Shown here: in pieces, positions 1 through 64,000 of the stretch
Layout: the number at the start of each line of letters is the position of its first letter
Position numbering within the stretch: the first letter of the stretch is position 1
Source: Gemmatimonadaceae bacterium
Lineage (GTDB): Bacteria; Gemmatimonadota; Gemmatimonadetes; Gemmatimonadales; Gemmatimonadaceae
Length of the DNA stretch: 64,000 nt
Assembly: GCA_040901985.1 (NCBI GenBank)
Contig: JBBDYC010000019.1
Location: 143,770-207,769, forward strand
Reading direction: 5' to 3'
Position numbers and translations under genes: made by a program
The notes under the pieces: generated by a model
What the model was told of the DNA's origin: nothing
What the model saw: the letters and a program-made list of their open reading frames with translations, nothing else
Databases searched by the model: none

Positions 1-498
1 GGTTCGGGTGCGATCGCGCTCGCCCTCGCCTCCGAGGGTGCCTTCGATCGGGTGATCGGCACCGACCTTTCGGCCGATGCGATCGCGGTCGCGACCGCCA
101 ACCTCGGCGCCATCGCCACGGACCGGCGCGCCCGCGTCGAGTTCCTGGTGGGAGACCTGCTGGCCCCGATTGGGGGTCTCCGAGTGGACACCATTGTCAG
201 CAACCCGCCGTATATTTCGCCGGCTGAGGAGGCGGAACTGCCGCAGGTGGTGCGCGACTGGGAGCCGCCGTCGGCGCTCTTCGCCGGGGAGGACGGGATG
301 GCGGCAATCCGCGCCCTGGTGCCGCAGGCGGCGGCCGCGTTGCGACCGGGCGGCCTGCTGGCGCTCGAGGTGGACTCCCGCCGGAGCACCCTTGCCGCCG
401 CCGCGGTGTCCCAAGAAGGGCGATTCACCGAGGTCGAGACCCGAAACGACTTGACCGGCCGTCCACGCTTCGTGATGGCCAGACGACAGGAGCTGTGA
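1..498 (+). CDS. prmC: Release factor glutamine methyltransferase (HemK/PrmC), 5'-truncated by window edge
   Basis: Frame open from base 1 (GSGAIALALA..., end of SAM motif); NPPY motif; C-terminal DLTGRPRF. Confidence 0.9.
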   Translation, partial: GSGAIALALASEGAFDRVIGTDLSADAIAVATANLGAIATDRRARVEFLVGDLLAPIGGLRVDTIVSNPPYISPAEEAELPQVVRDWEPPSALFAGEDGMAAIRALVPQAAAALRPGGLLALEVDSRRSTLAAAAVSQEGRFTEVETRNDLTGRPRFVMARRQEL

Positions 499-851
499 TG
501 CTGAGCGAGAAAGCGATGGACGTGGGCCGCTTGATCGGCCAGAGCCCCGAGTACCAGGCCGTCAAGCGGGCCAACGAGGCGCTCAACGCCGACAAGGAGG
601 TTGTGGCCGCGCTCCAGCGGATGGAGGCGCTGCGCCACGAGGCGCAGGCCGTCATCGAGCGCGGCGAGCAGCCTTCGGCCGAGATGGAGCAGGAGCTCGA
701 CCAGCTCCTCACCAAGGTGCAGGCGAGTATGCTCTACCAACGGTTCATCGCCGCCAACGAGAACTTCGACAAGGTGATGGTCCAGGTGAACCAGTGGATG
801 CTCGACGGCATCAAGAAGGGCGCCGCGAGTTCGATCATCACCCTCGGCTGA
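498..851 (+). CDS. YlbF/YmcA (Com_YlbF)-like helical protein
   Basis: Helical ~117 aa, pattern 'IGQSPEYQAVKRA...FIAANENFDKVMVQVNQ'; ATG overlaps prmC stop. Confidence 0.65.
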   Translation: MLSEKAMDVGRLIGQSPEYQAVKRANEALNADKEVVAALQRMEALRHEAQAVIERGEQPSAEMEQELDQLLTKVQASMLYQRFIAANENFDKVMVQVNQWMLDGIKKGAASSIITLG

Positions 852-858
852 CGCAACG

Positions 859-1527
859 GTGCGCGGGCGGCTGGTCGTCTTCGAGGGCGGCGAGGGGGTG
901 GGGAAGTCCACCCAACTCCTGCGGCTCGCGTCGCGCCTCGCCGCGGCGGGGGTCGCCCACAAGACCTACCGCGAGCCGGGTGGCACGGCGGCGGGCGACC
1001 GGATCCGCGACCTCCTCCTTCACGGGGATGCGCCGCTCGCCCCGGCGACCGAGGCGGCGCTCTTCATCGCGTCGCGCGCCCAGCTCGTCGCGACGGCGGT
1101 CCGGCCGGCGCTCGCGCTCGGCGAGCACGTGTTGCTCGATCGATTCCTCCTCTCGACCTATGCCTACCAGATGCATGGGCGCGGTCTGCCCGAGGCGGAC
1201 CTGCGCGCGGCCAACCACCTCGCCACGGGGGGCCTCGTGCCCGACCTGACGCTGCTCTTCCAGCTACCGGCGGCGGTCGGCCTCGAACGCGCCGGCGCCC
1301 GCGGCGGGGCCGACCGGATGGAGCGCGCGGATGCCGCGTTCCACGAGCGCGTCGAGGCGGCGTTCGCGTCGTTCGCGACCGACGCGTGGCAGGCGGCGCA
1401 CCCCGAGTGTGGGCGGATTGCGGCGGTGTCGGCGGCCGGCGACGCGTCGGTGGTGGCCGAACGCGTCGCGGCGGCGATTGCGCGGGAGTGTCCGGCGCTC
1501 CTTGAGCCGCAGGGAGCGGGCGCGTGA
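859..1527 (+). CDS. tmk: Thymidylate kinase
   Basis: FEGGEGVGKST P-loop, REPGG, LDRF..STYAYQ. Confidence 0.95.
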   Translation: MRGRLVVFEGGEGVGKSTQLLRLASRLAAAGVAHKTYREPGGTAAGDRIRDLLLHGDAPLAPATEAALFIASRAQLVATAVRPALALGEHVLLDRFLLSTYAYQMHGRGLPEADLRAANHLATGGLVPDLTLLFQLPAAVGLERAGARGGADRMERADAAFHERVEAAFASFATDAWQAAHPECGRIAAVSAAGDASVVAERVAAAIARECPALLEPQGAGA

Positions 1528-3077
1528 GCCGGATGCGGTTGCTCCCGTCGGCCGTGCTCGTCGGCGCGGCGCTCGTCGCCGGCGGCTGGCTCGTCCAGAA
1601 CGCCGTGCGCGGCGAGGCGCGCCGCGAGCGCGACGGCGCCCGGCTCCTCGACGCCGTGATGGAGCGGCTCCGCGAGGCGTATGTGGACACGATCGCCGAG
1701 GACGAGCTTTGGACCTACGCCGTCACGGGGATGCTTGCCGGGCTTGGCGACCCCAACTCGGCGTACCTGACGCCGGAGCGGCTGGAGCGGCTCGGACAGT
1801 CGGCGGCCAACTCGTACCGCGGCGTGGGGCTCCAGGTGGACATCCGCGACGGCTGGATCACCGTGGCGCAGCCGCGTCCGGGGTCGCCCGCCGAACGGGC
1901 CGGCCTGCAGCCGGGAGATCGGCTGATCGAGGTGGACGGCCGCTCGATGCAGGGGTGGACCGTCGAGGAGGCACGCAACGCGTTGCGCGGACCACTCGGC
2001 ACGACCGTCCCGGTGGTGATCGAGCGCGGACAAGGGAATCGGATCCCGGTGCGACTCAAGCGCGCCGACATCCGCGTGAGTGCGGTGCCGCGGGCGATGG
2101 TCCTCAGTGGCGGTGTCGGCTACGTCGCGGTGACGGCGTTCAGCGACTCGACCGAGGCGGAACTCGTGGCGGCGGTGGAGTCGCTGCGTACGGCGGGTGC
2201 CACTTCGATGATCGTGGACCTGCGCGGCAATCCCGGGGGGCTCCTCACCCAGGGCGTCGGCGTCGCCGACCTCTTCCTCGACGCGGGCAAGCGGATCGTG
2301 ACGACGCGGGGGCGCGTCCCGGAGGCCAACGCCGCCTACGTGGACGAGACGGCCGAACGGTGGCCGGAGATGCCGATGGTGGTCCTCGTGAACGGCGCCA
2401 CCGCGAGCGCGGCCGAGATCGTCGCCGGCGCCCTGCAGGATCACGACCGGGCCTTGGTGATGGGTCGCGTGACCTTCGGCAAGGGCAGCGCGCAGGCGGT
2501 CTATCCGCTCGACAACGGTGCCGCGATCATGCTCACGCACGCCCGGTGGTTCACGCCGCTCGGGCGGAGTCTCGAAGTCGCCGCCGAGAACGAACTGCGC
2601 CTGGCGGACGCCGACACCGCGCGCCCGGTCTTCCGTACGGTGTCCGGCCGCGCGGTCTACGGCGGCGGTGGCATCGTGCCCGACCGCATCGTCGGCGACA
2701 GCGCGCCCGACCCGGACGAGCGGCGCTTCTTCGCCGAGCTCGGGGCGGACGTCCCACGATGGCGCGAAGCCCTGACGGCGCAGGCCAGGGCGTTGATCGC
2801 CGAGGGCGCGATCCGCGATTCGCTGTTCGTCGTCCGGCCGGAATGGCGCGCCCGGGTGCGAGCGCAGCTCGTGCGGTTCGGCCTCCGGGTCCCGGCGACC
2901 GCCTTTGCCGAAGTGCCGGCGCTGGTGGATCGGTCGCTCGGCAACGAGATCGCGCGCCAGGCGTTCGGGATCCCGTACGCCCAGCGGCGCCAGGTGCGCG
3001 CCGACAGCGTGGTGCAGCGGGCGGCGGAACTGCTCCGGCGCAGCCGCACGCCGATGAGCGTCTTCGCCGCCGAGTAG
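1524..3077 (+). CDS. S41 family C-terminal processing protease with PDZ domain
   Basis: Signal/TM N-terminus, PDZ (GSPAERAGLQPGD), DLRGNPGG, TASAAEI, TFGKGSAQ. Confidence 0.92.
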   Translation: MSRMRLLPSAVLVGAALVAGGWLVQNAVRGEARRERDGARLLDAVMERLREAYVDTIAEDELWTYAVTGMLAGLGDPNSAYLTPERLERLGQSAANSYRGVGLQVDIRDGWITVAQPRPGSPAERAGLQPGDRLIEVDGRSMQGWTVEEARNALRGPLGTTVPVVIERGQGNRIPVRLKRADIRVSAVPRAMVLSGGVGYVAVTAFSDSTEAELVAAVESLRTAGATSMIVDLRGNPGGLLTQGVGVADLFLDAGKRIVTTRGRVPEANAAYVDETAERWPEMPMVVLVNGATASAAEIVAGALQDHDRALVMGRVTFGKGSAQAVYPLDNGAAIMLTHARWFTPLGRSLEVAAENELRLADADTARPVFRTVSGRAVYGGGGIVPDRIVGDSAPDPDERRFFAELGADVPRWREALTAQARALIAEGAIRDSLFVVRPEWRARVRAQLVRFGLRVPATAFAEVPALVDRSLGNEIARQAFGIPYAQRRQVRADSVVQRAAELLRRSRTPMSVFAAE

Positions 3078-3080
3078 CGG

Positions 3081-3818
3081 CTACGGCGAGCGCGGCGGGG
3101 CGGACCCCCCGAAGAGCGCCGCCTGATCGATCACCCGGACACCTTCCGGGGGCGTAAAGACGAATGCGTCGGCGGGGAGCGCGGCCCCGACCCGGATCGC
3201 CGTGAAGAGGATCGTGCGTTGCATCCCCGTCGCCTCGGTGATGATCGCCCGCCGGACCAGCGCCTGCGCGGGGTCGATCCAGAGCGTGGCCTTGGTGAAG
3301 GCGCCGCCGCCCACCCGCGGGACGAGTTCGATCCCCTGCGTCGGGTGACCGTCCAGCTCGGCGGGGCTCACCGCGCGCACGCGGTATCGCGTGGCCGGAT
3401 CCCGGAGCACTTCGCTTGCGATATCGAGGCCGGCGCCGGCGGCGCGTGAGAGTTTGAGCGCCTGACCGGGCGCGTTGCTCGGGAGGTAGAGCCAGAGCGC
3501 CGCGGCGTCGGCGACGATCCGGTCGCCCACGGGATCGCTGAACCGGAACGCGAAGTGCGTCGTGCCGCGCTGGAGGAACTCGCCGCTCGCGCGGTATTCC
3601 GTCCCCGTCCGCGGGTTCATCAGCGTCTGCTGGAACGTCGCCTGGAGCGTGCGCGCCGAAGCGTAGGCGACGGCCGCCCGTTCGACGAGCCGGAGCGCGA
3701 CGGAATCGGCGGCAGACATCGGCGAAGCCGCCGGTGCCCCTTGGGCCCCGACCGCGGTGGACGCCAGCGCCAGCCCGATGAGCGCGGCGAGCGGCGAACG
3801 AACTCCCTGCCCTGTCAT
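3081..3818 (-). CDS. lolA: Outer-membrane lipoprotein carrier LolA-like protein
   Basis: Signal peptide, LQATFQQT, DRIVAD..LWLYLP, C-terminal FVFTPPEGVRVID; ATG at 3818 overlaps aroF stop. Confidence 0.8.
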   Translation of the reverse strand: MTGQGVRSPLAALIGLALASTAVGAQGAPAASPMSAADSVALRLVERAAVAYASARTLQATFQQTLMNPRTGTEYRASGEFLQRGTTHFAFRFSDPVGDRIVADAAALWLYLPSNAPGQALKLSRAAGAGLDIASEVLRDPATRYRVRAVSPAELDGHPTQGIELVPRVGGGAFTKATLWIDPAQALVRRAIITEATGMQRTILFTAIRVGAALPADAFVFTPPEGVRVIDQAALFGGSAPPRSP

Positions 3819-4855
3819 CAATGCGCTCCCGAAGTGTCGGTGATCCGACGATCCACCGCGTCGGCGACGCGACGCAACTGGGTCATACACTCGACGAACT
3901 GTTCCGGTGTCAGGGACTGCGCGCCGTCGGAGAGGGCCTTCTCCGGCTGGGGGTGGACCTCGATCACGATGCCGTCGGCGCCTGCGGCGACGGCGGCACG
4001 GGCCATCGCCGGCACCTTGTCGCGGCGGCCGGTGCCGTGGCTCGGGTCGGCGACGATCGGCAGGTGCGAGAGTTGCTGGACCACCGGGATCGCCGTCAGG
4101 TCGAACAGATTGCGCGAGGTGGGGTCGAAGCTCCGCAGGCCGCGTTCGCAGAGGATCACCTGCCCGTTGCCCTCGGCGAGTATGTACTCGGCCGAGAGGA
4201 GGAGGTCCTGGATCGTCGCCGCCATCCCGCGCTTGAGCAGGACCGGCTTGCCGATCTTCCCCGCCGCCTTGAGCAGCGAGTAATTCTGCATGTTGCGGGC
4301 GCCGATCTGCAGGCAGTCGGCATACTCGGCAACGATCTCAGCGCCGTGCTCGTCCATCGCCTCGGTGACGATGGCCAGCCCGGTCTCCCGCTTGGCGAGT
4401 GCAAGCAGCTCGAGCCCCGGCGTGCCGAGCCCCTGAAATGAGTACGGCGAGGAGCGTGGCTTGAAGGCACCACCGCGGAGCGCGACCGCACCGGCGGCCT
4501 TCACCGCGCGGGCCGCCGCGAGGATCTGCGCCTCGCTTTCCACCGAGCAGGGGCCGGCCACTACGGGGATGTCGCGTCCGCCGAACCGCACGCCCGGCGC
4601 GATCTCGACAATCGTGTTCTCGGGCCGCCACTCGCGCGAGACCTGCTTGTACGGATTCGAGACGTAGATGACCTCGGAGACGCCGGCGAAGTCGAGGAGG
4701 GGCGAGCCGTCCACGCGCCCGTCGTTGCCGATGAGCCCAATCGCGGTCCGCTGGGCGCCCGGCATCGGCTGCGGCGTGAAGCCCCGCTCGCTGATCCAGT
4801 CGCAGACGCGCGCGACGTCGGCCGCCGTCGCGCCGTGCTTCATCACCACGAGCAT
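3818..4855 (-). CDS. aroF: 3-deoxy-7-phosphoheptulonate synthase (type I-beta)
   Basis: [40 protein letters not shown]. Confidence 0.95.
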
Positions 4856-4865
4856 CGGATCGTCC

Positions 4866-7800
4866 TCAGCCGACGGTGATCGCGGCGGCGCGCGCGGCGT
4901 CCGCCTCGTCCACCGCGACGCCGGTCATCCGGACGCTGACGAGCGACGAGACCCCGGGCTCCTGCATCGTCACGCCGTACACGGCGTCGGCGGCCTCGGT
5001 CGTCGTGCGCGGGTTGTGCGTGATCACGATGAACTGCGTCCGCTCCTTGAATCGGGTCAGCATCCGCACGAAGCGGCCGATGTTCTGGTCGTCGAGTGGC
5101 GCGTCCACCTCGTCGAGCAGGCAGAACGGGCTCGGCTTGGTGAGGAAGATCCCGAAGAGGAGGGAGAGCGCGACCAGCGCGCGCTCGCCACTCGAGAGCA
5201 GGTGGATCCGCTGCGTGCGTTTGCCGCGCGGGCTGGCGTGGATCTCGATGTCGCAGTCGAGCGGCCGTTCCGGGTCCTCCAGCCTCAGGTCGCACTCGCC
5301 GCCGTCGAAGAGCGTGATGAAGATCTCGCGGAAGTGCGCCCGGACCTGCGCGAAGGTGGCGAGGAAGAGGTCGCGCGCGGTGACGTCGATCTCCCGGATC
5401 GCCTGCTGGAGCTTGTGCTGGGCGTCCACGAGGTCGGTGCGCTGTGTCGTCAGGAACTCCAGGCGCCGCGTCTCCTCCTCGTGCTCCTCGATCGCCAGCG
5501 GATTGACCGGGCCGAGCTCCTCGACCTTCCGACGCAGCTCCTCAGCCTCGCCGCGCAGTGCCGCGTCGTCGGCGATGACCGGCTCGTAGCCGGCGAGCAG
5601 CTCGTCGAGCGGCCGGCGCCACTCGGCCTCGAGGCGCTCCTTGATCGCGGCGCGCTTGCCGGCGAGCTCGGTGAAGCGCAACTCGGCGAGGTGGAGCGCG
5701 TCGCCGGCGCTCCCGGCCTCGCGTCGCGCGGCGTCGAGCGCCTGGTCGGACGCCAGCAGCGCCGCGTCGGCGTCACGCACCTGCGCCTCCGCCGCCGTCA
5801 ACGCGCCGTCGGCCTCCCGCTGTGAGTCGCGCCGCGCCTGCAACTCCTCCTGCCAGACTGACATCTGCCGCTCGAGCAGGCCGTCCTCGTGGGCAATCGT
5901 CGCGAGTTCACGCTCGAGCGCCGAGAGCCGGTCAAAGGCCGCGTGGCGCTCGCGGTCGAGCCGCTCGCGGCGCTCGGCGGCCACCTGGCGGCGCGCGTCG
6001 GCCTGCGCGTGGGCGACCTGCTGGGCGGCGCGCGCCTCGCGCGCCGCGTCCTGCGCCCGCTCGGCCGTGCCGAGCGCCTCGCGCGCCGCCGCCGCTCGCC
6101 CGTCCGCCTCGTGCAACCGGTGCGCGATCTCGTCGTGGGCAATCAGGCTGGCGTTGACGCGGTCGCCGAGTTCGCTGTGCCGTCCGGCGAGGCGTTCCTG
6201 CAGCGCCACCGCGTCGGCGAGCTCGCGCACCGACCGCTCGCGCACGCGGTCGCGCTCGTTGCGGACCTTCGCCGCCTCGGCGGCGTGCTGCTGGGCGACC
6301 GCCGCCGCGTCGGCGGCGTGCGCGGCCGTCGCCTCGGCCTGCACCACGCCGTCGTGCACCTGTTGGGCGCGCGCCTGCACCGCCGCGCGCCGCGCGCCGA
6401 TGTCGGCGAGTGCGCTCCGGAGCGTCTCCAACTCGGCGCGGCGGGTCAGCGGTCCGGCGCCCGCGTCGCGCGCCGGCAACCAGACCGCGCCGCGAGCATC
6501 CACGAAGCCGGCGCCGTCGGCGGTGGCGCGCACCCTGCCGAGCAGCGCGCGCACCCAATGGCCGGCGGCGCCATCGGCGCGCACGCGCGCCACGAGATCG
6601 CCGGCGTCGGTGGCGTCGGCCGCCCCGCTGGTGCCCCGCAGGGCGTCGAGCGGCAGGAGGAGGAGCGCGCCCGGATTCTCGGCAGCGTGCCACGCGCGCA
6701 CCGCGTCGGCGGCGACCTGGTCGCGCACCACGACGGCGTGGACGGTCGGGCCGAGGAAGCGCTCCACCTGCGCCGCGACCGCGGCGTCGGCGCCGATGAA
6801 GTCTGAGAGTGGCCCGAGCACGGCATCGGGCCCGAAGCGCGCGCGGTCGCGGAGGAGGCGCGCGGCCGCGGGCGCGAGCCCCACGCGCTCGCGTTCGAGT
6901 CCCTCCAGCGCGTCGAGCCGCCCCTGGAGGGCGGTGTGCTCCTCCTCGACGCGCCGGACGTCGGCGCGGGCGGTGGCCTCGCGGTCGCGCGCCTCGCGGG
7001 CGGCGGCGCGCGCCAGCTCGAGGGCGGCCTCGGCCGCGGCGGCTGCCGCGCGCCCCGACGCCAGCGCCTCGTCGGCGCCGTCGAGGGTGCGCGACGCGAG
7101 CGCCAGGCGCGCCGCCGCCTCCGCGTGTTCGGCCACCAGCGCGGCGGAACGCTGGGCGACCTCGGCGAGTTCGCGCTCGGCGTTCTCGCGCTCGAGCTCC
7201 AGCCGCCGGGCGTCGTCGCGCAGTTGTCGCGACGTTCGGTCGGCGCCGTCGGCGGCCTCGCGCGCCACCGCCACCGCGAGGCGCGCCGACTCCTCGGCGG
7301 CGACGCGCTCGCGCAGCGTCCCGGCTGTTGCCTCGAGGGCCTCGGCGCCTCGCGCCTCCTCCTGCGTGGCCATCTCGAACTCGGTCCGCAGGCGGTCACC
7401 GAACGCGACGCCCTCGGCGCGCTCCTGTGCGGCACGCTCGCGGCGCGTCAGCGCGTTGCGATGGCGCTCGTCGGCGACCGCCAGTTCCTGTTGCAGTTCA
7501 AGCACCGCCTGGCGCGCGTTCGCCGCCACCGTGGCCCGGTCGTGCCGAGTCGTCTCGGCCGCCGCGCGCGCCGCCTGCGCGGCGTCGCGTACGCCTTCGG
7601 CCGAGCGCACCGCGTCCTGGCGCGCCGGGAGCGCCGCGCGGAGCGTCGCCAGCCGGCCCTCGAGGTCGGAGAGCTCCTGCTGCCAGGCCGCCATCTCCCG
7701 CGAGGCAAGCGTCAGTTCCACGGCAAAGCGGCGCGTGGTGATCTCGGCGTGTCGCTCGGCGCGCCGGCGCTGCCGGAGCAACGACCGCACCTGCGTCTGC

Positions 7801-8393
7801 ACCTCCGACGTCAGGTCGTCAATGCGGAGCAGGTCCGTGCTCGTCGCCTCGAGCTGGCGCTCCGTCGTGCGGCGCCGGTCGCGGTAGAGCCCCACGCCGG
7901 CCGCCTCCTCGAACAGCTCGCGCCGGTCGTCGGGGCGGTCGGAGAGCAGGGCGTCAATCATCCTGGCCTCGATCACCACGCCCGAGTCGGCGCCAAGGCC
8001 GGTGCCGCGCACGAGGTCGTGGATGTCCCGCAGCCGGCAGGGCGCGCGGTTGAGGAAGTACTCGCTCTCGCCGCTGCGGGAGAGGCGGCGCGTGATGACG
8101 ACCTCGCGAAACGCGACCGGGAGCTGCCCGTCCTCGTTGGAGAAGTGCAGCGAGACCTCGGCGATGTTCACCGCGCGCCGCGCCGACGAGCCCTGAAAAA
8201 TCACTTCCTCCATCTTGGCGCCCCGCAACAGGCGCGCGCGCTGCTCGCCGAGCACCCAGCGGACGGCATCGGAGACGTTCGACTTCCCGCATCCGTTCGG
8301 CCCCACGATCGCCGTCACGCCCGGCTCGAACGTGAGATGGGTCGGGTCCGCGAAGGACTTGAAGCCGTGCAACTCCAGCTTGGTCAACCGCAC
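4866..8393 (-). CDS. smc: Chromosome segregation protein SMC
   Basis: GFKSF, Walker [10 protein letters not shown], long coiled coils, LSSGE signature, Walker [11 protein letters not shown]. Confidence 0.95.
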
Positions 8394-9707
8394 TTAGAAC
8401 GTTCTCCCGGTTCGGTACGCCACTTGCGGTTCGACGCCGAGGTCGCGGAGCGACATCGCAAGGAGCACCGCCTGGCCTGAGGTCTCGAACGCGCCCGCAA
8501 AGAGGCGGACGCTGCCATCGTCCTGCACCAGCCCGTAGGCGCGGATCCCGCGCGCCTCCCACTCGGCCATCGCGCCCGGCGTCTCCGCCGGGCTGAGCCC
8601 GCGCGCGAGCAGCATCGCAAATGGCGCCGCCAGCACGCGTCCCCCATCCTCCTTCACCACGCCGCGCTGGCGCAGTGAGCGGAGATAGCCCTCCGCGTCC
8701 TGCCGATCCTGCCACGCGCCGGCGATGGCGCGGTACCACGGACGTCCGGCGCCGCCCAGCAGGACGGGGGCGAGTGTCGGCGCGGGGAGTTCCACGCCCC
8801 GCAAGGCCAGGCGGGAATTTGCACTCGCGAGGGTATTCGCCGCTACGAGTTCGACGGCGAATCTCGCCGCGCGCGCCGAATCGGCGGGGTTGACAACGGC
8901 CCCCAGCGTGATGCGCACCGGCTCGGGCGCCGGGGCTGGCGCCTCGGGCGTTTCGGGCGCCTCGGGCGTTTCGGCGCGGGGCGCGGCCGGCGTCGCGGAT
9001 GCCCCGCTGGCGAATGGCCACCGCCCGTCGCGGACGGCCCAGCCGGCGGTGCCGATCGCGGCCACCGAGAGTGCCAGGATCAGCGCGCGCCGCAGCGGCC
9101 GATGGCGCGCGACGACTGACGTTCCCCCCGGCCTCTGCCGCGGCACGCCGGCTACGATCGCCGGCAGCTCCGGCTCCGGTCGGTCCACCGTGGCGAGGAG
9201 CGGCCAGGTTCGCACGAACGTCGGCGGAAGGTCCACCGCGACGACGCCGTCCACGCGCGCAATGAGGGTGGCGAGTCCGGGCGCCGAGGGCGGTGCCACC
9301 AGGAGGAGGAGGGCATCCACCTCCCGAAACCCGCCGATGAGGCGCTCCCAGCGCGCACTCTCAAATACCCAGCGCTCGGCAATGGCGCCGCGGCCGGAGG
9401 GGAGGGCAAAGACTCCCGCCGCGCCAGGGACTTCGTGCGCAATCCCCGAGACCGCCTCGCCGTCGCGCAGGCATTCGACGAGTCCGGGCGAATCGAGCGC
9501 CGGGGTGAGCAGGGCGATCCCGCCGACCAGGTCGGCAATGGCCACGCGGCGTTGCGTGGCGTGGATGCGGGCGATGGCCAGGGCGACCAGCGCCGCCTCG
9601 TCGGGATCGCTGCCGCTGACGATCGCCGCGGCGACGTCGTCGAGTGCCGGTGCCACCCGCCGTCCCTCGGCCGCCCAGGCATCGGGCGGCACGGGGTGTG
9701 GCATCAC
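8394..9707 (-). CDS. Membrane-anchored protein: degenerate MinD/CpaE-like N-terminus, TM helix, Pro-rich linker, SPOR-like C-terminus
   Basis: IADL..PGLVECL..VFALPSG resembles MinD-type fold without Walker A; WYRAIAGAW and VRLFAGAFETS resemble SPOR strands. Confidence 0.55.
   Translation of the reverse strand: MMPHPVPPDAWAAEGRRVAPALDDVAAAIVSGSDPDEAALVALAIARIHATQRRVAIADLVGGIALLTPALDSPGLVECLRDGEAVSGIAHEVPGAAGVFALPSGRGAIAERWVFESARWERLIGGFREVDALLLLVAPPSAPGLATLIARVDGVVAVDLPPTFVRTWPLLATVDRPEPELPAIVAGVPRQRPGGTSVVARHRPLRRALILALSVAAIGTAGWAVRDGRWPFASGASATPAAPRAETPEAPETPEAPAPAPEPVRITLGAVVNPADSARAARFAVELVAANTLASANSRLALRGVELPAPTLAPVLLGGAGRPWYRAIAGAWQDRQDAEGYLRSLRQRGVVKEDGGRVLAAPFAMLLARGLSPAETPGAMAEWEARGIRAYGLVQDDGSVRLFAGAFETSGQAVLLAMSLRDLGVEPQVAYRTGRTF
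8938..8974. repeat. 18-bp tandem duplication encoding (ETPEAP)2 linker
   Basis: ggcgcctcgggcgtttcg occurs twice in tandem. Confidence 0.8.
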
Positions 9708-11260
9708 GGCGCGCCCTCAAACACCCAGTATGAGCGCCGCGACGCCATCCCGGCACGTTCGGCTTCCTGCCGCGTGTCGAAGGGCCCCAGCAGCACCCGC
9801 CAGACGGTGACCCCGTCGCGATTGCCGAGCACCACGCGTGCATTCCGGTTCGCGTACCGGATCGAATCGGCCAGCGAGCGGGCGCGGTCCTCGGAGAGCA
9901 GGGTCGCGAACGACACGGTCCACGTGCCCCGGGCGGTTGGCTCGGCGCGGCGGGCCACCTCGGGTGGGGGGGGGACCGGTGTCACGGGCGCACCGACCGG
10001 CTGGCGCGCCTGCGGCGCCTGCGGCGCCCGCGGCGTCGGCGGAATCGGCGTCGGTCGGGCGAGGGCCGAGATGTCGCCGTACCGCGCGGCCAGCAACGCG
10101 GCGAGCGCCGAGTCGGCGGCGACGGAATCGGCCACGAAGTCCTCGAACTCGACCGGTCGGTCGAGACCCGCGGCACGCGGCCGGAATCCGTTCCAGCGGA
10201 CCAGCGACCAGACGTCGGCGGCCCCACGAGGGTAGCGCAGGCGTTCGCGGCCGCTCTCTGCGTCCACGATCACGGCGTCGGGGCCATCCACGACGACGAG
10301 TCGCCCGTCCGGCGTCACCAGGGGCAGGTCATCGCGCCACACCGACAAAAGCGCGTTCACGACCCGGGACGTGCCGATGGACACGACGTATACCGAGTCC
10401 ACGCCGCGGGCCCGCACCAGGAGGTAGCGACCGTCGGGGTCCATCCGCAGCGCGGCGGCCGGGGAGGGCAGGCGAATCTCCCCGCGAATGCGCTCGGCGT
10501 AGCGGTCGAGGATCTGCAGCGACGCGCGGTCCGTGGCGAGGAACACGCGGTCGCCGCTCGGCGTCGTGACGAGCGCCACGACCGAATCGCGGAGGGGGAG
10601 CTCCAGGACGGGCACGAGGTCGCGGCTGCGCAGGGAGAGCAGGCCACTGTCGGTCACGAACCAGAGCCGGTCGCCGGCCATGGTCTGGACTGCGTGGCGC
10701 ACCGCCGGGATGGACACCGAATCCACAATCCGGGTCTCCGGGGGGATCATGCGCCGCGCGGTCGTGCCGCCGGGGAGGACCGTCAGCAGGATGAGACTGC
10801 CGTCCGGATTGGGGAGCAGCCGCGTCACGCCGGGCGGCGGCTGCCAGCTCCAGGTCGCCACCGGCGTCAGCCGGAGGACGCGGCCCTGCACGTCCAGCCC
10901 GAAGACCGCGGCGCCCTCGGCGACGACCTCGCCGCGCACGCGCTCCTCGCCGAGCATCTCCACGGAGCCGAGGCGGAGATGGACCGCGACGACGCGGCCG
11001 GCCTGGTCCTGGGCACTGACCAGTCCCTGGAAGTCATCGAACCCGATGATTGCGGCGATCGGCGGCGTGGCGTCGCGGGCGCGCCAGAGCAGGCTGTCGC
11101 TGCCGCTGCGGTAGGCGGTGGCATAGCCACCGCCGGCCGGCATCCGCACAAGCACGGCGTCGGCGCCGGTCCCGCCCGTGGCGGTGCCGACGGAACGCAT
11201 CGGGTTGCCGCACGCGACAGCGGCGGCGAGGCCGAGCAGGAGGATCCGGGTGAGGGGCAC
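9704..11260 (-). CDS. Lipoprotein with beta-propeller-like repeats and C-terminal SPOR domain
   Basis: Lipobox AVAC; repeats such as TPSGDRVF, DPDGRYLLV, TPDGRLV; WTVSFATL..VWRVLLGPFDTRQEA. Confidence 0.75.
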   Translation of the reverse strand: MPLTRILLLGLAAAVACGNPMRSVGTATGGTGADAVLVRMPAGGGYATAYRSGSDSLLWRARDATPPIAAIIGFDDFQGLVSAQDQAGRVVAVHLRLGSVEMLGEERVRGEVVAEGAAVFGLDVQGRVLRLTPVATWSWQPPPGVTRLLPNPDGSLILLTVLPGGTTARRMIPPETRIVDSVSIPAVRHAVQTMAGDRLWFVTDSGLLSLRSRDLVPVLELPLRDSVVALVTTPSGDRVFLATDRASLQILDRYAERIRGEIRLPSPAAALRMDPDGRYLLVRARGVDSVYVVSIGTSRVVNALLSVWRDDLPLVTPDGRLVVVDGPDAVIVDAESGRERLRYPRGAADVWSLVRWNGFRPRAAGLDRPVEFEDFVADSVAADSALAALLAARYGDISALARPTPIPPTPRAPQAPQARQPVGAPVTPVPPPPEVARRAEPTARGTWTVSFATLLSEDRARSLADSIRYANRNARVVLGNRDGVTVWRVLLGPFDTRQEAERAGMASRRSYWVFEGAP

Positions 11261-11286
11261 GGGCGAAAGTTAGCCGCGTGCCCGCC

Positions 11287-14200
11287 CTAGAACGACTGCC
11301 CGAGCGTCCAGATCCAATACCCCTTCTTCGAGAGGCCGTTCAGGGGGACGGCATAGTCCCAGCGCACAAGTGCGAGGTTGAAGAGGTTGAGTCGGATGCC
11401 GAATCCATAGCTGCGCAGCGGGAAGCGCTGGGTCGCGAAGTCGTAGTTCTCGGGGCGCCGGAGGCTGACGCTCTGGCCATCCGACCACGCCATGCCGAAG
11501 TCGTAGAAGACCAGTCCGTCCACCGGCGGGAGCGAGACCGGGAGCAAGCCGAGGTCGAAGCGTCGGACAAGCGGAAAGCGCAGCTCGAAGTTGGCGTACG
11601 CCACGCGGCTGCCGAGGAGTTGCGCCGCCGAGCAGAGCGTCGGGTCGGCGGCGGAGCTGCCGCAGTCGGTGGACGCGTACGTCTCGCGGTCGTAGCCGCG
11701 GACGAAGTCGGGGCGCCCGATGTACTTCGGGAAGGCGTCCTCGTCGGGCCCGACCGAGATGTTCGTCGCGACGCGCGTCGCCACGGTGAGCAGGCTGAAG
11801 ATCAGCGCATCGTAGCGGCGATAGTCCACCGAGACGGTCGTCCAGTTCACGTTGCCGGCGGTCTGCTCGACCTGCAGGCGGTACCGGCGTCCATAGATGC
11901 CGCCGGTGGCGCCCATCAGTGCGTTGTCCGACACATAGGCGGTGAACGGCGAGGCGTAGTTCAGCGACGCCTCGTTCTGCAGCGAGTCAATGACCCAGGG
12001 ACTGGAGGCACCGGAGTTCGCATCAATGGCGCGGCTGATGAACATCAGCGTGCGGTCAATGTTGTTGAACGAGGCCCCGTATTCGAACCGACTGAACCGG
12101 TTGAGCGGATACTGGCCAAGCGCGAACGCATTGCGGACGATGAAGCGGGAGATCGCCTGCGATTGGAGGAAGAGGCCGCCTCCGAAGTCCCGTTGGTCGA
12201 ACCCGGAGAGGAAGAAATACGGGGACTGCTGCACCCCGAGGGCGTACTGCATCCGGCTCCCGAGGTCCGCGTACATCACGAAGACCTGGGCCTCGCTGAG
12301 CCGCCCATTGATCCCGCCCGCCAGCGCCAGCCGGCGATTGCCGACCATATCGGAGAGGATGATCGCGGTGCCACCATAGACGCCGCGCCCGTAGTTGTCC
12401 TGCGCGTATCCGACCTGCGGGCGCGCCACGTACTCGGGGCGAAGCTCGGCCCGGTAGCGCTCGGTCGTGAACGTCAACGGATCGGGCAGGGCGAGCGACG
12501 CACTGTCGAGCAGCGCCGCCACCGATACGGTCGGGCCGTTCGCCGCCGGAAGCGCGGCCCCCGGCCGCCACCCGGTCGCGCCTCGGTACTCCGAGCGTCG
12601 GCGGCCCGTCCGCTGGGCGTACGCCCGCGCCGTCGTCAGGCTGTCGGACTGCGCCCGGGCGATCGCGTTGATCTGGGTGATCGCCGCCGCGCGCGCGGCG
12701 CCCACGGTGTCCGCGGCGGGCACCGCGGCGGCCACCACCGGCGCGCGTTCGGGCGCCTGGTACGGCGCCTTCTTCAGCGACCGCGGATCCACGATGCTCC
12801 AAATGGAGTAGTCGCCGTCGTCGTGGTAGGTGAAGGCGAGTTTGTCGGCTTGCCGCGCCCAGGTGATTGCCGGGCTGTGCTCGGTCACCGAGAGGATGCC
12901 GCCGAGGAACCGTGTCAGCTGGTAGTGCTCGGCCGCCTCCCGCTCGTAGAGGAAGATCTGCGGGATTCCCGTGCGGTCGGAGATGAAGGCGAGGGACGTG
13001 CCGTCCGGCGCCCACATCGGATTGAGATTCTTGCCGGCCTGTCCCGGCACGAGCATCTCCTCGCCTGTCTCGAGGTCGTACAGGCTGATGCGCCACTCGC
13101 CGAAGCGGAGCTCCCGAAGGTCCGACTGCGGGCCGCGCTCGGTCGCGAACGCGATGTAGCGCCCGTCCGGCGACCACTGCGGCTGGAGGTCGCCGAAGAC
13201 GTCGTCGGTCAGCCGCTGGAGGTTCTGGCCGTCGGCGTCCACGATGTACAGGTCGGAGGTTCCCTGCTGCTGACCGCTGAAGACGAGCCGGCGCCCATCG
13301 GGGGACCAGGACGGGCTCAGCATCGTCTGCAGCGGCACGTCAATCCAGTGCGACACGCGCTTGCGCCGCAGGTCGTAGATGTAGAGGACGTCCTTCCCCT
13401 GCCGCTGGGCGGTGAAGGCGAAGAGGCGCCCGTCCGGCGAGAAGGCGCCCTGCGAGTACCCGAACCGCAACTCCTCGAACTCGGGGTCGAGGGTGCTCTT
13501 GGTCAGCCGGGCGATGCGCTTGCCGGTGGTGGCGTCGGCGAGGTAAAGGTCGAGGAAGACCTCGGCCCGGAAGAGACTGCCCATCGAGATGAAGGCGATC
13601 TGCCGGCCGTCCGGCGACAGGGCGGGGGAGACATAGACGGGGATCAGTCCGCCGGTGCGACGCTCGTTCAGGAGGGGATTGGCGACGCGCCGCGGCCGCT
13701 CGAGGTCGGCGACCTGCGGGAGGAACCGCAACTGCACGTCCTCCTTCCATTCGTCACCGAGGTCCTCGATGTCGAGTCCGGTATACCGGCGGAACGCGCG
13801 CTCCACCCCGAGCGACGTTGACGCGCCCATGATCTCGCCGATGATCTCGTCGCCCCAGCGCTTGGCGACGTAGATCCAGAACGAATGGCCGAATCGGTAG
13901 GGAAAGAAGAGGTCCGGCCGCTGCGTCATCTGCCGGACCGACGGGATGTTCCCGTTGACGGCGGCGTCCCGCATCACGGCATCGGTGTACGCGTGCACCG
14001 GGCCGATCGAGAGGTACTCGGCCATGCCCTCGATGAACCAGAGCGGCGGCGCGATTTGCGAGAGCTGCTGCAGGCCGCTGCCGGCACGTCCCTTCGCGAA
14101 GATGTCGTACTGGAACACGTGCACCATCTCGTGCGCCAGCACCTGCTCGGACTGCCCGAGGTCGTTCGTGAAGAAGAACATGTTGCGTTGCCGGAGCGCG

Positions 14201-14547
14201 TCGGTCACGCCGCCCGTACCCTCGCCCGGATCGCCGATGACGTTGTTCTGCGCGAAGTCGTTGCGCGACCCGTAGATGATGATCGGCTTTCGCTCGCGGA
14301 ATTCGTGGTTGAACACCTGACGCAGCCGTGCGTACGTGCGCTCCGCCATTTGTCCGGTGTACTCCGCGACCTGGCTGAGCTCGGGATAGTAGTGGACGTC
14401 GAAGTGCTCGGTCCGCAGCACCTGCCAGCGAAACTTGCGGTACTGGACCTGATTCTGTCCGAAGTAGCTGCCCTGCGCGCCGAGCGGGGCTGCGGCGCCG
14501 GCGGCGGCAAGGAGGAGCAGGGACGCGACGACGGAACGGGTTCGCAT
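11287..14547 (-). CDS. Omp85/BamA-superfamily outer-membrane protein with N-terminal HExxH metallopeptidase-like domain and TolB/PD40 propeller
   Basis: Signal peptide; HEMVH..WFIEGMAEY; repeated SPDGR/WSPDG; VRGY motif; terminal Phe (LGQSF). Confidence 0.8.
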   Translation of the reverse strand: MRTRSVVASLLLLAAAGAAAPLGAQGSYFGQNQVQYRKFRWQVLRTEHFDVHYYPELSQVAEYTGQMAERTYARLRQVFNHEFRERKPIIIYGSRNDFAQNNVIGDPGEGTGGVTDALRQRNMFFFTNDLGQSEQVLAHEMVHVFQYDIFAKGRAGSGLQQLSQIAPPLWFIEGMAEYLSIGPVHAYTDAVMRDAAVNGNIPSVRQMTQRPDLFFPYRFGHSFWIYVAKRWGDEIIGEIMGASTSLGVERAFRRYTGLDIEDLGDEWKEDVQLRFLPQVADLERPRRVANPLLNERRTGGLIPVYVSPALSPDGRQIAFISMGSLFRAEVFLDLYLADATTGKRIARLTKSTLDPEFEELRFGYSQGAFSPDGRLFAFTAQRQGKDVLYIYDLRRKRVSHWIDVPLQTMLSPSWSPDGRRLVFSGQQQGTSDLYIVDADGQNLQRLTDDVFGDLQPQWSPDGRYIAFATERGPQSDLRELRFGEWRISLYDLETGEEMLVPGQAGKNLNPMWAPDGTSLAFISDRTGIPQIFLYEREAAEHYQLTRFLGGILSVTEHSPAITWARQADKLAFTYHDDGDYSIWSIVDPRSLKKAPYQAPERAPVVAAAVPAADTVGAARAAAITQINAIARAQSDSLTTARAYAQRTGRRRSEYRGATGWRPGAALPAANGPTVSVAALLDSASLALPDPLTFTTERYRAELRPEYVARPQVGYAQDNYGRGVYGGTAIILSDMVGNRRLALAGGINGRLSEAQVFVMYADLGSRMQYALGVQQSPYFFLSGFDQRDFGGGLFLQSQAISRFIVRNAFALGQYPLNRFSRFEYGASFNNIDRTLMFISRAIDANSGASSPWVIDSLQNEASLNYASPFTAYVSDNALMGATGGIYGRRYRLQVEQTAGNVNWTTVSVDYRRYDALIFSLLTVATRVATNISVGPDEDAFPKYIGRPDFVRGYDRETYASTDCGSSAADPTLCSAAQLLGSRVAYANFELRFPLVRRFDLGLLPVSLPPVDGLVFYDFGMAWSDGQSVSLRRPENYDFATQRFPLRSYGFGIRLNLFNLALVRWDYAVPLNGLSKKGYWIWTLGQSF

Positions 14548-14556
14548 TGGAGATCC

Positions 14557-14916
14557 CTACGCGGAGAGGGCCACGGCCGGGGCATCGCCCCACAACCGTT
14601 CGAGCTGGTAATACGCGCGCAGCGTCGGATGGAACACGTGGACCACGAAGTCCACGTAGTCGAGTAGCACCCATCGCCCCTGCTCGAATCCCTCGACCGA
14701 CTCGACCCCAATCCCCTCGCGCTTGAGCGTCTCCACCACGTGGCCGGCGGTGGCGCGCACGTGCGTATCGGAGGTCCCGCTCGCGACGATGAAGAAATCC
14801 GTCATGTCCGACACCGGCCGGAGGTCGAGGACGACGACATCGGTCGCCTTGTTGTCCACGAGGACGGCGGCGGCGCGTCGGGCAGCGGTCAGGCTGTCAG
14901 CAGGGTTGGCGACCAT
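14557..14916 (-). CDS. rsfS: Ribosome silencing factor
   Basis: KATDVVVLDL..TDFFIVASG..WVLLDYVDFVVHVF..RAYYQLERLW; ATG at 14916 preferred. Confidence 0.93.
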   Translation of the reverse strand: MVANPADSLTAARRAAAVLVDNKATDVVVLDLRPVSDMTDFFIVASGTSDTHVRATAGHVVETLKREGIGVESVEGFEQGRWVLLDYVDFVVHVFHPTLRAYYQLERLWGDAPAVALSA

Positions 14917-15048
14917 CGCGTGGGCGGGAGACGGAGGATAAGGGAGCGAACCCAGTGGGTCTTGAAAGGTTCCCGGGCGTCGAGGGCGGGGCAAGGGCGC
15001 GCACCCGTACTACCTCGGGAGGACGGCGGAACCGCACGAATGTGAAGA

Positions 15049-15078
15049 GGGGCAGGCCGCGCACGCACGGCCTGCCCC
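15049..15078 (-). terminator. Probable intrinsic terminator after rplI
   Basis: 11-bp stem ggggcaggccg/cggcctgcccc followed on minus strand by tcttcacatt (weak U tract). Confidence 0.55.
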
Positions 15079-15116
15079 CGCGATGCGCACGCGACGCCCG
15101 ATCGCGACGCGCGCCC

Positions 15117-15563
15117 TCACCCCTTGATGACCCAGACCTTGATTTCCGGCCTGACGTCGGCGTGGAGGCGGATCGCCACCTTGTAGACGCCGAGCGCCTT
15201 GATCGGTTCGTGCAGGTCAATCATTCGCTTTTCCACCTCGGCGAACCCCTGCGCCTCGAGCTGGTGGGCGATGTCGGCGGTCGTGACCGAGCCGAAGAGC
15301 TTGCCCTCCTCCCCGACCTTGGCCGAGAAGGTGAGCGAGACCTCCTCGAGGCGCGCGGCAATCGTCGACGCGGCGTCACGCCGCGCGTTCTCGGCCGCCT
15401 CGAGCCGCCCCTTCTCCTGCGCAATGCGCTTCTTGTTGCCCGCGGTCGCCTCGTAGGCGATCCCACGCGGCAACAGGAAGTTGCGGGCATAGCCGGCCGA
15501 GACATCCACGATGTCGCCGGGGTGCCCGAGATTGTCCACCGCCTGCCGAAGGATGACTTCCAT
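15117..15563 (-). CDS. rplI: 50S ribosomal protein L9
   Basis: MEVIL..LGHPGDIVDVSAGYARNFLLP, GKLFGSVT. Confidence 0.97.
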   Translation of the reverse strand: MEVILRQAVDNLGHPGDIVDVSAGYARNFLLPRGIAYEATAGNKKRIAQEKGRLEAAENARRDAASTIAARLEEVSLTFSAKVGEEGKLFGSVTTADIAHQLEAQGFAEVEKRMIDLHEPIKALGVYKVAIRLHADVRPEIKVWVIKG

Positions 15564-15566
15564 GGG

Positions 15567-16595
15567 TTACTCCGAACGTTGGGATTTCGGCCGCGGTCGG
15601 CGGCGCCAGTCGAGCCACGTGTCGCCGAGTCCGATCCCGACGGCCACCAGTCCGACGATCTGTGAGAACAGGACGACGACGATGGTGAGGAGCACCATCA
15701 TCCATCGGCCCGGTGAAAGGTACCAGAGAATGACGCCGAGGCCACGCAGCGCGTAGAGGACGCCGAAAAACACCAGCAGATTCACGCCAAGCGCCCGGAC
15801 CACGCCGGGCACCGGCACGACCAACGCCAGCAGCCCGACGATGAAGCCCCAGACGAGCGCATCGTTGAACCGCAGGTCCCGCAACGACGCGAGCGGCGGA
15901 CCGAGCCGCACGCGTCCGAACCGGTGGTAGATGGCCCAGGCGAAGGCCAGTACCGCCAACGATTCGACCGCCAGCATCGCCGGAGCGATCCGTCGCGCCG
16001 TGGCCGGCCAGAGCGCAAACTGCCGCTCCACCTCCTCGGCGAGCTTCCCGGCGTCCGGGTTCTCCCGCACCAGGTCCTGCCACTGCGGCCGGTTCACGAA
16101 CTCCCGCCACGCCGCCTGCGCGATCTCCGACCGCCGGCTCACTTCCTCGGCGATGACCCCGCCGACCTCGGCGAACCCCGTCCCCGTGACGAGCAGGGCC
16201 AGCGCGCCGACGGCGAACGCGATCACCAACGCCAACAGGGCCCGCGGAAGGAACCGCTCCCCGATGCCGGCCAGGAGCACGCCGCCGAAACTCGCCGCCA
16301 GCAGGACGCCCCAGCCGCTCGAGAGCATGGCATACGTCCCCGAGCTTGCCGGGACCCACACCACCCAGAGCGCGAAGAGCGTCCAGAGCAGCGCCAGCGG
16401 AAGTCGCCCCCCGGCCCGCCAACCGACGATGGCGCAGACCGCGAGCGCCGGTGCCACGACCACGACGGTCTGCGCCACTGGCAGCATGATCCCCAACGGA
16501 GGCATCGCCGGGAGGATCAGCAGCAGGAGTCCGGCAGCGAGCGGTCCCCACCAGCCCTGCTCACGCGGTGGCGCCGCGTTCGCCTCCGTTGTCAC
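15567..16595 (-). CDS. DUF2232/YybS-like integral membrane protein
   Basis: Many TM helices, C-terminal GLGDTWLDWR, position between rpsR and rplI. Confidence 0.7.
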   Translation of the reverse strand: MTTEANAAPPREQGWWGPLAAGLLLLILPAMPPLGIMLPVAQTVVVVAPALAVCAIVGWRAGGRLPLALLWTLFALWVVWVPASSGTYAMLSSGWGVLLAASFGGVLLAGIGERFLPRALLALVIAFAVGALALLVTGTGFAEVGGVIAEEVSRRSEIAQAAWREFVNRPQWQDLVRENPDAGKLAEEVERQFALWPATARRIAPAMLAVESLAVLAFAWAIYHRFGRVRLGPPLASLRDLRFNDALVWGFIVGLLALVVPVPGVVRALGVNLLVFFGVLYALRGLGVILWYLSPGRWMMVLLTIVVVLFSQIVGLVAVGIGLGDTWLDWRRRPRPKSQRSE

Positions 16596-16607
16596 GACGG
16601 TGCGGCG

Positions 16608-16832
16608 TTACTGCGCCGTCTGACTGCGCCCGTACGGCAGGAGGGCCAGGTAGCGCGCCTTCTTGATGGCCTTCGCCAGCTGCCGCTGGTGACGTGAGTC
16701 CACGCCGCTGAGCCGGCTCGGGAGGATCTTCCCGGTGTCGGTGACGAAGCGCGAGAGGAAGCGCTCGTCCTTGTAGTCGATGTAGCGGATCCCGGCCTCG
16801 GTGACCGGGCAGGTCTTCTTGGGTCGGCGCAT
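16608..16832 (-). CDS. rpsR: 30S ribosomal protein S18
   Basis: [35 protein letters not shown]. Confidence 0.97.
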
Positions 16833-16834
16833 GG

Positions 16835-17200
16835 CTATTCCTCGTCGTCGTCGTCGTCGCCGTCACGCGCGCGGCGCGCGGCGAGTTGCTCTTCGGTCAT
16901 CGGCGGCGCGCCGAGCTCGTGCTCGTGCACCGAGATGAGATAGCGGATCACGTGCTCGTCGAGCCTGAGCGAGCGCTCGAACTCCGGCAGCGCCTTGCCC
17001 TCGGCCTGGAAGCGCGCGACCACGTAGTAGCCGGCCTCTTTGTTGCCGATCTTGTAGGCGAGTTGGCGGCGTCCCCAATGGTCGAGCGTGATGGGGTCCT
17101 TGGTGCCGAGAAGGGCGTGATGCTTGTCGAGCCTCTCGGCGATGGCGGCGTCTTCGAGCGACGAATCGAAGATGTACACCGCCTCGTATTCACGAGACAA
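16835..17200 (-). CDS. rpsF: 30S ribosomal protein S6 (TTG start)
   Basis: [21 protein letters not shown]; strong SD GGAGG upstream; acidic tail. Confidence 0.95.
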
Positions 17201-17316
17201 TGCGGCAATCCTCCCTTTGGTCGTGAACGCCCCCCGCGGGTTGCCGACGCAGGAGGAGAGTGCGCGTGGGCCGACGGGAGTCGGACACTTTGAACGCGCG
17301 GTGGTGACAACCCCTA

Positions 17317-17345
17317 AACGTAGGCGGGTCGGCGACTTGGGTCAA
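17317..17345 (-). promoter_or_regulatory. Sigma70-type promoter of rpsF operon
   Basis: TTGACC (17345-17340) - 17 nt - TACGTT (17322-17317) on minus strand. Confidence 0.65.
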
Positions 17346-17348
17346 CCC

Positions 17349-18203
17349 TCACGGTTGGAGTCCAAGGCGGCGGGCGGTCTGCTCGGCGGCGATGTAGCCA
17401 AAGCTCGCCGCCGGCCCGAGCGCGAGTACCTCGCGCAGCTTCAGTTCCGCGGCGGCGCCGTGCCCGCGCGCCAGGTACCAGTGCGCCACGCCGTTCCCCA
17501 CCGTCTGTCGCTCGAGAGCCGTGGCGTCGTCGGCGAGGAGTGCCGAGTCGGGAACCGTTCCCTTCATCCACAGCAGCAGGCGGTGGTACGAATGGTTCTC
17601 GAGGATGTCCCAGTCGGCCTGAATCGGTGCGAGGGCCGCGTACACCGCGTCCCACTGGTGCAGCTGGGCGAGGGAGAGCACCCACCAATAGGTCGCGGCG
17701 ACCCGATGGTCGAGGTTGGGCGCGAGCTTGGCGTCCTCGTCCCACGCCACCACCGCCTGCGGGAAGTCGCCGGTGACGAAGTAGGCGAGCGCGAGGTGGT
17801 AGCGGATGTTGGAATGGAGCGTGCTCGTCGGGATCCCGCGCGCGTTGGGCTGGCCGTCGGGCTCGACCTCGTCTGGGCGGCCGGTCACCAGCGCGCGCGC
17901 GCGGGTCAGGTCGGCGATCGCCGCCGGAAAGTCCCGGAGCGAGAGGTAGCGGTGGCCGCGATGGCGAAGGAGGCGCGGCTCGTTCGGGTGGAGCCGCAGC
18001 CCCTCGGTGTAGATCGCGACCGCGTCGTCGAACGCCCCGGTGTAGCCGACGCGCCGTCCGTACCAGATGATCGAATCGACGTTCTCGGGGTGCCGCTCCC
18101 AGGCCGCGCGCGCAGTGGCGAGGGCGTCGGGGGGCTGGGCCGGCACTGCACCGGGCACGGTCAGCGCCAGGAGCACCACGGATGCGACGAGGGCACGGGT
18201 CAC
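17349..18203 (-). CDS. Secreted tetratricopeptide-repeat protein
   Basis: GTG at 18203 with GGAGG SD, signal peptide, TPR-like helices (AVAIYTEGLRLHP, HRGHRYLSLRDFPAAIADL). Confidence 0.75.
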   Translation of the reverse strand: MTRALVASVVLLALTVPGAVPAQPPDALATARAAWERHPENVDSIIWYGRRVGYTGAFDDAVAIYTEGLRLHPNEPRLLRHRGHRYLSLRDFPAAIADLTRARALVTGRPDEVEPDGQPNARGIPTSTLHSNIRYHLALAYFVTGDFPQAVVAWDEDAKLAPNLDHRVAATYWWVLSLAQLHQWDAVYAALAPIQADWDILENHSYHRLLLWMKGTVPDSALLADDATALERQTVGNGVAHWYLARGHGAAAELKLREVLALGPAASFGYIAAEQTARRLGLQP

Positions 18204-18246
18204 GCGAATCCCTCCGAATGAAGTCTCATTGCTCCCATCTCCCTGC

Positions 18247-19347
<1,101 letters not shown>

Positions 19348-19354
19348 CAGTTCT

Positions 19355-19394
19355 TCAGGTGTCAGGTATCAGGTATCAGGTGTCAGGTATCAGG
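19355..19394. repeat. Heptamer tandem array (TCAGGTR)x5 + TCAGG
   Basis: tcaggtg tcaggta tcaggta tcaggtg tcaggta tcagg. Confidence 0.97.
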
Positions 19395-19463
19395 AACAAC
19401 GAAAGGTAGTGGGGGGTGGTGCAACGATGACGGTGCGGTGACGGCGTAGGCTGAGCTTGTGGC

Positions 19464-19916
19464 GTGTACCCGTTCCGTCGCCTCGCCGTCTGGGAGAAGG
19501 CGCATGCCCTGACGCTCCGGTGCTTCCAAGTCACCGAATCGGTCACTGGGAGGCGCTTTCCTGGCCTTGTCGCTCAGTTCCGACGTGCGGTGGCGAGCAT
19601 TCCCGCGAACATCGCGGAAGGGGCCGGACATTCGACCGATCCGCAATTCAATCGCTTTCTCGAGATCGCGATCGCGTCGTCGCTGGAAGCTGACTATCAC
19701 CTCCTGCTCGCGCGCGACCTCGGGGTCATCTCAGGCAAGGACTATGCGCAACTCGAGGCCCGCCTCTCCGAGGTACGTCAGATGCTGACAGGACTGCGGA
19801 AACGCGTGCTGGAGCGAATGCGACTAGCAGGCACGAGACGCGAAGGTGAACGACCAACGCGTGCAAGACGCACGGAAGCAGTAGGAGCGGAAAGAGCGGA
19901 GCGGAGCGAGATGTGA
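19464..19916 (+). CDS. Four-helix-bundle protein (23S rRNA intervening-sequence protein / Avd-like family)
   Basis: FRRLAVWEKA..GLVAQFRRAVASIPANIAEG..F.RFLEIAIASSLEADYHLLLARDLG; low-complexity C-terminal tail. Confidence 0.88.
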   Translation: MYPFRRLAVWEKAHALTLRCFQVTESVTGRRFPGLVAQFRRAVASIPANIAEGAGHSTDPQFNRFLEIAIASSLEADYHLLLARDLGVISGKDYAQLEARLSEVRQMLTGLRKRVLERMRLAGTRREGERPTRARRTEAVGAERAERSEM

Positions 19917-19925
19917 AAGGTGAAA

Positions 19926-19952
19926 GGGGGGAGGCCGTACCGGCCTCCCCCC
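19926..19952. terminator. Perfect 12-bp hairpin, possible terminator for hppA (minus) and/or the four-helix-bundle gene
   Basis: ggggggaggccg-tac-cggcctcccccc; minus strand continues tttcacctttcac. Confidence 0.6.
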
Positions 19953-19982
19953 TGACACCTGACACCTGACACCTGACACCTG
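19951..19982. repeat. Heptamer tandem array (CCTGACA)x4 + CCTG, inverted relative to 19355-19394
   Basis: cctgaca x4 then cctg; reverse complement TGTCAGG is a rotation of TCAGGTG. Confidence 0.97.
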
Positions 19983-19996
19983 CAGTTGTAGGAGTA

Positions 19997-22057
<2,061 letters not shown>

Positions 22058-22091
22058 AAAGTGGTGGAGTGAAGGTGGGTGAGGTGCTGCG

Positions 22092-22670
22092 TCAGCGATT
22101 GAAGGTGTTCATCACGCGCTCGATCCCCTCGGCCGTCCAAAGCCGCAAGGCGCCTTCCAAGGTTGGCAGGAGCGCACGGACGGTCTCGCGCTCCCCCTTC
22201 CCGAACTCGTCCAGCACATAGTCGGCGAGGTCGCCGACGCCCCGCTCGCGCTGCGGCCCGGTCGGGCCGACCCCGATCCGGAGCCGCGCGTACTCCTGGG
22301 TGTCAAGCGCCTGCTCGATGCTCTTGAGGCCATTGTGCCCGCCCGCCGACCCGCGGGCGCGAAACCGGTAGGTGCCGGTTTCCAACTGCACCTCGTCCGC
22401 GACGACGATGAGGTCCGTCGAGGCCGCCCAAAACGGGCGGCGGAGCCAAGGCCTCAGCACCGCGCCCGAAAGATTCATGTACGTCAACGGCTTGACCACC
22501 CGCATCTTGATCCGGTCGACCGTGCCCGAGGCCGTCATCGCCTCGCCATCCTTGCGCCACGGATCGAGCCGCCACGCCTCGGCGAGGTGGTCGGCCAACC
22601 ACCAGCCCACGTTGTGGCGGGTATCGGCGTACTCCCGCCCGGGGTTGCCCAGACCGAGGATGACCTTCAT
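22092..22670 (-). CDS. pth: Peptidyl-tRNA hydrolase
   Basis: [38 protein letters not shown]. Confidence 0.96.
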
Positions 22671-22706
22671 CGCCGGTTCGACCGCGCCGCGGGCAGGAGG
22701 TCCGGC

Positions 22707-23363
22707 TCAGCTCGCTTCAGCCTCGTCCTCGTCCTTCGCCTTGCGGATCAGCTCAGGCTCGGCCGGCACCGCCTCTTCCGCCTCGGCAACGACCGGCTCC
22801 GCCTCGACCTTCGGCGCGGCGCAGACACAGACCGTCAACTCCGGATCGCTCAGGAGCTCCACGCCCTCGGGGAGCGGCACATCGCTGACGTGGAGCGAAT
22901 GGCCGATCGTCAGCGCCGTGACGTCCACCACGATGTAGTGGGGGATGTTGGACGGATCCACCCGGATCTCGAAGTCGTGCATGATCTGGTCGAGGATGCC
23001 GCCGCCGGTCCGGACGCCCTCGGCGGTGCCGCTGAACTGCAGCGGGACCTTCACCGTGACCTTCTCGCCGGCCACGAGCTCCTGGAAGTCCACGTGGAGG
23101 ATCTGCTTCTTGAACGGGTGGCGCTGGATCTCGCGGATGAGCGTGCGCGCTGTGGCGCCGTCAACAGTCAGCTCGATCACCGTACTCTGGTACGGATTCT
23201 TCTCGAGTAGGAGCTGCAGCTCGTGGGCGTTGAGCGCCAGCGACTGCGGCGCCCGGAGGTGCCCGTAGATCACGGCCGGGACCTGGCCGGCGGCGCGCAG
23301 CTTGCGAGCGACGCCCTTGCCGGTGGCCGAGCGGGTGGATGCGTTGAGATTTGCGGAAGCCAT
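22707..23363 (-). CDS. rplY: 50S ribosomal protein L25/Ctc
   Basis: GKGVARKLR..VPAVIYG, IQRHP..LHVDF. Confidence 0.96.
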   Translation of the reverse strand: MASANLNASTRSATGKGVARKLRAAGQVPAVIYGHLRAPQSLALNAHELQLLLEKNPYQSTVIELTVDGATARTLIREIQRHPFKKQILHVDFQELVAGEKVTVKVPLQFSGTAEGVRTGGGILDQIMHDFEIRVDPSNIPHYIVVDVTALTIGHSLHVSDVPLPEGVELLSDPELTVCVCAAPKVEAEPVVAEAEEAVPAEPELIRKAKDEDEAEAS

Positions 23364-23436
23364 GTTCGTATTCTCGTGCTGATGGGATCAAGCGCCGTGC
23401 GGGTTCCCGGTAGGTCCGGCCCGGTGGGTCCAACCT

Positions 23437-24390
23437 TCATTCAAAGAGCGACGACACACTCTGATCCGAGTGCGTAAACCGAATTGCCTTCGCCAGCAGC
23501 TCGCCGACGCTGAGGACCGTGAGCCGGTCGAAGCGGCGTGACTCGGGGATGGCGATCGAGTCCGTGACGGCGACCTCGGTGATCGGCGCCTTGCTGAGCC
23601 GCTCGACGGCGGGGCCGCTCAGCAGGGCGTGGGTCGCGCAGACGTAGACGTCGCGGGCCCCAAGGTCCTTGAGCGCGCGGGCCGCTTCGGAGACCGTGCC
23701 GGCGGTGTCAATCATGTCGTCGGCGAGGAGACAATCGCGTCCCTCCACCTCACCGACCACGTTCACCACCTCGGCCACGTTCGCGGCCGGCCGACGCTTG
23801 TCAATGATCGCCAGCGACCCGTTGAGCCGCTTGGCGAACCCGCGCGCCATCTTGGCCGACCCGACGTCGGGCGCCACGACGACGACATCGTGCAGCTTCT
23901 TCTTGCGATAATGCGCGGTGAAGACCGGTGCCGCATAGAGATGGTCCACCGGGATGTCGAAGAACCCCTGCAGGGCGTGCTGGTGGAAGTCGAGGCCGAG
24001 CACCCGGTCGGCGCCGGCGCGCATCACCATGTTCGCCATCAGCTTCGCGCCGATCGCCACCCGCGGCTGGTCCTTGCGGTCCTGTCGCGCGTAGCCGTAG
24101 TAGGGCATCACGCAGGTGATGCGGGCCGCCGAGGCCCGCCGCGCGGCGTCAATCAGGAGCAGCAGCTCCAGGATGTTCTCGGCCGGCGGGTTGGTGGGCT
24201 GGATGATGAAGACGTCGGCGCCGCGCACATTCTCGTCGAGCCGGACGAAGACCTCGCCGTCGGAGAAGCGTGTCACGGTGGACTTGCTCAGCTCCGCGTC
24301 AAGCGACTTCGCGATCGCTTCGGCCAGCCCACGGTTCGCGTTGCCCGTGAGCAACCGATAACCGTGCAGAGGGACCGCGAGTCCGTCCAT
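23437..24390 (-). CDS. prs: Ribose-phosphate pyrophosphokinase
   Basis: [35 protein letters not shown] at 24390 preferred. Confidence 0.96.
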
Positions 24391-24535
24391 TGGGAAGTCG
24401 TGTAAGGGTAACGCGAGACTGGAGATAGCCCGGTCGGCCGGGAGCCGGGCCAAGGGCGTCGGGAGAGCCCCGAAAGATATTCCGAAATGCCGGGGAATGG
24501 CAGGGGGCACCCACACCACGGTATTCTGTCGGGAT

Positions 24536-25435
24536 ATGAAAGGGATCCTCCTCGCCGGGGGCTCGGGCACGCGGCTCTTCCCGATGACCCGGGTCGTGTC
24601 GAAGCAGCTCCTCCCGGTCTACGACAAGCCGCTCGTCTACTATCCGCTGAGCACGCTGATGCTCGCGGGGATTCGCGACATTCTCCTCATCAGCACCCCC
24701 GACGACCTGCCGCGCTTCGAGGCGTTGCTCGGCGACGGGAGCGCGTGGGGAATCACCCTGCGCTACGCCGCGCAGCCGGCGCCGGAGGGCCTCGCGCAGG
24801 CGTTCGTGATCGGCCGCGACTTCGTCGGGCGCGACCCGGTGGCGCTCATCCTCGGCGACAATCTCTTCTTCGGCGCCGGACTGCCGAGCCAGCTTCGCGT
24901 GGCGCGCGCGCGCGCCGAAGGGGCGTCGGGGGCCGGTGGGGCGACTGGAGCCACGATCTTCGGATACCGGGTCGGGAATCCGGAGCGGTACGGCGTGGTC
25001 GAGGTGGACAAGGCAGGGGCGGTACGGTCGATCGAGGAGAAGCCCCGCACGCCGCGGTCGTCCCTGGCGGTCACTGGGCTCTACTTCTATGACAACCGGG
25101 TGCTCCAGATCGCCGCGGGGCTGGGGAAATCGGCTCGCGGCGAGTACGAGATCACCGACGTCAACAACGCGTACCTGGCCGACGGGACGTTGCGGCTTGA
25201 GGTGCTGGGCCGCGGCATGGCCTGGCTTGACACGGGTACGGTCGGCGCCCTGCAGGAGGCGGCGCGGTTCGTCGAGGCGATCGAGACGCGCCAGGGGCTC
25301 AAGATCTCGTGTCCGGAGGAGATCGCCTACCGCCTAGGCTACATCGGGCGCGCGCAGCTGCTCGCGCTCGCGGCGCCTCTCGGCCCCAGCGAGTACGGGG
25401 CATACCTTCGTCGCGTGGCCGAGGAGGCGGAGTGA
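24536..25435 (+). CDS. rmlA: Glucose-1-phosphate thymidylyltransferase
   Basis: [41 protein letters not shown]. Confidence 0.96.
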
Positions 25436-26538
25436 GCGCGCGCGGCGGGACGACGCGTCCGGTGCCGGAGGTGGTGCTGGTGACAGGGGGCGCCGGCTTC
25501 ATCGGGGCGAATGCGGTGGGCTGGCTCCTCCGTCAACAGCCGACGGTGCGCGTGATCACGTACGATGCGATGACCTACGCGGCGCATCCCGAGACCCTGC
25601 CGATGGTCACCGCGGGCGCGGCGGACCGGCATCACCTGGTCCGCGCCGACGTGCGGGACCGCGAGGCGCTCTCCGCGGTCCTCGGCGGCACGGCGCGCGA
25701 CGGCGCGGGACGCGCGGTCCCGGTGCCGGACACGGTCTGGCACCTCGCCGCCGAATCACACGTGGACCGCTCGATCCTCGGGCCCGATGCCTTCGTCGAG
25801 ACGAACATCGTCGGCACCGAGCGGCTGCTCGAGGCGATGCGCCGTGCGCGGGGCGTCGGCCACCGGCCACTGCGCCTCGTGCACGTGAGCACCGATGAGG
25901 TCTACGGGTCGCTGGAGCCGCTCGACGCGCCGTTCACGGAAGCGCGGGCGCTGGCGCCGAGTTCGCCGTACGCGGCGAGCAAGGCGGCGGCGGACCTGCT
26001 GGTGCAGGCGTGGGCGCGCACGTACGGCCTCGACGCCGTGATCACGCGCTGCTCGAACAACTACGGACCGTTCCAGTTCCCGGAGAAGCTCCTGCCGCTG
26101 ATGGTCACGCGCGCGCTGGCCGGCGAACCGCTCCCGGTCTACGGCGATGGCCGGCAGGTGCGGGACTGGCTGCACGCCGAGGACCACGTCGCGGCGCTCT
26201 GGGCCGTCACCTGCCAGGGGGGAAGCGAGGGGCGCGTCTACAACATCGGCGGCAACGCCGAACGCGAGAACCTCGCGATCGTCCGGGCTGTGCTGCGCGC
26301 CCTGGGCAAGGACGAGTCGCTGATCGCCCACGTGCGCGACCGGCCGGCGCACGACCGGCGGTACGCGATGGACGCCAGCCGGCTGCGCGCCGAGACCGAC
26401 TGGCGCCCGCGCATCGCGCTCGACGACGGGCTCGCCGCGACAGTCGAGTGGTACGTGACCCACGAGCCGTGGTGGCGCGCGGTGCAGCGGGAGTCGGCGG
26501 TGGCCGCCGAGGCGCTCTACCTCGGGACGAAGGCGTGA
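25432..26538 (+). CDS. rmlB: dTDP-glucose 4,6-dehydratase
   Basis: [43 protein letters not shown]. Confidence 0.95.
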
Positions 26539-27389
26539 AGGTCCTCGCGATCGGTGCCCACGGGCTGCTCGGCACCGCCTTCCGCGACACGGCGCCGACG
26601 GACGTGACGCTGATTGCGCCGCCGCACCGCGAGCTCGACCTGACCGACGCCGACGCGGTGGCGCGCGCGCTCGACCAGGCCGAGCCGGCGTGGGTGGTGA
26701 ACTGCGCGGCGTTCACGGCCGTGGACGCGGCGGAGCAGGATCCGGAGGCGGCGGCGCGCCTGAACGCCGACGCGGTCGGGGCGCTCGGCCGCCTCGCCGC
26801 CGCGCGCGGCGTGCGGGTCCTCCTTCCCGGGACGGACTATTTGTTTGCCGGCGAGTCCACGCGCCCGTATCGTGAGGACGACCTACCGCAGCCGCGTTCG
26901 GTCTACGCGCGCACGAAGTGGGAGGGGGAACAGCTCCTGCAGGCGAGCGGCGCTCGCGCGCTCATCGTGCGCAGCGGATGGCTGTTCGGTCGCGGGGGGC
27001 GGAACTTCCCGGCGACGATGTGGGCCCGCGCGCGCGCACACACGCCCTCGGCGGTGGTGGACGACCAGCGGGGCGCGCCGACCGCGGCGCTCGACCTCGC
27101 CGAATGGTGTTGGCGCCTGATTGGACGCGGCGACGACGGCGTGGTGCACGCGACCAACGCCGGGTCGGCGACCTGGTTCGAGGTGGCGCAGGCGGCGTAC
27201 GCGGCGGCCGCGTGGCCCGAGGGCGTGACCGTCACGACCACCGCCGCCTTCGGTGCCCGCGCCAACCGCCCGCGCTACAGCGTGCTCGACTGCTCGCGCT
27301 TCGACGAGCGGTGCCCGGGCGGTCGTCGCGACTGGCGCGAGGCGCTCGCGCAGTACCTCGGGACGCTCGGCGCGGAGCGGGCGGCGTGA
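26535..27389 (+). CDS. rmlD: dTDP-4-dehydrorhamnose reductase
   Basis: GAHGLLG, NCAAFTAVD.AE, TDYLF, YARTK, DDQRGAPT, RPRYSVLD. Confidence 0.93.
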   Translation: MKVLAIGAHGLLGTAFRDTAPTDVTLIAPPHRELDLTDADAVARALDQAEPAWVVNCAAFTAVDAAEQDPEAAARLNADAVGALGRLAAARGVRVLLPGTDYLFAGESTRPYREDDLPQPRSVYARTKWEGEQLLQASGARALIVRSGWLFGRGGRNFPATMWARARAHTPSAVVDDQRGAPTAALDLAEWCWRLIGRGDDGVVHATNAGSATWFEVAQAAYAAAAWPEGVTVTTTAAFGARANRPRYSVLDCSRFDERCPGGRRDWREALAQYLGTLGAERAA

Positions 27390-27958
27390 GCGCCGACATC
27401 CGGATCGAGCCGACGGAGATCCCCGACTGCGTCATCGCGCACGTCGCGGCGCATCCCGACGCCCGCGGCTCGTTTCGCGAACTCTTTCGTGCCGATCGGT
27501 TTGCCGCCGCCGGCCTGCCGGCGACGATTGCGCAGGTGAACCACTCGCGCTCGGCCCGTGGCGTGGTCCGGGGCCTGCATTTCCAGTGGGAGCCGCCGAT
27601 GGCCAAGCTGATGCGGGTCGGGCGCGGCGCTGCCTTCCTCGTGGCGGTGGACATCCGCCGCGGCTCACCGACCTGCGGTCGCGCCGTCTGGCGCACCGTC
27701 ACCGCCGGCGCCGACCTCTGGCTCGTCGCGCCGGCCGGATTCGCCCGCGGCCTTCAGGCGCTGGAGGACGCGACCGAAGTCGAGTACCTCTGCACGGCGC
27801 CGTACGCGCCGGCACACGAGGGGGGGATCCGATGGGACGACCCGGCGCTCGCGATCCCGTGGCCGATCCCGGACGCGATCCTCTCGCCGAAAGATCGCTC
27901 GGCGCCGACGCTCAGCGAGTGGCTGGCGGGTCCGACGGGCGGCGTCTTCGCGGTCTAG
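27386..27958 (+). CDS. rmlC: dTDP-4-dehydrorhamnose 3,5-epimerase
   Basis: DARGSFRE, NHSRS..GVVRGLHFQ, VDIRRGSPT, GIRWDDP. Confidence 0.93.
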   Translation: MSADIRIEPTEIPDCVIAHVAAHPDARGSFRELFRADRFAAAGLPATIAQVNHSRSARGVVRGLHFQWEPPMAKLMRVGRGAAFLVAVDIRRGSPTCGRAVWRTVTAGADLWLVAPAGFARGLQALEDATEVEYLCTAPYAPAHEGGIRWDDPALAIPWPIPDAILSPKDRSAPTLSEWLAGPTGGVFAV

Positions 27959-28029
27959 TTGCCCCTGGTGGATTCGAACCACCATTCTCGCATCCAAAGT
28001 GCGATGTCCTGCCATTGGACGAAGGGGCA
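27959..28029 (-). tRNA. tRNA-Gln(UUG), CCA not encoded
   Basis: Minus strand TGCCCCT..TCGCA CTTTGGA TGCGA..GGTTCGAATCC..AGGGGCAA cloverleaf. Confidence 0.95.
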
Positions 28030-28070
28030 GCGCTGGCAGGGTGACTGATTCGAAGCTAACGGAGGCCGCA

Positions 28071-28952
28071 TCAGTCGAGCAACCGCACGGCGGCGACGCT
28101 CGTGCAGGTGCGGGTATGGACGACCTGCGCGCCGCTGGGCAACCCAGCGATCTCGGCCGGTGGACGGCGGTCGAAGATCCCGAACACCGACGAGCCGGAC
28201 CCGCTCATCCGGGCAATCCGCGCCCCGGCGCCGCCGAGCGCGCCGACGCACTGCGCAATCTCGGGGTGGCGCGCGCTGACGACGGGCTCGAGGTCGTTTC
28301 CGGCCAGTCTCGCGACCGCGTCCCAGCGGTCGAGGTCGTCAATCGAGAGCGGGGCTGGTGCCGCCAGGGCCGAAGACGCGCGCGACTCGTCGAGCCAGCG
28401 GTAGGCGGCGGCCGTCTCGACGCCAAACGACGGCAGCGTCACCAGCACTTCGCGCGCGGGGAGCGAGCGGAGCGCCAGGATGCGCTCGCCGCGGCCCCAG
28501 GCGATGGCGAGCGCGGCGTCGGTCGCAAGGAACGGCACGTCGGCGCCGACCTGGAAGGCGACCGTGGCGAGCGCCGCCGCGGTCAACGGCGTGGGCGCGA
28601 GGGCGTTGAGGGCGCGCAGGACGGCGCCCGCATCGGCGCTGCCCCCGCCCAGTCCGCTGCCGACCGGGATCCGCTTCTCGACCGTGATCTGGAACCCGGT
28701 CGGCCACCCGCACGCCGCCGCAAAGGCGTCCGCGGCGCGCCAGGCGAGATTCTGTTCCACCGGGACCGACTCGAGCCCCGGACAAACGAGCTCGCGCTTG
28801 CCGGTATCCGTCGCGACGCGGATCGTGTCGGCAAGCTCGATCCGGACAAAGAGCGTCTCGATCTGATGGTAGCCCGATTCCTCGCGCGCAAGGACGCGCA
28901 GGACGACGTTGATCTTGGCTTGCGCCTCGACGCTGGCGGCGGACGCGGTCAT
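28071..28952 (-). CDS. ispE: 4-(cytidine 5'-diphospho)-2-C-methyl-D-erythritol kinase
   Basis: AKINVVL..GYHQIET, KRIPVGSGLGGGSAD, GADVPF, MSGSGS. Confidence 0.95.
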   Translation of the reverse strand: MTASAASVEAQAKINVVLRVLAREESGYHQIETLFVRIELADTIRVATDTGKRELVCPGLESVPVEQNLAWRAADAFAAACGWPTGFQITVEKRIPVGSGLGGGSADAGAVLRALNALAPTPLTAAALATVAFQVGADVPFLATDAALAIAWGRGERILALRSLPAREVLVTLPSFGVETAAAYRWLDESRASSALAAPAPLSIDDLDRWDAVARLAGNDLEPVVSARHPEIAQCVGALGGAGARIARMSGSGSSVFGIFDRRPPAEIAGLPSGAQVVHTRTCTSVAAVRLLD

Positions 28953-29971
28953 GGCGTTGCCGTCGGCGGGGGCGTCACGCCGCCGAGGTCGCGCAACCGC
29001 AGGTCGAGCCGGGCGACGTACCAGACCCCGATGACGGTGATGGGGATGAACGAGAGCAGGTGGAAGCCGATCGCCCAGCTCACCGCGTTGGCCGCCGGGA
29101 TGCCGTAGAGCCCGAGTCCGGCGGTGCCCGCCGCCTCGAAGAGGCCGAAGAATCCCGGCGACGACGGCAGTACGACGCTGATTGCGATCAACCCCTGGAC
29201 GAAGAACGCCGCGGTCAGTGGTGCCGCGATGCCCAGCGCGCGGAAGCCGAGGTAGAACGCCGCGGCGTTGGTGAGCCAGTGGAGGAGCGTCCACCAGAGC
29301 ACCTCGAGCACGAGCCGGGGTTCACGCAGCACGCGCAGCCCGCTCGCAAATCCGGTCAGCAGGGCGTGCACTTTCGTCACGCCGCGTGCCCAGACGGCGC
29401 CGGTGACGCGCTCCGCGACCTGGATGAACGGTTCCGGTTTCAGCACGAGCGCGTAGAGCGCGGCGATCGCGACGGTGAGTGCGAAGCCGGCCGAGACGGC
29501 GATGTTGCCGGCCGTGGCGCCAAGGACGGTGGCGTCGGCGGGGAACCGTGGGTCGAGCGTGGCGGCCACCATCAGCGCCAACACGACGATCCCGTCGAAC
29601 ACGCGGTCCACCACGAGCGAGCCGAAGGCGGCGGTGAACCGGACCTCGGGCCGTTCGCGCGAGAGGACGAAGGCGCGCGCCGGTTCCCCCGCGCGCGCGA
29701 GGAGGACGTTGTTGACCATCATTCCGATTGCTGTGGCGCGCCAGAGCGGGGCCACCGGCAGCCGGCCGACGAGTGGCACGAGGATCGCCTGCCAGCGACG
29801 CGCGCGGAGCGGGAAAATCACGGTGGCGGTGACGGCACTGAGCAGCCAGAGCGGGAGGCTCGACGTCGCAAGGATCCTCCAGACGGCGCGCAGGTCCACG
29901 CCGCGCAGCGTCAGCCAGAGGAGCAGGACACTGAGCGCGATCCCCAGCACCCCGCGCCAGTCAAGGCGCAC
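28949..29971 (-). CDS. Lysylphosphatidylglycerol synthase TM-domain / flippase-like membrane protein
   Basis: RARRW, GMMVNNVL.ARAGE..R, DRVFD, PSSPG.FGLFE. Confidence 0.8.
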   Translation of the reverse strand: MRLDWRGVLGIALSVLLLWLTLRGVDLRAVWRILATSSLPLWLLSAVTATVIFPLRARRWQAILVPLVGRLPVAPLWRATAIGMMVNNVLLARAGEPARAFVLSRERPEVRFTAAFGSLVVDRVFDGIVVLALMVAATLDPRFPADATVLGATAGNIAVSAGFALTVAIAALYALVLKPEPFIQVAERVTGAVWARGVTKVHALLTGFASGLRVLREPRLVLEVLWWTLLHWLTNAAAFYLGFRALGIAAPLTAAFFVQGLIAISVVLPSSPGFFGLFEAAGTAGLGLYGIPAANAVSWAIGFHLLSFIPITVIGVWYVARLDLRLRDLGGVTPPPTATP

Positions 29972-29976
29972 CGGCG

Positions 29977-31512
29977 TCAGTCCGCCGCTGCGAGCTGCAG
30001 CAGGTCGTACAGTTCGGCGAGGGTCTGTGGGTCCGGCGCGCCGTCCGCCGTCCGCAGCTCCTCGCCGAGCGCAGCGGCCCGGGCGAGCGCATCGCGGCCG
30101 CGGAAGAGGAGCTCGTCAATCGGGATGACATCGTCCTCCGGACCGACGAGGGGCTCGGCGAGATGCTCGGTGGCGAGCGGCGCGAGTCCGTCGAGTCCGG
30201 ACGCGAGGAGTCCGTGGAGGGCGGCGCCGGACAGGGCGGCGCCGGTCGTGGGCCCGCCGGTCGTGGGCCCGCCGGTCGTGGGCCCGCCGGTCGTGGCGGC
30301 GGCGGACGGGGCGCCGCCGGCGACCGTGGCCGTGGAAAGCTCGGCGCTCAATGCACCGAAGGACGCCGTGAGGGAACTCGGCTCGACCTCGGACGCGCTG
30401 AGCAGGGCCGCCGCCCGGTCGAGGACGTCGAGCGTGTGCGCCTCGAGCGCGGCGGCATTTCGCTCGGCGGCGATGAACACGTTGGCTATCTCGGTCGCGC
30501 CGAAACTCTGGGCGGCGCGGGCGATGGCGCGCACGGCGCCCCGCAGTTCGCGGCTCAGGCGCTCCCGCGTCGCGGCATCGGCGGCGCCGCGACCGTCGGC
30601 GACAAGGCGCCGCAGGTGCTCGGCCTGGCTCACCACCTCGAGACGGAACCGGTTGGCAGAGGTGGTCGGCGGATGCGACGCGGACTGGACTGCGCCGCCC
30701 GCGGCGTCGTCGGGGAAGAGGGAGGCGATCGGCACGACGTCGTCGCCGTCCCCCGCGTCGCGGCTCAGCGTGGCGGAGGCGTGGGCGAACTCGCGCACGG
30801 CGACCGAATCCGTCGGGGGCACCCCGCCGTTGCGGATGGCGTCGCCGCCTTCGAGGAGGACGCGGGCGGCGGTGCGGAAGAGCCGTCGCCGTTCGGCGGT
30901 CGCATCCTCGTGCCCGAGTTCGATTGCCTTGGCGGCGGCGTCCACGGCGTCCACGACCTCGCTGAGCGGCGGCAGGTCCTTGAGCGCGGCGACGCCGCGC
31001 AGGGCGCGGACCTTGCCCATCACGTCGCCGAAGCCCTCCCGCGACCCGGGTTGCTCGGCGTACTCGAGGAGTCCGGCGGCCGCGTCGGTGGCCGCGGCGG
31101 CGAGGTAAGCGGCACCGCTCTTGGCCGGCTCGGCGCTGGCGCGCTTCGGCGCGATCCGCTCGAGTTCGGCAATCCGCTCCGCGGCGCGCGCATCCTCGGC
31201 GGGTCCCCAGGTGCGGACGCCGCGGATGAGGATCTTGGCGTCGTCAATCGCGGCGATCGCGACGCCGCGCGACGACGCATCCCAGGCGAGGTCACCGTCG
31301 CGGACGCGCCGGGCGAGCCGCTCGAGGCCGTGGGCGACCTCGGCGACGCCGTTCACCTTGGCCATCGTCGCGCTGCCGCGGAGCGCGCGGATCGTGCGCG
31401 CGAAGGCGTCCGCGTCGGGCGGGGCCGCCGACGCGCGCGACACGAGGGCGTCGAGCTGCTCGACGTACTCGCTGGCCTCCAAGGTGAAGAAATCGAGCAA
31501 TCCGCCCGTCAT
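29977..31512 (-). CDS. Protein with three Hpt-like bundles lacking the phospho-acceptor His
   Basis: LLDFFTLEASEYVEQL..RTIRALRGSATM..EVAHGLE resembles CheA P1; two further degenerate copies. Confidence 0.65.
   Translation of the reverse strand: MTGGLLDFFTLEASEYVEQLDALVSRASAAPPDADAFARTIRALRGSATMAKVNGVAEVAHGLERLARRVRDGDLAWDASSRGVAIAAIDDAKILIRGVRTWGPAEDARAAERIAELERIAPKRASAEPAKSGAAYLAAAATDAAAGLLEYAEQPGSREGFGDVMGKVRALRGVAALKDLPPLSEVVDAVDAAAKAIELGHEDATAERRRLFRTAARVLLEGGDAIRNGGVPPTDSVAVREFAHASATLSRDAGDGDDVVPIASLFPDDAAGGAVQSASHPPTTSANRFRLEVVSQAEHLRRLVADGRGAADAATRERLSRELRGAVRAIARAAQSFGATEIANVFIAAERNAAALEAHTLDVLDRAAALLSASEVEPSSLTASFGALSAELSTATVAGGAPSAAATTGGPTTGGPTTGGPTTGAALSGAALHGLLASGLDGLAPLATEHLAEPLVGPEDDVIPIDELLFRGRDALARAAALGEELRTADGAPDPQTLAELYDLLQLAAAD
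30241..30296. repeat. 15-bp tandem repeat x3.7 encoding (TTGGP)n
   Basis: gccggtcgtgggccc x3 + gccggtcgtgg. Confidence 0.95.
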
Positions 31513-31561
31513 CGCGCCTCCGCGCAGTCCGCGCTAATGGTGGCCGGAAGCACGACCCCGG

Positions 31562-32287
31562 TCAACGGGGCCGCGCCGCGTCCATCGCCGTGCGCATCGC
31601 GCGCACGGCCGCCTCGAGTCCGACGAAGACTGCATGACTGACGATCGAGTGGCCGATGTTCAACTCCTCGCACTCGGGAATCGCCGCCACCGGGCCGACG
31701 TTCTCGAGGGTCAGGCCGTGCCCGGCGTGGACGGCGAGGCCGAGCGCCTTGGCCTGGCGAGCAGCGTCCCGCAACGCCCTGAGCGCGCCGGGAATCCTCG
31801 GGAGGTGGCAGTAGCGGCCGGTGTGGAGCTCGATTGCGGGGACGCCAAGCGCGGCGGCGCGGGCCACCTGGTCGGCGTCGGCATCTATGAAGAGGGAGAC
31901 GCGGATTCCGGCGGCGGCGAGGGGGGCGATTGTCGCGGCCAGGCGCGCCGGATCGGCCGCGAGGTCGAGCCCACCTTCGGTCGTCACCTCTTCGCGCCGT
32001 TCCGGGACCAGGGTCACCTGGTGCGGCCGGAGGCGGAGCGCGATCGCGGTCATCTCCGCGGTCGCCGCCATCTCGAGATTGAGTGGCGTGCGGATGGCCG
32101 GACCGAGTGCCATCACGTCGGCGTCCTGGATGTGCCGGCGATCCTCGCGCAGGTGCACCGTGATGCCATCCGCGCCGGCGGCCTCGCAGCGAAGCGCCGC
32201 GGCGACGGGGTCGGGGTACGTGGCTCGACGGGCCTGCCGCAACGTCGCGACGTGGTCAATGTTGATGTACAGGCGTTGGCGGGTCAT
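31562..32287 (-). CDS. pdxJ: Pyridoxine 5'-phosphate synthase
   Basis: [43 protein letters not shown]. Confidence 0.96.
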
Positions 32288-32343
32288 CTTTGCAGGGACA
32301 CCCTTGGCCTCGGAGTGAACTGGTGAGACGTGGATTGCGGTGG

Positions 32344-32790
32344 ATGGGAGTGGCGATGGTCGCGCTGGCCGGATGCCGGGCGCCCAGCACCGGCGTCCCG
32401 CCGGGTGCCGAGAGCTCGGAACAGGCGGTGGCGCAGTTCCTCAGCGGGGCCCGGAGCGAGGACTTGCAGGCGATCTCGGCGGTCTGGGGCAACGACCTGG
32501 CGCCGGCTCGCGAACGGATGGACCGGCGGGAGCTGGAGCAGCGGCTCCTGATCTTCACGCGATGCCTCAGGCACGACGCGTCGCTCGTCGGCGTGGCGCG
32601 CCGGGGCGAGAACGGACGCACCGTGCACGACGTCGAGATGACCCAGGGCGCGAAGAAAGCCACGGTGGCGTTCAAGACGATCCGCAACGTCCGGTCGGGC
32701 CGGTGGTACGTCGAGGAATTTGACCTGGAGGCGGCGCGCCCGTTCTGCGCGCGGTCGTCGGGTGGCGGACACGGGCTTAGTATTCGCTGA
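32344..32790 (+). CDS. Hypothetical lipoprotein
   Basis: Lipobox LAGC after hydrophobic stretch; start uncertain. Confidence 0.6.
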
Positions 32791-33187
32791 GTTCGATGAG
32801 CACCCCAGCCGTGGATCTGGGGTGCAGGAAGGCGATCCGTTTTCCCTCGGCGCCACGCCGGGGCTGCTGGTCGATCAACTGGATCCCGGCGGCGCGGCAA
32901 CGCTCGAGGGTGCGGTCGAGGTCGTCCACGGCGAAACAAATGTGATGGATGCCGGGGCCGCGCCTTTCGAGGAACTTTCCGATTGGGGAAGCGGATTCAT
33001 TGGGTTCGAGGAGTTCGACCAGCGGGCCGCCGGCGTCGAGGCCGGCAATCCGGGCGCCGTCGGCGTCGTCGAGGGGCGTCTCCGCGAGGCCGAGGATATC
33101 ACGATACAAGGGCAGGATCGCCGTGAGGGATTCGACGGCGATGCCGATGTGAGCGATGCGGGTCCTGCGGGGCGAGGGGGCGTGCAT
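32777..33187 (-). CDS. mce: Methylmalonyl-CoA epimerase (VOC fold)
   Basis: HIGIAV, ELLEP..SPIGKFLERRGPGIHHICF, FLHPRST.GVLIEL. Confidence 0.92.
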   Translation of the reverse strand: MHAPSPRRTRIAHIGIAVESLTAILPLYRDILGLAETPLDDADGARIAGLDAGGPLVELLEPNESASPIGKFLERRGPGIHHICFAVDDLDRTLERCRAAGIQLIDQQPRRGAEGKRIAFLHPRSTAGVLIELSEY

Positions 33188-33295
33188 GGACAGGGGTGGC
33201 CTCGGTAGCGTGCGTCGCGCAAGGGGTCGCCGTAACGTTAGCGCGGGTCCGCGGTGCGCGGCACCTCAGGATCCGCTGGAGCCAAGGGAGACGCG

Positions 33296-33622
33296 ATGTC
33301 GAAGACGATGGCGGTGACGGACGATTCGTTCGCGAGCGAGGTGGAACAGCACAGCGGCCTGGCGGTGGTGGACTTCTGGGCGACCTGGTGCGGGCCGTGC
33401 CGGATGATCGCCCCCATCCTCGAGCAGCTCAGCGAGGAGTTCGCCGGACGGGTCAAGGTGACGAAGCTCGACGTGGATGCCAATCAGAAGACGGCGATGC
33501 GCTTCCAGGTGCGGTCGATCCCGACCCTGCTGTTCTTCAAGGACGGGAAGCTGGTGGACCAGGTGATCGGCGCGGTGCCGAAACCGGCGCTCGTGGCGAA
33601 GTTCGAGCAGCACGCGGCTTAG
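33296..33622 (+). CDS. trxA: Thioredoxin
   Basis: DFWATWCGPC, VRSIPTL; SD AAGGGAG. Confidence 0.96.
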   Translation: MSKTMAVTDDSFASEVEQHSGLAVVDFWATWCGPCRMIAPILEQLSEEFAGRVKVTKLDVDANQKTAMRFQVRSIPTLLFFKDGKLVDQVIGAVPKPALVAKFEQHAA

Positions 33623-33638
33623 GGCGGCTCGACGCGCA

Positions 33639-34619
33639 ATGGCGCTGACCCGGGACGCCATTCGATATCCGGCCAAGCGGATCCTGCTCCAACGGACCCG
33701 CTTGGCCTATGTGCATCTGCGCAACCTCCTGACCGATGCCAAGCGCGATCGGGCCGCGCGCGTCTCCGGCTACGTCGCCGTCTGGATGCCCGAGGAACTG
33801 CTGGTGCTGTTTCTCGAGGAGGGCGAGGTCGTCAATGCCACCGCCAGCGCTGATGGCATGCATTTCACGCCGGTGGCGATCAGCGATGCGATCAGCCGGG
33901 TGCCGGCCTCGGCGGAATACGGGAGCGTCTGCTTCCACGAGACGTCGGACCAGCTGCTCGACCTGATGTATGCCAGCCAGACAGGGACGCCCGTGCCCTG
34001 GCCGCGGGAGCTGGTGCCGACGGACACCGACGCCCTGCTCGCCTTTCTGTACGCGACGATGCACGACGGCGCGCTCGAGATCATCACCGACGGCGCCGTG
34101 AACTACGTCGCGGTGAAGGCGGGGAAGCCATCGCAAGGGTACTTCGTGGACCCGCGGCCGGGGGACGTCGCGGTCTCGCTCCGCACACTGCTCGACACAC
34201 GGATCCACGCGCAGGCACCGCTGGTGCGGCTCTGGCCGCCCGCCGAGGCGCTGCCGGCGCAGGCCTCGCCGGCGCTGATCCAGGCCTACCGCGAGCTGAT
34301 CGGCGCGCTCACCGCGCGGCTGCGCGAGTCGGGCAAGGCGGCGGCAGACGACGTGACCGAAGGCGCCCGCCGGTCGCTCGTCGCACGCCACCCGCTGCTC
34401 GACCGCTTCTCGCCGTCGCTACCGACGGTGAAGGATCCGGTGACCGACGCGCAGGCGCTGACGAAGGCGATCGCGGCGTGGATCGGCGACATCCTCTGGG
34501 CCGCGGCGCCGGAGGGGACCACGCCGGAGGATCTCCTGCGCGCGCTGACCGCCTCGCGCCGACACGTCTTCCAGTCCGCGGGGCTCTACGATGCGCTCCC
34601 GTGGAAGGTGCACTGGTGA
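33639..34619 (+). CDS. Conserved-looking hypothetical protein, possibly two DUF4388/PATAN-like domains
   Basis: Coding-like composition, in operon with trxA-rsmI; repeated G-x-V/L...lfl..G.v pattern. Confidence 0.6.
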   Translation: MALTRDAIRYPAKRILLQRTRLAYVHLRNLLTDAKRDRAARVSGYVAVWMPEELLVLFLEEGEVVNATASADGMHFTPVAISDAISRVPASAEYGSVCFHETSDQLLDLMYASQTGTPVPWPRELVPTDTDALLAFLYATMHDGALEIITDGAVNYVAVKAGKPSQGYFVDPRPGDVAVSLRTLLDTRIHAQAPLVRLWPPAEALPAQASPALIQAYRELIGALTARLRESGKAAADDVTEGARRSLVARHPLLDRFSPSLPTVKDPVTDAQALTKAIAAWIGDILWAAAPEGTTPEDLLRALTASRRHVFQSAGLYDALPWKVHW

Positions 34620-35455
34620 GCGCCGCTGACGCGGCCAACCGGGGGACCCTCTTTGTCGTCAGCACCCCAATCGGGAACCTCGGGGACCTCAGCCCGCGAG
34701 CGGTGGAGGTGCTCGGCCGGGTCGGGGCAATCCTCGCCGAGGACACGCGGCACTCGCGCGTGCTCTGCGACCGCTACGCCCTCAAGACGCCGCTGATCGC
34801 CCATCACGGGCACAACGAGGCCAAGACGACGCCGGGCCTCGTGGCGCGCCTCCTCGCGGGGGAGTCGCTCGCGCTGATCACCGACGCCGGCACGCCCCTG
34901 GTCTCCGACCCCGGCGCGCGGATCGTGCGCGCGGCGATCGAGGCCGGGGTGACGATCTCGCCGATCCCGGGCGCGTCGGCGCTCCTCGCCGCCCTCGCCG
35001 GCGCCGGCCTGCCGACCGAGCGCTTCACCTTCTACGGCTTCCTTGAGCGCCGCGGCGGCGACCGCTCGCGCGCGATCGCCGAGATCGTCGCGCTCGCCCA
35101 CACGGCGGTGCTCCATGAGGCGCCCGGCCGCGTGGCGGCAACCCTGGCCGATCTCGCGGCGGCCGGCGCCGGGAATCGCGACGCCGTCGTCGCCCGCGAA
35201 TTGACCAAGACGTACGAGGAGTTCCGGCGCGGAACGGTGGCGGACCTCGCTGCCTACTACGGGGCAACGGAACCGCGAGGGGAGATCGTGCTGGTGATCG
35301 CCGGGGCGGCGGACACGCCGCTGGACGAGGACGCCCTGCGCGCGCGCGCCGAGTCGCTGCGCGCGGCCGGCCGTTCGGCACGCGAGATCACGCAGCTCCT
35401 GATGGCCGAGGACGGCGCCCCCCGCAACCTCGCCTACCGTCTGGCGCACGAGTGA
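34616..35455 (+). CDS. rsmI: 16S rRNA C1402 2'-O-methyltransferase
   Basis: LFVVSTPIGNLGD, AEDTRHS, DAGTPLVSDPG, ARELTKTYEE. Confidence 0.95.
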   Translation: MSAADAANRGTLFVVSTPIGNLGDLSPRAVEVLGRVGAILAEDTRHSRVLCDRYALKTPLIAHHGHNEAKTTPGLVARLLAGESLALITDAGTPLVSDPGARIVRAAIEAGVTISPIPGASALLAALAGAGLPTERFTFYGFLERRGGDRSRAIAEIVALAHTAVLHEAPGRVAATLADLAAAGAGNRDAVVARELTKTYEEFRRGTVADLAAYYGATEPRGEIVLVIAGAADTPLDEDALRARAESLRAAGRSAREITQLLMAEDGAPRNLAYRLAHE

Positions 35456-36150
35456 GGCGGCGTGGGCGCGTGACGGGGCTCGGGCTCGCCGCCGCGGCGC
35501 TCGTTGCGGCGGCGCCGGCCCCGCTTGCCGAGCTCTCACCGACCGCAAGCATTACGATCGCCCGCCTCCAGTACGACGGCGACGACTGGTACGCCAACCC
35601 GTCGAGTCTCCCCAACCTGATTCGCGCGGTCCGCGAGCGGACCACGCTCGCCGTCGAACCGAACGAGGTGCGCCTCACGCTGCTCGACGACCGCCTCTGG
35701 GACCAGGCGTTCCTCCACCTGACCGGGCACGGACAGATCCGCCTCGCCGAGCGCGAGGTGGAGCGGCTCCGCACGTATCTGCTGCGCGGCGGGTTCCTCC
35801 ACGCCGACGACAACTACGGGCTCGACGCGCATTTCCGCCGGGAGATCGCGCGCGTCTTCCCGGACCGGGCGCTGGTGGACGTGCCGCTCGACCATCCGAT
35901 CTACCGGATCGTCTATCCGTTCCCCCAGGGCGTGCCGAAGATTCACGAGCACGACGGGAAGCCGCCGCGCGGCCTCGGCATCTTCGTCGGTGAGCGGCTC
36001 GTCGTCTTCTATTCGCACGAGAGCGACCTCGGCAACGGCTGGGAGGATGTCGGGACCTATCCCGACGACCCGCCGGCGCTGCACGAGGCGGCGCTGCGGA
36101 TGGGCGTCAACCTGGTGGCCTATGCCGTCACGAGCGGGGTGGGGCGATGA
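35452..36150 (+). CDS. DUF4159 domain protein (exported)
   Basis: Signal peptide; ARLQY..DWY, LRTYLLRGGFLHADDNYG, DLGNGWED, ALRMGVN. Confidence 0.8.
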   Translation: MRRRGRVTGLGLAAAALVAAAPAPLAELSPTASITIARLQYDGDDWYANPSSLPNLIRAVRERTTLAVEPNEVRLTLLDDRLWDQAFLHLTGHGQIRLAEREVERLRTYLLRGGFLHADDNYGLDAHFRREIARVFPDRALVDVPLDHPIYRIVYPFPQGVPKIHEHDGKPPRGLGIFVGERLVVFYSHESDLGNGWEDVGTYPDDPPALHEAALRMGVNLVAYAVTSGVGR

Positions 36151-39100
36151 CGGTGCTCACGGTGGTGGCGCGAGAGACCCGACGGGTGCGACGGCTGGCC
36201 GGCGTGGCGTACACGCTGGTGCCGGCCCTCGTCGGACTCGGCCTGTTGACCGGCGGCGCTGTCTGGCTGGCCGCCGGCCGGTGGCTCGCCCTGCCGGCCG
36301 TCGTGCCGATCGTGGTCTGGCTCGCCGCCGTCGCGGGCGCGGTCATCGTTGGCCGGTTGGCCTGGCGTCGGCTGCGCGCGCGCGCCACCCCGCCCGCGGT
36401 GGCCGGGGCGATCGAGCGCGAGCAACGGCTCCGGCGCGGCGCGCTGACCGGGCTGCTCGAGGTGGCGGACTCCGGCGGCGCCTTTGCCGACCACGCCGCG
36501 CGCGCCCTCGGCGCGCGGCTTGCCACCGTCGCGACGCGGCCGGCGCCGCGCCAGCGCCGCCGCCTGCGCGGCGTGGCACTCGTCTCGCTGATTGTCTTCG
36601 CACAGGTGCTCACATTGGCGAGCGTGTCGTGGGCCCGACGGCCCGACGGCTGGCGGGCGCTGTTGCACCCGGTGGACGCGTGGCGGGGGACGCTCCTCCC
36701 GGCGCTCCGCGTGACCGAATACCCCGAGCGCGTGGCGCGCGGGGGCGCCGTGCCGCTCGGCGTGCTCGCGCTCGGGCGCTCGCGCGTGGGCGTCCGCTGG
36801 CGCGAGACCGGTGGCGCGTGGCGCGATACCGTGCTCGCGGTGGACGGCCGGGGGCGCGCACGGATGACGATCGCGCCCGCCGACGCCGACCTCGTGGTCG
36901 TCGTCGCCGATGGGCGGACCGAGAGCGACAGCGTCCACGTCCTCGTGGTGGACCGTCCGTTTGTCGGTGAGGTGACGGTCCGTGCGCACTACCCGACCTA
37001 CCTCGCGCGCGCGGCCGAACGGCTGGCGCACGACGAATCCGTGCGGATTCCCGCCGGCACGGCGCTCGAGGTCCACGCCCAGGCGTCGGAAGCGTTATCG
37101 TCGGCACGCCTTGTCGCGGACGCCGGCTCGGTGGCGCTGACCACCGACGGTCAGCGGTTCGGCGGCCGGTTCACGCCGCGCGCGAGCGGAACGTGGCGTT
37201 GGGTAGTGCGCGGGCGAGTGGGCGCGATCGACGACGTGCCGCCGCCGCTGCACATCGAGGTCGTCGCCGATTCGGTCCCGCGCGCCGAGATCCTCGCCCC
37301 GGTCGGCGAGGTCCTCGTGAGCGTGGGCGATGCCGTGCCGCTCGATGCGTTGGCGCAGGACGACCACGGCCTGGTCGGCGTCTGGCTGCGGACGTGGGTG
37401 CGTTCGGCGGCCGGCGTGGACGGCCCGTCGCTCGACGCGCCGGTCGGCACGGCGCGCGAGAACACCTGGGTGGGGACGGCGGTGGTGGAGATGGGCCGCT
37501 TCACCGTGGAATCTGGCGACGCGGTGGTCGCAGTGCTGATTGCCCGCGACGCGGCGCCCGGCCTGCGCGAGGGGCGGAGCGCCGAACTGATCCTCCGGGT
37601 GCCGACCGCCGAGCAGGCGCGCGCCGTGGCGCGCGAGACGGGCGACGCCGCGGTGAGCGCGGCCGAGGCGGCCGCGCGCGCACAGGCGGAGCTCGCCGAG
37701 CGCACGGCGACCGAGGCGCGCACGCGGAGCGACCGCGACCCGGGGCGGTCCGCGGCGTCGCCGACACGGCCCAACGACCCGCTCACCTTCGAGGGCGCCG
37801 AGCGCTCGCGCGACATCGCGGCGCAACAGCGCGAGTTGCAGCAGCGGATCGAGCGGCTGCAGCAGGCGGCCGCCGAGATGGAGGAGCGCCTGCGGCGCGC
37901 GGGAGCGCTGGACGCCGACCTGGCGCAGCAGCTGCGCGACGCGCAGCGGCTGCTGCAGGAGGCGATGACACCGGAGATGGCGGCGTCGCTCCAGGGACTT
38001 GAGGAGGCGACGCAGCAACTGGACGGGAATCGCGCGCGCCAGTCGCTGGCCGAACTGGCGGCGCAGCAGCAGCGCCTCCGTGAGGCACTCGAGAAGAGCG
38101 CCGAGCTGCTGCGGCGCGCGGCGCTCGAGGGCGCGCTGCAGACGACGGCGGACCGCGGACGTGAACTGGCCGCCGACCAGCGCGCCTTCGCCGACAGCGT
38201 CACCGCGGGCACGACCGGCGCCGAACGGGCGGGCGCGCTCGAGCGGGAGACGCGCCAGCTGGAGCGGGCGGTCGAACAGCTGCAGGAACGACTCGAGCAA
38301 GCCGGGGCGCGGCCGGGCGTGGCGGCGGCGGGGCAGGCGGCGGCGGCCGTTGAGCAATCGGCGGCGGAGCTCGCGCAGGCAGCCGGAGATCGTGCCGCGC
38401 CGGCGCGCGCCGCGACCGCGATGGAACGCGCCGCCGAGTCCCTGCAGGACGCCCGGACCCGTCAGGTGACCGAATGGAAGCAGGAGTTGACCGACGCGCT
38501 CGACCGCTCGGTGCAGGAGATGCTGCAGATGGCGCGCGAGCAGGACGGCCTCGCCGAGCGGGCGCGGCAGGATCGCGCGGCACCGTCGTTGCGCGCCGGG
38601 CAGTCGGCGCTCCAGCAGGGGGTGCAGGCGGCGCAGGAACGGCTCACCGAGCAGGCGCGGCGGTCGGCGCTGGTGACGCCGCGGACACAGGAACTCGTCG
38701 AACGCGCGCGCCAGCGCACGGCGCAGGCGACGCGCGAGGCAGCGACCGGCCAGCGCGGGCAGACCGAGCAGGCGATGCGCGAGTCGGCCGACGCGCTCCG
38801 GCAGGCGGCGGCGCAGTTGACGCGCGACCGTGAGCGCGCGGCCTCCGCGCAATCGGCCACCGGAATGCAGGAACTGTTGGAGCAGATGCAGCAGTTGGCG
38901 CAACAGCAGGGGGCGCTGAACAGCCAACTGCAGGGCCTGCTGCCGGGCGGTCAGGCGCGTGCCGGCGATCAGGATGCCGATGCCGCCGCCCGCGAGCAGG
39001 CACGCGCCCTTGCCCGTGCGCAGCGCGAGGTGGCGCGCCAGCTCGAGGAAGTGTCGGGCGCCGATCCCTCCGGTCGTGCGCAGGAGCTCGCCCGCGAGGC

Positions 39101-39410
39101 GCGCGCGCTGGCGCAGGCGATCGACCAAGGTGCGTTCGACCCCGCGCAGGCGGCGCGACAGGAGCGCCTGCTCCGGCGAATGCTCGATGCCGGCCGCGCA
39201 CTGGAGCAGGAACAGCGCGACGAAAGCCAACGGCGCGAGGCACGGGCGGCGCGCGGCACCGATCGGGTGACGCCGGGGAGTGATGTCACCGGGCGCGCCG
39301 CCGAGCGCTACCGCGTGCCGACCTGGGAGGAGCTGCGCGGCCTGAGCGCCGAGGACCGTCGGCTGGTCATCGAGTACTTCCGGCGCCTGAACGCGGAGCC
39401 GCGCCCGTGA
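36147..39410 (+). CDS. DUF4175-like membrane protein with Ig-like region and long Q/E-rich coiled coil
   Basis: N-terminal TMs, beta-rich middle (DDHGL), coiled coil, terminal VIEYFRRL. Confidence 0.7.
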   Translation: MTVLTVVARETRRVRRLAGVAYTLVPALVGLGLLTGGAVWLAAGRWLALPAVVPIVVWLAAVAGAVIVGRLAWRRLRARATPPAVAGAIEREQRLRRGALTGLLEVADSGGAFADHAARALGARLATVATRPAPRQRRRLRGVALVSLIVFAQVLTLASVSWARRPDGWRALLHPVDAWRGTLLPALRVTEYPERVARGGAVPLGVLALGRSRVGVRWRETGGAWRDTVLAVDGRGRARMTIAPADADLVVVVADGRTESDSVHVLVVDRPFVGEVTVRAHYPTYLARAAERLAHDESVRIPAGTALEVHAQASEALSSARLVADAGSVALTTDGQRFGGRFTPRASGTWRWVVRGRVGAIDDVPPPLHIEVVADSVPRAEILAPVGEVLVSVGDAVPLDALAQDDHGLVGVWLRTWVRSAAGVDGPSLDAPVGTARENTWVGTAVVEMGRFTVESGDAVVAVLIARDAAPGLREGRSAELILRVPTAEQARAVARETGDAAVSAAEAAARAQAELAERTATEARTRSDRDPGRSAASPTRPNDPLTFEGAERSRDIAAQQRELQQRIERLQQAAAEMEERLRRAGALDADLAQQLRDAQRLLQEAMTPEMAASLQGLEEATQQLDGNRARQSLAELAAQQQRLREALEKSAELLRRAALEGALQTTADRGRELAADQRAFADSVTAGTTGAERAGALERETRQLERAVEQLQERLEQAGARPGVAAAGQAAAAVEQSAAELAQAAGDRAAPARAATAMERAAESLQDARTRQVTEWKQELTDALDRSVQEMLQMAREQDGLAERARQDRAAPSLRAGQSALQQGVQAAQERLTEQARRSALVTPRTQELVERARQRTAQATREAATGQRGQTEQAMRESADALRQAAAQLTRDRERAASAQSATGMQELLEQMQQLAQQQGALNSQLQGLLPGGQARAGDQDADAAAREQARALARAQREVARQLEEVSGADPSGRAQELAREARALAQAIDQGAFDPAQAARQERLLRRMLDAGRALEQEQRDESQRREARAARGTDRVTPGSDVTGRAAERYRVPTWEELRGLSAEDRRLVIEYFRRLNAEPRP

Positions 39411-41101
39411 GCGCGCCGTCCGCGCCGTGGGTGCTCGGACTGCTGCTGGCGGTCGCCGCGCCGCCGGCGCTCGGCGCCCAGGAGTCGGGCGGCGCCCTCG
39501 TGTCGAAGGCGATCGAGCTGGAGGGCGCGGGGCGGAATCGCGAGGCGGTTGCCGCCTGGCGCGCGGCAATCGCCGGCGGCGCCGTGCTCCCCGGCGTGCT
39601 CGGCCTCGAACGGGTCTTCTCGATGCTCGGCGAGGAGGACTCGGTGCTGGTGGTGATTGACTCGCTGCTCCCGCACTTCCCGCGCGAACCGCAGCTGCGG
39701 TCGGCTCAACTGCGGACGTACGTCGCGTTGGGGCGCGACGCCGAGGCGGCAGCCGCGTTCCGCGCGTGGCGCGACAGTCGGCCGGGAGAGGTCGCGCCGT
39801 ATCGTGACTTTGCGCGCGTGCTCCTGTTCAACAACCGGGCGTCGTCGGCCGACACCGTGCTGCGCGAGGCGGTGGAGACGCTCGGCTCCTCGCGCGTGCT
39901 GCTGCTTGAGCTGGCGCAGCTGCGGGCGGCACTCGGCCGCTGGCGCGACGCCGCCGAGGCGTGGCGCGAGACGATGCGTGACCAGCCGTACTTCGAGGCG
40001 GCGACGGTCTTCTCGCTCTCGCCGGCGCCCGTCGGCGCCCGGGATTCGATCCGCGTCGAACTCCGCGCGCCGGGCACGCCGCTCGGCGCCATCCAGTCGC
40101 TGGCCCTGCTCGAACTCGGGTGGGGCGCGCCGCGCGAGGGATGGCGTGTCCTCGCGCCGTTATGGCCGTCGGATACCGCGATCGCGATCTGGACCGAGTT
40201 CGCTGGCGAGGCGGAGCGCGCACAGGCGTGGTCCACGATGCGCGATGCGCTGCTGGCGGTGCATCGTGCGCGTCCGGGGCTGGCAATCGCACTGCGGACC
40301 GCCGTGGCGGCGCTTCGGGCCAACGATGCGGAAACCGCCCTCGAGCTCGCGCGTACGGCGCGCGAACGCGCCGACACGTCGCTGGTGCGCGCCGAGATCC
40401 TGCCGGTCGAACTCGAGGCGCTCGCGCGGCTCGGCCGGGCGGCCGAGGCGGAGTGGGTCCTGGCGGCGGCCGCGCTCGGGCGGGCCGGGGAGCGCGCCTA
40501 TGCGCGCACGATCGCGTGGGCGTGGATTCGCGCCGGCAATGTCGTGCGGGCCCGTGCGGTGCTTGCTGACGCGCCGCTCGATGCTGAGGACGCGGTGGCC
40601 GGGTGGCTCGCGCTCTTTGACGGCGACCTTGCCGCCGCCCGGCCGGCGCTCCGCTACAGCGAGTCATTCGGCGCCGAGGCGGTGACGGTGCTTGCCTTCC
40701 TCTCGCGGACGCGGGCAACGCGCGCGCCGGCCGCCGGCGCGGCCTTCCTCGCACTGGCGCGCGCGGATTCGGTGGCCTCGGTCCGCGAGTTCCGGCGTGC
40801 GGCGGCCGAGCTCACCGACGCGGCACCGTTGCTCCTGGCGATGGCGGCGCGGATCGAGATCGCGCGCGGGGCCAACGCGTCGGGCATCGCGCTCTGGGAG
40901 CGGGTGGCGACGGCATTTGCCGACGCGCCGGAGGCGCCCGAGGCGCGGCTCGAACTCGGGCGCGCGTTCCGCGCGCAGGGCGACGTGCGCGGCGCGCGCG
41001 CGCAGTTCGAGCAGTTGATCCTCGCCTATCCGTCGAGCGCGCTCGTGCCCCAGGCGCGGCGCGAGCTCGACGCGCTGCCGCCGCTGGCGGACGGACGCTG
41101 A
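39407..41101 (+). CDS. Exported TPR-like protein
   Basis: Signal peptide; helical repeats; C-terminal APEARLELG..LILAYPSSALVPQAR. Confidence 0.75.
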   Translation: MSAPSAPWVLGLLLAVAAPPALGAQESGGALVSKAIELEGAGRNREAVAAWRAAIAGGAVLPGVLGLERVFSMLGEEDSVLVVIDSLLPHFPREPQLRSAQLRTYVALGRDAEAAAAFRAWRDSRPGEVAPYRDFARVLLFNNRASSADTVLREAVETLGSSRVLLLELAQLRAALGRWRDAAEAWRETMRDQPYFEAATVFSLSPAPVGARDSIRVELRAPGTPLGAIQSLALLELGWGAPREGWRVLAPLWPSDTAIAIWTEFAGEAERAQAWSTMRDALLAVHRARPGLAIALRTAVAALRANDAETALELARTARERADTSLVRAEILPVELEALARLGRAAEAEWVLAAAALGRAGERAYARTIAWAWIRAGNVVRARAVLADAPLDAEDAVAGWLALFDGDLAAARPALRYSESFGAEAVTVLAFLSRTRATRAPAAGAAFLALARADSVASVREFRRAAAELTDAAPLLLAMAARIEIARGANASGIALWERVATAFADAPEAPEARLELGRAFRAQGDVRGARAQFEQLILAYPSSALVPQARRELDALPPLADGR

Positions 41102-42387
41102 TGCGCGCCGAGGTCCGCGGCACCCTCCGGGCGGCGGGCGCGGCGCTCGCGCTGGCGCTCGCGCTCGCCGCGCCGCCGCTCCACGGCCAGCACCTGCTGA
41201 TCCCGATGGACGACGCACAGACCAATCACCTGAAGGCATACGGCGTGACCTTCAGCGCGCTGCTTGAGAACGTGCGCAGCGAGTGGCTGCTCAACTTCCG
41301 CGGTGGGAGCTTCCTCGTGCCCGACCTCGCGGCGCTCCGTCGCGCGGCGGCGCTCGCCGGCGTACACGTCGAGCCGGTGGATGGCGCGGCGATGGCGGTG
41401 ATCCGCCGCGAGATCGCCGAGGGCAATATGGACGCAGTGCCGCTCGAGAAGGCGCCCCGCATCGCCGTCTACACGCCCCCGCAGTCGCCGCCGTGGGACG
41501 ACGCGGTGACGCTCGCCCTCACCTATGCCGGCATCCGCTACACGGCGATCTGGGACGACGACGTCCTCGACACCGACCTCTCGCAGTTCGACTGGATCCA
41601 CCTGCACCACGAGGACTTCACTGGCCAGGCGAATAAGCTCCATCTCGGATTCCGCGATGCCGCGTGGTTCGTGCAGTCGCGGGAGCGGGACCTCGCCACG
41701 GCGCGGAAGTACTCGCTGGCCGACGTGCCGGCGCTCAAGAAGACCGTCGCCGACCGGCTGCGCGGGTTCGTCGAGCGCGGCGGCTTCCTCTTTGCGATGT
41801 GCGGCGCCACCGAGACGCTCGAGCTCGCCAACGCCGCGCAGGGGGTGGACATCGCCGGCCAGTTCACCGACGGTTCGCCGATGGACCCCGATGCCGATGC
41901 CAAGCTGGACTGGACGCGGGCGTTCGCGGTGGAGGGGGCGCGGCTCGAGTTCGCGACCGGCGTCAATGCGATGAGCGACATTGACGGGCACCAGGTGAAT
42001 GTCCCGTCCCGGCGGCAGCCGCTCGGGACCTTCACGCTGTTTGGATTCTCGGCCAAGTTCGACCCGGTGGCGTCCATGCTCGTCCAGAATCACCGAAGCG
42101 TGCTGCGCGACTTCTATGGCGTCACCACGTCGTTCACGAGGCGCACGCTCAAGCCCGGCGTGACGGTGCTGGCGCACGAGGAGGGGGCGCCGTGGGTGAA
42201 GTACATCCACGGCGCGTACGGGCGCGGGTCGTGGACCTTCCTTGGCGGGCACGATCCCGAGGACGCGCAGCACAACATCGGCGCGCCGCCGACCGACCTC
42301 GCGCTGCATCCGAACTCGCCGGGGTATCGGCTGATCCTCAACAACGTGCTCTTCCCGGCGGCCAGGAAGAAGCCGTTGAAGACCTGA
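41101..42387 (+). CDS. Exported protein with class I glutamine-amidotransferase-like fold (family often auto-annotated 'asparagine synthetase B')
   Basis: Signal peptide; LIPMD..QTNHLKAYG, PWDDAVTL, HLHHEDFTGQ, GGFLFAMC, GGHDPED. Confidence 0.65.
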   Translation: MRAEVRGTLRAAGAALALALALAAPPLHGQHLLIPMDDAQTNHLKAYGVTFSALLENVRSEWLLNFRGGSFLVPDLAALRRAAALAGVHVEPVDGAAMAVIRREIAEGNMDAVPLEKAPRIAVYTPPQSPPWDDAVTLALTYAGIRYTAIWDDDVLDTDLSQFDWIHLHHEDFTGQANKLHLGFRDAAWFVQSRERDLATARKYSLADVPALKKTVADRLRGFVERGGFLFAMCGATETLELANAAQGVDIAGQFTDGSPMDPDADAKLDWTRAFAVEGARLEFATGVNAMSDIDGHQVNVPSRRQPLGTFTLFGFSAKFDPVASMLVQNHRSVLRDFYGVTTSFTRRTLKPGVTVLAHEEGAPWVKYIHGAYGRGSWTFLGGHDPEDAQHNIGAPPTDLALHPNSPGYRLILNNVLFPAARKKPLKT

Positions 42388-44954
42388 TGACGCGGCAGGC
42401 GCGGGCGACCGAGGGCGCGGGCGGTGACGCCGTCGCGGACGGCGCCTTCCACGGCGAGACCGACCGCCTGACGCCGGGCGCCGCGGCGGCCATCCGCTCG
42501 GCGATCCGCCTCGCCGGCGGGCGCGAGGTCTGCTTCGTCTGCACGACGAACGACGCCGGCGTCGTGCAGACGGCGCGGGTGGCGGCGCGCGGCGACGTGC
42601 GCAGCGTGCTGGCGCTGCCCGGCTTTGCCAACCGCGGGGAGTTGCTCGTGCACAATCACCCGACTGGCTGGCTGGAGCCGTCGGGGGCGGACCTCGACGT
42701 GGCGGCGCGCCTGCACGACGACGGGATCGGCTTTGCGATCACCGACAACGACGGCGCGCGCCTCTACGTGGTCGTGGAAGCGCCGCGACCGGCGAAGCCG
42801 GCGGCGCTCGTGCCGGGCGACGTGGCCGGGGTGCTCGGCCCCGACGGTCCGGTGGCTGCCCATCTCGGCCGCTACGAGGATCGGCCGAGCCAGCGCGAGA
42901 TGGCCCGGTTGATCGCGCAGCTCTTCACGCGTGGCGGGATCGGGCTCATCGAGGCGGGAACGGGGGTCGGCAAGTCCCTCGGCTACCTCGTGCCGGCGCT
43001 GCGGTGGGCGGCCGAGAGCGGCGAGCGCACGGTCGTCTCGACCAACACGATCACGCTGCAGGAACAGCTGACGACGAAGGACCTGCCATTTCTCGCCCGC
43101 GCGCTCGACGACCAGCCGGTGCGCTTCGCGCTCCTCAAGGGGTGGCGGAACTACGTCTGCCTGCAGCGCCTCGAACAGGCGCGCGCGCAGGGGGCGGTCC
43201 TGTTCGAGGACGACGCCAGCGCGGACCTCGCGGCACTCGAGGCGTGGGCCGAGCGGACGACCGACGGCTCGCTCGCCGATCTCCCAACGGCGCCGCGACC
43301 GGAGGTCTGGGACGAGGTCGCCGCCGAAGGGGACCTCTGTACGCGGCTCCGGTGCCCGCACTTCGACGCCTGCTTCGTGTTCAAGGCGCGGCGACACGCG
43401 GCGCAGGCCGACGTGATCGTCGTGAACCACCATCTGTTGATGGCCGACATTGCCGTGCGGCGCTCGTCGGGGCGCTGGGACGAGTCGGCGGTGTTGCCGG
43501 CGTACAAGCGCCTGGTGATTGACGAAGGGCACCATCTGGAGGACGCCGCGGCGGCGCACCTCGGGCAGAGCGTGACCCGGCGCGGCCTCGAGCGGCTCTT
43601 CGCGCGGCTGGAGCGGCGGGAGAAGGGGCTGTTGCCGGCGCTGCAGCAGAAGCTGGTGGCGGGGAGGGACGCGCAGAGTGCGGCCAGCTTCGACCTCGTC
43701 ACGGCGCGGCTCATCCCGTCGCTGCAGGCGGCACGGCAGAAAGGCGCGGCGGTCTGCGACCTGCTCACCGCGTGGATGCGTGCCCAGCCGGAGCCGGTCG
43801 TGCGGCTCGCCGAGGCGTTCGATGACGATCCGATCTGGGCGGCCGGCCTCGATGCCGCGCTCGACGACCTGCTCGCCGAGATCGAGATTCTCGGCGACGG
43901 CCTGCGGATGGTGCGCGACCGGCTCGAGTCCGACGAGCGGCGGACCGAGGAGCTGGCCCCCCTGCTGAACGAGATCCGGGGTGTGACGCGCCGCCTGCAG
44001 GCGAGCGGCGACGCGCTCCGCGCCTCGCTGCGCTCGGACCGTGAGGCGCCATTGCGCGTCCGCTGGCTCGAACTCTTCGGCAAGGGCCAGAACGTCGGCG
44101 CGACCGCGGTGCCGCTCGACCTCGCGCCGGTGCTGCGCGAGGACCTCTTCCGGCGCGTCGAGACGGCGGTCGTGACGAGCGCGACGCTTGCGGTGGGCGA
44201 CGGCTTCGATTTCATCACGCGCCGCCTCGGCCTCGACGACGCGGAACTCGAGCCGGTCACCGCGTCGCTGGCCTCGCCGTTCGACTATCCGCGGCAGGCG
44301 ATGTTGCTCATCCCGAGCGACTTCCCGGCGCCCAACGTGGACGGCCCGGGACATCTCCGGCGGACGATGGACGCCGCGTCGGACCTGATTGAGTTCGCCG
44401 GCGGCGGGATCTTCATCCTCTTCACGAGCCATCGTGACGTGCGCGAGGCGGCGCGAACGCTGCGGGAGCGCGGCCTCGAGGGCCGACACCCGCTGCTGGT
44501 GCACGGCGAGGCGCCGCGCGACGACCTCCTGCGGAGATTTCGCGATCACGGCGATGCGGTACTCGTCGGAACGGCGAGCTTCTGGGAAGGGGTGGACGTG
44601 CCGGGGCGGGCACTCCGCGGGATGGTGATCGGGCGGATCCCGTTCCGCGTGCCGACCGAGCCGATGACCGCCGCGCACTGCGAGGCGATCGAGGCGGCGG
44701 GGGGCGACGCCTTTGCCGAGTATATGATTCCGCACGCGGCGCTCCGCCTCAAGCAGGGGTTCGGCCGGCTGATCCGCACCGCGACCGATCGCGGCGCCGT
44801 CGTCATCTGCGACCCGCGCGTGGTCACCAAGGGCTACGGCCGGCACCTGACGGAGGGACTCCCGCCGGCGGCGCGCCTCCAGGGCCCGTGGGCGATGCTG
44901 CGCGAGGAGCTGGCCGCGTTCTATCGCGGCGCTGGGCCGGTGACAGCGGGGTAG
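42387..44954 (+). CDS. DinG/YoaA-family Fe-S helicase with N-terminal JAB/MPN domain
   Basis: HNHPTGWLEPSGAD; EAGTGVGKS; four Cys (YVC..LC..RC..AC); IDEGHHL; SFWEGVD; LKQGFGRLIR. Confidence 0.9.
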   Translation: MTRQARATEGAGGDAVADGAFHGETDRLTPGAAAAIRSAIRLAGGREVCFVCTTNDAGVVQTARVAARGDVRSVLALPGFANRGELLVHNHPTGWLEPSGADLDVAARLHDDGIGFAITDNDGARLYVVVEAPRPAKPAALVPGDVAGVLGPDGPVAAHLGRYEDRPSQREMARLIAQLFTRGGIGLIEAGTGVGKSLGYLVPALRWAAESGERTVVSTNTITLQEQLTTKDLPFLARALDDQPVRFALLKGWRNYVCLQRLEQARAQGAVLFEDDASADLAALEAWAERTTDGSLADLPTAPRPEVWDEVAAEGDLCTRLRCPHFDACFVFKARRHAAQADVIVVNHHLLMADIAVRRSSGRWDESAVLPAYKRLVIDEGHHLEDAAAAHLGQSVTRRGLERLFARLERREKGLLPALQQKLVAGRDAQSAASFDLVTARLIPSLQAARQKGAAVCDLLTAWMRAQPEPVVRLAEAFDDDPIWAAGLDAALDDLLAEIEILGDGLRMVRDRLESDERRTEELAPLLNEIRGVTRRLQASGDALRASLRSDREAPLRVRWLELFGKGQNVGATAVPLDLAPVLREDLFRRVETAVVTSATLAVGDGFDFITRRLGLDDAELEPVTASLASPFDYPRQAMLLIPSDFPAPNVDGPGHLRRTMDAASDLIEFAGGGIFILFTSHRDVREAARTLRERGLEGRHPLLVHGEAPRDDLLRRFRDHGDAVLVGTASFWEGVDVPGRALRGMVIGRIPFRVPTEPMTAAHCEAIEAAGGDAFAEYMIPHAALRLKQGFGRLIRTATDRGAVVICDPRVVTKGYGRHLTEGLPPAARLQGPWAMLREELAAFYRGAGPVTAG

Positions 44955-44962
44955 ATTGCAGG

Positions 44963-45577
44963 ATGGCCAGACCCGGGAAAATCGTCTGCGTGGGCCGGAA
45001 CTATCGCGAACACGCGCGGGAACTCGGCCACGAGGTCCCGACGTCGCCGTTGCTCTTCTTCAAGCCCACCTCGGCCGTCATCGCCAGTGGAGAGCCGATT
45101 GTCCTGCCGACCGGCGTCGGCCGGGTGGACTTCGAGGGGGAGATTGGCGTGGTGATCGGCCGGGCGTTGCAGCGCGCGTCGCCGGCCGAGTGCGCGGCGG
45201 CGGTGCGTGGCATTGTCGCGGTGAACGACGTCAGCGCGCGCGACCTGCAGAAGAGCGAACCCCAATGGGCCCGCGCCAAGGGCACCGACACCTTCTGCCC
45301 GCTCGGTGCGGAGCGCACGGGAACGCCCGACCTCGGCGCGCTGACGGTCGTGAGTCGCCTGAACGGTGAGGAGTGCCAACGAGCGACATCGTCGGAGATG
45401 ATCTTCCCGATCGGCGAACTCCTCGCGTACATCACGGCCTCCATCACGCTCGACCCGGGCGACGTGGTCTCGACCGGGACTCCGGCCGGCGTGCGCGCGC
45501 TCGCGCCGGGTGACGTCGTGGAGGTGGAGGTCGAGGGGTGGAGCATCGTGCGGAACCCGGTCGTGGCCGCGTCGTGA
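44963..45577 (+). CDS. Fumarylacetoacetate hydrolase family protein
   Basis: KIVCVGRNY..HA.ELG, DFEGE, NDVSARD, AKG.DTFCP, TGTPAG. Confidence 0.93.
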   Translation: MARPGKIVCVGRNYREHARELGHEVPTSPLLFFKPTSAVIASGEPIVLPTGVGRVDFEGEIGVVIGRALQRASPAECAAAVRGIVAVNDVSARDLQKSEPQWARAKGTDTFCPLGAERTGTPDLGALTVVSRLNGEECQRATSSEMIFPIGELLAYITASITLDPGDVVSTGTPAGVRALAPGDVVEVEVEGWSIVRNPVVAAS

Positions 45578-46422
45578 AGCGCCCGCAGGCGTGGCGGTTG
45601 CCGACACGGCGCTCGGGCGACCCCCGTGCGTCCCTCGTCGGCCTGTTCGTCCAGCTCACGGTCATGGCGATCGTCGTGCCGGTGTTGCTCGTGCCGGTGG
45701 CGTGGGACTTTTTGCTCGACGATGCCGGTGGGCGGGTCGTGCCGGAGCGGATCAGCTTCATCGTGTCGCTCCCGACCGAGGGGCCGGCGCAGCGGGAGCC
45801 GGCGCGCGCCGGCGGTGACGGACGACCGCTCACCGAGACGCCACCGCCGGCCGCGCCGCCGATCGTGGCGCCGACGGCCGTGCCGACCGGTGTCGCGCCG
45901 GCCCCGGCGACGCCGGCACCCGTCGGGGGGCTCGGACCGCTCATCGGCGGCGGCGGGCCGCTGCGCGGGATCCAGCCCACGTTCACCGATCAGCGCCTCT
46001 GGGTCCCCCACGGCGACGTGGTCGCCACGCCGATGGTCCCGCTGTCCCGCGCCGACACGCTGCGCATCCTGCTGCAACGCCGGGCCATCGCGATGATGGA
46101 TTCGATCAGCAGCCTGCCATCGGATCTGGGACGGCTCGGCGACTGGACGGTGAATCGCAATGGAAAGAAGTACGGGATTGATGGTCAGTTCATCCGGCTC
46201 GGGGCATTCTCGATCCCGACGCAGCTGCTGGCGCTGTTGCCGATGAACGTCCAGGCGAATCCGATCGCGATGGAGCGCGCACGGCGGCTCGATTCGATGC
46301 GCGAGGAGATCGAGACGCAGGCCAACCGGTCGATCCGCGACGAGGAGTTCCGCAAGGCGGTGGACGCGCTGCGCGCGCGCCGGGAGCGCGAGCGCCGCGC
46401 GGCGGCCGACTCGCTCAACTAG
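45574..46422 (+). CDS. Hypothetical membrane-anchored Pro-rich protein
   Basis: GTG overlapping FAH stop; single TM then Pro-rich linker. Confidence 0.6.
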   Translation: MKRPQAWRLPTRRSGDPRASLVGLFVQLTVMAIVVPVLLVPVAWDFLLDDAGGRVVPERISFIVSLPTEGPAQREPARAGGDGRPLTETPPPAAPPIVAPTAVPTGVAPAPATPAPVGGLGPLIGGGGPLRGIQPTFTDQRLWVPHGDVVATPMVPLSRADTLRILLQRRAIAMMDSISSLPSDLGRLGDWTVNRNGKKYGIDGQFIRLGAFSIPTQLLALLPMNVQANPIAMERARRLDSMREEIETQANRSIRDEEFRKAVDALRARRERERRAAADSLN

Positions 46423-47092
46423 CGCCGGCGGGATCGCCGGCGGGATTGCCGGCGGGGTCGTCGTCGGTATCGTCGTCGGGGCGGGGCGCGGTGAGCCGGA
46501 AGACGCCGCTCAGCGGGCCGAGGATCGCGAAATCATCGCCGGGGCCGAGCTCGACGTCGTCGGCATCGGGGCGCGGGGCGCGCAGGATGAGCGTGGCGCC
46601 GCGATGGACCAGGGTCCGCGCAAGGATTGCCGCCCCGACGCGCGCCACCACCGGCGCCTCATCGGCCGCGCGCGCGCCCGGGTGCACGAGGAGCAGGTCG
46701 CCTTCGCGCACCGCGTGCGCCGGCGCGTCCTCCACCGTCGAGCGGACGAGGAACGCCTCGTCGCCGGGAAGGAGGGCCCGGTCGAGGGTCAGGTGATGCT
46801 CGACCACCAACGTTCCCCCAGCGGTGAAGCGCACGACGGGCACCGGCTGCGTGCCGACGCCGCCGGCGAATCCCGTGATCACGACCCCGCGCGAGCGGCC
46901 CGGCGTCCGGCGCACGTACCCCTTCGTCTCGAGCGACCCGATGAGGTCGGTCACCGTGCGCGTGGACGGGATCCGAAAGTGGCGCGCAATCTCGCGGACG
47001 CTCGGCTGATACGTATGCGTAGCGAGGAAGTCGATCAGGAACTGCCAGAGCTTGCGCTCGACCGGCGTGAGCGCGGCGCGCGGCGCGTCCAC
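46415..47092 (-). CDS. LexA-like repressor with degenerate peptidase domain
   Basis: LTPVERKL..QPSVREIA..LETKGYVRR.PGRSRG winged-helix; C-terminal S24-like fold remnants (GDLLLV, VVARV). Confidence 0.8.
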   Translation of the reverse strand: MDAPRAALTPVERKLWQFLIDFLATHTYQPSVREIARHFRIPSTRTVTDLIGSLETKGYVRRTPGRSRGVVITGFAGGVGTQPVPVVRFTAGGTLVVEHHLTLDRALLPGDEAFLVRSTVEDAPAHAVREGDLLLVHPGARAADEAPVVARVGAAILARTLVHRGATLILRAPRPDADDVELGPGDDFAILGPLSGVFRLTAPRPDDDTDDDPAGNPAGDPAGAS

Positions 47093-47093
47093 G

Positions 47094-48557
47094 TCAGCCG
47101 CCGGCGACCAGTTCGGCAAGACGTGCCTCGGCGCGCGCGATGCGCGCGACGGTGCGTTCGCGCCCAAGCATCAGCATCACGTCGAAGATGCCCGGTGAGA
47201 CGCCGAGCCCGGTGAGCGCGACGCGGAGCGGCTGGAAGAGCTTGCCGCCGGCGAGGCCCTTCGACTCGGCGAGCGCGCGCAGCGCCTCCTCCATCGCCGC
47301 CGCGTCCCACGTCGCGAGCGCGGCGAGCGTCTCCCGCGTGGCGGCGAGGAGCGGCCGCACCGCGTCCGCGTCCTTCCACTGCTTGGCCACCGCCTCCGCG
47401 TCGTACTCGATCTCCTCGCGGAAGAACGGGACGGCCTGCCGGACAATGTCGTCGAGCAGGCGGGAGCGGACCCGGAGGAGGTCGAGCAGCCGGTGGTACC
47501 AATCGCGGCGCGCGGCGAGCTCGTCGGCGGTGGCGAGCCCGGCGGCGACGAGCGCCGGTGTCACGCGCGGCTCGAGGTCGGCGAGCGGAATCCGCGACAG
47601 GTGCTGGCCATTCATCCATTCGAGCTTCTTCGGGTCGAAGACCGACGCCTTGCGGAGCAGTCCGTCGGCGCTGAACGCGGCGACGAGCTGCTCCAGCGTC
47701 ATCACCTCCTCGAACGTCCCGCCGGGCGACCAGCCGAGGAGGGCGAGAAAGTTCACCATCGCCTGCGGGAGGATGCCGAGGTGCTGGTAGTCGCCGACGG
47801 CGGTGGCGCCGTGCCGCTTGGAGAGCTTCTTGCCGTCGGTGCCGTGGATCATCGGCAGGTGGGCGAACTGTGGCAGCGGGACGCCGAGCGCCTGATAGAG
47901 CAGGATCTGCTTGGGGGTGTTGGAGATGTGGTCATCGCCCCGCATCACGAGCGTGACGCGCATCGCGATGTCGTCGGAGACGACCGCCAGGTTGTAGATC
48001 GGCGTGCCGTCCGAGCGCAGGATGACGAAGTCCTCGATGTCCTTGTTCGGAAAGGCGACGCGGTCGTGGACGAGGTCTTCCCACGCCGTCTCCCCCGCGG
48101 CGACCCGGAAGCGGAGGACAAAGGGCGCGCCGTCGGCGACGCGGCGCTCGACTTCGGCGGCCGGGAGGCGGTCGCAGCGGCGGTCGTACTTGAAGGCGTC
48201 CTTGGCGGCGGCCGCCACCTTGCGCCGCTCTTCGAGCTCGGCGCTCGTGCAAAAGCAGCGATACGCGTGACCGGAGGCGAGCAGGCGCTCGGCGTCGGCG
48301 CGGTGCCTGGCAAGGTTGGCCCCCTGGAAGACGACCTCCTCATCCCAGTCGAGCCCCAGCCACTTGAGGCCGTCGAAGATGGCGCGGGTGGACTCGTCGG
48401 TGGAGCGCGCCTTGTCGGTGTCCTCGATGCGGAGGAGGAACCGGCCGCCGGTGCTGCGGGCGAGGAGCCAGTTGAAGAGGGCGGTGCGCGCGCCGCCGAC
48501 GTGGAGGTCGCCGGTGGGGGAGGGGGCGAAGCGGAGGCGCGGCGGGACGGCGGTCAT
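47094..48557 (-). CDS. gltX: Glutamate--tRNA ligase
   Basis: RFAPSPTG.LHVGG, LRIEDTD, RGDDH, KLSKR. Confidence 0.97.
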   Translation of the reverse strand: MTAVPPRLRFAPSPTGDLHVGGARTALFNWLLARSTGGRFLLRIEDTDKARSTDESTRAIFDGLKWLGLDWDEEVVFQGANLARHRADAERLLASGHAYRCFCTSAELEERRKVAAAAKDAFKYDRRCDRLPAAEVERRVADGAPFVLRFRVAAGETAWEDLVHDRVAFPNKDIEDFVILRSDGTPIYNLAVVSDDIAMRVTLVMRGDDHISNTPKQILLYQALGVPLPQFAHLPMIHGTDGKKLSKRHGATAVGDYQHLGILPQAMVNFLALLGWSPGGTFEEVMTLEQLVAAFSADGLLRKASVFDPKKLEWMNGQHLSRIPLADLEPRVTPALVAAGLATADELAARRDWYHRLLDLLRVRSRLLDDIVRQAVPFFREEIEYDAEAVAKQWKDADAVRPLLAATRETLAALATWDAAAMEEALRALAESKGLAGGKLFQPLRVALTGLGVSPGIFDVMLMLGRERTVARIARAEARLAELVAGG

Positions 48558-48605
48558 CGCGGGGCGGTGGGCGGAAGCGAGCAGTGCAGCGGGGCCGGAC
48601 GGCCG

Positions 48606-48646
48606 GAAAACGAACGCGGACCCGACGAACGATCGGCGGGTCCGCG
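48606..48646 (-). terminator. Hairpin downstream of tRNA-Ser(GCU)
   Basis: 10-bp stem cgcggacccg/cgggtccgcg (48615-48646) followed by ttcgtttt on minus strand. Confidence 0.6.
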
Positions 48647-48649
48647 CTA

Positions 48650-48740
48650 CGGAGACGGAGGGATTCGAACCCTCGATACAGGTATAACCCCGTATAACGG
48701 TTTAGCAAACCGCCGCCTTCAGCCTCTCGGCCACGTCTCC
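48650..48740 (-). tRNA. tRNA-Ser(GCU)
   Basis: GGAGACG acceptor, GCGGT TTGCTAA ACCGT anticodon arm, long variable arm, GGTTCGAATCC. Confidence 0.96.
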
Positions 48741-48825
48741 TCTCGCAGCTTGTGGCGCTGGGAGAGGAGGAAATGTCGCCTGATGCGGCGAGTGAATCAA
48801 GGACGAGGAGGACGCCGCGCCGCTG

Positions 48826-49290
48826 CTACACCAGGCTTCCGCGACTCGGGAAGACAAACGTCCGGCGGCTGAGCTTCCCGTCGGCAAGCGCCCGCACGAG
48901 GTCGAGCGTCGAGATGATGCCGACGAGCTTGGTGCCTTCGACGACGGGCAGGCGATGGACGCCCTCTTCCTTCATCAGCGTCGCGGCCTTGGTGGCGGCG
49001 TCGTCGGGCGCGATGGTGCAGAGCGGACCGCGCGTCATCGCCTCCTCGACGGTGTGGTCGTCGAGGATCCCGTGCTCCGTCCCGCCGTCCACCTCGGCCG
49101 GATCGCTGGGGAGCGAGGCGATGAAGTCGAGCAGGTCGCGCGCGCTGACCATGCCGACGATGTTGCCGCGGAGCACCACGGGTGTGCCGCCGACGCCTTC
49201 CGACGAGAGGAGTTCGGCCGCCTCGCGGACGCTGACGTTTGGCGCCACGGTGAGGACGTCGTGGGTCATCAGTTCGCGGACCTTGAGCAT
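48826..49290 (-). CDS. CBS-domain pair protein
   Basis: VRELMTHDV..GTPVV..VGMVSARDL; HRLPVVE..LVGIISTLDL. Confidence 0.9.
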   Translation of the reverse strand: MLKVRELMTHDVLTVAPNVSVREAAELLSSEGVGGTPVVLRGNIVGMVSARDLLDFIASLPSDPAEVDGGTEHGILDDHTVEEAMTRGPLCTIAPDDAATKAATLMKEEGVHRLPVVEGTKLVGIISTLDLVRALADGKLSRRTFVFPSRGSLV

Positions 49291-49412
49291 CGTCTCTCCC
49301 GGATCAGGGGTCGCGGTCGACGGGCATCCGCCCAGTCGAAATACATCACCGCCGGCGGGCGGGGAACATCGGGGTCGGCCTGACGCGGTGTGAGGGAATC
49401 GCCCGGCGTGCC

Positions 49413-49441
49413 TTGCCAGCGCCCAACAGGCGTATTACCGT
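49413..49441 (+). promoter_or_regulatory. Sigma70-type promoter of sulfur cluster
   Basis: TTGCCA (49413-49418) - 17 nt - TACCGT (49436-49441). Confidence 0.5.
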
Positions 49442-49494
49442 ATCGGAGTATAGGGAATCAGCGGCGCTTTCCCCCCGGGACGAGGAACGCTTGC

Positions 49495-50448
49495 ATGCGG
49501 TACATTCTTTCGCGTTCGCCGGTCGCCGTCGCGCTCGCGGCGACCATCGCCATCGCGGCCTGCGAAGGTTCCGCCCGCGACCCGGTGGCCGACGCGCCCG
49601 TCCCCTTCGATGAGTCCCGCTGGACCGCCAAGCGCGAGGCGGACATCCCCAACGACTCGATGGGTGCCTCCATCCGGCGCGGCCTCGCGCTCCTTCGCTT
49701 TACGCCGGAAAGCCTTCCCCAGTACGCCACCTCGGGTCTCCGCTGCACGAGTTGCCACCAGGACGACGGCATCAAGGTCAGCGCCGGTTCGCTGACCGGC
49801 GTCCACGCGCGCTTTCCGCAGTACATGTCGCGCACCGGCGCGGTGATCGGACTCCCCGACCGCATCAACTACTGCTTCACCCGCTCGCTCGCCGGCAACG
49901 CACTCCCGGTCGGCAGCCGGGAGATGACGGACCTCCTCGCCTATATGGCCTTCATCTCGGAGGGCGTGCCGAGCGGTGTCCACCTCTCGACGGCGCCGAT
50001 GCCGAAGATGCCCGAGCAACACGACGGCGATGCGGCGCGCGGCGCGCAGCTCTACGTCGAGAAGACCTGCCAGACCTGCCACGGCCCCAACGGCGAGGGA
50101 CTCGGGCCGCTGCCACCGCTCTGGGGTCCGCGGGCGTACTCGGTCGGCGCCTCGATGGCGCAGATCGAGCGCGCGGCGAGCTTCATCTTTCACAACATGC
50201 CGCAAACGGCGCCCGGCTCGCTGACGCCGAAGGAGGCGTTCGACCTCGCGGCGTTCATCAACACGCAGCCGCGTCCCGACTCGCCGGCCAAGGAGTTCGA
50301 CTGGCCGCTCGGCGGGAACCCGTCGGACGTGCCGTACGACCTGCGGTCGGGCCATAAGGCGTACCGTCCGCCGACGTACCTTCCGCGCGCGACGCCGCAG
50401 CGCGCGATCGTGCCGGTGCCGCCGCGCGCGCCGACCGGTGGCCGATGA
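49495..50448 (+). CDS. tsdA: Diheme c-type cytochrome lipoprotein, TsdA (thiosulfate dehydrogenase/tetrathionate reductase)-like
   Basis: Lipobox IAAC; CTSCH and CQTCH; RINYCFTRSL.G with Cys ligand; PPLWG; NMP. Confidence 0.75.
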   Translation: MRYILSRSPVAVALAATIAIAACEGSARDPVADAPVPFDESRWTAKREADIPNDSMGASIRRGLALLRFTPESLPQYATSGLRCTSCHQDDGIKVSAGSLTGVHARFPQYMSRTGAVIGLPDRINYCFTRSLAGNALPVGSREMTDLLAYMAFISEGVPSGVHLSTAPMPKMPEQHDGDAARGAQLYVEKTCQTCHGPNGEGLGPLPPLWGPRAYSVGASMAQIERAASFIFHNMPQTAPGSLTPKEAFDLAAFINTQPRPDSPAKEFDWPLGGNPSDVPYDLRSGHKAYRPPTYLPRATPQRAIVPVPPRAPTGGR

Positions 50449-51695
50449 GCGGTCGGCTCTCGCGGCGTGAGATGATCGCCGGCGCGGCGGCCGTCGTCGG
50501 CGCCGCCGCCGTGGCGAAGCTCCCCGGCGACCTCGCCGCGCAGGGCGCGACGGCGGCCACCGAATCGCCCGCTGTCCCGGCCGACCCGACCAAGCTGCAG
50601 GGCCACCCGACGAGCGCGCTCGGCGCCCGCTCGCCCTTTGTGCGCCCGTCGCGGACACCGACCGGCGAGACGGTCGGCCATTCGCTCACGCCACTGCAGG
50701 ATCTCACCGGATCAATCACCCCGGCCGACCTGCACTTCGAGCGGCATCACGCTGGCATTCCGGTCATTGATCCGGCGCGCCACCGCCTGATGATCCACGG
50801 CCTCGTCGAGCGACCGCTCACGCTGACCGTCGACGAGCTCCGGCGCTTCCCGCAGGTGACCCGGACGCACTTCATCGAGTGCGCGGGGAACGGCCGGGTC
50901 GCGTTCCGGGACCCCAAGCCCGAGATGACGCCGCAGCGCGTGGCGGGGATGGTCTCGACGTCGGAGTGGACGGGCGTGCGGCTCGCAACGCTTTTCCGCG
51001 AGGTCGGCGTCCGGCCGGAGGGGAAGTGGTTCCTCGCCGAGGGGGGCGACGCCTGCCTGATGACGCGCTCGGTGCCGATGGAGAAGGCGTGGGATGATGC
51101 GCTGATTGTCTGGGCGCAGAACGGCGAACCATTGCGACCGGCGCAGGGGTATCCGGTGCGCCTGCTCCTGCCGGGATGGGAAGGGAACATCAACGTGAAG
51201 TGGCTCCGCCGGCTCGAAGTCGGCGCGGCGCCCTGGATGACGCGGTGGGAGACATCCAAGTACACCGACCCGCTGCCGGGTGGAAAGGCGCGGCAGTTCA
51301 GCTTCGTGCTGGACGCGAAGTCCATCATCACCTCGCCGGCGACGCCGGGTGTGGTGCGCGCGCGGGGCTGGCATCCGGTGCAGGGCCTGGCCTGGAGCGG
51401 CCGCGGACGGATCACGCGGGTGGAGGTGAGCACCGACGGCGGCCGGCGCTGGCGCGACGCCGAGTTGCTGCACGAGCCGCTGCCGAAGGCGACCGTGCGC
51501 TTCCAGCAGATGTGGGAATGGACGGGCGGCGACGCCGTACTCCTCTCGCGGGCAACCGACGAGACCGGCTACACGCAACCGACCCGCGCCGCGCTGCTGG
51601 CGGCGCGCGGACCGGGAACCGATTTCCATTTCAATCCGATCGTCGGGTGGCGGGTGGCGCGCGACGGCGCGATTGCCTTCCACGGGGAAACCTGA
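50445..51695 (+). CDS. soxC: SoxC-type molybdopterin sulfite/sulfane dehydrogenase
   Basis: Tat motif SRREMI; TPLQDL.GSITP..LHFERHHAG; ECAGNG; QNGEPLRP.QGYP.RL..PGWEG...KWL. Confidence 0.88.
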   Translation: MSGRLSRREMIAGAAAVVGAAAVAKLPGDLAAQGATAATESPAVPADPTKLQGHPTSALGARSPFVRPSRTPTGETVGHSLTPLQDLTGSITPADLHFERHHAGIPVIDPARHRLMIHGLVERPLTLTVDELRRFPQVTRTHFIECAGNGRVAFRDPKPEMTPQRVAGMVSTSEWTGVRLATLFREVGVRPEGKWFLAEGGDACLMTRSVPMEKAWDDALIVWAQNGEPLRPAQGYPVRLLLPGWEGNINVKWLRRLEVGAAPWMTRWETSKYTDPLPGGKARQFSFVLDAKSIITSPATPGVVRARGWHPVQGLAWSGRGRITRVEVSTDGGRRWRDAELLHEPLPKATVRFQQMWEWTGGDAVLLSRATDETGYTQPTRAALLAARGPGTDFHFNPIVGWRVARDGAIAFHGET

Positions 51696-52324
51696 TGCGC
51701 GCGTTCCTGGCTGGTGTCGGCGCGCTCTCCGTGATTGCCTGCGGGGCACCGGAGGGTGCCAATCCGCCCGGCGACCGCGTCGTGCGCGCCGCGTCTGCCG
51801 CGTCGGCCGAGCCGCAGGCGCCGGCCGGCGGATATGCGCTCGGTCGCGCGCCCGCCGCCAACGAGGTCAGGGCGTGGAGCACCGCCATCGGCCCGGACGG
51901 CGCGACGCTTCCCCCCGGTCGCGGCACGGTGGCCGAGGGCGCGGCGCTCTACGTCGCGCAGTGTGCCGCGTGCCACGGCCGGAACGGCGAGGGAATCCAT
52001 CCGGTGTATCCCGCGCTGATCGGACGCGACGCGGCCACGGATGCGTTCCGGTTTGCCGAGGACCCGAAGCTCGTCAAGACCATCGGCAACTATTGGCCGC
52101 ACGCGACCACGCTCTTTGACTACATCAGGCGGGCGATGCCGCTGCTCACGCCCGGCTCGCTCACCGACGACCAGTCCTACGCGCTCACCGCGTACCTGCT
52201 GGCCGCCAACCAAGTCATCCCCGATACCATCACGCTCGATGCCGCCGCGCTCCGTGCCGTGCGGATGCCGGCGCGCGATCGCTTCGTTCCCGACGACCGG
52301 CCCAACGGGCCGGGCGTCCGCTGA
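51695..52324 (+). CDS. soxD: SoxD-type monoheme cytochrome c (lipoprotein)
   Basis: Lipobox VIAC; LPPGRGTVAEG, CAACHG, TIGNYWP.ATTLFDYIRRAMP. Confidence 0.82.
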   Translation: MRAFLAGVGALSVIACGAPEGANPPGDRVVRAASAASAEPQAPAGGYALGRAPAANEVRAWSTAIGPDGATLPPGRGTVAEGAALYVAQCAACHGRNGEGIHPVYPALIGRDAATDAFRFAEDPKLVKTIGNYWPHATTLFDYIRRAMPLLTPGSLTDDQSYALTAYLLAANQVIPDTITLDAAALRAVRMPARDRFVPDDRPNGPGVR

Positions 52325-52353
52325 TCTCCCCGCTCCCCGAGGTGACACCGACC

Positions 52354-52902
52354 ATGGCCACCACTGCCGCCCCATCCACGCCGATCGCCGCCGTGCGGCG
52401 ATCCCCACTGCCGCCGTGGGCGTCGCTCGGCATCATTTTCGGACTCGTCGGCGCCGCGTCCATCCTCCTCTGGGGGCCGATCGGCGTCTCGGGGACGTAT
52501 CCGCGTTTCATCGGCGCGATCCTCCGCGTCGTTGACCCCGCCTACGCGGCCGCCAATCCGTACCTCGTGCGGATGGGGTCGCTGATGCGCCCCGAAACCT
52601 TCCTCCTCGTCGGGCTGCTGATCGGCGGGATTATTGGCGCGCGGCTCGACAAGGCCAAGGCGCCCAAGGTCGAGATGCTCTACGCGGGCGAGCATTCGGA
52701 GAAGGCGCGCTACCGCAACGCATTCATCGGCGGGATCCTGATCGTCTTCGGCGCGCGCGTCGCCGGCGGCTGCACGAGCGGCCTGATCATCTCCGGGATG
52801 ACGCAGCTGTCCATCGCCGGATTCATCTTCGCGGCGGGAACCTTCGCGGCCGGCATCGGCACGGCGAAGGTGCTCCAGGCCGTCCACGCCCGGGGGAACT
52901 GA
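52354..52902 (+). CDS. YeeE/YedE family sulfur-compound transporter (half)
   Basis: PIGVSG, FGARVAGGCTSG. Confidence 0.85.
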   Translation: MATTAAPSTPIAAVRRSPLPPWASLGIIFGLVGAASILLWGPIGVSGTYPRFIGAILRVVDPAYAAANPYLVRMGSLMRPETFLLVGLLIGGIIGARLDKAKAPKVEMLYAGEHSEKARYRNAFIGGILIVFGARVAGGCTSGLIISGMTQLSIAGFIFAAGTFAAGIGTAKVLQAVHARGN

Positions 52903-52904
52903 CC

Positions 52905-53441
52905 ATGGCCTCCTTCTTTGCGCTCCTGACCGGCATCGCAATGGGTTTCCTGATCCAGCGCGTCCGTGCCTCGAGCCCGGCGATGATCGCCCGCAACCTG
53001 CGGCTCGAGAATCTCTCGGTCATCAAGTTCATGGCGATGACGATCGCGGTCGGGTCAATGGTCGTCTACGCGCTCGCGCTCTTCGTGCCGGAGCAGTTGC
53101 ACCTCGACATCAAGCCGACGTACGTGGTCGGCGTACTGCTCGGCGGCCTGATCTTCGGCGTCGGGTTCGGGCTGAGCGGCTACTGCCCGGGCACGTGCGT
53201 CGTCGGAATCGGCGAAGGCCGGCGCGACGCGATCGCCGCAATCGGCGGCGGCGTCGTCGGTGCGCTCCTCTTCACGCTCGTCTACACCAAGCTCATCGCA
53301 CCGATCGTCGCGGTGATGGACCTCGGGCGCATCACGCTGGCCGACGTGACGAAGGCGCCGGCGTTCGCGGTGGCGCTGGTGATGGGCGTGGGCTTCATCG
53401 CGCTCATCTCGTGGCTGCCGACCGAGGTGAAGAAGGCGTGA
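52905..53441 (+). CDS. YeeE/YedE family sulfur-compound transporter (half)
   Basis: GGLIFGVGFGLSGYCPGT. Confidence 0.85.
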   Translation: MASFFALLTGIAMGFLIQRVRASSPAMIARNLRLENLSVIKFMAMTIAVGSMVVYALALFVPEQLHLDIKPTYVVGVLLGGLIFGVGFGLSGYCPGTCVVGIGEGRRDAIAAIGGGVVGALLFTLVYTKLIAPIVAVMDLGRITLADVTKAPAFAVALVMGVGFIALISWLPTEVKKA

Positions 53442-53800
53442 GGTCGCGTGCCCGGTCCACGGCGCGTCGGCGGGCGACGCCGGAGCTGCTGGCGCTGGTG
53501 GCCGGCCGCTTCCGCGCGCTCGCCGAGCCGGCGCGGCTCGCGATCCTCCACGCATTGGAGGATCGCGAGCTCACCGTGACCGACCTCGTCGCGGCGACGG
53601 GACAAGCACAGGGCAATCTCTCCAAGCACCTGCAGCAGCTGTACGCGGCCGGCTTTGTCACGCGGCGGCGCGAGGGGCTGTTCGTCAATTACGCGCTCGC
53701 CGACGACGACGTGCTCGCGCTCTGCGAGTTGATGTGCGGGCGGCTCGAGGAGGAACACGCGGGCGCGCAGGCGCTCTTCCGGGCGGCCGGGCGGGGGTAG
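53438..53800 (+). CDS. ArsR/SmtB family transcriptional regulator
   Basis: FRALAEPARLAIL..SKHLQQL..AGFVTRRREG..YAL; C-terminal LCELMC. Confidence 0.9.
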   Translation: MRSRARSTARRRATPELLALVAGRFRALAEPARLAILHALEDRELTVTDLVAATGQAQGNLSKHLQQLYAAGFVTRRREGLFVNYALADDDVLALCELMCGRLEEEHAGAQALFRAAGRG

Positions 53801-53816
53801 GGCAGCGTGAATTGAG

Positions 53817-53899
53817 CGGAGGGCACAGGATTCGAACCTGTAAGTCCTTGCGGACGGCGGTTTTCAAGACCGCTGCATTAGCCATTCTGCCAGCCCTCC
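53817..53899 (-). tRNA. tRNA-Ser(UGA)
   Basis: GGAGGGC/GCCCTCC acceptor, GCGGT CTTGAAA ACCGC anticodon arm, variable arm GTCC-GCAA-GGAC, GGTTCGAATCC. Confidence 0.95.
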
Positions 53900-53956
53900 C
53901 GACCGGCGGAACTGCGTGCTGACGAATAATATCAGGTCCATGCCCTCGGAGCGCAT

Positions 53957-54307
53957 CTGACCACTCCTCCGCGCGAGGCCGCGACGGCGCTTGCCGCAAT
54001 TCGCGCCGTCGGCGGCGACGAGCTCGTCCGTGCGATGGCCGGCGCGTTTGCCGCCTTCGCCACGGCGCAAATGGACTGGATTGCCCGCCAGTTGGCGGCC
54101 GGCAAGCTGGACGTCGTCGCGCTGGCGGCGCGTGCGCTGCGGATCAGCGCGCTGCAGGTTGGGGCGCACGCGGTGGCCGGGGCCTGCGAAGGCGTCGAAC
54201 TGGCGGGTGGCGGACGCGACGCGACCGGCGTGCGCGCCGGCGTCGCCGGGCTGCAGCGCGCCCTCGCGGCGGCGCGACCCTGGCTCGAAGGGCTCGCGGC
54301 GGGGTGA
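53957..54307 (+). CDS. Stand-alone Hpt-like protein lacking the His; start uncertain (CTG 53957 or ATG 54035)
   Basis: ALAAIRAVGGDELVRAM..F..AARALRISALQVGA..ACEGVE follows the Hpt pattern. Confidence 0.6.
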   Translation: MTTPPREAATALAAIRAVGGDELVRAMAGAFAAFATAQMDWIARQLAAGKLDVVALAARALRISALQVGAHAVAGACEGVELAGGGRDATGVRAGVAGLQRALAAARPWLEGLAAG

Positions 54308-54310
54308 GCG

Positions 54311-56566
54311 CTAGGGGCGGGTGGGGACGGGCGTCGCCACGCCGCTGTCACCCCGCGGGAACGCTGGCACCGGCGGTGGCCGTGGCCCGAAGATCTCGCC
54401 GAAGTTCGCCGCGATCGCCACCTCGCGCGCCGTATCGAGGATGGCGTCGGAGCTCAGCGTGTCGCCGGTGCGCGCGAGCGCCTCGGCGGTGACGATTCCC
54501 GTGCTGGCAATCAGGTAGGGGATGCCGCGCGACGGATTGTCCACCCAGTCGCCGCGCGCGATCAGCGACGCCGGGGCCTTGAACTCCTCCCAGAGCGCCT
54601 TGGACCGCGCGGCGTCCACGAAGCCCTCGCCGGGGACCCGCACGATGTTGTCCGATTCCTGCACGGGCGAGAGCATCAGCTTGCGCGCGTGGCCCTGCGT
54701 GACCGCATAGGCCCCGAGCCCGAGGTCCTCGACGAGGCTGCCCGAGGTGCGGCTGAAGTGGAGCGCCCGGACGTCGTTGTCGAGGATCATCCGGAGCACG
54801 AGGATGTCGGCGCGCGTGAGGTACCGGGGTTGCAGCGTGGCGCGGAGCTCGCCCTTCACGAAAAGCTGCGCCTGGTGGAGCGGCTGCCCGAGCGGGATCG
54901 AATCGGCCTCGTCCATCGTCAGACTCAGCACTGGCTTGTCCGGCCGCACCCACTCCCGGCCGCGGAACACGGCGGGCCCCCGCTCCGCGTCGTACTCCTC
55001 AATCGGCCGACGGATCAGCTGGCGCGTGTACCACTCGGTGTTGAGGAGGGAGGTGTTGGCGATCGTGACGTCGCGACGCACGCCGAGCACGGACTGCGCG
55101 TACCAGAGCGGGAAGGTGTCGTTGTCGCCGACGGTGACGAGGATGCCGTACGGCTCCACCGAGTTGAGCATGTCAATCGCGAAGTCGGCGGTGTCGGTCT
55201 CGCCGGCGCGCGACGACGCCTGCCAGTTGCCGATCAGCGGGACGAACGCGATCAGGAGGAGCGGCGACGCCATCAGCCAGCCGCGGTCGGTCGGGAGGTC
55301 AAACGTCTCGGCGCCGACCTTCACCCGTTCGCGGCCGAAGACGACGGCGAGCGATTCCCAGACGTAGACGAGTCCGAGCGCGGCCCAGACGCTCCACGCC
55401 GAGAAGCTCCAGAGGTAGAAGTAGTCGCGGTCGCGCACCTCGCGGTCCACGCTCGCGCCGAGTTCCGGCGCCTGCGAGGCGCCGTACTTGAAGTTCAGGT
55501 AGTAGATCAGCCCGAGCGTCAGGGTGAACATCAGCGGGCCGAAGAACGCGAAACTTCGGGGGTCGCGGCGATAATGGACCCACCCGCCGAGGAGGCCGAG
55601 GATGAGGAAGATCGCGGCGAGGCCGGCCTGCAGGCCCGGGCGCTCGAGCTTGTGGTCGCGGTGCCATTGCCACTTGAAGTAGAGCCACCACATCCCGATC
55701 TGCGCCGTGAACGGCGCCATCCGCTCGGTCACGTCCGGCTTGCCGTACTGACCGCGATTGAAATTGTACTTGAAGGCGTCGTACGTGCCCCGTGAGAAGG
55801 TGCACGAGAAGTTGAGGCCGTCGCGGCAGGCTGTCGGTTCGCCTTCGTTGATCTCCGGGAAATGCGCGGCGCGGATCGGCTGGGTGGCGAACGAGCTGCC
55901 GCCGAGGACCAGCGCCAGCGCCGCGCCGAGGATGAGCTTCCAGCGGAGGAGTGTCTGCGGGCGGCGGAGGATGACTGCGATGCCGACCGCCGGGACCGCC
56001 AACAGTCCGGCCATATGGTTGGCGTAGCCGAGGCCGCAGAGATACGCGATCAGGACGAGGGTACGATCGGCCTTGGCGCCGTCCGGCTCGTCGCACCAGC
56101 GGACGGTGAGCCAGGCGCAGATCGCGAGGCCAGCGAGCGACACAGTGTAGACCTTCTCGTTCACCACCGACTGGCTCCAGACCGTGAACGCGGTGGCGCC
56201 GATGAGCACGGCAAGCGAGCCGCCGACCACCCGCTGCCAGCGCCGCTCGAACCAGCCGACGAGGACGCGTTCGGTGATGAGGAACCACATCCCCGCCGAG
56301 ACCGCGCTCGAGATGGCGGCCAGCAGATTCACCCGCATCGCGATGTTCGGCGCGATCGGCAGCAGCGTGAAGACGCGGCCGAGCAGAACGAAGAACGGAT
56401 TCCCCGGCGGATGCGGCAGGCCGAGCGTGTAGGCCGCGGCGATGTACTCGCTGGTGTCCCACATCGCCGTCTCCGGCGCGAGGGTCACGAGGTAGAGCAG
56501 GAACGTCATCCCCGCCGCGATGCCGGCAGCGAGGTAGGACGGTCGATAGTCGAGTTCAGCGGACAT
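54311..56566 (-). CDS. DUF2723 (TMEM260-like GT-C glycosyltransferase) membrane protein
   Basis: TLAP..WDTSEYIAAAY.LGLPHPPGNP; NEKVY; RDRDYFY; GDNDTFPLWY. Confidence 0.82.
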   Translation of the reverse strand: MSAELDYRPSYLAAGIAAGMTFLLYLVTLAPETAMWDTSEYIAAAYTLGLPHPPGNPFFVLLGRVFTLLPIAPNIAMRVNLLAAISSAVSAGMWFLITERVLVGWFERRWQRVVGGSLAVLIGATAFTVWSQSVVNEKVYTVSLAGLAICAWLTVRWCDEPDGAKADRTLVLIAYLCGLGYANHMAGLLAVPAVGIAVILRRPQTLLRWKLILGAALALVLGGSSFATQPIRAAHFPEINEGEPTACRDGLNFSCTFSRGTYDAFKYNFNRGQYGKPDVTERMAPFTAQIGMWWLYFKWQWHRDHKLERPGLQAGLAAIFLILGLLGGWVHYRRDPRSFAFFGPLMFTLTLGLIYYLNFKYGASQAPELGASVDREVRDRDYFYLWSFSAWSVWAALGLVYVWESLAVVFGRERVKVGAETFDLPTDRGWLMASPLLLIAFVPLIGNWQASSRAGETDTADFAIDMLNSVEPYGILVTVGDNDTFPLWYAQSVLGVRRDVTIANTSLLNTEWYTRQLIRRPIEEYDAERGPAVFRGREWVRPDKPVLSLTMDEADSIPLGQPLHQAQLFVKGELRATLQPRYLTRADILVLRMILDNDVRALHFSRTSGSLVEDLGLGAYAVTQGHARKLMLSPVQESDNIVRVPGEGFVDAARSKALWEEFKAPASLIARGDWVDNPSRGIPYLIASTGIVTAEALARTGDTLSSDAILDTAREVAIAANFGEIFGPRPPPVPAFPRGDSGVATPVPTRP

Positions 56567-56684
56567 CACGTGGACGGTTCGGGGAGCCGGAAAGCTATGC
56601 CGCAGGAGCGTGAGCCGGGAGGTGGAAGGTGGGAGTGCGCAGGCGCGCCCGGCAGTTCCCGGCGCGCCTCTCTCCCCCGCCATA

Positions 56685-58217
56685 CTAGTGCCTGAACGTC
56701 CGCTGCCCGGTGAATACCATCGCAATGCCGTGTTCGTCCGCCGCCGCAATGACCTCGTCGTCGCGCACCGATCCGCCGGGCTGGACGATCGCGCGTACCC
56801 CGGCACCAGCGGCTTGGTCCACGCCGTCGCGGAAGGGGAAGAAGGCATCGGAGCCGAGGGCGGCGCCGGCGGTGTCGTGGCCGGCCGACCGGGCCTTGTG
56901 GACGGCCATGAACGCCGCGTCCACGCGGGACATCTGGCCGGCGCCGATGCCGATCGTGGCGCCGTCGCGCGCGAGGACGATCGCGTTCGACTTCACGCTC
57001 GCCGCGGCGCGCCAGGCGAAGACGAGGTCCTTCAACTCATCCGACGTCGGCTGGCGCTTGGTCACGGTGCGCCATCCCGAGTCGCCGAGCGCCGCCGAGG
57101 CGCGCTGCTGCAAGAGGACCCCGCCGCGCACGCCCTTGAGGTCGAGGCTCGCGCCGGTCGCCCGTGCCGAGCCCTCCAGCACCCGCAGGTTCTTCTTCGC
57201 GCCGAGGGCGGCCAGCGCCTCGGGCGAGAACGACGGTGCGACCACGCACTCGACGAAGAGCGAGGCGACGGCCTGCGCGGTGACCTCATCCACTGGAACG
57301 CTGAAGGCGATCACCGACCCGAACGCCGAGACGGGATCGCAGGCCAGCGCCTTCTGGTAGGCCTCGAGTGGGGTTGCGCCCGTGGCGAGCCCGCACGGCG
57401 TGGTGTGCTTGATGATCGCGCAGGCGGTCTCGTCGTCGAACGGATCGATCGCCAGCATCGCGCCCTCGAGGTCGAGCAGGTTGTTGAACGAGAGCTCCTT
57501 GCCGCCGTGCTGGCGGAGCGCGCCGAGGCCGACGCCGGCGCGCTCGACATAGAACGCCGCCTCCTGTCCCGGATTCTCGCCGTAGCGCAGTGCCTGCGCG
57601 CGCTCGAACGCGAGCGTGAGCCGCTCGGGGAAGCGGTCGCCGCGCCGGGCGGCGAACCAGCCGGCAATCGCCGCGTCGTAGGCCGCGGTATGCGCGTAGA
57701 CCTTCTCGGCGAGGTCGCGCCGGAGGTCGGTGGCATCGCCGCCGTTGGCGAACGCCTCGAGGACGCGCGTGTAGTCGGCCGGGTCCACCACCACGGTGAC
57801 CGAGGCGAAGTTCTTCGCCGCCGAGCGGAGCATCGAGGGGCCGCCGATGTCAATCTGCTCGATCACCTCGTGGGCATCGAGGCCCTGCTTCGCGGCGGCT
57901 TCGCGGAAGGGATAGAGGTTGACGCAGACGAGGTCGATCGGGGCGATCCCGTGCTCGGCGATCGCCTCCATATGCGCCGGCAGGTCGCGGCGCGCGAGGA
58001 GGCCCCCGTGGACCGCCGGATGCAACGTCTTCACCCGGCCGTCGAGCATCTCCGGGAACTTGGTGACGTCGGCCACGTCGGTGACTGCCAGCCCCGCCTC
58101 GCGCAGCGCCCTGGCGGTGCCACCGGTCGAGAGGAGCGTCCAGTCCTGCTCGCGCAGTCCGCGGGCGAAGTCCACGAGGCCGGACTTGTCTGACACCGAG
58201 AGAAGGGCAGTGGGCAT
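56685..58217 (-). CDS. purH: Bifunctional AICAR transformylase/IMP cyclohydrolase
   Basis: ALLSVSDK, GRVKTLHP, IDIGGP, LRYGENP, KSNAIV, SDAFFPF, RTFRH. Confidence 0.97.
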   Translation of the reverse strand: MPTALLSVSDKSGLVDFARGLREQDWTLLSTGGTARALREAGLAVTDVADVTKFPEMLDGRVKTLHPAVHGGLLARRDLPAHMEAIAEHGIAPIDLVCVNLYPFREAAAKQGLDAHEVIEQIDIGGPSMLRSAAKNFASVTVVVDPADYTRVLEAFANGGDATDLRRDLAEKVYAHTAAYDAAIAGWFAARRGDRFPERLTLAFERAQALRYGENPGQEAAFYVERAGVGLGALRQHGGKELSFNNLLDLEGAMLAIDPFDDETACAIIKHTTPCGLATGATPLEAYQKALACDPVSAFGSVIAFSVPVDEVTAQAVASLFVECVVAPSFSPEALAALGAKKNLRVLEGSARATGASLDLKGVRGGVLLQQRASAALGDSGWRTVTKRQPTSDELKDLVFAWRAAASVKSNAIVLARDGATIGIGAGQMSRVDAAFMAVHKARSAGHDTAGAALGSDAFFPFRDGVDQAAGAGVRAIVQPGGSVRDDEVIAAADEHGIAMVFTGQRTFRH

Positions 58218-58231
58218 TGGCGATCGCCGAG

Positions 58232-58897
58232 CTAGTGGGGGAAGGGCGTGCGCGAGGGCACACGATCGAAGTCGAGGGTGGACGCGCCGTGCACCTGGCC
58301 GTTCCGGCCGAGTGTCACCGTCCCCGCCGCGACGGCAGCCACGCAGGCCGGGTAGAGCCGATGCTCGGCGCCGAGCACGCGCTCGGCCAATGTCGCCGGC
58401 GTGTCGGCCGCGTGCACGGGGACGCGGGCCTGCGCGATGATCGCGCCCTCGTCGTAGCGCTCGCTGACGAAGTGCACCGTGGCGCCGGAGACGGCGGAGC
58501 CGGCGCGCAGCACCGCCTCGTGCACGCGCGCGCCGTACATCCCCGGGCCGCCGAAGGCCGGCAGCAGCGCCGGATGGATGTTGAGGAGCCGTCCGTGGTA
58601 GGCGCGCACGACGTCGGGCGGGATGAGGCGGAGATACCCCGCGAGGGCCACCAGCGTGATGCGATGCTCGGCGAGGAGCGCGCCCAACCCGGCGGCGTTC
58701 GAGCGCGGCAGCCAGATCGCCGTCACGCCCCAACCGCGTGCGCGCTCGAGGGCCCCGGCCCGCTCGCGGTCGCTCACCACGAGCGCGAGCTCGGCCGGCG
58801 CGGCCGCGCCACGCGCGACGAGGTCGTCGTGGATCGCCTGAAGATTGGTTCCGCTGCCGGAGGCGAGGACGGCGAGGCGCGCGCGCGGTCGGTGCAC
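58232..58897 (-). CDS. purN: Phosphoribosylglycinamide formyltransferase
   Basis: LASGSGTNLQA, LAGYLR, NIHPALLP.FGG, GATVHFV..YDEG.II.Q. Confidence 0.96.
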   Translation of the reverse strand: MHRPRARLAVLASGSGTNLQAIHDDLVARGAAAPAELALVVSDRERAGALERARGWGVTAIWLPRSNAAGLGALLAEHRITLVALAGYLRLIPPDVVRAYHGRLLNIHPALLPAFGGPGMYGARVHEAVLRAGSAVSGATVHFVSERYDEGAIIAQARVPVHAADTPATLAERVLGAEHRLYPACVAAVAAGTVTLGRNGQVHGASTLDFDRVPSRTPFPH

Positions 58898-58906
58898 GTG
58901 GGGAAG

Positions 58907-59461
58907 TTAGCCCGCGTGCTCGCCGGCGACGAGCGCGGCCACGTCGCCGAGGGACGCCAACACCTGCGCCTCGCTGCGCGCCTGCGCAATCTCGGCGTCC
59001 GGCGTGTTGGCGTTGGGCACGAGGAACCTGCGTCCGCCGAGCGCAATCGCCGGCGCGACGTCCCGCCAGCGGTCGCCCACGAACACCGACCGCGCCAGGT
59101 CGAGATCGTGCTCTTCCGCCGCGCGACGGTGCAGCGCGGTCCCCGGCTTTCGACACTCGCAGTCGCCCGAGACGTCCGGGTGGTGCGGGCAGTGATAGGT
59201 GGCGGTGAGCTGAATCTCTTTTTCGGCGAGCAGCACGTCGAGGCGGCGTCGCACCGCCTCATAGTCGGACTCGGTCATCAGGCCACGCGCGATCCCCGAC
59301 TGGTTGGTGACAACCACGAGTTCGAACCCGGCGCCCCGGAAACGGCGGAGCGCCGTCCCCACGCCGGCCAGGAGCTCGACCTTCGCCGGGTCGCTGAGGA
59401 AGTGTGCGTCGCGGACGAGCGTTCCGTCGCGATCGAGGAAGACGGCGGGACGCTTGGTCAT
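58907..59461 (-). CDS. gmhB: HAD-IIIA phosphatase, D,D-heptose-1,7-bisphosphate phosphatase-like
   Basis: FLDRDGTL, VTNQSGIARG, CPHHP..CECRKP, VGDRWRD. Confidence 0.8.
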   Translation of the reverse strand: MTKRPAVFLDRDGTLVRDAHFLSDPAKVELLAGVGTALRRFRGAGFELVVVTNQSGIARGLMTESDYEAVRRRLDVLLAEKEIQLTATYHCPHHPDVSGDCECRKPGTALHRRAAEEHDLDLARSVFVGDRWRDVAPAIALGGRRFLVPNANTPDAEIAQARSEAQVLASLGDVAALVAGEHAG

Positions 59462-60653
59462 CGGGGTCGCCCTGACGGTGGAGGGACCGAGTCCGTGGGG
59501 GGCGGTCGCGCGGCGGCCGAATCTGGCTTCGGTGGCGGCGGTTCGCGCACGCGGAACTCGCGCTCGGTGTCGCGCACGACGCCGTTCAGTCCGCGCACGC
59601 CGAGGATGCGGAGGCGATACAGACCCGGCGCAAGCGCCGTGTCGAGCGGCACGACCCACTGTTGGACCGGAAGCGCGCGCCCGAAGACCGGTGGCGGCAC
59701 GAGGGTCGTGTCCGCCTGGGTGGTGTCCGCCTGGGTGGTGACGGCGCGAACGGTGTCGGCCTGCGCCGCCGGGAGCATCGTGCCGGTCGCGATTGGCAGG
59801 GAATCGGCGCCGACCAGCGACACCGCGCCGGCGGCCACCCAGTCGGCGGCGACGGCGCGATCGAAGCGCACCCGCAGCGCCGTCGAATCGCGCGGCACGA
59901 CCTGGTCCAGCCGCGGCGAGAGCGTGTCGTGCACAAAGGCGTAGAGCTCCACGGCGCCACGGTCGGTGATTGCCAGCGTCGCACGGTCAAACGCCTCGCG
60001 CGGATCGAGCAGGCGATTGCCGTTGGCGTCGAGCCAGGCGCGCACCACAAAGCTGCCCGGCGCGAGGTCGCGTACGACGAAGCGCCCGGTGGTGTCGGCG
60101 CTGGCCACCCAGCGGAGGGCGGTGTCCGTCTCGGCGAAGACCTCCACGCGCGCCCGCGACGCGGCGCGGCCGGCGGCCCAGTCGAAGACGACGCCCTCGA
60201 TTGCCCCCGTCGGGATCTCGGCGCCGGTCGAGAAGACGAACTCGGACGGCGTGTCGAGCACGTTGCCGCGGAGGTCGGTGACCCCAGGGAGGAGCGTCAC
60301 TCGGTAGGCGGTGTTCGGGCGGAAGCCCCGGCGCGGTTCCACCGCGATTGCCGTGCGCCGCCAGGTCACGCGCTCGCGGCCGTCGGTCGGCGACAGCTGG
60401 ATGAGCGCCTCGAGGCCGGCGCCCGCCGGCGCGCCCGGCACACTCCGTGGCCGCTCGCTGATCACCTCGTCGAAGTGGATCACGATGGCCTTGGCGGTGA
60501 CCCTGGTCGCGTTGGAGTCGGGCGTGACGCGCCGAATCGCTGGCGCGGCGGAGTCGGGCGGCCCGCCGGGCGGCATCGCCGGCGCCGCGCACGCGGTTGC
60601 CAGCGCGACGAGCGCCGGAACGAGTTGCACGCGCGCGCGCATCCGCACCGCCA

Positions 60654-60654
<1 letters not shown>
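59458..60654 (-). CDS. Ig-like (Big_5) domain lipoprotein
   Basis: Lipobox ATAC, PPGGPPD..P, FRPNTAYRV..DLRGN..FSTG, DANGN..D. Confidence 0.75.
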
Positions 60655-63413
<2,759 letters not shown>

Positions 63414-63445
63414 CCGGGAAAGCTAGCCACGCCTCACGGTGCCGC

Positions 63446-64000
63446 CTACCGGCGATCGCGGACGCGGATCCGTTGGCGGACGGCGGTGACGCCGGGCACA
63501 CCGCCGGCGATGGTCACGGCGTGCGACACCTCTCGCGCGGTGAGGACCTGGCCGTGGAGGAAGACGGCCCCCTGGGTGTCGGCGTCAATCTCGACCGCCC
63601 GCTTGGAGAGGATCGGGTCGTTGAGGAAGGCCTCGAGGACCCGGGTGCCAATCACGTCGTCGGAGGCGTCCTCGTCGGCGTCCTCGGCTTCGTCCTCACC
63701 TTCCTCCTCCTCCTCCTCGTCCTCGTCGTCGTCTTCTTCTTCTTCTTCGTCCGCTTCATCGAGGTCCTCGTCGAGGTCCTCGTCCAACTCCTCGTCGCCG
63801 TCGTCCGCGAACTCGCCGAACTCGTCGGCTTCGTCGTATTCGTCCTCGGCGAGGGCGAGCGCCTCGGCGCGCCGCTCGGCCCAACGCTCGCGGAGTTCGA
63901 GCGCCAGCTCGATCAACGGGACCCATTGACCGGCGGCGACCTTGGCGACGGAACGCGCGCGCCGCCACAGCGTGTGCGCACTGGCGCGCCGACCGCTCAG
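63446..64000 (-). CDS. BON-domain protein with long acidic tract, 5'-truncated by window edge
   Basis: Frame open to base 64000; C-terminal DPILS..VEI..GAVFLHG.V..AGGVPGVTAVRQRIRV. Confidence 0.75.
   Translation of the reverse strand: MSGRRASAHTLWRRARSVAKVAAGQWVPLIELALELRERWAERRAEALALAEDEYDEADEFGEFADDGDEELDEDLDEDLDEADEEEEEDDDEDEEEEEEGEDEAEDADEDASDDVIGTRVLEAFLNDPILSKRAVEIDADTQGAVFLHGQVLTAREVSHAVTIAGGVPGVTAVRQRIRVRDRR

Follow-up and report, generated by a model that had tools for sequence, protein, structure and literature searches.

A four-helix-bundle gene within inverted heptamer arrays in Gemmatimonas, and the genome-wide arrays that tend to share its unit

In the REP-RAYT systems, as described by Nunvar et al. 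(2010; PMC2817692), a single gene lies between two inverted repeats which are also abundant throughout the genome, where they are often paired in inverted orientation. The gene coevolves with its repeat, and orthologues located at the same site carry different repeats and are more diverged than their neighbours; the RAYT protein is a tyrosine transposase of the IS200/IS605 type, and the REP itself is a palindrome headed by GT(A/G)G (PMC2817692). A related arrangement is found within rRNA genes. The intervening sequence (IVS) of the Coxiella 23S rRNA is described as having a 28-bp stem and heptamer repeats, as being cleaved by RNase III and as containing a decaying ORF, and horizontal transfer of Leptospira IVSs between species is reported in the same paper (PMC4990558). 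The passages on the four-helix-bundle protein family in a preprint on CPR rRNA (10.1101/2024.02.27.582315) mention it only inside rRNA insertions. Among four-helix-bundle proteins, Avd is described as a pentameric, positively charged barrel (PMC6182149), and the homology is noted in PMC10053308.

Intergenic arrays of 7-mers have been reported separately, with the units GGGAATC in Xanthomonas (PMC4692102) and TAACTGA in Beggiatoaceae (PMC4679880). As presented in these two papers, such arrays have few units, form many convergent pairs and are found in ribosomal-protein operons, with the G-rich strand after stop codons and the antisense one before starts; they are described without a mechanism, G-quadruplexes or binding by S1/Csp/Csr being proposed. 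No mention of four-helix-bundle genes was found in the main texts of either paper, while in the Xanthomonas supplement (PMC4692102) a GGGAATC array overlaps the start of XCC0516, a solved pentamer. No link between the four-helix-bundle family and dispersed heptamer arrays was found in the literature searched, which lay mostly outside subscription journals.

The stretch of DNA analysed here (the window, 64,000 nucleotides) belongs to a Gemmatimonadaceae genome of 2.64 Mb, 99.97% complete, denoted G000. A 649-bp junction (19348-19996) separates ychF (18247-19347; TIGR00092, 470 bits) from hppA, which encodes a sodium-translocating pyrophosphatase (19997-22057; NF001961, 992 bits). Both host genes are on the minus strand, and the ORF contained in the junction is on the plus strand (19464-19916, GTG start, 150 aa). 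An earlier note, made from the sequence before any database search, had assigned this ORF to the four-helix-bundle/23S-IVP family (S23p / 23S_rRNA_IVP), and profile searches agree: the product matches TIGR02436 at 98.4 bits (cut-off 24) and PF05635 at 101.2 bits (cut-off 33.8). PF05635 is the only Pfam profile matching the protein, the gene holds no transposase domain, and the PF05635 match is the only one in G000, this being the sole copy found.

The gene is bracketed by the terminal inverted heptamer arrays which the note had described, and which TRF recovered as period-7 arrays: TCAGGTR x5.7 at 19355-19394 (left arm, G-rich on the plus strand, where the minus strand would form a C-rich 5' leader of ychF) and CCTGACA x4.6 at 19951-19982 (right arm, whose G-rich strand is the minus strand and which follows closely on the stop codon of hppA). 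Paired in silico, the two arms give an RNA duplex of -57.7 kcal/mol, with about 32 base pairs predicted on either strand. The perfect 12-bp hairpin noted beside the right array is present at 19926-19952 (stems 19926-19937 and 19941-19952); it is retained in four of the five gene-less junctions described below and is likely the terminator of hppA. The 'second heptamer', GTGAAAG, exists as well (x2.1 at 19913-19927, plus strand, directly after the stop of the gene), but is not a separate element: it covers 19913-19934 and belongs to the same AGG period-7 family as the arms, and with the right array it makes up an inverted pair of its own around the hairpin. The ends of the cassette show no evident direct repeat or target duplication. 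Outside the arrays, the first AG is preceded by a loosely defined flanking motif whose last base is C, and the repeats are tandem 7-mers, not palindromes. The note had seen no such array elsewhere; arrays of this kind are in fact scattered over the genome, and a degenerate, gene-less one lies within the window, at 56618-56668 on the plus strand.

Two -10-like hexamers are candidate promoter elements: TACCTT on the minus strand (19403-19408), facing ychF from just inside the left arm, a loose form of which is found in 42 of 42 orthologous cassettes, and TAGGCT on the plus strand (19447-19452), 11 nt before the GTG of the four-helix-bundle gene. Across the orthologues, [TC]ANNNT precedes the start of the cassette gene by 5-7 nt in 38 of 42 cases (by 11 nt in G000). 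A scan of 19200-20100 for sigma-70 promoters and U-tract terminators scored neither, and the promoter and terminator readings at this junction are drawn from conservation only. Throughout G000, TANNNT shows a strong preference for the same distance of 5-7 nt from predicted starts (180 of 2,296 genes, vs about 5-10 per position elsewhere), which suggests that leaderless mRNAs are widespread in its lineage.

The AF2 model of the protein (pLDDT 94) has a predicted four-helix-bundle fold like that of XCC0516. Foldseek aligned it to XCC0516 (2GSC) with TM 0.88-0.90 and to Avd (4DWL) with TM 0.76, the sequence identity with Avd being 12%, and also matched it to BT_0352 (2RLD). By analogy with the five chains of 2GSC and with the account given in PMC4990558, a homopentameric ring may be expected. 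Purifying selection acts on the gene, for which the median dN/dS is 0.21 over 433 of 496 pairwise comparisons; its GC3 is 0.67 vs 0.87 for ychF. No residue-to-base code emerged from a comparison of residues with arm units, the trends visible by eye (H at position 73 with AAG, R with GAG, and Q or L with CAG; D at position 59 with AGG) going with inconsistent unit phasing and one to three informative independent pairs at most. In G020 (L060) the gene has lost conserved residues and sits on a long branch; its arms are nearly gone, as are the arrays of the genome (2 matches), possibly a case of joint decay.

The site was followed across Gemmatimonas in genomes which are mostly fragmented assemblies. 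The 56 loci examined provided 47 complete ychF-hppA junctions from 46 genomes; G023, counted twice, has two differing ychF-cassette-hppA junctions in one assembly (L044 and L079), probably due to mixed strains in the bin. The cassette gene is present in 42 of the 47, and is thus largely, not entirely, fixed and syntenic in the relatives. The five short junctions are read as losses, since they nest among carriers and three of them (G024, G013 and G058) keep the internal motif or remnants of the arms; for these three, the retained parts led us to reject the alternative of a pre-insertion site. The other two, in G046 and G015, keep only a hairpin and likewise nest among carriers. The arm unit differs greatly from species to species, with correlated changes in the left and right arms (19.2 vs 9.1; 0 of 10,000 shuffles, 42 orthologous cassettes), and the own partner arm ranks among the top three in 29 of 42 cassettes. 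In G060 and G044 (L058 and L067), an extra inverted array after the right arm gives a second hairpin at the hppA end.

The history of the gene differs from that of its neighbours in several genomes. In G047, G009 and G051 the flanking ychF and hppA genes are 93-94% and 91-93% identical, and the four-helix-bundle genes belong to different clades; when five other loci were compared, G009 and G051 were the two best matches of G047 at four, and the best match at the fifth was also one of them. Similarly, the flanks of G043 are 93-96% identical to those of G059 and G046, and its gene falls in the clade of G047, G005 and G008. The host tree was built on flanks of equal length, 7 of the 47 junctions being dropped for short flanks, and was complemented by pairwise identities. 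AU tests on the gene tree rejected G047+G009+G051 (p=3e-5), G043+G059 (3e-7), G043+G059+G055 (4e-8) and G068+G070+G016+G004+G022 (2e-67); the grouping G041+G065 withstood the test (p=0.055), and both control pairs already formed clades on the gene tree. The tested groups came from host data, though a quick gene tree had been seen beforehand.

Host identity is 89-100% in most 100-bp intervals and 57-76% in the cassette gene, dipping elsewhere only in the nearest 100 bp. A drop confined in this way to the cassette and its nearest 100 bp would fit homologous recombination with short tracts, and recombination within the flanking genes is the likely route. Low identity of the gene, taken alone, was rejected as a proof of transfer, because fourfold sites saturate early: they are near saturation in this gene, at 0.36-0.61 even between some co-inherited pairs. 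Replacement is therefore argued here from tree topology and from protein signatures held in common, with no appeal to distance. Judged on these, the cassette is laterally replaced at the ychF-hppA site by copies from other Gemmatimonas species. The proposal that gene and arms form a unit holds, as both travel together: the arms covary and follow the clade of the gene, and replacement is confined to the cassette.

In G000, 76 period-7 arrays with an AGG core were detected, or 79 with a second definition. The counts at periods 8, 10 and 11 are 3, 5 and 6, so that the period-7 excess is not due to chance; periods 6 and 9 gave 112 and 122 AGG-core arrays, an excess ascribed to codon periodicity. 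Most arrays (77 of 79) contain 3-6 units. Among neighbouring arrays within 150 bp, 17 of 18 pairs consist of a G-rich arm followed by a C-rich arm and none has the reverse order, with arms more alike within pairs than between them (16.5 vs 12.2, p=1e-4). Gene calls were made with our own codon model, and ribosomal genes were named from their translations; on this basis, of 66 intergenic arrays, 46 have their outer end and 12 their inner end 20 nt or less from the end of an ORF, and many arrays are located at ribosomal-protein operon junctions. Several unit types are found in this genome, which has one PF05635 gene. The array at 56618-56668 carries a 26-27-bp GC-rich spacer common to arrays at five other loci, all unlinked (C9:62012, C9:128285, C9:145829, C19:94676 and C12:19013); spacer-plus-array modules have therefore been copied between loci, which implies a sub-family of gene-less modules. 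The longest pair (C9:189890-190056, 11 and about 9 units of the cassette-arm type) is found between rpmB and a sugar-nucleotide dehydratase-like gene. G000 gave no match to the Y1 transposase (PF01797), the one recombinase family covered by the search, and none to reverse transcriptase (PF00078).

The gene-inside-arms layout recurs at other loci. Within the genus and order, 56 other PF05635 loci were collected, 51 of them with enough flanking sequence. Paralogues do carry flanking arrays: period-7 arrays are present on both sides at 27 of the 51 loci (5 at period 8), with the same polarity in 26 of these 27, and ordinary G000 genes have arrays on both sides in 1 case out of 2,275. A second set of 80 PF05635 loci was taken from genome contigs and reduced to 65, mostly cross-phylum, by leaving out 15 orthologues of the ychF-hppA site. 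Arrays on both sides were found at 47 of them, two of which rest on runs of N, compared with none or one when control periods were used, and with 0 of 53 in flanks taken farther away.

Three divergent paralogue clades (L084-L116) occupy several sites in the genus, with arms typical of each clade (by eye, of the GATGCGG, GAGCGAG and GGGAGAG types). One such cassette, of about 630 bp (L097, G018:C117), is located between convergent genes where G000 has an 11-bp gap (C8:182086-182096), which is a clean empty or remnant site. At the junction after rpmB in G049 (L206), a run of 8-mers (CACAGAGG type) is found instead of heptamers; 8-mers of this type may accompany GxxExxY genes.

The occurrences of five unit types were tallied over 55 genomes and compared with the arms of the cassette. 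Removal of 7 cassettes without an arm call and 3 with too few genome matches reduced the 42 cassettes to 32 scored ones. The 'control' columns of the unit-pattern searches are period-7 patterns themselves, and were not used as nulls. Arm type coincides with the dominant type of the genome in 24 of the 32 scored genomes, against a shuffle mean of 6.7, a comparison in which kin are not independent. Among the 8 mismatches, G042, G056, G043 and G070 are clear, G041 and G051 match a second abundant type, and G007 and G049 look misassigned by the rule. The earlier note had considered that arrays might be scattered genome-wide independently of the gene: they are scattered without it, but are not independent of it, as their unit tracks the cassette.

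Individual junctions gave a similar picture. An array follows the stop codon at 31 of 47 rpsD junctions and at 24 of 30 rpsJ junctions. In genomes with a cassette, array pairs compared with the cassette of the same genome score 0.46 vs 0.11 at rpsD (top quartile in 22 of 27) and 0.42 vs 0.14 at rpsJ (14 of 19); the signal at fusA is weaker (7 of 15). At rpsD, each of G009, G047 and G051 has a unit of its own, between genes 96-98% identical, and at rpsJ the pairs are of GAAGG type in G043 and G057 and of CAGG type in G046, the surrounding genes being 98-99% identical; overall, rewritten rpsD and rpsJ pairs lie between flanking genes 94-99% identical. Five of ten fetched G047 sites, chosen for their GAAGG pairs, were also compared. 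G009 and G051 carry their own types at three of them and decayed GAAGG arrays at the other two, which points to the type of G047 being the older, and G010 has one arm of each type at one of the five. At the level of these alignments, arrays at orthologous junctions have been rewritten to match the resident cassette; no donor more than 90% identical was found for any rewritten pair, and import from a donor fits as well as rewriting in place. At the rpsD-rpoA and rpsJ-rplC junctions (L175-L254) a conserved, hairpin-like segment of 80-110 nt lies downstream of the variable array pair, before rpoA or rplC, and is possibly a ribosomal-protein leader RNA.

The correspondence is not strict. G042 and G056 have 99% identical cassettes, yet carry GAAGG pairs genome-wide, with 186 and 135 matches vs 6 and 8 of the cassette type, and G043 keeps 86 CAGG matches. 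These old-type arrays are read as the outcome of recent swaps followed by a lag, and they also count against a strict dependence of arrays on the cassette. The same applies to G046 (100% complete) and G015, which have no match to the gene and yet contain 39 and 73 CAGG-type matches. Array density is lower in the 10 gene-less genomes, with a median of 24.5 per Mb vs 55.9 in the 45 others (p=0.009, kin again not being independent).

The reading we favour, to which we give slightly better than an even chance, is that the cassette protein binds its own 7-base unit and steers the unit of the gene-less arrays of its genome, the cassette being itself replaced at ychF-hppA. An incoming cassette would displace the resident one, and its product, a predicted Avd-like pentameric ring, would bind the cognate 7-base arrays. 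Host enzymes would then rewrite arrays with a bias toward the cognate unit, ectopic recombination or template switching between arrays being favoured. The bias might be produced by the ring keeping cognate single strands together, or might arise if those arrays that lie at gene ends in highly transcribed operons were under selection to suit the resident protein. The cassette would thus change first and the arrays later, with a lag. Arms stay with the clade of the gene while the majority unit appears to change, the opposite of what neutral conversion predicts, and a trans-acting factor would therefore be called for; since the sole product of the cassette is a predicted Avd-like ring, we infer that it biases array copying or imposes selection. 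Recognition of its own arrays by the protein is likely, in view of array rewriting and unit tracking. A bolder version, in which four-helix-bundle proteins drive the turnover of tandem repeats in a sequence-specific way, a horizontally acquired and non-catalytic pentamer binding about five of its own 7-mers and causing the host to convert dozens of arrays to the new unit without any transposase or reverse transcriptase, is possible but doubtful.

The same observations could be obtained if the arrays were host RNA hairpins homogenised by ectopic recombination and the gene a passenger, the match between them deriving from shared donors or joint conversion. Arrays hug stop and start codons, by their outer rather than inner ends, and ribosomal-protein operons, as do those described in PMC4692102 and PMC4679880; they persist in the gene-less G046 and G015; and the rpsD pairs of G009 and G007, which the gene tree places as sisters, have a common spacer, as co-import would produce. 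Neutral conversion, however, should overwrite incoming arms, and instead the arms follow the clade of the gene and the genome follows the arms. A passenger role would also leave unexplained why this gene, and not the 2,275 ordinary ones, sits within inverted pairs across phyla, and why it is under purifying selection, and we hold it to be unlikely. A minimal mobile element moved by host enzymes, with gene-less pairs and solo arrays as decayed past insertions, would explain the paralogue clades with clade-typical arms at several sites (by eye), the cassette of about 630 bp in G018 facing an 11-bp gap in G000, the rpsD junctions devoid of any pair, and one G047 pair which resembles a cassette minus its gene. 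It appears clearly improbable when set against the fixation of the ychF-hppA copy at one site across the genus, ends with no evident target duplication, the lack of Y1 transposase and reverse transcriptase matches in G000, and the size of the rpsJ, rpsD and fusA junctions, 0 of 104 of which could hold the gene, the longest being 331 bp among the matches listed.

The earlier note had also proposed an mRNA-level intervening sequence, in which the arms of a hppA-ychF read-through transcript would fold into a stem and be cut by RNase III, as in 23S rRNA IVSs. The cassette gene runs antisense to the two host genes, the arms are predicted to form about 32 base pairs on either strand, and the Coxiella IVS, which has a stem of 28 bp along with heptamer repeats and is cleaved by RNase III (PMC4990558), offers a precedent. 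The conserved -10-like motif of ychF inside the left arm and the terminator-like hairpin of hppA inside the right one suggest separate transcripts, which would put the arms probably on different RNAs and weakens this proposal; elsewhere, moreover, cassettes lie between convergent genes. We regard it as very improbable.

Steering of the arrays by the cassette protein would connect two open questions, namely the role of the very common S23p/four-helix-bundle proteins and the excess of intergenic heptamer arrays, and makes both directly testable. Natural swap experiments are available in Gemmatimonas, where G047/G009/G051 and G043/G059/G046 have, at the same site, a different cassette and a different genome-wide unit. 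If the protein drives rewriting, a second example of REP-RAYT-like genome dynamics would be at hand, with an Avd-like binder instead of a nuclease; a replicator-like system of this kind, if true, would explain the long-noted excess of heptamers in bacteria. From the sequences compared here, it is likely that the cassette protein governs a common and so far unexplained class of bacterial repeats.

Compared with known systems, the cassette has in common with rRNA IVSs the S23p protein family, long-stem terminal inverted repeats and heptamer repeats, but lies between ychF and hppA, not in 16S or 23S rRNA, and has a promoter-like motif of its own; the Coxiella IVS differs further, as the cassette gene is under purifying selection and is accompanied by dozens of gene-less arrays. 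The Avd fold is shared with diversity-generating retroelements (TM 0.76 to 4DWL), whereas G000 has no reverse transcriptase match. Insertion sequences and MITEs are set apart by the cassette having neither a transposase domain nor an evident target-site duplication. The G000 arrays resemble those of Xanthomonas and Beggiatoaceae in being intergenic, of fixed polarity at ORF ends and in convergent pairs, and differ in that most Gemmatimonas units are without three-G tracts and that the unit changes between close relatives. With REP-RAYT systems the cassette shares a gene delimited by inverted repeats which are abundant genome-wide and coevolve with it; the differences are an all-helical protein without a transposase domain, tandem 7-mers, and a host genome, G000, without a Y1 transposase match. 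Having neither an HUH transposase nor a palindromic REP, the cassette is not a member of the REP-RAYT group, but it follows the logic of that group, in which one gene and a genome-wide repeat coevolve.
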